From: Octopus vulgaris
Lineage: Eukaryota
NCBI GenBank assembly: GCA_951406725.2
Contig: CATOCA020000001.1
Span: forward strand, 11,036,001 to 11,100,000
Direction: 5' to 3'
DNA: 64,000 nucleotides
Part shown: positions 1 through 64,000 of the stretch, in pieces
How the letters are laid out: each line of letters opens with the position of its first letter
How positions within the stretch are numbered: position 1 is the first letter of the stretch
Program-made: the position numbers and the translations under genes
Notes under the pieces: model-generated
The model's database searches: none
What the model was told of the DNA's origin: nothing
The model's input: the letters and a program-made list of their open reading frames with translations, nothing else

Positions 1-13094: not shown

Positions 13095-14115
13095 ACGATC
13101 AGAAAAAATTCCAATAAATGTAGTGCAAATAATACGAAAAGAAACAAATTCTTTATCCTTTTGTTAAAGATGGCTAAGATTCAGAGATGAAGAGAGAGAG
13201 AAAGAGGAGAAGGCGAGAAAGACAGAGAGAGTGATTGACTGAGGGGTTACTTTACAATATTCCACATCCAATATCTCATAGTCTTGAGTTCAATTCCTAC
13301 TAGGTATGCTTCTGCCTGTCATTCTTCTCATAAGAGTTGATAAAAATGAAAATAAAGTTTTGATAATGTACCAGTGGAAAGTCAATCAAGCATTTCCCCA
13401 TCCCCTTTCACACGTCCCCCCTTCTACCTGCAAACCCCCTATCATCACTGGTTACCACCTAAAAAGTTATAGGGGTGGTGGGTGGGTGTGTACACATCTT
13501 AGAAATCAATATTGAGGAAAGATTTGCCAGCAGCTGTGATATGAGGCTGAAATTATTGTTGAGTCAGCAATGGATTGTTCCGGATGATAAAATCAGTGAT
13601 GCCAATAGAGTAAGATCCTGAAATAGAAGTCGTTGCTGGATAATTGAAGGAGTGAGAGAGGAGAAAAGAAGGAAAAAGTATGGAAGGAGAGAGGGGAAGT
13701 AAAAAATGGGAAAGAAGAAAAGAGTCAGGGGAATAACCGAGTGAGAGGGAGCTAGGGTAGTTGGTGTGAGAAAAGATTTTTTTAAGAGTATATATATAAA
13801 ACAAAGGAGAAATGGAAAGAGAGAGAGAGGGGTGGTGGAGGGAGGGAGAGAGGTAAAAGTGAAAGTGTTGAAAGAGAAGAAGAGAAGGAAAGTGAGAAAT
13901 ATATATGTAAAGAGAGAGAGAGAGGGGGGTGAGTGAAAGAAGAGAATAGAATACAAAATATATAGAAAAATATGAAATGTAATGTTTATATGTGTTTACG
14001 TATATTTCTTAAGATATTTTTTATTTCTTTCTCTTTTTCAATCAAACACTGTCTCGTCCCCCATACAAACACACATACACACACATATATTTGTAGATAG
14101 GTGTGATTCTGTGCT

Positions 14116-14159
<44 letters not shown>

Positions 14160-14160
<1 letters not shown>

Positions 14161-14750
14161 TCATCATCATTTAGCGTCCGTTTTCCATGCTAGCATGGGT
14201 TGGACGGTTCAACTGGGGTCTGTGAAGCCGGAAGGCTGCATCAGGCCCAGTCAGATCTGGCAGTGTTTCTACAGCTGGATGCCCTTCCTAACGCCAAGCA
14301 CTCCGCGAGTGTAGTGGGTGCTTTTTACGTGCCACCCGCACAGGTGCCAGACGGAGCTGGCAAACGGCCACAAACGGATGGTGCTTTTATGTGCCACCGG
14401 CACAGGGGTCAGGCGAGGCTGGCAACGGACACGAACGGATGGTGCTTTTATGTGCCACCGGCACGGGGGTCAGGCGAGGCTGGCAACGGACACGAACAGA
14501 TGGTGCTTTTATGTGCCACCAGCACGGAGGCCAGACGGTGCAGCACCGCCAACGGCCACGATCGGATGGTTCGCTTTACTGATGTTGATCGACCTCAATT
14601 TTGGTTCTGCTTTCTGATATCTGATTTGATTTGGTTTGGTTTGATTTTGATTTTGATTCTGACTGTTCTCACTGATCTTGCCGGGTCTTCTCACGCACAG
14701 CATACTTCCATAGGTCTCGGTCTCTAGTCATTTCCTTGGTGAGACCTAAA
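14160..14750 (-). mobile_element. Same RTE-tailed SINE-like family, with ~4 copies of a 61-bp tandem unit (14318-14570)
   Basis: gtgcttttatgtgccaccggcac...ggcaacggacacgaacggatg repeated. Confidence 0.7.
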
Positions 14751-14783
14751 GTTCGAAATATATATATATATTTATATATATGT

Positions 14784-15080
14784 GGATGCGCAATGGCCTA
14801 GTGGATAGGGCAGCGGACTCGCGGTCGCAGGATCGTGGTTTCGATTCCCAGACCGGGCGTTGTGAGTGTTTATTGAGCGAAAACACCTAAAAGCTCCACG
14901 AGGCTCCGGCAGGGGGTGGCGATCCCTGCTGTACTCTTTCACCACTTTTTCTCTCGCTCTTCCTTCTGTTGGCCTGCTCGCTTAGCCAGCGGGATGGTGT
15001 CATTCGAAGGCTAAAACAATGCGAACGCATTGTGACCAGCGATGTGTAACAACATCTAATAGCCTGGTCGGTCACGTGAT

Positions 15081-15086
<6 letters not shown>
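14784..15086 (+). mobile_element. tRNA-derived SINE
   Basis: A-box tggcctagtgg and B-box ggtttcgattccc; homologues at 18021-18320 (+) and 49270-49570 (-). Confidence 0.8.
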
Positions 15087-15111
<25 letters not shown>

Positions 15112-15149
15112 CATACATACATATATATATATATATGTATATATATATG

Positions 15150-15189
<40 letters not shown>

Positions 15190-15351
15190 GGCGCAGGAGT
15201 GGCTGTGTGGTAAGTAGCTTGCTAACCAACCACATGGTTCCGGGTTCATTCCCACCACGTGGCATCTTGGGCAAGTGTCTTCTGCTATAGCCCCGGGCCG
15301 ACCAATGCCTTGTGAGTGGATTTGGTAGACGGAAACTGAAAGAAGCCTGTC

Positions 15352-15409
<58 letters not shown>

Positions 15410-15625
15410 ATGTGTTTGTGTGTCTGTGTTTGTCCCCCTAGCATTGCTTGACAACCGATGCTGGTGTGTTTACGTTCCCGTCACTTAGCGGTTCGGCAAA
15501 ACAGACCGATAGAATAAGTACTGGGCTTACAAAGAATAAGTCCCGGGGTCGATTTGCTCGACTAAAGGCGGTGCTCCAGCATAGCCGCAGTCAAATGACT
15601 GAAACAAGTAAAAGAGTAAGGAGTA
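15190..15625 (+). mobile_element. tRNA-derived SINE with an internal (TA)n(TG)n tract
   Basis: ggcgcaggagtggctgtgtggtaag...ccttgtgagtggatttggtagacggaaactgaaagaagc, then a tail ending gcagtcaaatgactgaaacaagtaaaaga; many other copies in the window. Confidence 0.8.
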
Positions 15626-15692
15626 ATATATATATATATACACACATATATATATATATATAATATATATACACATAAATATATATATAGAG

Positions 15693-15751
<59 letters not shown>

Positions 15752-15904
15752 TGCGTGTAGGTGTGGCTGTGTAGTCATGAAGCTTACATGCCAATCATGC
15801 GGTCTAGAGTTCAGTCTATACAGTACTTTGAGCAAGTGTCTTCTTCTGTAGACATGGGCCAACAAAAGCCTTGTGAGTGGATTTGGTATATGGGAATCGA
15901 AGGA

Positions 15905-16278
15905 TGTATGTGTGTGTGCATGTGTGTGTGTGTGTATCCATACCTACCTACATACATGCACATACATACAGAGAGACTGACACACACATACATACACATA
16001 TACATACATATACATACATACATACATACATATACATACATACATACATAGATACACAAACACACACATACATACACATACATACACACACACACATACA
16101 AACACACACACACATACATACATACATACACACACATACACACACACATACATACATACATACATACACACACACATACACAAACGCACACACATATATA
16201 CATACATACATACATACATACATGCATACACACATACATACACACACACATACATACACACACACATACATGCATTCA

Positions 16279-16310
<32 letters not shown>

Positions 16311-16670
16311 CACATACATACATACATACATACATATACACATACATACATACACACACACATACATGCATTCATACATACATACATACATACATACACA
16401 CACACACATACACACACACATACATACATACGTACATACACACACACATACACACACATACATACATACACACATACATACATACATACATACATACACA
16501 CACACAGACACATACAAACACACACACACATACATACATACACACACACATACATACATACACACACACACACATACATACACACACACATACACACAGA
16601 TACATACACACATACACACAGATACATACATACATACATTCATACATACATACATACATACATACACACT
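15905..16670. repeat. (CA)n/(CATA)n microsatellite
   Basis: Directly visible. Confidence 0.95.
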
Positions 16671-16990
16671 GCTGTAAATGTACATTGCTATCCTACAAGT
16701 GATGCTTGTTTCCAGTCTTCCATGGCTAGAATATTACCTTGCTTCAAAACAAGTAAGTGTTGGTGATAGGAAGTATGCTTGGTCATACAAAATCTGTCTC
16801 AACAAATTCTGTCTGGCCTATGGATATTAAATGATGAGGATGATGTGTGTGTGGGCGAGTGTGTGTGAACACAGAAAACGTAACTGGTATTTTATGCTTT
16901 ATATAGCGTACATGCTTTTCAGTATATATATATAAACATGCATTTAAAATGTGTGTTTATAAAGACAGAAAAGGGGGACAAGCATGTATA

Positions 16991-17359
16991 TCTCTCTCTA
17001 TATAAACGGCAGTTTGTCTGTGTGTGTGTCTGTGTGTCTGTTTGCTTGTACCCTCACCCTGACAACGGTTTTCAACCGATTCTGATGAAACTTGACACAC
17101 ACATAGCCCAATGTCATAATTCAAAACTAACGCAGCGAAAAGTTTGAAAAGTTCCCCCAGTTCTGAAAAAAATCGATAAATTCGACATGGGGTCGAGAAT
17201 CAGAAACACAAACCACAGACTGTCTAGGGGACGCAACTCGACCTTTTTAACTAAAAAAATTTACCATCATTTCTTTTCCATTTTTTGGCTATAACTCTCT
17301 AAAAATACTTTATAGTTATTTCCCTTACAAACCCGAGCAACGCCGGGCGATACTGCTAG
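16991..17359 (+). mobile_element. Non-autonomous Helitron
   Basis: 5' TC (tctctctctatataaa), subterminal hairpin cccgagcaacgccggg, 3' CTAG, inserted between A and T with no TSD. Confidence 0.8.
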
Positions 17360-18020
17360 TATAACATATTGTATTATTTTTACTAGATGTTACACAAATT
17401 GAGCCACAAAAATATTTTTTACAGTTGTTTCAAAAATAAGACAACCATTTTGGGAAATTCCTCAAGGAAAGAAGCAGCACTTTTGCGACATCCATCTACC
17501 ACACTGCCATCATTGACATGATTTGACAGACCTCCAGAACCTCCTTTTAGCATGTAATGCTAGCAAAGGCTTTGCTGCTGCTGGCGCTGTTTATATTGTG
17601 CCAGGTTACATCGTTAAATAGAACATTTGTAGAACAAGTTTGCATTTTGGAGTATCAGACTGTGACAGCCTGAGCTGACAAATCTATTTTCTTTTTTCAT
17701 TGTTATTTTTATTTTCTCTTTAATCCTGTTCTGAATTCTTTTTATCTTGCTTTCAAATTCATGTTCATGAATGATATTTGATCCCATTTTAGGATGGTGT
17801 GCGTGCAGTGCTACTCACGTTTTTGTTAACACCTATCTCTGCTCTTCTTCTGGAAGAGCCATCTTGAAAAATATGTAAATGCAAGAAATGTTTTTCAGAA
17901 GCATAAATTAATGCCTAAAAGGCAGAACTTTTGCTTACATCAACTATCGAGATAGAAGCCCTGTTTGGAAAACAATTTAAAAAGGAAAGAAATTTCATCC
18001 AGTAAAACTTGGTAATGTGA

Positions 18021-18320
18021 AGGCGCAATGGCCTAGTGGTTAGGGCAGCGGACTTGCAATCGAGGATCACGGTTTCGATGCCCAGACTGGGTGTCGTGTG
18101 TGTTTATTGAGTGAAAACACCTAAAAGCTCCATGAGGCCCCGCAGGGGGTGGTGGTGACCTCTGTTGTACTCTTTTGCCCCAACTTTCTCTCATTCTTTC
18201 TTCCTGCTTCATGGATAACGCTGCGATGGACTGGTGTCCCCTCCAGCTGGGGCGAACACATATGCCACAGAAACTGGGAAACCGGACCCATGAGCCTGGC
18301 TAGGCTTGAAAAGGGCACAT
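18021..18320 (+). mobile_element. tRNA-derived SINE (14784 family)
   Basis: aggcgcaatggcctagtggttagggcagcggac...gtgtttattgagtgaaaacacctaaaagctcc. Confidence 0.75.
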
Positions 18321-18534
18321 AAATTTAAAAAAAGATCTTGTTAATAATCAAATTTTCTTTGAGTGGTCATAAGTACACACATATATGGGCTTACAAAGAA
18401 TAAGTCCCAGGGTCGATTAGCTCGACTAAAAAAAGGCGGTGCTCCAGCATGGCCGCAGTCAAAATGACTGAAACAAGTAAAAGAGAGAGAGAGTATACAA
18501 CAGATTAGGCTGTTGGAAAAGAAAAATTCCTAAC

Positions 18535-19885
18535 ATTGGGCTACAAGTAGCCTTAAATACCAAGAACCTTCCTAAGTATCCTCGCTCTCCCTAGCAACAC
18601 TGTTTTATCCCTAACAACACTGCACTAACCTTGGTTTTATGCCTATTTTCTCAATCCAAATGTTCAAATCGTTAGGGATAGCTCCTAATTCATTTATAAC
18701 TACTGGGATACATTTTACCCACACTTTCTATAATCTCCATAATTCAATGGCTAAGTCTTGGTACTTGGCTATTTTTTCTATTACTCTCATATCGATTTTT
18801 TCATCATTTGGGCCTATATAGTCAATTATCTGGCACTTTCTATTGTCTTTGTCAACTACTACTAAACCAGGCTTTCTAGCTTCTATTACACTGTCAGCTT
18901 GAATGTTAAAGTCCCACAACATCTTATATTTCTTACTTTCTAGTACTTTACTAGGTTCGTATTCATACCATTTATCAGTATGGACAAATCCTAGCTTTCT
19001 ACATAACTCTCAGTGGATTTCTCTCCCTAGATTGTCATGTCTCTTCTGGTAGTCTTTCTCTACCAGTATGCTACATTCCCTTACTTTATGAGTAACACTT
19101 TCCTCTTTTGATTTGCATAACATACACTGGGAATATACTTGGTTTTTATCTATCTTGGCTTTTAATTAGTTCTTAATGCTTGATCTTGTGCTGCTACGGC
19201 TACAAACAAACTTTCTGTCTCCCTTTTTAGCCTTCCTTTCTGCAACCACAATCATATCTCACTTCTACAACTTGCTGCAACTATCTTTGGGAGTCTACAA
19301 TGTAAAGTCTTTTCCTGCCAGTCAGATAACTTTTGCTCTTTTTTCTGGTTTTTAACTTCATTTGGTTATTTTGGTTTCCCTATATCTTGCTGTGTCTCTA
19401 GCAACTCTTAATAATCTTTCTTCCCTATTACCTACATAGGAGTTTATATATACTCTAGCTAACTCCATGCAGTCTTCTATTGATATCAACCTTCTTCCAC
19501 CTTTATTTCTAGATAAGTATAACCTTGCTACTCCTGCCCTTGGGTGAAGGCCTTCATTCATATTGAATTCTTTCCAAGTTCTTCTTTCTAGATTTGCTAA
19601 TTCAGTTTTTGTCCAATCTACAAAAGCTGTTGAGTATCTAGGTAATGATACTGCCCAAGTATTTACAGCCTTTGCTAGTTTCGGACCATTTTTGTTACCT
19701 TCCTTACCCTTCTGATGTACTCTTCAATTTTCATTTTCATTTCTATGGTTAGTACTCTGTCAGATTATAATACTCCTAGATACTTATAACTCTCTCTCCT
19801 TCTTTTAATGATTTGAATGTCTGGCCATCTGGTAATTGGATACCTTCACTGTTGATTACCTGTCCATTTTTCATGACTAATTGTT
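18535..19885 (-). mobile_element. Degraded R4/Dong-type RLE LINE fragment
   Basis: Minus fragments LWDFNIQADSVIEARKPGLVVVDK...KIAKYQDLAIELWRL and LHPRAGVARLYLSRNKGGRRL; many stops. Confidence 0.8.
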
Positions 19886-19894
19886 ATTATATAA

Positions 19895-20332
19895 GCCAGT
19901 GAACTGGCAGAATCGTTAGCATGCTGGGCGAAATATTTAGCAGTATTTTACCTGTGCTTTGTCCTGAGTTCAAATTTCACCAAGGTTGACTTTCATCCTT
20001 TCAGGGTTGATAAACTAAGTACCAGTCAAGTACTGGGGTCGATGTAATTGACTATCTCTTTCCCTATAAATTCCAGGCTTTGTGCCTATAGTAGAAAGGA
20101 TCATCATCATCATCATCATCATCATAATCATTATTATTATTGCCTAGCAGTATTTTGTCTGCCGCTTTGTTCTGAGTTCAAATTCTGCCGAGGCTGACTT
20201 TGCCTTTCATCCTTCAGGGTCGATTAAATATGTACCAGTTAATCACTGGGGTCGATGTAATCGACTTAATCCATTTGTCTGTCCTTGTTTGTTCCCTCTA
20301 TGTTTAGCCCCCTGTGGGCAATAAAGAAATAA
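19895..20332 (+). mobile_element. Two adjacent Meta-core SINE copies (19895-20100 and 20143-20332)
   Basis: Core ctttcatcct...gggtcgat and tail atgtttagccccctgtgggcaataaagaaat. Confidence 0.75.
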
Positions 20333-20333
20333 A

Positions 20334-20338
20334 TTCTT

Positions 20339-20409
<71 letters not shown>

Positions 20410-20421
20410 CATTATTATTAC

Positions 20422-20475
<54 letters not shown>

Positions 20476-20528
20476 CATTATTATTATCATTATTATTATT
20501 TTTATCATTATTATTATCATTATAATTA

Positions 20529-20568
<40 letters not shown>

Positions 20569-20639
20569 CATTATTATTATCATTATTATTATTATTATCA
20601 TTATTATTATTATTATTATTATCATTATTATTATTATTA

Positions 20640-20682
<43 letters not shown>

Positions 20683-20696
20683 CATTATTATTATTA

Positions 20697-20727
<31 letters not shown>

Positions 20728-20746
20728 CATTATTATTATTATCATC

Positions 20747-20778
<32 letters not shown>

Positions 20779-20819
20779 CATTATTATTATCATTATTATT
20801 ATTATCATTATTATTATCA

Positions 20820-20883
<64 letters not shown>

Positions 20884-20900
20884 CATTATTATTATCATTA

Positions 20901-20991
<91 letters not shown>
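20334..20991. repeat. (TTC)n plus (TTA/TCA)n microsatellite, 3' flank of the Dong element
   Basis: Directly visible. Confidence 0.95.
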
Positions 20992-20995
<4 letters not shown>

Positions 20996-22592
20996 TAGTT
21001 TTATTTTTATTTTTATAGCGTGCTTTCACTTCACTACCGAGCGCAGCTCTGTGTGCCTTGGGTATGTGCTGTGATTTGTTGTGATGCTCTGATGGTTATT
21101 GTATGGAAAGTGTTCTGCGTAGGATGTGGGCAGTGCCTAGTAGTGCAATTTTCTGTATGTTATATGTGTTTGTAAGTCCTGGTGTTTTTGTTATGTATTT
21201 GTCTGAATATTTTTTTATCATGCCTAATGCACCTACTATGATAGGAATTGTTTCTGTTTTCAGATTCCACATTCTAGTTACCTCTATTTCCAGGTCTTTG
21301 TATTTTGAGAGTTTCTCCATTTCTTTTAGAGACACGTTGTCATCTGCCGGTATTGATACATCAATTAAAAAGCATTTTTTTTCTTCATGATCTCTGACAA
21401 CTATATCTGGTCTGTTGGCCTTAATTTCTCTATCTGTGTGTATCGGCATATCCCAGAGTATGGTTGCTTTCTCGTTTTCTGTGACCTTTTCTGGTGTGTG
21501 CCTATACCATCTTTTTTCTGTTGTTATTCCATAATGTTGGCATAGCTTCCAATGTATGTAGGTTCCAACTCTGTCATGTCTGTGAATATATTCCTTCTTA
21601 GCCAGGACTGGGCAGCTAGAGATAATATGATTTATTGTTTCTTGTCCATCTCCACATATTCTGCAGTTACTTGTAATATTTCTTTTCATTACATGTTTTT
21701 GGTAATTTCTGGTGGGGAGGCTTTGGTCTTGTGCTGCAATTAAAAATCCCTCTGTTTCTGCTTTGAGTCCTGAGCTTCTCAACCATTGCTGGGATTTTTC
21801 TTTGTCTATTTCTTTTGCGTTTAGTTTAGTGCAGTATTTACCATGAAGGGGCTTTTCTTGCCATCGTTTTATCATGGTTCGTTGCTGTTCTGTTTTTAGT
21901 TTGGATTTCATTTGTTTTATAGCTTTTGTTGTTTCTTCATCTTCTTCTTCTTCTTCATGTTTATTAGGTGGTATGATTTCTTTTTTGTATTTGTCAGCTT
22001 CCTTAAATACTGAGAACAGTTTTTTGTTTTGCTCGTGTTTTGCCGCTATCTGGATCAGTTTTCCTTCCTTCTGAAGAAGATATTTTTGCAGTCCTATGGT
22101 GGTTATTTTATAGTAGTTTTCCAGCTGTATAAGGCCTCTACCACCTTCTATACGTTGTATATATAGTCTTTCTATGTCAGATTTTGGGTGATGCATCCTA
22201 GATCCTGTCATTTTTCTTGTTTTCCTATCTATTTTGGTCAGTTCATTTCGTGTCCAGTTAAGGATATTGTAGCTGTAACTTATAACTGGGAGAGCTAAAG
22301 TGTTGATACATATTATCTTGTTTTTAGCATTGAGCTCTGTCTTTAGTATTGATCTAACTCGTCTATAATATTCTTTTTTTATTTTCTCTTTCATTTGTGT
22401 GTGTTGTGTCTTATCTAGTTCATGGATTCCTAAGTATTTGTAAGTTTGGCTTTGGTCTAATTCTTTTATTTCATTGGTTTTATCTAGTGTGATGTTGTTA
22501 CTCTTAACTAGTTTTCCTCTTTTCATGGTTACTTTGGCGCATTTTTCTAATCCAAATTTCCTATCTATTTCTTTGGTAAATCCATGAACTGG
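20992..22592 (-). mobile_element. 5'-truncated R4/Dong-clade LINE (RT end, CCHC finger, restriction-like endonuclease, 3' UTR)
   Basis: Open frame 22592-21096: YKYLGI, RLYIQRIEGGRGL, CRICGDGQETINHIISSC, RPDIVV...IDVSIP...KLSKYKDL, LLGTAHILRRTL; (TAA)n at both junctions. Confidence 0.92.
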
Positions 22593-22623
22593 ATTATTAT
22601 TATTATTATTATTATCATTATTA

Positions 22624-22681
<58 letters not shown>

Positions 22682-22723
22682 CATTATTATTATTATTATT
22701 ATTATTATTACATAAGGCAACAT

Positions 22724-22930
22724 ACTGGCAGAATCTTTGGCATGTCAGGCAAAATGCTTTGTAGTAATTCATCTGTCTTTACATACAGAGTTCAAATTCT
22801 GCTATGGTCAGCTGCCTTTCATCCTTTCAGGGTTGATAAATTAAGTACCAGTGGAACGCTGGGGGTCGATGCAATCAACTACTCCCCTCCCACCAAATTT
22901 CAGGTTTTTGTGCCTTCAGTAGAATGGATT
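22724..22930 (+). mobile_element. Meta-core SINE, diverged
   Basis: gcctttcatcctttcagggttgataaattaagtaccag. Confidence 0.7.
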
Positions 22931-23559
22931 ATTCTTATTATTATTCTTAAACAACAATATTATTGACAGTGACTTTGAAGTTTTAGCCTGTGAAGCCATG
23001 GTTGGACAGTCCAACAATAGCTTTAACTGGCTGAAACTTCAAAATCACCATCAATAATATTCTTATTTAAGAATAATAAATTTGTTCTCTACAAGAGTAT
23101 AGAGTAACCCATCAGATTAACGTGTAATTGTTTTTATTATAAGTGAGCATAAAAACAAACATTAACACATGCACGTGCGCACACACACACACACATCTGT
23201 ATGTGTGTATATCTCTCTTACTTGAAAATTAGGCAAGGGTTAGTGAGAGGAAGGGCATCCAGCTGTACAACTCTGCCAACAATATATTTATTTAATCCAT
23301 GCTAACTTTGGAAAACAGACTTAAAAAGTAAATATAAAGAAATGATGATATATGTGTGTGTGTGGATGTGTGGATGTATGTGTGTGAGATTTTCCTTTGA
23401 TTCACCTATATGCAACAAATATATGAAAGTTATAAGAAATCTAGTGCAAAAGTGGGAAAAATTGTTTTTATTGATTAACATAGGTGATCCAAAGTACACA
23501 TGTTAGTGAATAATGCTTTATTAGAGTGAATAATACTTTATGCAAAAGTACGATTCAGC

Positions 23560-23840
23560 ACAGTCTCCATTGCATGTGATACATCTGCTCTATTGCTGAA
23601 CCCGACACTCAGATCATCTTTTAAAAGATTCAGGTGTGCGCTGTTGGTGTCACTTTGGTACAGCCACTTTCATCTCACCAATATCATCAATGGACCAAAG
23701 AGGTGGAAGTCAGAGGGCCAGATCCAGTCAGTACGGTGGATGGCGATCACTGATCAGCCTAATTGGCTGATTACTTGATTTGTTGCTAAAGATTTGTGCA
23801 GTTGTGCATTGTCATAATAAACTTGAGTCATTTGTTATTG
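23560..23840 (-). mobile_element. Degraded mariner transposase fragment
   Basis: Minus strand around 23690-23750 approximates HPPY(SP)DLAPSDFHLFGPL, with a stop and a frameshift. Confidence 0.6.
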
Positions 23841-24466
23841 TTCAGCCTCTTCTTGTTCAGATTCTTGGTCAGCCTCTTCCTCTTAATGGCTTCTCTAAGC
23901 CTTTTGAGTGTCTCGATGTTCTCTGTTCACACTTCAGGCACATTCCAGAAAATCAAGGAGACCGATGCCCTTGTCATTCCAGAAAACAGCCACCAGGTTT
24001 TTCTGTGTCGATAACTATCTCTTAAACTTCTTAGCTCTTGGAGAAGAAATGCAACACCATTCCAAGGGCTGAGCTTTCTTTTCTGGATCGCAAAGATACA
24101 CCCATTGAATGCAAACAAGATGCCAAGTAATGATTTTAAATCAGGTGACAAATTCAATCTATAATGTAAGCAGGCCTTATGAAGGTTTCATTCCAGAATG
24201 CAAAGAACCAGAATAAATACAGTAAGGCATTTGGCCCCAAATTCTTACTTTTCTCTCAATTCATCATTCAAGCCTGGTATTCAAGCTTGGTGCATCTTAT
24301 CAACCTTGAAAATATGAAAGGCTAAGATGACTTCAGCAGGATTTGAACTCAGAGCAGAGAGAGAGAGAGAGATAGAAGTATTTTTTTTTAGTAGGGTTCA
24401 TGTTGCTATTGTTGATGTTTCACCCAGGTTAACCATGGTTCAACAGCTCTATAATTAGAAGTTGGG

Positions 24467-24690
24467 GAGGTACATGGCTTAGTGGTTAGGGTGTTGGACA
24501 CATGATCGTAAGATTGTGGTTTTGAATCCTGGACCGGGTGATGCATTATGTTCTTGAGCAAAACCCTTTATTCCATGCTGCTCCTGTCCACTCAACTAGT
24601 AAAAATGAATCATCCTACAATGGAGCATCACCCCATTCAGGGAGGAATATATGCCCCAGAGAAACCAGAAAACTGGCCTTATGCTTCTTA
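24467..24690 (+). mobile_element. tRNA-derived CORE-like SINE, diverged
   Basis: tggcttagtggttaggg...gttcttgagcaaaac...gtccactcaactag; homologous to 31801-32120 and 39249-39460. Confidence 0.65.
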
Positions 24691-25817
24691 CAGAGTAATG
24701 CACGCTAACCAGGATTAGCAGTGACCCAACTGTAACTGCCCATCTTTATAGAGTTATGTATAAGAGTACATTATCCAGCGTACTCTTTTCTTTTTCAAAA
24801 AGTAGGATGTGATTTAAGGGACGTTTTGCTGTTGTTTCAGGCTGATTTAGTGACCACATAGAAGCTTTCTCATTGGCTCAAGTTTCCTCATTGGCTTCTT
24901 GATATCACTGTGGTTGTTATTTAGCTAAAGGTTAACTCTGATCAAACAGACCTATGATCACTGCCATTCCAACCATGACATCCTGTGCTTTTTAGTTTCT
25001 ATTGCCACACTGTCTAACGTATGCCTTTCTCTTTGGAGTGTGATCTGAGGAAGATTTGGTTGCTTTTTCTAGCCGGATGTTCAGGCTATATAGCAGCTCC
25101 TTCATTGGCTTGTGTTGCTAATGGTTGTTGTTGTTGTTGTTCATGATAATGTTGTGGTTATTGTTGCTAGAAGTCTTCTTGTTGTTGTTGTTGTTGTTGA
25201 AGTTACTGGCTGGTCTCCTTGGACTTCTACTGATTTTCACAATACTCTCCAGAATCTAGTTTATCACCGTTGCTGCTGCTGCTGCTGCTGCTGCTGCTAC
25301 TCCTGTTCCTGTTGCCTCTGTTACTGCTATTATTGACGTTGTTGCTGCTGTTGTTGTTATTATTGCTGATGCTGTTGCTACTGCTATTATTGATGCTTCT
25401 GTTTATGTCTCTGCTTTTACTGCTGCATTGTTACTATTAGAACTGCTACTAGTGCTGCTGCTGCTGATGATGATGCTGATGATGATGATGATGATGCTGA
25501 TGATGATATTAGTACTGCTACTACTGCCAGTGCTGTTACTCTCTTATCTCACACTGCTCCCATCCGTAGAAGTCTCCTTCACTTTCCCTTCTCCCCCTTC
25601 AAACCTTCTCCCTCATTACTTTCTTAGCTTCACCTCTCTTTCACTGCATATTACTAGATCCCAGTCTCCCTCTCTCTTCCCCCATTTATGTTTCCATCTT
25701 TCTTTTCCTTCCTCTTTGTCTCATAATCTACGGCTCTTCCTTCATCCATCACCCCTTCTCACTCTCCTTTTTTCTCATTTTCTACTTCCTCTTTGCCCCT
25801 TTCTATCATTCTCTTTC

Positions 25818-25990
<173 letters not shown>

Positions 25991-28900
25991 CGGACGTGCT
26001 GTCACTTCGGCTCCTAAGGTAATCGCTTATTTTGACTATTTATACCCCATATTTTGTGTACATTTTTGTAAATAAGGTGTGTAAGGCACCCAACTTTCGT
26101 TTGAGTGCTTTTCCAAGGGAGGAACTTGCCCCTAGGGACAGTTTCAACCCTATTAATTTGTGTAATTTTCTTCTCGACATTAAAAAATGTCGAGAAATTT
26201 TATTGTAGAACGCTGGTCGCGTTCTTTTATGGACCAGCATTTTCCTAGTCTGGAAACGCTAGGAGAAAAAAAGAACTCATGCACGCAAAGTGCAAACCTG
26301 AATGACGTGGTAGTGAACGTTGCAACCACTTGCGGTAACAGCCCTGTCACCACCACCACCACCACCACTAACAACAACAACAACAACAACGAGACTACTA
26401 CTGCTACCACCACCACCTCCACCACAACCACCACTACCACCACGACCAACATAAATGATAAAAATGAAACTCACGCGAATACTATTAACAAAAACAACAA
26501 CAAGAACAATAATAAATATGAAATAAATATCTTACTATCTAATAGTGAAGATGTTAATATAAAAGAATCAACAACACCAGTAAATTTCGCTGACACTCTG
26601 CGTCAGAAAAGGCAATAGTAACATTTACAAATGAAGAGCTAATAGAAACGAGAGCTCTCTTTACAACCCGTGGGCGGATTTAGTGCTGCATACACCTCAA
26701 CACATAAAGGAACAAATAAAAAATAAGACAATTATATATAAAATTATAAGAAAAAACAAAAAGCTAAATGAACAGATTACAAAAACGGATATAGAAAAAT
26801 GTTTAAAAAGCATAATGAAAAAAAAAGAATATATAAACTGGGGTCCCCAGTTTAACACAGTTGTGGTCCGCTTCCCTAACCAGGAAATGGCAAAACCTCA
26901 CTCTACGAGAGTCTTTGGAAAATGATGATATCAAAATGGTACCTTATTTCAAAGGCCAGAGAGTGAGTAGAATTACTATTAAAAATGTACCCCCCGAGAT
27001 CCCGAACAAATGGATAACAGGGGCAATCTGTTACCATTTGAAAAAGATCAATATTTTAGAAACAGCCGTGTACCTAAACGACAATTGGGGTGGAAAAACA
27101 GTAGTAGTGACCATCCAGATTGAGGGTGCCTCTATCGAGAGCCTACCCGATAGGATCCACCTAGAAAATGGGCAAAGCCTATATATTGTGGCAGAAGGCA
27201 AGAAGCCTAGATGCTACAACTGTGGCAGCCAAGTGCGCTCTAGCACAGAAAAAACAAGAAAGAACAAATCAGAAAACAAATAAAAAACCCTTGTTGCCAA
27301 CACCAACACCAACACACTCAATTATGGAACAATGCCAAGAAGAAAAACAACAAACCAGCAAACAAACCCCAACAACATCACCAAGAAAAGAAACAGTACC
27401 AACAAAATCACCAAGAAAAGAAACAGTACCAACAAAATCACCGTTGACGACGCAACCAATTTATCATGCTGAACCAAAAGATAGACCAACACCAACACCC
27501 AGGACGACAATTAAAAAGACAGAAATCAGTGACGAGAAGACAAATTCTACCCCTAACATCATAACAACACAAACACCGCACAAAACATCAACAATTTCTA
27601 CAAGCATACATAGTAACGCAAATGCCTTGCCTTTACCCCCTTCTGATACGTCGGACGACGAAAGTTCGACGGAACGGCAAATAGCCACAGGGGGTAAAAG
27701 GAAAAGATCAAAAAAGCCCACCAAACAAGGAAGTAAAGCAGGGAGATATTTAACTCCGGACAGCATCCCCCTAGACAATCAACAAATCAATGAACCCGCA
27801 AAACCATACACACAACTAACTGCAATAGACACAGACAATAAAAAATTAATGGATTACATTGCATCCAACACGGACATCTGTGAAGATGACTTTAAGACAA
27901 ACAATCATCCGCGCACCACACCACCGAAGCACATAAAAATTGTACACATAACACAAACACAACACCATACACTGAAAACAATATTTCCAAATGCGGTAGG
28001 CGGGTTTCAACGTTACCTCTCCAAAAAACTATACAAACACCTCATCAAAGACACTACAAAAGAAGAAGAAAAAAATGAAACTTTCGAAATGAGTAAGTGA
28101 CCTTCCCTCTTGCCTCTTGTCTCTTCCAATGTTTGTGTGTGAAACACAATTTTCGTAAACGTCAATTATGCTTAAATTAGGTTGTGTGAATGAGCGTGGC
28201 TTGGCGTCGGCTTGGAAGCAAGGTTACCTTCTAAACGACATCAAGTCACTGAACGTGGAAATAGTAGCTATCAGTGAAACCAGACTCAGCAAGTCGCGGG
28301 CCCTCGCGTCCATGTTTGGCGATCAATTTGACATTTATTTTTCTCCCTGTCTGCCGAACATGGGTGGTGGAGGTACCGCGGTGCTTTTTCGAAAGAGTCT
28401 AAATGTAAAAGTAAGAGCAATATTCCTAGACCCGGAGGGTAGGCTGGTTGTCTTGGACGTGGATGGCAGAAATGGGTGTGCATTCCGTCTGATGGCAGTT
28501 TATGCACCGTCCTTAACGGGTCGGGCGGATTTCTTCAGACGTCTAGAGGTTTTCCTGGGTACGTCTAGACCTTTACTGTGAGTAGGGGATTGGAACGCTA
28601 CCTTGGACACGCATCTAGATTATGTGGGAATGGATAGGAATAGAAGGGGGTGTAAGAGCCTCAAAGACCTACTCAGACGTTTCCATTTGTCTGACAGGTT
28701 CCGACTCGACAATCCGAACGTACCAACGTGGACTTGGACAAACCGCGTCGGATCGTCGAGATCTTATCTAGATAGAATTCTATGCAGGACAGCGGATAGG
28801 GATAGCGTAGGATGTCCACAATTTAAAATTGTCAGCTACACAGATCACAAATTTGTGACGTGTACGCTCGACTTAGATAAGACACATAGACAGGGTCCCG

Positions 28901-30470
28901 GTTACTGGAAACTGAACACGTCGCTCTTAGCGCGACAGGTTTACAGGAACCGGATTAGCGAGTTAATTAAGAGGGCGCTGACGGGAGCCGTCGTTAACAA
29001 TCGCTGGTGGTTCGCCCTGAAAATGGCAATGAAATCGGAATCAATTAGGTTTAGCAAGGAATTAGCGATAGATCGAAACAGAGTAGAGGGAGACCTGGTT
29101 AAGAAACTAGAAGACGCACTTACCACTGGCAGCGCAACCAACGTGTTGGCTGCGAGGATGGCCCTCGACCAACACCTCAACACCAAGCACGAAGGTTGCG
29201 TCGTCAGAGATAAAATGCGTGCCTTAAGGAACGAAGGGATCGAGGCTGCGCGAGAGGCCCGGGTAGCGGAGGCGCAGCGTGGCAACAGAGCCACCATTCG
29301 GTCTCTAATAGATCAACAGGGATGCAGTTTACTCGAACCCGAAAGGATGTGAGGCCTTTCAGCAGCACTTTGCTCGACTGTTTGGTGCGAGTGGTGGGTC
29401 GGAACGCGGGATGGATTTCAGTGCCTACCTGACCGACCCGCCGCGGCTCTCGGCAAGAGAAGCGAAGTGTTGTGAAAGTCCCATCACAGCCGCTGACGTG
29501 CGGGATGCGATGGCGGGCTGCGCGAGGGATAAGTCGCTTGGATTGGATGGTATACCCTACGAGCTGTATAGTCAAATGCCAGACTTGTTTGACGACCTCT
29601 TGGCATCAGTCTGCTGCAACTGGCAACAAAACGGGAGAATTCCCGGTTTCGTGAGCCGAGGTGCAGTGACGTTGCTGAAGAAAGACCCAAACAAGGGGAA
29701 TTTTATAGATAATTTCAGGCCCATCACTCTGCTCAACGCAGATTTGAAAATTTTGGCCAAAGTAATAGCCGAGAGGTTGGCGCTTGTGATTGGTAAACTG
29801 GTCGACAGGGCGCAAACATGCGCCGTACCGGGCAGAACCATACATGACAACCTCCATCTGATGCGCTACATTTTGGACAGGGTAGTTAAGGATCCTGGCA
29901 TAGGTGGGGCGCTGATAAATTTGGATCAGTCTAAAGCATTCGATAGGGTCGACCATCGGTACTTGGCGGCCGTCCTCAGGGCGGCTGGCTTCGGTCCCGT
30001 CTTCCGCGGTTGGATCGCTGCCTTGTATAGCGGCATCCGATCGGTGATTCGGGTGAACGGTCACCTGTCGAAACCGTTTGACATCACGTGTTCGGTCCGT
30101 CAGGGGTGTCCCCTGTAGGCGCTTCTGTATGTATTGACTCTCGAGCCGCTACTGCGAAAGCTGGCGACACCGAGGGGCATCCCACGGGAACTGGGTTGCG
30201 GGACGAGCGTGTCGGCACATGCGGACGATGTCACCGTCATAGTGTCGAGCGACAAACACATCCGGATGATAGGCGAGACATTAAGAAAATACGAAACGGT
30301 GAGGGGAGCGAAGATTAACCCGGAAAAGTCAGTGGGTTTGCTACTCGGCACCTGGAGAAGCAAACCTATGCCGTCCGACTGCGGCTCAGTAGTGGGACGC
30401 TGGACGGACGGACCGGTTAAATTGCTCGGGGTCTGGTTCAGTCCGGACCTCCAAATGGATAAGAACATCA
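25991..30470 (+). mobile_element. Tx1/L1-clade LINE with probable intact 5' end, ORF1 and ORF2 (APE endonuclease + RT); 3'-truncated and disabled
   Basis: ORF1 pieces 26187-28100 with partial knuckle KPRCYNCGSQ; ORF2 from 28168: MLKLGCVNERGL, AISETR, AVYAP, SYLDRI, YTDH, GPGYWKLN, LDQSKAFDRVDH, SVRQGCPL, HADD; stops and frameshifts. Confidence 0.92.
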
Positions 30471-30471
30471 A

Positions 30472-30912
30472 GTGTATGTGACTAACGAATGGAGATTGTT
30501 TAAAGACTCGAGTAAGGTTAGCCTCGAAGCTGTGTTGTTACATAATGGTAATGAAAAACCTTCCATTCCTGTGGGTCATGCTATCGGTATGGAAGAAACT
30601 TATGAATCGATGGAACTCATTCTGAAAGGAGTTAATTACTCAGTTCATAAGTGAAATATTTCTGGTGATTTAAAGATGATTTACCTCATCCTAGGACTGC
30701 AGCTGGAATACATCAAAAATATGCACTTCTTGTGTGTTTGGAATAGTCGTGATGACAGCAACCATTACACTGTAAAAGACTGCTCTAAAAGAGATCTGCG
30801 CATAATTGGTCGCTACAATGTGCAGCATGTGCCGCTGGTAAACCCAGAAAAAAATCTTCCTTCCACCCCTTCACATCAAAATCGCCTTCATGAAAAACTT
30901 TGTAAAAGCAAC
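30472..30912 (+). mobile_element. Chapaev3-type (CMC) DNA transposase fragment
   Basis: EWRLFKDSSKVSLEAVLLHNGNEKPSIPVGH, GDLKMI..LGLQ...FLCVWNSRD, PPLHIK-like...MKNFVKA. Confidence 0.7.
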
Positions 30913-31379
30913 GACACACGATGTAACTTAGCGGTTCGGCAAAAGACACCGATAGAATAAGTACTGGTCGATTTGCTCGACTAAAGGTGGTGCTCTAGCA
31001 TGGCCGCCGTAAAATGACTGAAAAAAGAGATTAAAAGAGCAAATAGCGACAAAAGTGTATTTTCTTTAAACTACCTTATTAAGGGAGATAACTAAAAGAT
31101 AACATCTTAGAGTTGCTTCCCTTGCGTCATATAAAACCGACGTGAGTGTTTCAAATTGAAATGGGTTCGTTTTTCGCTTGCGAAGGGGACACGAGCATTG
31201 GCGCACCAACAGACACACATACGCATGCAAGCTTCCTGCTGATACCTTTAACAATTAAACATCAACTAGCTTATAATTTACATTTAATTACACGCCACAA
31301 CTATATAAAGTAATAACAATATCTAGTACAAACCTTTGTTATTATTTTGTTTCAGATATGCGTGTCTGAGTATATACAC

Positions 31380-31514
31380 CTATGTATGTATGTATGTATG
31401 TATGTATGTATGTATGTATGTATGTATGTATGTATGTATGTATGTATGTATGTATGTATGTATGTATGTATGTATGTATGTATGTATGTATGTATGTATG
31501 TATGTATGTATGTA

Positions 31515-31581
<67 letters not shown>

Positions 31582-31722
31582 ATGTATGTATGTATGTATG
31601 TATGTATGTATGTATGTATGTGTGTGTGTGTATGTATGTATGTGTGTGTGTGTATGTATGTGTATGTATGTATGTATGTATGTATGTATGTATGTATGTA
31701 TGTATGTATGTATGTATGTATG

Positions 31723-31752
<30 letters not shown>
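31380..31752. repeat. (TATG)n/(TG)n microsatellite
   Basis: Directly visible. Confidence 0.95.
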
Positions 31753-31754
<2 letters not shown>

Positions 31755-31800
31755 GATATATATAGACATTTATAAAGGTATATATATATATTTTTTTTTA

Positions 31801-32120
31801 TTGACTCCGCCGGTTACGACGACGAGGGTCCCAGCTGATACGATCAACGGAACAGCCTGCTCGTGAAATTAACGTGCAAATGGCTGAGCGTTCCACAGAC
31901 ACGTGTACCCTTAACGTAGTTCTCGGGGATAATCATCGTGACACAGAGAGTGACAAGGCTGACCCTTTGAAATACAAGTACAACTCATTTTTGCCAGCTG
32001 AGTGGACTGGAGCAACGTGAAATAAAGTGTCTTGCTCAAGGACACAACGCGTCGCCGGAAATCGAACTCACAACCTTACAATCGTGAGCCGAATGCCCAA
32101 ATCAATAAGCCACGCGCCTT
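31801..32120 (-). mobile_element. tRNA-derived CORE-like SINE
   Basis: Minus: ggcgcgtggctta...gagttcgatttcc...gtgtccttgagcaagacactttatttcacgttgctccagtccactcagctg. Confidence 0.75.
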
Positions 32121-32193
32121 CACTTAAAGGTATATATAAAGATAGATAGATATATAGATAGATAAATAGATAGATAGATATATAGATATATAG

Positions 32194-32239
<46 letters not shown>

Positions 32240-32240
<1 letters not shown>

Positions 32241-32474
32241 TACTTGTTTCAGTCATTCGATGCGGCCATGCTGGAGCACCAGCTTTAGTCGAGCAAATCG
32301 ACCCCGGAACTTATTCTTTGTAAGCCCAGTACTTATTCTATCGGTCTCTTTTGCCGAACCGCTAAGTTACGGGGACGTAAACACACCAGCATCGGTTGTG
32401 AAACTATGTTGGGCGGACAAACCCAGACAGAGAAACATACACACACACACACACATACATACATACATACATAC

Positions 32475-32511
<37 letters not shown>

Positions 32512-32660
32512 TATATACGACAGGCTTCCTTCTGTTTCCGTGACAAAGCTTTGGTCGGTCCGTAGGCTATGGTAGAAGACATTTGCCCATGGTGCCACGT
32601 AGTGGGATTGAACCCGGAACCATGTGGTTGGTAAGCGAGCTACTTCCCATACAGACACTT
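32240..32660 (-). mobile_element. tRNA-derived SINE (15190 family)
   Basis: Reverse complement of 15190-15625. Confidence 0.8.
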
Positions 32661-32948
32661 CTGTTTATTAACCTGACAACAAGTTGAAGGTGAGCTCTGA
32701 CTGGTTGTATGCAAATGAGTTCATTAATGGCATCCGGAACACTCGTGGGAGAAAAAAAAAATTCGCGGCTGGGTCAAATGAGACGATGCGACCACCTTGG
32801 GTATGGGTGGACTGTGCTCACACACGCGCAAACACCCACACATATAGATACATGCAAAGACGCACACTCGTAGATATTTATGCTTTAAAAATGTTGACCT
32901 TAAAACCGTGACATTCTGAAGAAATTGTATGAGTGTGTGGGTCAGCCA

Positions 32949-32991
<43 letters not shown>

Positions 32992-35013
32992 TTCATTTCT
33001 GTTTCGCTGAATTTGTGAAAGAGGGACGGAGAAGTTGTTGACATCGATGACAATTTTCGTATATTGCTTCTTTTTTTTAAATTTTTTCAGTCATTAAATT
33101 GCGGCCATGCTGGGTTACCGCCTTGCAGTATTTTTAGTCGAACCAATTGACCTCATTAAAGTACATTTTTTCAGCCTGGTAAGTATCCGCTCAGTATATA
33201 TATATATATATATACGCAGTCTTTAAATCGTAGTCTTCGTTTCTGCTGGGGGTTCTTTCCATCAAGAAGTTTAGCATATAGCATCTGTTTAGGGATCCTC
33301 TGATCATTAATCTAAAGAAAATGTCCAGTCCATCATTATACTCTGTGCTTTTATAATTTGACAAATTCAACCTCTCTTCTCTGGGCAACATATTTTCCTT
33401 TTGATGCTTTTAAAATATGAAAATTTCTTTGACAGTCATTGACCAGAACAAGATGAAGATCTCAGTCAGTAAAGGAATTTGTCTGGGGTCATCAAAGTTT
33501 GAAGTTATTCTTTTTAGTTTTATTAAGTCACTAAAAGTCTTACGTTTTCTCAATTTATAGAAAACTAACACTTTTATAAATGAGTTTATTGTTATGCATT
33601 AAATGTTAAACTAAATTTGCTCCAGCTGGTCTATATAAACAGTAACCTATAGCTTTGAACAGCTTTATTATTTTGTTGTGTATTTACATGGCATATAATG
33701 TGTGAATAGAATTTCTCCCCCAGTTATCTAAGCAAAAAATCAGAAACTTATGTTATCAATTTATTAAGAATAATTTTGTACAAAGTTTGATACAAAATAA
33801 TTTTGTTGTGTCTGGGGAGAGTCATTCTCTTTTAGTGCCTTATTATTTAACACACTCACCGGTAAAATTTCGTTTTGCTTTAATAGTAATTATCAATTTC
33901 TGAATAAAGTTTCTTTTTATCTAATTTAAATATCTTGATTATTTAATTTGAAAACAATCAGGTTTGTTCACTTCTATCACAAAAGAATCCAATAAAAAGT
34001 GGAGAATACTTATGAATCTTCCTTTCCAATTCCACAAAAGTCTGCTCGGTAGAGCTTCCTGTCACATCTTATAATGTACATAAAGGTCTCATGTGTTTTA
34101 CTTATTTAATCTTGGTCTCTGCTGTAAGAACTTGAAATCTAATTTCAAATTAAAATAACAGTGGAGTAATATGAAGGTAAATATTGTAAGGAAGAATTGT
34201 ACTCTTCCTTTATCTGAAGTTATTTAAAAAGAGGGAGACACATGCAATTAAAACAACAAATGTTGTGTCATTATTTTATTATCTCAGACTTTTTCAGCAC
34301 AGCTATTGTTTAATTATAATTTTTTTGATTTATTTTCATATGTATAATAGTGAAGTTTTATTTTTACTGACGAAAATTTCAGTAATTAGTAAATAACGAA
34401 GGTCATAAAGTAAGAATATAAAATTAAAATATTGTATATTGAACTCAAAACCCCCTGAATTTTTATTCAACCACCACCACTTTGGAGAGGCCTGTCTTAA
34501 ACCACAACAGGACAAAGTGAGAAATATCCTTAGATACATCATGTATTATATAGAAATACTATCTCTATAGGATATATAAAGGGAAAAGACATCAATATAT
34601 ATATATATATATACCAGGCATTCTACTCTCAGCTAAAAATGAAGGTAGATAACTATCAATATAGCAGAAGATATTAAAGCTGTCTATATAACAATGGGGT
34701 TGCTTAGGGAGGGGATTAGATATACAACAACAGCAACAACAATAATGAACATTTCAAAGTTTGTCTTTATTTTAAATGTGAATTTTTAACAAAGGAGCCA
34801 AACCAGTGAAGGGATCACTATGTGGTTGATATACCTGCTAGAATTAGCAGCTAAATTCACACGATATCACTGTACAGAAGGGCATATTGGACAATGTGGT
34901 TGTGGGTTCTCTTTGGAAATAGGCATGATGGTCTTGGCTGGCATGCGTTTGATCATAAGTCTCTGTTTGGTCGAGGTTAATCTGAGGCTAAACAACAACA
35001 GTTACACAGAAAT

Positions 35014-35213
35014 TCACTTTGCGTCTAATGACAGACATTCCATCGCAGCGACACATTCAGCTTCTTCAAGAGCTGCACGTAATGTTGCGTGTGTCCGTGT
35101 TTCTGGGTCGCAATTCCTGTACCATTCGTAAAGCATCAGGTAGCCTTGTTTTACAGCGTCAATAGACTCATCATCAATTTTCAGTTTAGTTGTATCAACT
35201 CCTAAAAAAATCG
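35014..35213 (-). CDS. ANK-RING-death domain gene, last coding exon (death domain C-terminal part)
   Basis: Acceptor tttgcAG at 35215-35214, phase 1; (A)IFLGVDTTKLKIDDESIDAVKQGYLMLYEWYRNCDPETRTHATLRAALEEAECVAAMECLSLDAK*; death-fold pattern L..W...T...L..AL. Confidence 0.85.
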
Positions 35214-35489
35214 CTGCAAAAGACACAACAATAAGAAATAAATGCAACAACATTGACAATATTAACAATATTGACAATAATATAAAAGATGTGTGTTGTT
35301 ATAAACATAACAAAGAAACTATTTCAAGAGAGAAATATAAAAAAATAGCTAAGAAACAAGAAAAATATAAGACATTGTTTTCTATTTCTAGGGATGATGA
35401 GAAAAATAACAAAGTGGTTAAATTAAAGGTGATTTAAAAAAAAACATTAATTGAAGTTTACACTTGAGAATCTTTTAAGGTTAACCGAT

Positions 35490-36300
35490 GGCAGATGTGT
35501 TTGTGAAGGCAAAAGTGCATGAGAACCTAAAGAATCAACATAGGGTACCAACAGGCAAACCATTTGATCCATTCATTTCCTCTGCTCAATATTTCTGGGA
35601 GAGTTGTGGGGATAGAGTCCCCTGGCATTTCTTCCATAGGGGCCTATCAGATGTAACCATCATTACATATTTTGGTTGGATTCCCAAGCATCAACAACTA
35701 AGTCTATGGATATCATCTAACTATTTAGTGCTTGGTCTACCCCTGGGTCTCCTACTCCATTGGTTTGACTTTGAGAACCTGTCTTGTAATTCATTCCTGC
35801 GACATTCTGATCACATGTCCTAGGTACCAGAGATGTGAAGAAGTGGCTCAACCTGGAGAGACTCCCAAATCTCTGAACTATAAATCCTATTGAGTAACAT
35901 TACTCCAAAGACCCTTCAGAAGAATCCCATATATCTGTCTTAATCTGGCAGATTTCAGATCTGATATTCAAAGGGTCATGAAAGTAATGTCTCTCTGTGA
36001 AATCAATCACCTTGCAAAGTTCCCAAAATGACACTGAAAATCAAATGAGTAATGATAGACCAACAGTCGATTATTCTAAGTCAAATTCAATCCTTTTTGA
36101 ATCTACTCCAGATTCAATCAATTCTCCTGAACCCATTCAGTTATTCTTATGTCTCAGTGAGAGAGAGACCAGCCATGGTCTGGCTTCACTTGTGAATATT
36201 CATTTTCTGTCAAATTTCCTTAAAGCCATTCTCTCTTTTTGGATGTGGGGAATATGATATGATTTGGCTGTGTCACCCCTATACTAAGTCTGTTTTTACT
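35490..36300 (-). mobile_element. Degraded RTE-like LINE fragment
   Basis: Minus RRPRGRPSTK*LDDI...LGIQP at ~35680-35760, typical of RTE C-termini. Confidence 0.5.
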
Positions 36301-36394
36301 GAAGCATTTACAAACATATGTCATGTGGTAAAGTCATTCCAATATGGCAATATAAAAGAGAGAATACCAAACTAATTCCCTATGGATACCGTAT

Positions 36395-36696
36395 TTATTA
36401 CAACGAGTGGCTTGTAAACGTATCTAACGAGCGAAAGTGAGTTAAATAAACGACCATATTTTATTAACCCAATAACTAAATTCTTCACGTTTAGTTGTTA
36501 CTTATGAATGACAAAAGAAGTGCCGTCACCGGGACCTCGGGTCATCACCATGAATTGACCAATTAGAAGCAGCGCTGTCACCGTTACCTCGTGTCATCAC
36601 CATGGATTGACCAATCAGAAGCAGCGCTCGTAGTATCTGACATATGTTAGATACCAAAAATATCTCAAAGTGTTCTCAATCACATGTGTGTAATAA
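36395..36696. mobile_element. Small non-autonomous element, possibly Crypton-like, with a 53-bp internal tandem duplication
   Basis: Inverted ends ttattaca...tgtaataa; aacgagcgaaagtgagtt motif; duplicated gtcatcaccatg.attgaccaat.agaagcagcgct. Confidence 0.45.
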
Positions 36697-37067
36697 TTGC
36701 AAGTATCACTTTCAAACACAATAACCCAATCCCTAATGGCTTCAAGAAGACCCTAACTCATGGTCTTTTGATGGAGTAAAGACGAACCAAAAACGTTGTC
36801 ATTAACTCAGCTGTTTACCCTTAACATATTTTTCTTCTTTCTTCCAATATTAAATGCTACTTGTATTTTCTTGTGTATCCATAATTACCAACCTCAGTGG
36901 ATACTTTATGAAATACCAGTAATATCATTAATAGAATTTATTTTGCAGCTAACCATTCCACTGGAAATTAGGAATGTAACCTGTTCTCTTTCATCCTGAC
37001 AAATGAAATAGCTCAGGTGAGTGTAAAATTTATAGAAATCAATTAGGTAGTGTAATTTTATACTCAC

Positions 37068-37139
37068 CTACTTGCCACCAATCTCTTCCTAACCTCTTAG
37101 CCACTCTCAGAAGATCTTTCTCCTTCAGCTCTGGACTCC
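37068..37139 (-). CDS. ANK-RING-DD gene exon (72 bp, phase 1-1), death domain N-terminal part
   Basis: tttcAG|GGAGTCC...CAAGTAG|GTGAGT; (G)SPELKEKDLLRVAKRLGRDWWQV matches the death-domain L..VA..LG.DW motif. Confidence 0.88.
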
Positions 37140-37899
37140 CTGAAATAAATATTTCCAAATTTTATAATTTATACTAAATTTCTTAATCTTTATTCTTGAG
37201 CCATGCTTATCATCAATGGTCAACTGGTGACCACTATGATTTTGGTCAACCTTTTTAATCTATGTAATAGCTCAATATTTTGGTCCACAACAAAATAGAT
37301 TCAACTTCTTAAACTTCGTCTCTCTATCAAGACATCCTACATAATCTAACACCGTTGCATTTATCACATTTAATTATCATTTGATAAGACTATTTTTCTC
37401 ACAGTTCTCTATTTCCCTTCTTATATCTGTACCAAACCTTTGACATGACTTCACTCACCAACATTTTTCTCATCTTCTGCTTAATTCTAATGTCAAACAA
37501 GGTGGTTTCCAAAGACCTAACCACAAATACACAGCATACACCTGACATCTTTGTTAAGGGTTGATGTTGGTAATCTTGAATCGTAACTCCGCACATCCCA
37601 GTTCACAAGAACATCATCTGATTCAGGAAATATTTTAAGACTCCTTAATAAAGAAGTTCTTTAAAACCCTTTATTCCCCAAAAGTTTTGGCTTATCTATT
37701 GCTTATAAGATGTCTTCTTTTTGTGCTATTATCTCGATGCCTCTACTCTTGTGGGACAATGAGGTAGTGTACCATCACCCTAAACAGTTTCTCTTTAACC
37801 TTTGACATGCTTTATTCTGCTACTTTGAATTTCACTTATTTCTGCTGAGCTTTGGCCAATGACGGCAACATTTATTTGCCTTCAACCCTATTCTTGACC

Positions 37900-38365
37900 A
37901 ACTAATTAATTAATACAGTCTATTCAGAACTATTTGCGTATCCTTTTGCTCTGTTGTTTGTGTTGTTATGTCATCCATTAATGTCGTCTTAGGGGACTTC
38001 ACTCGAGTTATTTCTTCTGATCAATCTGCTGATCTAATAAACATTTCCATAACAAGTACAAACAAAATGACTGATATTGTACAACCCACGGCAATTCCAG
38101 TCTCCAGACGATGCGAGTCTGTTGTGAAATATTCTGTCCTGAAGCGCATTTTGAAATTATTACAGCAACTCTTCATTAGATTCTTAATCTTTTCTCGTAT
38201 ATAAAAGACGTCCGTTGTTTTCAGCAACAATTCGTGTAGTACAGAACGATAAGCATTAACCTGATCAAGCCATACAACATTCAAATCGCTTTTGTTCTTC
38301 TTTGTATCTTGTATCGCATCCCAGATTCAAAATGCAAGTTCCACACATTCAGGGATTCCTGTCTT
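37900..38365 (-). mobile_element. HERO/R2-group RT fragment
   Basis: LNVVWLDQVNAYRSVLH...RLETGIAVGCTISVILFVLVME...LMDDIT. Confidence 0.75.
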
Positions 38366-38369
38366 CTCT

Positions 38370-38589
38370 CTTTTACTCTTTAATCTTTTATTTGTTTCAG
38401 TCAGTTGACTGTGGCCATGCTGGAGCACCGACTTTAGTCGAGCATATCGATCCCAGGACTTATTCTTTGTAAGCCTGGTACTTATTCTATTGGTCTCTTT
38501 TCTCGAACAAATAAGTTACGGGGACGTAAACAAACCAGCATCGGTTGTCAAGTGATGTTGGGGGAACAAACACAGACACACAAACTTAA

Positions 38590-38629
<40 letters not shown>

Positions 38630-38800
38630 ATATATATACATATATGCGATGGGCTTCTTTCTGTTTCCGTCTACCAAATCCACTCACAAGGCCTTGCTCG
38701 GCCCGAGGCTATAGTAGAAGACATTTGTCCAAGGTGCCACGCAGTGGGAATGAACCCAGAACCATGTGGTCGGTAAGCAAGCTACTTACCACACAGACAC
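38370..38800 (-). mobile_element. tRNA-derived SINE (15190 family)
   Basis: Reverse complement of 15190-15625. Confidence 0.8.
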
Positions 38801-39248
38801 TCTTTAATAGAATTACTTTACAGTTAAACTTTCAAAAAACGCAATTTTTTACATTATTGAGAGACATTCCTATCAGCAATGGTCAATTGGTAACCATTAT
38901 GATTTTGGTCCACATTTTTCTAGTTTCTGTTCACCTGTTTACCCCTAAACAACAACATATCTTAGTTCTTGGTTCCAAAAGACAATATTAACTCTATTGT
39001 GTTTTCTAATTTATCCATTTTTCCATCCAAGGCAACAAAGATTTTATGAAATTTCAGCGATATATTTCATCGACTCCTTTTGCAGCTAACATTTCAAATG
39101 GAGATTAGAGATGGGCCCTGTTCTCAGTCCTTCTGACAAACAAAACAGCTCAGGGAGTGGAGAATTTATAGGAATCAGTTAGGTACATTGATTTCTATAA
39201 ATTTTTCCATTGCTTGTGTTTTATGGCAACGAATTGGTCATAGCAAGT

Positions 39249-39460
39249 GGAGGCGCAGGGCTTAATGGTTAGGGTATTTGACTCATGATTGTAAGATTGG
39301 GGTTTCGATTCCTTCACCAATACGTTGCGTTCTTGAGCAAAACACTTCCATTCACTCAGCTGGCAAAAATAAGTAATTTTACAGCGAACTAGTGTCCTGT
39401 TCAGGGAGGAATGTATACGCTAGAGAAACCGGGAAACCAACCCTATGCCTCTTATGGGAT
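39249..39460 (+). mobile_element. tRNA-derived CORE-like SINE, diverged
   Basis: ggaggcgcagggcttaatggttaggg...gttcttgagcaaaacac...cactcagctggcaaaaat. Confidence 0.65.
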
Positions 39461-39492
39461 AACATAATTAGGTACAGTTATTTCATACTCAC

Positions 39493-39543
39493 CAACTGGT
39501 CCTGCCACCATCTGGACTTCCATCTTTGACGAATTTGGACCAA
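39493..39543 (-). CDS. ANK-RING-DD gene exon (51 bp, phase 1-1), linker
   Basis: tttttcAG|TTGGTCC...CCAGTTG|GTGAGT; (V)GPNSSKMEVQMVAGPV; phase matches the next exon. Confidence 0.75.
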
Positions 39544-39984
39544 CTGAAAAATACATTTCAAAGTGGTTTTAGTAAAATTTCTTTATCCTTTCTAATAATC
39601 GATATTTTATTATTGTGAGACATTCGTGTCATCACTGATGACAACATGCTTTTGGAGAACATTTGTATGCTTTCTACAGTGGGGCCAAGTAATGGTTCAC
39701 TATTTGAGTCCACAACAGAATAGACTACACTTAACAACCCTTCTCCGTCTCTTAAGTCATCCAACAATTCTAACAATTCTGAAATTATCTCATTTAATTA
39801 TCCCCTAATAACCGATTTTCTCTTAGCTTCGTTTGGGTTTTCTTATATTTGTGCCAGATCTATGACAAGACATCTCTAATCAACATTCGTCTCATCTTCT
39901 GCTTAAATCCAGTGTCAACCAAGTTGAGCATCGAAGTCCTAGCCTCAAACACGACATACCACTTCCAGACGGATATATATCTAT

Positions 39985-40537
39985 ATCTATCTATTTGTTT
40001 TGCAAGATTTTTGATGTGAAATGGTGTGTTGAAACAGATATTGTTGTGTTTAGGAATGGTCATTTTGCCAGTTTAGCCAATAAAAACACACGCACTATAT
40101 ATTTGGTGTTACTTTGCTTCAGCATTATTTATTTTTTACTTTAATCTTATTTCGGCAAGAGTTCTTTCATCACACTCCTGTGACCTCATCAGTGGTCCTT
40201 TGCTTTCTTCTTTCTTATTTGTGTGTCTCTCCTTACTAACCATCAGCCCTTTTGTATTTTGTATTCCTATTGTACGTGTCCTCATTTGTGCATGCGTATA
40301 CCTCTATGTGTGTCTATGTTTAGTTAGTGTGCGTGGGGGGGGGTTGAAGTGCCTGTAATATTTGTATCTTCTGTTTATATACGTACGTGTAATTTGTTTT
40401 TGCTTTTGGCCGAAATAAGATTAAGATTAATATAAAAAATAAATAAGACTGAAGCAAAGTAACACCAAATATATAGTGCGTGTGTTTTTATTGGCTAAAC
40501 TGGCAAAATGACCATTCCCAAATACAACAATATATCT
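39985..40537 (-). mobile_element. Non-coding Penelope-like element with an inverted arm and a hammerhead at 40154-40198
   Basis: 40035-40156 is the reverse complement of 40409-40537; minus ggacca-CTGATGA-ggtcac aggagt gtgat-GAAA-gaac-TC-ttgcc. Confidence 0.7.
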
Positions 40538-41423
40538 ATCTATCTATCTCTCTCTCTCTATATATATATATATATAGATAGATATATATGTATATATATA
40601 TATATATACACTTGCTCTCTTTGTTATTGGTTACTACTAGTAATCTTTAATTTTAATTACCCACATCACAGTTCTCCAGAATGTAATCAGATGTGGGGAA
40701 ATATCTGAAGATATTTCAATGTCATTCATCCTCCTGAATAAAGCAGGTCGAACAGAAAGTGACATCAGGTCTAACAGGAAGTGATATCTCGTGTCCTAAA
40801 TTAACACACTACATTCACACAAAACCTCATTAACGACATAAAACTTGTCGTCCACACATTATTGCTGTGAAAATATTTGAAACGGTTCAGAAGAACTGAT
40901 ACTCAGGAATACTAATCTATACATCAATCAAAGTTTCCCACCCTTTTGATGTCCCCTCTCTAATGTTGGCCCCTAAACCCTCAGTTGAGATTTTCTTATT
41001 GAGTCTCCTATTTTATAAAGCTCACTCTGATATTCATATAAATGCAGTTGTTTTTAATTATCAGCTTCCGAAGATATTGATAAATCATTAATCACTCTAA
41101 TCACACACAAGATGTCGGTATTTACTGATAGAATCTTGGTGATTTATTGGTATTTAGTCACCATTTATAATTCAGTATTCTTTATTATTTTTATGTTGCA
41201 GAAAGTAACCATCTTGAAGTGTGACAAGTCTTCTAATTGGACAAGAACAATGTTTAGTGGGAGTAGTGAGAGACATAATATGACAGAGAAAAGACACCTG
41301 GAACATCTTTTATCAAAAGTGTGCTTGATTAAGGCAGAACTGGATCTACACAACAATATGAAATACAATATTCCACACCATAAAGCCCATGAGACAAACA
41401 GACAGATCATACAGTATTCTTAC

Positions 41424-41564
41424 CCAAACTATTTTTGCTCGTTATATTCTGTCTACACATAGGCATCGTTTAGGTATCTTTGGGGACAGCATTTCTTACA
41501 CAGCGAAAGATGTTTACATGGAAAGAACGTCTCTGTGGCCACTTCGTCTTCACAAAACACACAT
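41424..41564 (-). CDS. ANK-RING-DD gene exon encoding an IAP/MIB-type C3HC4 RING; frameshifted as assembled
   Basis: ttcctcAG|A TGT GTG TTT TGT...; CVFCEDEVATETFFPCKHLSLCKKCCP then TAG in frame; shifted frames give KRC/PMCRQNITSKNSL; donor TTTGG|GTAAGA. Confidence 0.8.
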
Positions 41565-41766
41565 CTGAGGAACAAAAACATGAACACATCCCATTAATAA
41601 CATTCATTTATAACAAATATTACATTGTGTGCATATTTACAGTAGAGAATATTATGCGACACCACAATTAAACAATTACATATGGGCGAATTTGTGAGTA
41701 TATAAATGCAGACACAGACACACACACAAACACACGCACAAACACACACGCACACATAGACACACA

Positions 41767-41849
<83 letters not shown>

Positions 41850-41993
41850 GGACACAAATATTAATAAATATATGTCATAACATTGATACATCACAAAAAG
41901 TGATTTACGCAAAGTGAACAACATATATTCCAGAAATATAATTCACTTATATACATACACATACACACACACATACATACATACATACATATG

Positions 41994-42233
41994 TTTAGAT
42001 GGGCTGGACACATCGCCCGGCTCACCGATAATCTGTGGACACGCGCAGATGTCGAGTGGTACCCGCGTGAGCGGAAACGACCACCCGGAAGGCCTCCACG
42101 ACGGTGGAGTAACGATTTCAGGAGGACGATTGGGATCACGTGGATGAGGAAGGCGCGATCCAGAGAGGAGTGGACAGCGTGCTGTGACCAGCGGTGTCAA
42201 TTGGACGCCCGACGGACTAGTCGGTCAAGGTGA
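41994..42233 (+). mobile_element. RTE-clade LINE 3' fragment
   Basis: RWAGHIARLTDNLWT...WYPRERKRPPGRPPRRWSNDF. Confidence 0.85.
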
Positions 42234-42293
42234 TATATATGTATGTATGAATATATGTATGAACGTATGTATATATATGTATATATATGTATA

Positions 42294-42353
<60 letters not shown>

Positions 42354-43159
42354 GACATACATACATACATATATACGTACGTACGTACGTACGTACATAC
42401 ATACATGCATACATACATGCATACATATAACACATGATTGTATCTAATCTGTTTAACAAGTCGTCTATACTTAGACATTTGACTTTGAATTTTATGGATG
42501 GACAGATAGGACACAATTCCTACAGCTTCATGTATGGCTGATCCATGCCACAAAACAGGTCATTGTTCTAAAGTAGAGTAATGACTTTAGATTTATATAC
42601 GATATGTGTGTACATAACCAGGGAATTATTTTCAAAAGTGATGAGTTGAATGCAGTAAATGTCATGTTTCCATCTGCCATCACTGCACCACAAACTTCAG
42701 ATTGATCTCAGGTCATTACAAGGTACATTGTTATTCAATGACTGAAAGACTGTGAGAAATATTTCAACTACCTGATTGGTCCCTTCAGTGTCTGATCCAT
42801 GCGTCTTCCTCCACCATGGCTGTGGAATAAATAGCAAGATACATTTCGTTACACAGAGACACTCTAATTTACAGTAGAGAATATTATGCGACGCCACAAT
42901 TAAACAATTACATATGGGCGAATTTGTGAGTATATAAATGCATACACAGACACACAGACACAGACACAGACACACAGACACAGACACAGATACACACACA
43001 CATACACACATATATATATATAAATGGACACAAATATTAATAAGTATATATCATGACATTGATACATCACAAAAGTGATTTACGCAAAATGAACAACATA
43101 TATTCCAGAAATATAATTCACTTATATATATATATATATGTGTGTGTGTGTCCGAGTCA

Positions 43160-43462
<303 letters not shown>

Positions 43463-43464
43463 CG

Positions 43465-43506
<42 letters not shown>

Positions 43507-45007
43507 CACGGGGGGAAATAAATATTCAAGCATGTCAAAATTCTTTCTTTATTTAATTTCTAATGAACATAAATGGGATATACCACTATTATATTTTTGC
43601 ATACACATGCATAAACTAAGAATATGCAAAAGAAACTAATAAATTATAGTAACTAAGGAATTTATATACAATTATAAATATTTAGGGGTGAAAAAAGTAT
43701 TCGTACAGAATATAAATAACTGATAATTTTGATTTGATACTTCGTAGCATAACCATTATTCAGTTCCACTTCAACCAATATCTTCTTGTAGTTCTTCCCC
43801 AATGACTCGCATGTTTCTTTAGGAATTTTTTCCTATTCTTCTTGACAAATTTTCTTCAAATCTGTAATGCATGTTGGGGCTCTTGAATTTCAGTTTTCAA
43901 ATAACGCCACAAATTTTCAATGGGGTTCAAGTCAGGTGACAGGCTTGGCCATTACAATAATTTTATATTGTGATTGACAATCCATATTTGGTAGACTTCA
44001 CCGTGTGCTTAGGGCCGTTACCCTGTTGTAAAACCTACCCTTCACAAAGCTGGAGCTTTTCAACAGAGTCCCATAAATTATTGTTCAAAATATTTTGGTA
44101 CATCTCTGTATTCATTCTACCATCTATCACATGTAAATTGCCAGTACCATTTGCAGAGAAACACCCCCACACCTCCAATCTTTACGGTAGGAATTGTGCT
44201 TTTACTCCAAACATGGGTAAGCGAATTTCGTCCAAACAATTCAATTTTCGTCTCGTCTACCCATAGAACATTTTCCCAGAATGTATCAGATTTATCTTTA
44301 TGTTCATAACAAATTTTAAACGGGCATCTCTATGCCTTTTAGTCAACAGAGGAGTTTTTCTAGGAGAGCGTGACTTCAGTTCATTCCTATGAAAACTCCT
44401 TTCTGGTGATTATTGCGTTTTTTTCCGATTCTTCGCTTCATTTTTCTTAAAGATCTTGGGGAAATCTTGCGTGGTGCTCCGGATCTTATTCTTTTTCAAC
44501 AGTTCCCGATTCCTTATATCTTTGAATAAATGAAGATATGGTAGTAAGCGGAATACAAAGTGTCTCTGATATTTTCCTGTAACTTTTACCTACTTTCTAC
44601 AGTTCAATAATTAAGTTTTTCACTGAATTTGTGAGTTCTTTACTTTTCGCCATTATTGCGATATTACTTTATGTTGTCTCAGTGCTGAATGAAGAAGCTA
44701 GTGTTTTGACACTCAAAAATGAAAACTGATAAGATTATTGGAATAAACAAGAAATTTCTAGTAAAAAAAATATTTTAACAGTATTTTGTGGCATAGAAAA
44801 TCATACATTTATTTCCTACGAATACTTTTTTCACCCCTAAATATTTATAATTGTATATAAATTCATTAGTTACTATAATTTATTAGTTTCTTTTGCATAT
44901 TCTTAGTTTATGCATGTGTATGTGAATATAGTATTGGTATATCCCATTTATGTTCATTAGAAATTAAATAAAGAATTTTGACAGACGAATATTTATTTCC
45001 TCCCCAA

Positions 45008-45008
<1 letters not shown>
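43507..45008 (-). mobile_element. Tc1-family DNA transposon with ~200-bp TIRs and a degraded transposase
   Basis: 43507-43705 inverted against 44817-45008, flanked by TA; minus MAKSKELTNSVK from 44653, WPSLSPDLNPIENLW near 43900-43950, GYATKY end. Confidence 0.92.
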
Positions 45009-45103
<95 letters not shown>

Positions 45104-45108
45104 GTATA

Positions 45109-45165
<57 letters not shown>

Positions 45166-45658
45166 ATCTATGTATGCATGTATAAATACGTATGTATGTA
45201 TGTATGTATCCATGTATGTACACTCATTGTATGTGTTTGTAGGCGATTTTCTCAGGATAGTTCACATGGACATGACTGGGTGGGACAGAGAAGACAGAGG
45301 AACAATCTGTTGGTAGACAGATAAATTCCATCACTTCACTATTTACTTCTACATTTTCTCATTGGTCCCAAATCTTTAAAATAGGGAACTGAGAGAGGTG
45401 GGTGGGGATTTTAGGAGAGGTATAACAGTCAACGCAACCAATCATTTGAATGTAATCAAAATAGTGTCCTTTCTTTTAATTAGCTTAACATCTGCATATT
45501 GTTTATTGTTCTTCTTACTGTTGTTGTCTAACCTTTCATTAAGCTACTAAGACAGTATAATGTATCAGTCGAATTAAAACAATAGAAACATATAAACATG
45601 GTTATATACAAAACAGAAAATGTAATGGTTTATCTTGTCATTGCCAGTGAATACTTAC

Positions 45659-45834
45659 TGCGGTGAGAATAACGTCTTTAACATCTTTTTTAAATTTTCC
45701 TTTTCTATTAGGTCCAATGGTGTTCTGCCAATTTTGTTTTTACAGTAAAAGTTGGCCCCGTGGTGGGCTAGGTAACTGGCAACCACCACGCCAGAGTACC
45801 TTTCTTCGTTTCCCAGTTTCAGCTCTTCGCAGAA
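45659..45834 (-). CDS. ANK-RING-DD gene exon (176 bp, phase 0-2), last ankyrin-like repeat
   Basis: ttgtAG|TTCTGC...CCGCA|GTAAGT; FCEELKLGNEERYSGVVVASYLAHHGANFYCKNKIGRTPLDLIEKENLKKMLKTLFSP. Confidence 0.85.
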
Positions 45835-46504
45835 CTACAAATGATGAAATATAAAATGATAAGTTAAAGATTACACAAACATATACTAAAGATGCCCCAA
45901 ATTACACAACAGTTCAACTACATTTACACATAGTTTGTTTCCCCAGTGATTAAACTATTCACACAGCGTTGATTTCTTACATCATCTCTTAGTTGAGTCC
46001 ACTTTTCATTATCATTTGTTTTTACTTTACGTTCTACATTAAGACAAAAATTATGATCCTTATGTTGAAGAAAACACACATTAGTGGTCAACGTTATTGC
46101 GTAACAATGATATTTAATGAGTAAATATTTACTTGCCAATCACAAATGTCACAAACTATTCAATTAAAACACAATATAAAGTTATTATAACATCAAGTCA
46201 AATATACAAAATATAAGGACAGAAATGTCACAATAATGAAAGACAACAAACCAACAAGAACCTATCTCTACAACTGGCTTGATAAAGCCAAATGGCCATA
46301 GCAAGAGAAATACTTACGGAAGAGTATTGTATATATAAGCATAACAACCCAAATAATGTAAGTTATACCAGAAAAGAGAATACCAACAACATAACAAGGC
46401 CCTCAAGCATAACAACTAAATTAAAAACACACAGACATATCTAAACAGATCAATAATGTTTCCTTAATTAAGTGGATTTGAAAGAAAAGCTGGATATATA
46501 AGGC

Positions 46505-46815
46505 ATCGGATTTTGTGTGCGAGAGAGAAGACTTCGATGGTATTATTATGTAATGCATATGGATGAAGACAGCTGCATCAAGAAGTGCAGATCTTTAATT
46601 GTGGAAGGAAAGTGCGGAAGGGGTGGACCCAGGAAGACGTGTGATTAAGTGGTGAGAAAGGACCATTAGACATTGGGCCGCACAGAGCAGATGACAAAGG
46701 ACTGAGTCATAGAAAGCATACGGAAACAGACATGGAGCCCTGATAGCTCCTCAGCTGGCCAGTTCCTGTCAAAGAGTGCAACGTCTGCCAGCATAGAAAA
46801 ACGTGATGATGATGA
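46505..46815 (+). mobile_element. Degraded RTE/BovB-like LINE 3' end
   Basis: RRLRWY...MDEDSCIKKCRSLIVEGKCGRGGPRKT, then a (GAT)n tail. Confidence 0.7.
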
Positions 46816-47199
46816 ATTAATAAAAAAAATTTGTTTTGATGATGAATGTGACGAAAGAGAAGAACGAACTGGTGTCACGATTGAGTTTGTGCACCAACAC
46901 ATTATAGTTGATAAAATGTTCAAACTGTTTGTCGGATGGAAAATTCCAGTTGGTGGAGAGGTCACTGGTTTCTCACACCAAAGTAGACATTACTACAATA
47001 CACCGATAATCATCAACTGTTTGAAGAAATAGTCCCACATATCTAGTGTCCTTTATTTATGCGGTGGCAGGGAGTTGCTTGAATTCTGCAACGGTTAACA
47101 ATAGTGATGGATAGATGTGAATGCCTTTGCATGATTTGTATATGTATATATATATATTAAGTTTCAGCTCAGAGCTGCGGCCATGGTGATGCACCGCCG

Positions 47200-47256
<57 letters not shown>

Positions 47257-47303
47257 GTGTGTGTGTGTGTGTATATATATTATATATATATATATCATAT
47301 ATT

Positions 47304-47359
<56 letters not shown>

Positions 47360-47363
<4 letters not shown>

Positions 47364-47500
47364 AGAATTCACAAAAAAAGACGAAGACAAGTAGTGTAGA
47401 CAAAAATAGACTTTAACGTTTCGAGCCTACGCTCTTCCACACAAAGCAACACAGAAATAAATAAGGAGAGAAAATAAAGAATGAGAAGTGGCCATGATCT

Positions 47501-47503
<3 letters not shown>
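47360..47503 (-). mobile_element. Family C small repeat with a degenerate hammerhead-like motif at 47411-47446
   Basis: Minus cttt-GTGTGGA-agagc gtag gctc-GAAA-cg-TT-aaag; (TA)n on both sides. Confidence 0.55.
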
Positions 47504-47538
<35 letters not shown>

Positions 47539-48197
47539 TCGATAGTTTTACACACACGCATACATACATACATTTAGCCGTTGCCATCTACATATACATA
47601 TATATATACATATGTGTGTGTGTGTGTGTGTAGTTGTACATACAATGCTTAAATGCAGGGAAAACTCCCTAAGGACCCTAATTCATTGTCATCCATTCTC
47701 TAGTGTTCTGAGATTCAACATTGTTACGGCATTTCCACAGAACGCCAGAGCATATATGATATCTCTCCTTTTGAAGAATTCTTCATAGAATGAACTGGAT
47801 GTATTTATCATGGCACCAGCACCATAAAGGTTATCCTTTATCATGTCACCTGTATCATTATTATTAAGGAATATTTCCTCTCTTCAGGAGGTCACCTCTT
47901 CTCTACACAGTAATGGCTGTGTTTATATGACCAATGTCCAAGATAGGCTACCTTCTTTATGGTAGGGAGGCCATGGCTTTGAGGGTAGCAGGAGATGGAA
48001 TTTTCCTAGTTACAAAATATAACTAAGGCTATCAAGTGGGGGACTGGGTTACTTAAAAGAAAGGTTGATGAGTGTGAATTGAGACATGACAGTCAATGTT
48101 TGTCTGTCTGTCTCTCTCGCTCTCTCACTCTCCTTCTTTCAAAACCACACACACACACACACACACACAGATATTCATAAACAATTTCCAAACTTAC

Positions 48198-48407
48198 CTT
48201 ATCTAATATACTTAAAGGTTCAACCTCGGAATGAAACCTCTTCGTCTTCGCAGCCAGGTGCAGACAATTGTTGCCTTTATTATTGACAACATTTACGTCT
48301 GCACCTTTTGCTATCAACTGGTGCACCATTCCGAGGTGGCCAATAGAGACAGCTAACAGCAATGGTGTCACTTTCTGCTGGTTCTTGATGTCAAGCTGAA
48401 CAGAATC
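48198..48407 (-). CDS. ANK-RING-DD gene exon (210 bp, phase 0-0), ankyrin repeats
   Basis: caaAG|GATTCT...GATAAG|GTAAGT; DSVQLDIKNQQKVTPLLLAVSIGHLGMVHQLIAKGADVNVVNNKGNNCLHLAAK...ILDK. Confidence 0.9.
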
Positions 48408-49269
48408 CTTTGTAGAGTTAAAAATAGAAAATGAAAATCTGCATGAAAATTCGGGTAGATACCAATGTGTTATTACTGTCTTCTACTGGGTACTTGACCA
48501 AACTAATCATACACACTTGATGTCTGTCAGCAAAGAGAACCTTCGTAAAGTACCTCCATAACTTCCTTTGAGTGTATATTAGAGACATAATCTAAGTTGT
48601 CATATTATAGTCAGGAATAAAGATTCATGACTATAGTAAGTTTTAGGAGAACTGAACCAGGGTGAAGACATGATTAACGGATCAAGTGTAGTAAAGAAGA
48701 ATTATTCGCTTAATGTTTACTTTTGATGTTGCTATATTAATAAGGGGTTCATAAAACTGCTGAGGCAGTTAGTGTCCACTCCCGTAAAATTAATGTACAC
48801 CCGCGTACGCACACACACATCATTTCGACCCTCTTGTATTGGTTCTTTTGAGTGTGGGATTCTGTACAACGGGTTCCGTTGCATCCTCTGGTGCAGAATG
48901 CATCACCTCTGATGTCTTGTTCTAAAGAAAATACTTTGCTAATTGTTCTCGGTTTCGTTTCGCAGGTTGTTCTGTGCAATGCTATAATCCAAAAACCTAC
49001 AATATTTAGAGTTAAAATCTAAGGATGATGAACGTGTAAGATGATAGTAAGTTTTTCACAATCCGCATAAGTTTGTAAACTTTGCTATATTGAAGATTGA
49101 TATGCAGTAAAAAAGTTACTTTCTACTTTATGGTTGGCAACTGGAGTTGCTGTATCTGCCACTACAGGTTGACCTAACGAATAGCTAGCAGATTACCACT
49201 CGTTTGTGTAATTACTACTTTCGAGGTGCTGGAAGCTATATATACATACATACATATATATATATATAT

Positions 49270-49570
49270 CACTGTGATCCCCGTGACCGACCAGGCTATC
49301 AGATGTTGCTACACATCGCTGGTCACAATGCGCTTTGCATTGTTTTAGCCTTCAAATGACGCCACCACGCTGGCTAGGTGAGCAGGCCAACAGAAGAAAG
49401 AGTGAGAGAAAGTTGTGGCGAAAGAGTACAGCAGGGATCGCCACCGCCCGCTGCCGGAGCCTCGTGGAGCTTTAGGTGTTTTCGCTCAATAAACACTCAC
49501 AACGCCCGGTCTGGGAATCGACACCGCGATCCTACAACCGCGAGTCCGCTGCCCTAACAACTGGGCCATT
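49270..49570 (-). mobile_element. tRNA-derived SINE (14784 family)
   Basis: Reverse complement of 14784-15086. Confidence 0.8.
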
Positions 49571-50640
49571 TATAATGGCAGCTAAGGCTGGGAACCCTTC
49601 TTGATGCAAACCCCAAAGCAGAGTGTACTGAATGCTCTGGCACCATCCTTGAGGAGGTTCTCATGTCCTAACCAAAACAAGCCTAAGTTTCCTCTCTACC
49701 CTATGGGATCTCCATTCATTCATATTCCATTTTTCGTGACATCAGTCCTAGAGACATTGCCTCCCCCCAGGCTCCTCGTTTGTCTAAATTTGTTCTGGAT
49801 AACCTGATCAACAGTGGGTAGAAGGGATGGTAAATGCGGACGATGGGTCTAGGATGCGAGGCAAGGAAGCAGTAATGCTTCTAGAAAAGTAATGTGTGTA
49901 TGTCAAAATAGGGATGATAGTGGCAGGTGCTTGTTTTGTATGTTAAAGGGAGAGTAACAAGTGGTGGGTTACTAGAAGAATGATGGTCAGCGGGGAAGTG
50001 AGCGACCGGGGAGAGAGGGAGATACAATCACAATCAGAGTAATAGAAAGGGAGAGGAGGAGGTAGTTATGTTAGCATGTAAGGGAAGCATGGGTGACGGA
50101 TGTCAATGGAAGTGTATGTATATACATAAACACGATTGTGTATATATTTATATACACAAACACACATATAAAGGACATTTGTATAGTTATAGTAACCAGT
50201 AGAAAACAGTAAGAGTAGGTTTAATTACAAGAAAACAAATTAATTAGTTATAAACATAGAAACCATTCTTCATATTAGTGACATCAACACATTCCTCACT
50301 TACCAAATCTCAGCAATTCTTCGTTTTATATTTTTCTACGATGGAGAGGAATAATTGCTTGTTTGCTTCGTGTTATTCAACCAGTTATTCTATTGCACAG
50401 CATTCTATATCAGTTATAATAAGGTGTGTTTCATGTACTGGATATAGATATATTGTAATCGACGTAATGCTAGCTATATGCAGTAACTGGTCATTTTTGC
50501 CAGTTGCGTGACAGGGAGAGAAAATAAAAAAGGTTTAGTGGGTAGCGATCTATCATGGCGATCTATCATATATATATATTTATATAGCGGCGTACGTACA
50601 CTTTGTTATCTCCCTCTCTCTATCTATCTATCTCTATCTA

Positions 50641-50677
<37 letters not shown>

Positions 50678-50880
50678 TGACCGCGTGAGTACCGTTGGCG
50701 TTATTTTTTCCCTCTGTCTTCCCTTCTCTGGATCTTTCCTTCTCCTATGTTTCCGACGAAGAGCTCCGCTCGAAACGTTAAACCCTCCTTCTTTCTTCTT
50801 TCCTGAGCGTCCAATAATACTATATTGTTCCACGTCCTTGCGTTGTTGTATTTTATCTTTGTGTTTTCATTTTTGGATTA
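50678..50880 (+). mobile_element. Small repeat (family D, related to C) with a minimal hammerhead at 50749-50783
   Basis: gttt-CCGACGA-agagc tcc gctc-GAAA-cg-TT-aaac, with palindromic aacgtt stem III. Confidence 0.6.
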
Positions 50881-50921
50881 CGCATATATATTACGCATAT
50901 ATTACGCATATATATTTATAT

Positions 50922-51305
50922 ATAATAGAAATATTAAAATAACTAAGTCTCTCTAAAAGAGAACAGCGGCAGCGTTCCCGGAAAATAATAGTTATCGCCA
51001 TACTAATATGGCATTCTTATAAAAATAAGAAAAAAGCTGTCCGCTTATTAGCTCCATGAGGCCATCGCCTTAAGTTAGCTATTTGATACACAAACTGTAT
51101 CCATATAACCTTCGAACAAGGGAGGGCAGTCGCTCCACACTACTTGACCGGCAGCTACAGACGCGTTTCGGGGTATTGCCCCTTTTCAATGCAGCGTAGC
51201 CAGCCAGTAGGTGTCGCTGTTCTCTTTTAGAGAGACTTAGTTATTTTAATATTTCTATTATTGAAAACAAGTGGATGTATTCCACCGAAACTAGGTAAAT
51301 AAAAG
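50922..51305 (-). mobile_element. Family B non-coding Penelope-like/retrozyme element with an inverted arm; hammerhead at 51148-51203
   Basis: Minus gctgca-TTGAAAA-gggg caata cccc-GAAA-cgcg-TC-tgtagc; 50923-50968 inverted against 51215-51261; homologous to 54657-55000. Confidence 0.75.
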
Positions 51306-51881
51306 TGACAATTAAAAGGTAAAGATGGAAGTAAATTATAAAGATAATAATATAATATAATGTATATAACAGGCAATACACATATATACATACACAGATA
51401 TATATATATATATATATACACATACAGACATATACTAAATGTTCTACTATATTAGATTGTAAATCGAAAGATGCGTCCTTCAATGTCACTATATATATAT
51501 ATACATGCTTACACATGAAATATTAGAGAAAAACCCACCTTCTATCGAATCAAAATGAACAATCAAATTACACCATCTTGAAAATTGCATATCATAGGAA
51601 GGTTAAAATTAGAATGACAATTGGCAAGTAAAGATCAAGTAAATTGCAAAAACAATATAATGTATATAACAGGTAACATGCACACACACACACACACACC
51701 TATATATATAAATATATATACACACACATATATTAAATGTTCTACTATATCATATTGTAAATCGAAAAATTTGTCCTTCAATGTATGTTGAGTAAGTTTC
51801 AGCCATTTAATTTGGGGGAGAACTTAGCTATGAAATGTTTTTTCCGTATTCCTCCTGAAGGAGGTGTCATTCTTCGGAATA

Positions 51882-51882
<1 letters not shown>
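51305..51882 (-). mobile_element. Probable Penelope-like element 3' end (GIY-YIG C-terminus remnant) followed by two diverged tandem repeats
   Basis: Minus [27 protein letters not shown] (one frameshift) at 51799-51883; 51305-51486 duplicated at 51615-51784. Confidence 0.45.
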
Positions 51883-51979
<97 letters not shown>

Positions 51980-52035
51980 ATTGATTGATAAATAGATAGA
52001 TAGATAGACAGAGAGAGAGAGATAGAGAGAGAGAC

Positions 52036-52077
<42 letters not shown>

Positions 52078-52081
52078 GGAC

Positions 52082-52148
<67 letters not shown>

Positions 52149-52169
52149 AAGAAATAGATAGACACACAC

Positions 52170-52537
52170 ATCCATATATACATGGTTGTAGTGTAAGAAG
52201 CTTTTTTCCCAGCCATACACTGTTCCACGTTGAATCCCTCTGCATGGAAACTCAGGCAAGTATATTCTACCCTTACCTAGGGCTGAACAAAATCTTGTTA
52301 GTGGATTTGGTAAATGAAAACTGAAAGAAGCTTCATAACAGGTGTGTGTCTATGTGTGTGCCTATGTATGTGTGTGTGAGTGTTTGTGTGTGTGTGTGTG
52401 TGTGTAGTGGTTCAACAAAGAGGCTGAAAGGGTAAGTGATATGCTTAAAATAAAAAAGTACTGGGATCGATACAGTTGACTAAAAGTTCAAGGTGATGCC
52501 CCGACATGTCCGCAGTCAAATGCCTAAAACATTTAAA

Positions 52538-52540
<3 letters not shown>
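52170..52540 (+). mobile_element. Diverged tRNA-derived SINE (15190 family)
   Basis: gtggatttggtaaatgaaaactgaaagaagc...ccgcagtcaaatg. Confidence 0.6.
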
Positions 52541-52591
<51 letters not shown>

Positions 52592-52863
52592 GATATCTGT
52601 TATATTTTGGTTCATCTCATAATGACCTTGTTTCCTTTGACCATTAAAGATATCATTATCAGTGGTGGTGGTCAGTTGGACTGTCAACACCACTAATATC
52701 AACATCAACATGATCAATATACAATTCCTCCACAAACACAGGGCTTTTGTAGTACATGTGATTAAATCCATCCCCATTATTTTACTGGTACATTGGTAAT
52801 ATTTATATTATACAGATCAATAAAATGCTGGAGAGTGTATATAATATATATTTATTAACTAAC

Positions 52864-52900
52864 CTTGTTCAGCATCACAGACACCACTTTATATTTTCGC
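52864..52900 (-). CDS. ANK-RING-DD gene micro-exon (37 bp, phase 2-0)
   Basis: ttactttcAG|GCGAAAA...AACAAG|GTTAGT; (G)RKYKVVSVMLNK completes the second ankyrin helix and restores phase between its neighbours. Confidence 0.8.
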
Positions 52901-53855
52901 CTGAAAGTAATGGATAAGAAAAGAAAAACATGAAAAAACCAAACATCACACAGCTTGAGATAATAGTTATTAGGTCATTAAAGAAAACAAATGTAATTAG
53001 GTCATAAGAACTTAATTACAGCAATTATTACACACATACTCACACACACATATATATTTATTCAATACACACTCTACAGAGTAGAACAATGATATATACA
53101 CACCTGAGTAAACCCAGAAATGTAAAGACAGGAAAGCATTCTGACAGCTTTTATAAACATGAAATTTAGGAAGGAAAGAAGGGCTACAGGTAATCATATG
53201 AACACCAGTACATGACTGGTATTGTATTTTATCAACCTTGCAAAGATGGAAGGAGAAGTTGACCTTGGCAGGATTTGAACTCTGAACGTAAAGAGTCGTA
53301 AATAAAATAACACAATTTATTTTCTCTAAAAGTAATAAGAAACAAGAACTGGAGAAAAGAAGGAAGACATTTTATTAAAGGAACCCCTGGGTATTACTGG
53401 TACAGATTATATTGACCCCAGAGTGATAGTAAATATTCTGGTAGGATTTGAACATGGAACATAAAAGAGACAAATGTAAATACTGTAAGGGGATGATTCT
53501 GTATTTAGCCCAGGGTCGGAGTGAAATAGGGGAACTACAAAGGAGAGAGAGTGAGGAAGAAAGAGAGAGAGAGAGAAAGTAGTTCTAGATGGGATGAAAG
53601 GAAGAAGAGAGAGGATTTGAACCTGTGACGTTGAGGTAATGGAGAACGAGATGAAGTAAAGAGTCCAGTCAGGCAACAACAATAACAATTATGGTGATGA
53701 TTAATTAATAAAGTAGATTACAGTGCGAAAGAGAATAGAAAGACAATGACCCCATGGTGGGATTATGACATGAATGACTGAATGAAAAAGAAACAAACAT
53801 TATTGAAAACGTAAAAGAAACAGATATGGATATTCCAGATCCAATGGGGACTTAC

Positions 53856-54010
53856 CCCTTAACTGCCTCATGCAGTGGTGTGTCTCCATTGTTGCCCACC
53901 ACATTGCCATCGATGCCATTGTGACCCAACAACAGCTCGACAATGTGCAAGTGTCCCCGCGAACAGGCCAAGTGCAGCGGTGTCTGACCATTTACATCTC
54001 GAGGATTAAC
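53856..54010 (-). CDS. ANK-RING-DD gene exon (155 bp, phase 0-2), ankyrin repeats
   Basis: tttttcAG|GTTAAT...AAGGG|GTAAGT; [51 protein letters not shown]. Confidence 0.92.
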
Positions 54011-54369
54011 CTGAAAAAGAAAAGAATAAAAACATTAAAAATGGTGTCTGAAAGGGGAGTCGGGTGGTGAAGAATTAAAAGAAAAACTCACAGAAAAAGA
54101 GAAGAGAATGAATGACATTAATTAAACAGGTGGAATGATTGGGGTGGGGAGTAGATAATATAGATTTCTATTGTATATACACACACGCGTATACACACAT
54201 ACATATGTACATATAAATATATTTATATACACACACACAAACACACGCATATAGGATGAATAACTCAATAAATAAACACATAGAGCAGCAAAATGTGTGT
54301 GTGTGTATATATGTGTGTGTGTGTATATATGTGTGCGTGTTTGCGTGTGTTCATAGTTACATTTTTTGT

Positions 54370-54590
54370 TTTATTCTTTCATTTGTTTCAGTCATGTGAC
54401 TGTGGCCATGGTGGAGCACTGTCGTTAGTCGAGCAAATCGACCCCAGGAAGCCTAGTACTTATTTTATCGGTTTCTTTTGCAGAACAGCTAGGTTACGGG
54501 ACGTAAACATCGGTTGTCAAGCGATGTTGGGGGACAAACACAGGCACACAAACATACGCACGTACACACAGACACACATAACACACACAC
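54370..54590 (-). mobile_element. SINE 3' half (15190 family)
   Basis: ttgtttcagtcatgtgactgtggccatg...gtcgagcaaatcgacccc. Confidence 0.7.
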
Positions 54591-54597
54591 ACACATA

Positions 54598-54656
<59 letters not shown>

Positions 54657-54660
<4 letters not shown>

Positions 54661-54996
54661 CTACCGTAACTAGGTAAATAAAGCCTTCGAACTGGGACGA
54701 TCAGTGGCGACACCTGCGGGTCTGACTACGCTGCATTGATAAGGGACAACAACCCTGAAACATGTCTGTAGCTTCGGACTAGCAGGATGAAGCGGCTGAC
54801 CTCCTTTGTTCGAAGGTTTAATAATGGACGCAGGTGTGTGTCAATAGCTAGCTTGAGACGATGGCCTCACGGAGCTAATCAGCGACAGATTTGTTCTTAA
54901 ATTTATAAGAATGCCATATTAGTATGGCGATAACTATTATTTTCCAGTAACGCTGCCGTAATCTCCTTTAGAGAGACTTAGTAATTTTAATAGTTC

Positions 54997-55000
<4 letters not shown>
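54657..55000 (+). mobile_element. Family B element with a hammerhead at 54721-54778, in (TA)n
   Basis: gctgca-TTGATAA-ggg acaacaa ccct-GAAA-catg-TC-tgtagc; homologous to 50922-51305. Confidence 0.75.
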
Positions 55001-55058
<58 letters not shown>

Positions 55059-55258
55059 CAATAATAATTCTCTAAAAGGGATATAGACAGTAACTGCTCG
55101 ATAACATAAGGGACTAAAGCCATCTGAATATGGCTAGGGACAGGCAGGGTGGTGGGGGTGTTACTGTTGCATTTAGCCCCAGGCGAACATCGACGTCACC
55201 AGAAAGGCTCGACACCGTCACGGTGCCCTAAACCTGCAAAGGGAGGTAATTCCCCGAT

Positions 55259-55332
55259 GAAGCGGAAACCACACACGGACCATGGTTTCAAGGTGTATTG
55301 CCTATCATCGGCGTGTGGTAGGCCTCCGCTTC
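55259..55332 (-). ncRNA. Type I hammerhead ribozyme (family A, minus copy)
   Basis: Reverse complement of 55720-55793; predicted cleavage between 55278 and 55277. Confidence 0.75.
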
Positions 55333-55719
55333 CTCGACGAATTCTCACTCTGCAGGATTTTCTTATATAGATTTTCAAGCAAAATACATTTGCTGATTTC
55401 GAAAATCTGTTCGAAAGCAATAATAATTCTCTAAAAGGGATATTACCTCCCTTTGCAGGTTTAGGGCACCGTGACGGTGTCGAGCCTTTCTGGTGACGTC
55501 GATGTTCACCTGGGGCTAAATGCAACAGTAACACCCCCACCACCCTGCCCTGTCCCTAGCCATATTCAGATGGCTTTAGTCCCTTATGTTATCGAGCAGT
55601 TACTGTCTATATCCCTTTTAGAGAATTATTATTGCTTTCGAACAGATTTTCGAAATCAGCAAATGTATTTTGCTTGAAAATCTATATAAGAAAATCCTGC
55701 AGAGTGAGAATTCGTCGAG

Positions 55720-55793
55720 GAAGCGGAGGCCTACCACACGCCGATGATAGGCAATACACCTTGAAACCATGGTCCGTGTGTGGTTTCCGCTTC
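55720..55793 (+). ncRNA. Type I hammerhead ribozyme (family A, copy 1)
   Basis: gaagcgga..accacacg-CCGATGA-tagg caataca cctt-GAAA-ccatgg-TC-cgtgtgtggt.tccgcttc; predicted cleavage after C55774 (GUC). Confidence 0.78.
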
Positions 55794-56079
55794 ATCGGGG
55801 AATTACCTCCCTTTGCAGGTTTAGGGCACCGTGACGGTGTCGAGCCTTTCTGGTGACGTCGATGTTCGCCTGGGGCTAAATGCAACAGTAACACCCCCAC
55901 CACCCTGCCCTGTCCCTAGCCATATTCAGATGGCTTTAGTCCCTTATGTTATCGAGCAGTTACTGTCTATATCCCTTTTAGAGAATTATTATTGCTTTCG
56001 AACAGATTTTCGAAATCAGCAAATGTATTTTGCTTGAAAATCTATATAAGAAAATCCTGCAGAGTGAGAATTCGTCGAG

Positions 56080-56153
56080 GAAGCGGAGGCCTACCACACG
56101 CCGATGATAGGCAATACACCTTGAAACCATGGTCCGTGTGTGGTTTCCGCTTC
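56080..56153 (+). ncRNA. Type I hammerhead ribozyme (family A, copy 2)
   Basis: Identical to 55720-55793 shifted by 360; predicted cleavage after C56134. Confidence 0.78.
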
Positions 56154-56308
56154 ATCGGGGAATTACCTCCCTTTGCAGGTTTAGGGCACCGTGACGGTGT
56201 CGAGCCTTTCTGGTGACGTCGATGTTCGCCTGGGGCTAAATGCAACAGTAACACCCCCACCACCCTGCCCTGTCCCTAGCCATATTCAGATGGCTTTAGT
56301 CCCTTATG

Positions 56309-56346
<38 letters not shown>

Positions 56347-57062
56347 GTATATATATGTGTATATATATATAATGCAAGATGTGTGTGTGTGTGCGTGTGA
56401 ACGTTTTTGTAATTTATGCACATCCACAAATTAGCACGCATGTCGCTCAAATTTTAGGAGGACATTCGTTACACCCTAGCTGTATTTTCGCCAAATTATT
56501 TTCCCCCGAGACTCCCCGAATAGCGGTAAATAATTTTGCGCCAAAACTTCTAAATTTTTAAGATGGCGAAAGCTACCATTGTTTACAAAGCAAACATGAG
56601 TTCAGTCCCCTCCTAGCGACGGTGTAAAGAGAGGGAGGGAGAGGGAGAGGGAGAGAGAGATATTTTTATAATTTCGTCTTTTTACTCGCAATAACAGACA
56701 GACAGGTGTTGTTATGTATGTTTGTATGTGTGAATGGCTTCAGTCACGCATACACACACGCGAGCATGTATGCGTAAAAGGCACATATATGCAATGTTTG
56801 TGTGTGTGTGTGTTGTGCGTATATATATATACGAGCAACATAAACGATATTCTCCGTTTCTCCACAACTAATTTCCAAATTAGCTGAATCCGTTGTTCTA
56901 ATCATAGCGATATATAGCTGGTCGTGCGTGAACATGGGAGAGAGCAGAGGTGACCAGAGCAAAAGACCTACGTGTTGACTGTAGACACGCTCCTTCGCAA
57001 ACGATCAGCTATTATTTTGTAAACAATGTTGCGAAACTGTTCATGTTTTCGAAAGGAGAGGG

Positions 57063-57539
57063 GTCAACCTAAAGCGTTTGACCCGGTCATAAAAATAAAC
57101 AAAAAAATAGTAATATGTGTAAAACAACTTCCTCTAAACGAATCTGACCAAAAAAATGTGCGCTCGCGAAAGGAGGGTGGGGGAGAGGTCTATGGCCTTT
57201 TCTTTGATAATATCTTTCTTGTTTATTTAAATTCAGTACAATGCACTCTTGCCTTGTACCAACCATTTCTCTTTGTGTGGGTGTGTGTGTGTGTGTGTGT
57301 GTGTGTGTTGTTGATAACCGTTTAGAACAAGTTGTTTTACACCTATTACACTATTTTTTTGTTTTTTGCCCGAGTCAGACACGTAACATTCACGATGTGA
57401 ATTTTCCGAGGCCTCTCCCCCACTCCCCTTTCGCGAGCGCGCATTTTTGGGGTCATATTCGTTTAGAGGAATTTGTTTTACACCTATTACACTATTTTTT
57501 GTTTGTTTTTATGACCGGGTCAAGCATTTTAGTTTGACC
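57063..57539. mobile_element. MITE/foldback element with ~130-bp imperfect terminal inverted repeats
   Basis: 57063-57190 (ggtcaacctaaagcgtttgacccggtcataaaaa...ggggagagg) inverted against 57409-57539; no ORF. Confidence 0.7.
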
Positions 57540-58030
57540 AGGAGAGGTATGATTTCACATCTCTGCGGGAGAAGGTAGGCTTCTTTATTCCTGTTGCAAA
57601 ACTTACTTCCGGGTGTGCCAAATTTGCTTCAATTGATGGTATTACTCGGGTAGGATGTGGTGGTGGGACAGTGGCAGGGGCAAAGGCGTTCACAAGCATG
57701 TATACAATAGGTGTATGTACGTATATGTTTGTGTGTGTGTGTATTTTGCCCATATATATAAACTTAGTTGTGATCTGAACATAACCGCTTCTCACACAGA
57801 GGATTAGGAGCGCTTTTGGGAATTCTACTTTCCTTGCAGGAAGGGTTCTCAATCCATGGGCAAAATGGGGTTACATAAAATAAAACAATCGATGAGTGTA
57901 AAAAATCGAGAAACCGATTTCCTATGGAACCATGTGGTTTGTAAGCAAGCTACTAACCACACAGCCAATATTTTCATTATAAAATAGGAAACACCACAAA
58001 GTTATGGGGAAAAAATAAGGGTCTCATGAA

Positions 58031-58077
<47 letters not shown>

Positions 58078-58224
58078 AATATGTATATGTGTGTTTGTGT
58101 GTGTATATATCTATGTATATATGTATATGTATACTCATATATACGTTTATATACATATATATATATATGTGTGTGTGTATATATATATTGTTATATATAT
58201 ATGTGTATATACATATGTATATAT

Positions 58225-58274
<50 letters not shown>

Positions 58275-58550
58275 AATATATAATATCTTATAGGCATGTA
58301 TACATTATATATACGATTATATATACGTACCTATATAAGTGTGCCCCAAACGTCGGGAGTTCAGCAAAAATTCACAAGAGTATCTCTTGTTTCCTCGTAA
58401 TTTTACAAAAAGTGAATAAATTGTTAGGAAAGTATCGAGAAAAACCTTTCGGAGAAGATTAGGATTATTTCGGAATATAATATGAATGAAGAGAAACACT
58501 AACATATGCATACCACAATTTACATTATATATACATCCATACATTTTATT

Positions 58551-58606
<56 letters not shown>

Positions 58607-58687
58607 TATATATATATATATATATATAAATACATATATATATATATATATATATATTGTTATATTTGCACAACCAAATATTTAAAC

Positions 58688-58722
<35 letters not shown>

Positions 58723-58745
58723 ATATATATATATATATATATGTA

Positions 58746-58777
<32 letters not shown>

Positions 58778-58823
58778 ACAGACCCACACATACACACACA
58801 CGCACATATATATAATCACTAAC

Positions 58824-58971
58824 CTCAACATCGGTCTGTTTTAATAGGAATGCCACGTCATCTGTCCAGTCATTCGCTGCACCAAAATGGAGAGGAGTCC
58901 TGCCGGAATCGTTCTTCCCATTTATCTCGCTGCCCCGAGATAGTAAGAGTTCCACGACTTCAAGATTATGA
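58824..58971 (-). CDS. ANK-RING-DD gene exon (148 bp, phase 2-0), ankyrin repeats
   Basis: tactctcAG|TCATAAT...GTTGAG|GTTAGT; (G)HNLEVVELLLSRGSEINGKNDSGRTPLHFGAANDWTDDVAFLLKQTDVE. Confidence 0.92.
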
Positions 58972-59031
58972 CTGAGAGTAAAAGATAGAAACATTGACTA
59001 ATTTACATTAAACACCTAATTGTTTTGGCTT

Positions 59032-60145
59032 TCATCATCATCATCATCATCATCACCATCATTATCAGCAGCACTATTTTCATCGCTATCATCCTGATCG
59101 ACATCATCGCCATCATCATCATTGCCACCACCTCCATCATTAACGTAATCATCATCATCGCCATCATCACCATTATCATCATCGCCTTCATCATCATCAT
59201 TTTCATCATCTCCATCATCATCATCACCCTCATTGACAACACCATCATCATCATCATCATCATCGTTCATATCAACCATCATCTTGAACATCTCCAAAAT
59301 CATCATAATCATCATCATCATTCATCGGCATCATCATAGTCATCACCATCATAAACACCAACATCACTATCGTCACCATCATCGTCATCGTCATCACTAT
59401 CATCGTCATCATAATCATCATCATCATCATTATCATCATCGAGATCATCATTGCCATCATCATCATTATCATCATCATAATCATGATCATCATCGACTTC
59501 ATCGTCATCATTATCGCCTCCATCATCATCATCATCACCACCATCATCAGCAAGATCGACATCATCCTCATCATCATCGTCATTAACATAATCATCATCA
59601 TCGTCATGATCATCATAATAATATCATCGTAATCATCATCATCATCATAATAATATCATCGTAATCATCATCATCATCATCATCATCAATCAATCATCAT
59701 CATCACAGTCATCATGATCATCATCATCATCATCCACATCATCATAATCATCATAAAAATCATCGTCATAATCGTCAACATCACCATCATCATCTTCATA
59801 GTCATCATCATTCTCATCATCACCCACATCATCATCATAATCATTTTCATCATCATCCACATCATCATGATCATCATCATCATCATCATCGTAATCATTG
59901 TAATCATCATCGTCAGCATCATCATCATCATCATCATCATCGTTTTCATCATCATCCACATCATCCAAATCATCATCATCGTAATTATCATCGTCATCAG
60001 CATGATCATGGTCGTATTCATCATCATCATTATAATCATTATCCTCATCATCATCTTCATCATCATGGTCGTATTCATCATCATCATTATAATCATTATC
60101 CTCATCACCATCTTCATCATCTACAATGTCATCATATTCAATATT

Positions 60146-60183
<38 letters not shown>

Positions 60184-60210
60184 AATCATCATCATCATCA
60201 TCATCATCAT

Positions 60211-60247
<37 letters not shown>

Positions 60248-60905
60248 TTCGTCATCAAAATCATCACCATCATCATAATCATTATCACCATCATCATAAT
60301 CATCATCACCATCACCATCATCAGCCTCATCATCGTCGTTATCATCATGATCATCATAATCATCATCATCATCATCATAATCACCATCATCAGCCTCATC
60401 ATGATCGTCATCATCATCGTCATCATCGTCATCAACATAATGATCTTCAGTATAATCATCATCATAATTATCATCTTTTATCATCATCGTCATCATCATC
60501 ATCAACATCATCTTAATCAACATTGTTGTTATCCTCATCATGATCGTCATCATCATCATCGTCGTTATCATTATCATCATTATAATCATCCTCCTCATCA
60601 TAATCGTCATCATAATCATCATAAAAATCATCCCCCATCATCATCATCGTCATCATCCCCCTCATTGCCACCACCATCGTCTTCATCATCATTCGTCGCC
60701 ACTATAATCATAATCATCATCATCAGCGTCATCATAATAATCATCCTCATCATCACTACCATCATCATCATCATCATGATCGACCTCATCATCACCATCA
60801 TCGTCTCCATCATCATCATCATCATCAACAACACCATCATCATGATCGACATCACCAATACCGTCCTCGTCATCATCATCGCCGTTATCATCATCATCAT
60901 CATCG
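59032..60905. repeat. ~1.9 kb degenerate (CAT)n microsatellite in an intron
   Basis: Directly visible. Confidence 0.95.
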
Positions 60906-61109
60906 GGATTGTTATGATTGAATAATGACTAATGAATTGGATCGATGACTAAAGAGAAGCTTGTTGTTGTTGTTGTTTGCTAGTCTGCTGTTGTGCCGTT
61001 GTCCCACTGCAACTACTCTGGCCTCTTTGGATATTGAACCTGTGTCTGCAATTGCAACAAATTTACAAACAAAAACACATCTGCAGATTTTACTTGATTC
61101 TCAACTTAC

Positions 61110-61267
61110 CCAAACAGAGCCCAATGTAAAGCTGTCCAACCCCATTTGTCTTTCGCTCCCACCTCGCCTCCTGCTTCTAGCAATATTTCGACGAATCTTC
61201 TATCGGCGCCCCCTTCACAGGTCCACATTAAAGGAGTTCGTCCAAATCCATCAATAGGTTTATTAAT
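61110..61267 (-). CDS. ANK-RING-DD gene, most 5' exon found (158 bp, phase 0-2), ankyrin repeats
   Basis: cattacAG|ATTAAT...TTTGG|GTAAGT; INKPIDGFGRTPLMWTCEGGADRRFVEILLEAGGEVGAKDKWGWTALHWALF; start codon not found. Confidence 0.9.
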
Positions 61268-61304
61268 CTGTAATGAAGAAAGTGAGGACATGTGAAATAG
61301 AGAA

Positions 61305-63152
61305 ATTCCATTTTCTCTCTCTCTCTCTCTCTTTTCTCTCTTTGTCTCTCACTCTCTTTCTCGTTTTCTTTCCTCTTTCTCTCCTTCTTTCTCTCTCTAT
61401 CTCCCTCTTTCATTTCTTTCCTTCTCTTTCGTTTCTCACCTTCTCTTTCTTTCCCTTTTTCTTTACGCTCTTTCTTTCTCTTTCTCTCTCCGTGTCTCTT
61501 TTACTCTCTCTCTCTTTCTTTTCTCTCTTTTCCCATTTTCCATTTCTCTCTTTCTCTCTCTCATTTCCTTCCTCTTTCTCTTTTTCTTTTTTCTCTTATC
61601 TTTCTCTTTCTCTATTTTTCAATTTCTCTCTTTCTCTCTCCGTATCTCTCTCTCTTTCATTTCTTTCTCTTTCTATTCTTACATTCTTTATCTCTATTTC
61701 TTTCTCTGTTTCTCTCTTTTTCTTTCTCTTTCTCTCTTTTTCCATTTCTCTTTCTTTCTCTCTCTCTCTATTACCTTTTTTCTTTCTTTCTCTCTCTGTC
61801 TCCTTCACTATTCCTTTTCTCTCTTTCACCCAACCTTTTTCTTTTTCGTCTCTCTTTCTCTTTTACTTTTATCTCTTTCTCTCTCTTTCTCTCTGTGCTT
61901 CTCTTTGCCTTTTCTCTCTTTCACCCTCTTTCTCTTTTACTTGTCTCTCTTTTTTGATGTCCTTTCTCTTTTCCTTTTCTCTCTCTCTCTTCTCTTTCTT
62001 CTTCTCTCACTCTCTCACAATTTCTTTTCTATTTTTCTCTCTCTGTCTCTTACTCTTTGTTCTCTCTTTCTCTCTCTTTCCTTCCGTTTTTCTCTCTCTC
62101 TCTTTTCTATCTTTCTTTCTCTCTCTCTATTTCCCATTCTCTTTTCTCTCCAATATTCCCCTCTTTCCCTCTCTGTCTCTTCTCTCTTTCTCTCCCTCTC
62201 TTATTCTTATCTCTCACTTTCTTTTTCCCCTTTTCCCTCATTCTTTCTCCCGCTTTCTTTTTCTCTTCTCTCCTTCTCCCCCGCTCTTTTACCTTTCTCT
62301 CCTGCTTTACTTTTCTCTCTTTTTCTATTCTCTCTTCTTTATCTCTCTCCTTTTCTTTTCCCTCTTTCTCTCTCCCTTATTCGCTTCCTTTTATCTCTCT
62401 CTTTCTTTCCTCTCTTCCTCTTTCTCTCTGTTATCTCTTTTCTCTGGTTATTTTTCTCTTCTCTCTTCCTCCCGCTCTCTCACTTTCCTTTTCTCTCTTC
62501 CTCCCTCTCCCTCTCTTTCTTTCTGTCTCTTTGTCCTTTCCTTTTTCTCTTCTTCCCTCTTTTCCTTTTCTCCCTTTAAGGGACTTACTTTTTTCTATTC
62601 TCTCCTCTTTTGCCTTCTCCCTTTCTTTTCTCTCTTTCTCCCTCTTTCTTTTCTCTCATTCTCTTTATTCCTTTTACATCTCTTTTATCCCTCTCTTTCT
62701 CATTTCTCTCTATTTCAGTGTTTGTTTTTCCTCTTTCTTCCTCTCTCTCTCTCCCATTTTCTCTCTTTATTTCTCTCAGTACCTTTTTCTTCTCTTATCT
62801 TCCATTTTCTCTCTTCCTCTCCCTCTTTCTCTTTTTCTATTCTCGTTCTCTCCCTCTCTGCTTCTTTTCTCTCTCTTTCTATTTTCTGGTTTTCCTTCTC
62901 CCTATCTCTCGTTTTCTTTTCCTTTTCTCTCTTTTTCTCTCTGTTTCCTTTCTCTCTCTCTCTCTCTATCTTTTTCTTTTCTCTCTTTCGCTCGTTTTCT
63001 TTGTCTGTTCTCTCTTACTCTCTCATTTCATCATTGTCTTTCTCTCTTTTTTTTTTTTCTCTTTCTGTGTCTCTTTTCTTTCTTCTTCTCACTCTTTTGT
63101 TTTCTCTCTTCCTTTCTCTATTTCTCGTTTTTTTCTCTTTCTTTCTCTCTTC
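61305..63152. repeat. ~1.85 kb CT-rich polypyrimidine low-complexity tract
   Basis: Directly visible. Confidence 0.95.
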
Positions 63153-63335
63153 TACTTGTTTCAGTCATGAGACTGCGGCCATGCTGGGGCTCCTCCTTGA
63201 TTTTGTCTTTTATGTGTGGTACCTTTTCTGTCTAATTAGCAGCAACCTATAGATCTCTTTTGCTTAAGGGATAAGTAACAGGGATGCAAATACACCAACA
63301 CCGGTTATCAGATAGCAGTTGGGGGACACACACTA
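63153..63335 (-). mobile_element. SINE 3' part (15190 family)
   Basis: tacttgtttcagtcatgagactgcggccatgctgg. Confidence 0.6.
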
Positions 63336-63450
63336 ACATAGATACACATGCACACACACACAATCTCCACTCCAAAATACAGACACATCTTGTCAGTATA
63401 CACACACACACACACACTCACTCACACACACACACACTCACATACACACA

Positions 63451-63508
<58 letters not shown>

Positions 63509-63579
63509 CGAGTTAATAACACGTGTAAGGATGTGTTTTATCTATTCACCGAATTGAATGGAGACTTGTCCAGGAGAAA

Positions 63580-64000
63580 CTAATGTCGTCAGACGTTATT
63601 CCTCGTTCATTGGGTGCTTCGGCCCTGAACCGTAACACCCTACTCTTGGTGGGTCAACAGAGGTTGCCAATTTACTGCTCCTCAACTCCTCATGCCTTCC
63701 AGCGTTAATCTTCTCTTACACCAAAGCCAGCAAAAGGCTCTTTCAGTTGCCTCTCCCATCATGCGCACAGCCACCATTCCCTCCTTACCTCACATTCCAG
63801 TTGCTGTAAAAATCCTCCATGCCGACTGGGCAAGGAATCCCCTACAGCCAACCTCCACTAGGAAAATCCATACCTGCCATCCCTTCTCCCTGCAATCCTG
63901 CAGATGTTTCTTATATCTGTCACACTTCTGTTCATGGGCCTCGTTACCACCGGCTCCCCACGTGACTTTTCGTTCAATTATGATAATTTTCTGGGCCTTT
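63580..64000 (-). mobile_element. HERO-type RLE LINE 3' end, degraded, running off the window
   Basis: KIIIIERKVTWG...EAHEQKCDRY...CREKGWQVWIFLVEVGCRGFLAQSAW...ERAFCWLW. Confidence 0.75.

Follow-up and report, generated by a model that had tools for sequence, protein, structure and literature searches.

Non-LTR retrozymes have been demonstrated as RNA circles in coral, mussel and axolotl, and their mobilization by Penelope-type elements (PLEs) has been proposed (PMC7229834; de la Peña 2020). The repeats reported there measure 350 to 390 bp in mussel and 330 or 350 bp in axolotl (PMC7229834). That PLEs copy the circles of animal retrozymes has been suggested since 2020 from co-occurrence and similarity. 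PLEs leave a recognizable mark at their insertion sites: an inverted, 5'-truncated copy and a one-sided tail of 30 to 40 bp are described as hallmarks (Craig 2021; Arkhipova 2013). As described by Frangieh 2024 (PMC11167929), the PLE protein nicks AT-rich DNA on both strands and initiates at two internal positions of the RNA, which set the limits of the tail.

We analyzed a stretch of 64,000 nucleotides from Octopus vulgaris (assembly GCA_951406725.2, contig CATOCA020000001.1, forward-strand positions 11,036,001 to 11,100,000; hereafter the window, in whose positions features are given). An initial annotation had singled out a tandem array of 360-bp hammerhead units as a candidate retrozyme. 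The reading that we favor, with a probability of about 0.68, is that the array is a young non-coding hammerhead retrozyme, inserted in (TA)n, likely by a PLE RT/GIY-YIG protein acting in trans on a circular RNA monomer. That the 360-bp family is a non-LTR retrozyme we hold to be very probable; that it is mobilized in a PLE-type manner, only slightly less so.

Structure of the array

The array consists of two arms built from one 360-bp unit, whose position 1 we set at 55775. The direct arm (plus strand, 55442 to 56312) is 871 nt or 2.42 units long, begins at unit position 28 and ends at unit positions 174 to 178, called site A below. The inverted arm (minus strand, 55057 to 55443) is 387 nt or 1.07 units long, begins at unit position 195 and ends at unit positions 221 to 222, site B; hence it bears the tail, the ~44 nt between the two 3' sites (minus strand, 55057 to 55100), which is conserved in four related families. 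The arms meet head to head at 55442-55443 and overlap by 2 nt. These lengths agree with the ~2.4 plus-strand and ~1.07 inverted units of 360-bp period originally counted, as does TRF (period 360, 2.4 copies, 99% matches). The units had also been described as nearly identical: compared with the unit, the plus arm differs by one substitution (55508) and the inverted arm by one 1-nt deletion. The (TA)n flanks noted at the outset lie at 55002 to 55057 and 56310 to 56371 and form the left and right halves of the target microsatellite.

The unit has a GC content of 47%. Its longest stop-free frame spans ~98 codons and contains no Met, in keeping with the earlier statement that there is no credible ORF. 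We ruled out a coding role for the unit on the absence of a Met-led ORF together with indels between families. A TATA-like word (plus strand, 55683 to 55690), which lies ~30 nt before stem I and has a counterpart in related families, is a candidate promoter element.

The hammerhead motif and its predicted fold

Every full unit contains a type I hammerhead motif. The first plus unit is partial and lacks it, and the whole array holds three complete motifs. Hammerhead 1 (plus strand, 55720 to 55794; predicted cut after C17 at 55774) comprises all the parts initially assigned to it: stem I, the CCGAUGA core (55741 to 55747), stem II (55748 to 55762), GAAA (55763 to 55766), the stem III palindrome (55766 to 55773) and the GUC site. 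Hammerhead 2 (plus strand, 56080 to 56154) has its predicted cut after C17 at 56134. The third motif lies in the inverted arm (minus strand, 55258 to 55332; C17 at 55278), and its own strand holds no partner. Stem II is AGG/CCU closed by U.U, and stem III is the 8-nt palindrome ACCAUGGU, followed by GUC. The motif matches the type I core (C3 U4 G5 A6 N7 G8 A9, G12 A13 A14, A15.1-U16.1, H17) at all positions except one, U4C. This substitution, a natural variant, is reported to lower hammerhead activity in vitro considerably, yet to be tolerated in a viroid (Perreault 2011).

An Rfam search of 50000 to 64000 at E<=1 returned no hammerhead, only microsatellite-driven miRNA and snoRNA matches. Hence, it is the motif and covariation that support the hammerhead assignment. 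Among nine sequences from four families, 95.8% of cells were paired and 4 of 16 pairs showed double changes. The covariation score was reached by 0 of 500 shuffles, although two pair-count measures failed to beat the shuffles and the sequences are related. Stem III is palindromic in all four families through four different sequences, and the relatives' cores have C3-G8, U3.G8 or U3-A8; the U3-A8 covariation is already described from PLEs (Cervera 2014). Separately, rare copies of the 360-bp family (L172, L173, L175, L177 and L179) carry UUGAUGA, UUGACGA or CCGACGA cores, or a variant stem III, ACCUAGGU, that stays palindromic; they are possible intermediates towards the U4C core.

The predicted 360-nt monomer lies between the two predicted cleavage sites (plus strand, 55775 to 56134) and folds in prediction as a rod with a branched head. 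Its fold z-score is -5.7 when linear and -6.4 when circular, with a circular MFE of -116.7 kcal/mol; circular monomers of related families score -4.8 and -4.0. In the fold predicted for the dimer (55712 to 56165), one stem III palindrome pairs with the other (P 0.78-0.9) and strands are exchanged between the two stems I. Relative to the minimum, the active double form is predicted to lie 4.8 kcal/mol higher and the single hammerhead 13.1, and a GCC/GGC hairpin covers the core. Release of the 55775-56134 monomer by dimer cleavage, as originally put forward, is consistent with the modeled double-hammerhead fold, and slow cutting confined to dimers would spare the ring. Might the other polarity also encode a ribozyme? 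We rejected this: the minus-strand CCGAUGA and GAAAC words reflect self-complementarity and lack proper stems, and the fold is weaker (z -3.0).

A recent insertion in a young family

A paralogous site on C31 at 4.92 Mb lacks the array: window positions 53134 to 55057 and 56310 to 57810 are contiguous there through one (TA)n, with a 94-95% match to the window flanks. The array is therefore a recent insertion. In the microsatellite-rich 2.8-Gb genome, a 35-nt core occurs in 812 exact copies, compared with 0 for its reversed control. Exact site-B/TA junctions number 202, and the pattern used misses one haplotype, so there are at least 202 insertions. Across 36 loci, 61,293 aligned bases contained 233 variant events, a divergence below 0.5%. 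The family is young.

Could the array be an artefact of assembly? Inverted repeats beside microsatellites are hard to assemble, and we saw no long read across this locus. Set against this are the clean empty paralogue, rule-bound ends at 55 loci and target-site duplications (TSDs). Contigs of 390 nt spanning the whole unit were also recovered from five of eight public runs, from four studies; these are equally compatible with a ring or a tandem, and with RNA or DNA. We conclude from the empty paralogue and these contigs that, as a family, the array is not an assembly artefact, and for the locus itself we give this explanation a negligible chance.

The array lies in the (TA)n at the 3' end of a member of F5, a distinct and older family of hammerhead repeats (plus strand, 54657 to 55001; ~363-nt period, U3-A8 core UUGAUAA), and this microsatellite was the insertion target. 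A second F5 copy lies at ~50935-51310 on the minus strand. F5 copies are ~90% alike, number 2196 candidates, run into (TA)n at two 3' ends ~61 nt apart and have head-to-head arms. Ankyrin-repeat coding stretches are found on the minus strand at 48201-48482, 53855-54010 and 58830-58997, in a region duplicated at C31:4.92 Mb (L181). Because it lies between such stretches, the array is probably intronic; in a minus-strand pre-mRNA its two arms would form a duplex of ~387 bp. Elsewhere in the window, broken LINE-like RT or endonuclease frames occur at 28159-30481, 3231-5329, 9792-10730 and 21096-22778.

Insertion footprints at 55 loci

We compared 55 loci: 36 of 40 that were scored, and 19 picked by exact core. 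The latter were the 17 remaining chromosome-1 loci (four of them also in the first list, then unanalysed) plus two on chromosome 2. A full unit or core was the ground for choosing loci in both sets, and this favors long arms. At 39 of the 55, an inverted, 5'-truncated arm stands head to head with the direct arm; the other 16 are single-armed. The 5' ends vary, while the 3' ends are fixed at site A (~174-178) or site B (~221-222), ~44 nt apart (tail of 44-46 nt) and half-way round the unit from the ribozyme. Of the 39 two-armed loci, 34 have one A end and one B end (23/26 in the first set, 11/13 in the second); the five exceptions are L021, L026, L040, L155 and L163. Where both ends lie at or near A or B, 34 of 36 pairs are mixed, for which P is ~1e-8 under independent choice. 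Single-armed loci end mostly at A (12/16), with three at B and one elsewhere.

Head-to-head junctions overlap by -2 to +4 nt in 29 of the 34 measured. TSDs of 12-15 bp were found at four of 12 loci examined and arise where the target is not a microsatellite. Arms reach 14.4-14.7 units; of 94 arms, 78 are longer than one unit and 51 longer than two. Short junction inserts aside, the arms of all 55 loci are made of unit sequence, and in no case do they continue into a coding region common to the loci. Sites A and B recur in three families 65-80% identical to the 360-bp unit. We conclude that the inverted arm arose together with the direct arm in one Penelope-type insertion event, a connection that the initial annotation had missed. 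That annotation had also read the non-integer unit counts as RT running around a circular or multimeric template. Reiterative reverse transcription stands, but the fractions themselves come from fixed 3' ends combined with variable 5' truncation.

We also considered run-off at the cleavage site. Three arms start at unit position 2, but no enrichment was seen genome-wide: 5 of 15 matches at that position were true 5' ends, and a control position, its matches unclassified, gave 10. At one locus (L153:2143-2183), the head-to-head junction holds a 39-nt insert similar to a divergent relative of the unit, and a template switch between families is possible. The insert shares no 14-mer with the single F2 locus compared.

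Unit variants and the template

Unit haplotypes are defined by T48A; T291A or G; G288T with or without del277; and A177G+C199T+G251T+T291A. The two arms share a haplotype at 38 of the 39 two-armed loci, whereas permuted arms agree at a mean of 12.4 and a maximum of 21; 12 of the agreements rest on reference alleles, and short arms cover few sites. Where a shared site has a non-reference allele, arms agree at 26 of 27 loci, the miss being a 1-of-2 tie. All eight units of L154, across both arms, carry G251T+T254C, a combination unique to this locus in the assembly; two further loci have T254C but not G251T. A164T is fixed in L156 and also found at one other locus. Repeated copying of one ring is the simplest account of a fixed private variant and concordant arms, though a source array for the L154 variant may lie on the unassembled haplotype.

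Six of the 55 loci (L021, L031, L042, L045, L048 and L150) contain recurring variants that are not fixed. A 5-unit block is repeated in L031, an alternation in L150 would fit a dimer ring, and L021 is a 2-of-3 case. Shared variants are symmetric about the junction in L042 and L048, and in L048 both arms end within 16 nt of the same register. In L045, G4T is restricted to the 3'-terminal unit of both arms. One ring cannot give unfixed recurring variants; hence, a pure monomer-ring model fails for these six loci. We conclude that multimer templates or later duplication also occur.

Related families and a candidate helper

Three further related retrozyme families (L101-L145) have units of 355-360 nt, 65-80% identical, with UUGACAA, UUGACGA and CUGAUGA cores; two gave 109 and 291 pattern matches and one 2605 candidates. 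The hammerhead, the rod fold and both 3' sites are preserved in all three.

We looked for an autonomous PLE sharing the tail or pseudo-LTR (pLTR) in 50 GIY-YIG loci, a subset of the 150 that were scored among 6136 candidates, and found none. Searching the unit, tail and hammerhead against those 50 loci with blastn and nhmmer returned only other retrozyme copies. Among the PLEs is a very young two-ORF family (L084:68-4760), with a 479-aa ORF1 overlapping a 781-aa RT+GIY-YIG frame, a CxxxxCxxC motif before the nuclease, a U3-A8 hammerhead-like motif in its 3' repeat and many intact copies in (TA)n. It has two fixed ends 38 nt apart, used at 16 loci as 12 A, 3 B and 1 both. We regard it as a candidate helper, with which the unit shares no sequence found by blastn or nhmmer. 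A likeness between the two tails (a hairpin, then TATTAT) was faint and not significant, and we set it aside.

A proposed route and its alternatives

In the route that we propose, a tandem array would be transcribed, and in the transcript two hammerheads are predicted to pair through palindromic stem III and excise the 360-nt monomer. By analogy with the coral, mussel and axolotl retrozymes, the monomer would be ligated into a ring. Both target strands would then be primed, presumably by a PLE enzyme: the footprint places one start at A (~175-178) and the other at B (~221-222). Each RT would circle the same ring, from a fraction of a turn to ~15 turns. The two cDNAs would finally join head to head at the variable 5' points seen in the footprint, producing the 12-15-bp duplications visible in non-microsatellite targets. 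Tentatively, and with slightly less than an even chance, we suggest that one PLE complex grips a single RNA ring and primes both strands at sites ~44 nt apart, and that both RTs roll round it. If so, the PLE tail and inverted arm would be products of one priming event, and arrays would be born full length, with variants arising and becoming fixed per RNA ring.

Would linear RNA serve as well? The same family could insert in the same PLE-type manner from a linear multimer, either an uncut read-through of a homogeneous array or linear monomers between which the RT jumps, circles being absent or a side product. Weak cleavage is predicted from U4C and the competing GCC/GGC hairpin, and eight of nine predicted Xenopus dimers are reported not to cleave, one of the nine cleaving (10.64898/2026.07.22.740005), which counts against a ring. 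So does PAc, which is described as inserting in vitro from unprocessed RNA, without hammerhead cleavage (Frangieh 2024, PMC11167929); the terminal G4T of L045 and the nearly coincident arm stops of L048 also suit a linear template. However, the variant fixed in eight units has no source array in the assembly, copying of linear arrays only shortens them while arms here exceed 14 units, and 5' ends showed no excess at the cleavage site. We therefore consider a linear template unlikely. Much less likely still is that a short PLE-type insertion expanded afterwards into a minisatellite through unequal crossing-over and conversion. Local later amplification has been suggested for such arrays (Li et al. 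2026, 10.64898/2026.07.22.740005), and the repeated block of L031 and the symmetric variants of L042 and L048 look like its products. Yet most arms are longer than one unit, and over half longer than two, at <0.5% divergence (a count in which selection favored long arms); both arms of a pair share their haplotype, and the A and B ends are fixed whatever the length.

The units might instead be pLTR stumps of an autonomous PLE, with the hammerhead as a passenger. The tail, inverted arm, TATA-like word and hammerhead are all described as pLTR traits (Craig 2021; Arkhipova 2013). Against this, no arm at the 55 loci is joined to a shared coding region, 360 nt make a complete, self-closing unit, and both the rod fold and a period of 355-360 nt persist in four related families. 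This explanation is largely refuted, and we judge it highly improbable.

The family is young enough to show how it inserts: its priming sites, a different start on each strand and usually one template per insertion. The 360-nt RNA would be a substrate with two predicted starts, which makes the long-proposed copying step testable, and the footprint is relevant to two unexplained features of Penelope insertions, their tail and their inverted arm. The family is also an active source of intronic insertions, which would form long dsRNA in host transcripts.

Comparison with known systems

Several features agree with the endonuclease PLEs (Neptune type, PAc) as described: an inverted, 5'-truncated arm (39/55), a one-sided tail from two fixed ends (34/39), initiation downstream of the hammerhead, an AT-rich or (TA)n target and TSDs of ~10 bp or more. 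Autonomous PLEs encode RT and GIY-YIG in an ORF between pLTRs; in contrast, no ORF lies in or is joined to the octopus unit. The 360-bp family further differs from these PLEs in its closed 360-nt unit, repeated up to ~15 times per arm, its tail of 44-46 nt rather than 30-40 bp, and its full canonical-type hammerhead with extended stem I.

With the metazoan retrozymes of PMC7229834 the family shares non-coding tandem repeats in the 150-450-bp range, here of 360-bp period, lacking ORF or LTR and bounded by (TA)n; GC below 50%; one type I hammerhead per unit; a stable, highly self-paired monomer; dispersed, mobile copies with TSDs of >4 bp; and co-existence with PLEs. ORF-free hammerhead repeats, dispersed insertions, TSDs and a stable monomer thus sustain the retrozyme reading first offered from the window. 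Axolotl HHR_Amex2 resembles it in the U.U at the base of stem II and in dimer-dependent cleavage, which here is predicted (PMC7229834). The U4C core and 8-nt palindromic stem III set the octopus family apart from the retrozymes described there, as do, relative to the passages of that paper compared here, its two arms, two fixed 3' ends and (TA)n targeting. Circles were demonstrated in those animals, whereas here the circle is predicted from sequence.

The vertebrate non-LTR retrozymes described in 10.64898/2026.07.22.740005 are likewise type I hammerheads in tandem arrays with a connection to PLEs. There the link consists of co-occurrence and pLTR homology; here it is an insertion footprint, and we found no homologous pLTR. 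Later local amplification is favored for the vertebrate arrays, whereas the variants here point to amplification at insertion. Our literature search, of incomplete coverage and limited to article texts, returned no paper on cephalopod retrozymes and no tail or inverted-arm footprints in retrozymes. We conclude that the 360-bp family joins the known non-LTR retrozymes and brings unusually direct footprint evidence for the mechanism proposed for them.
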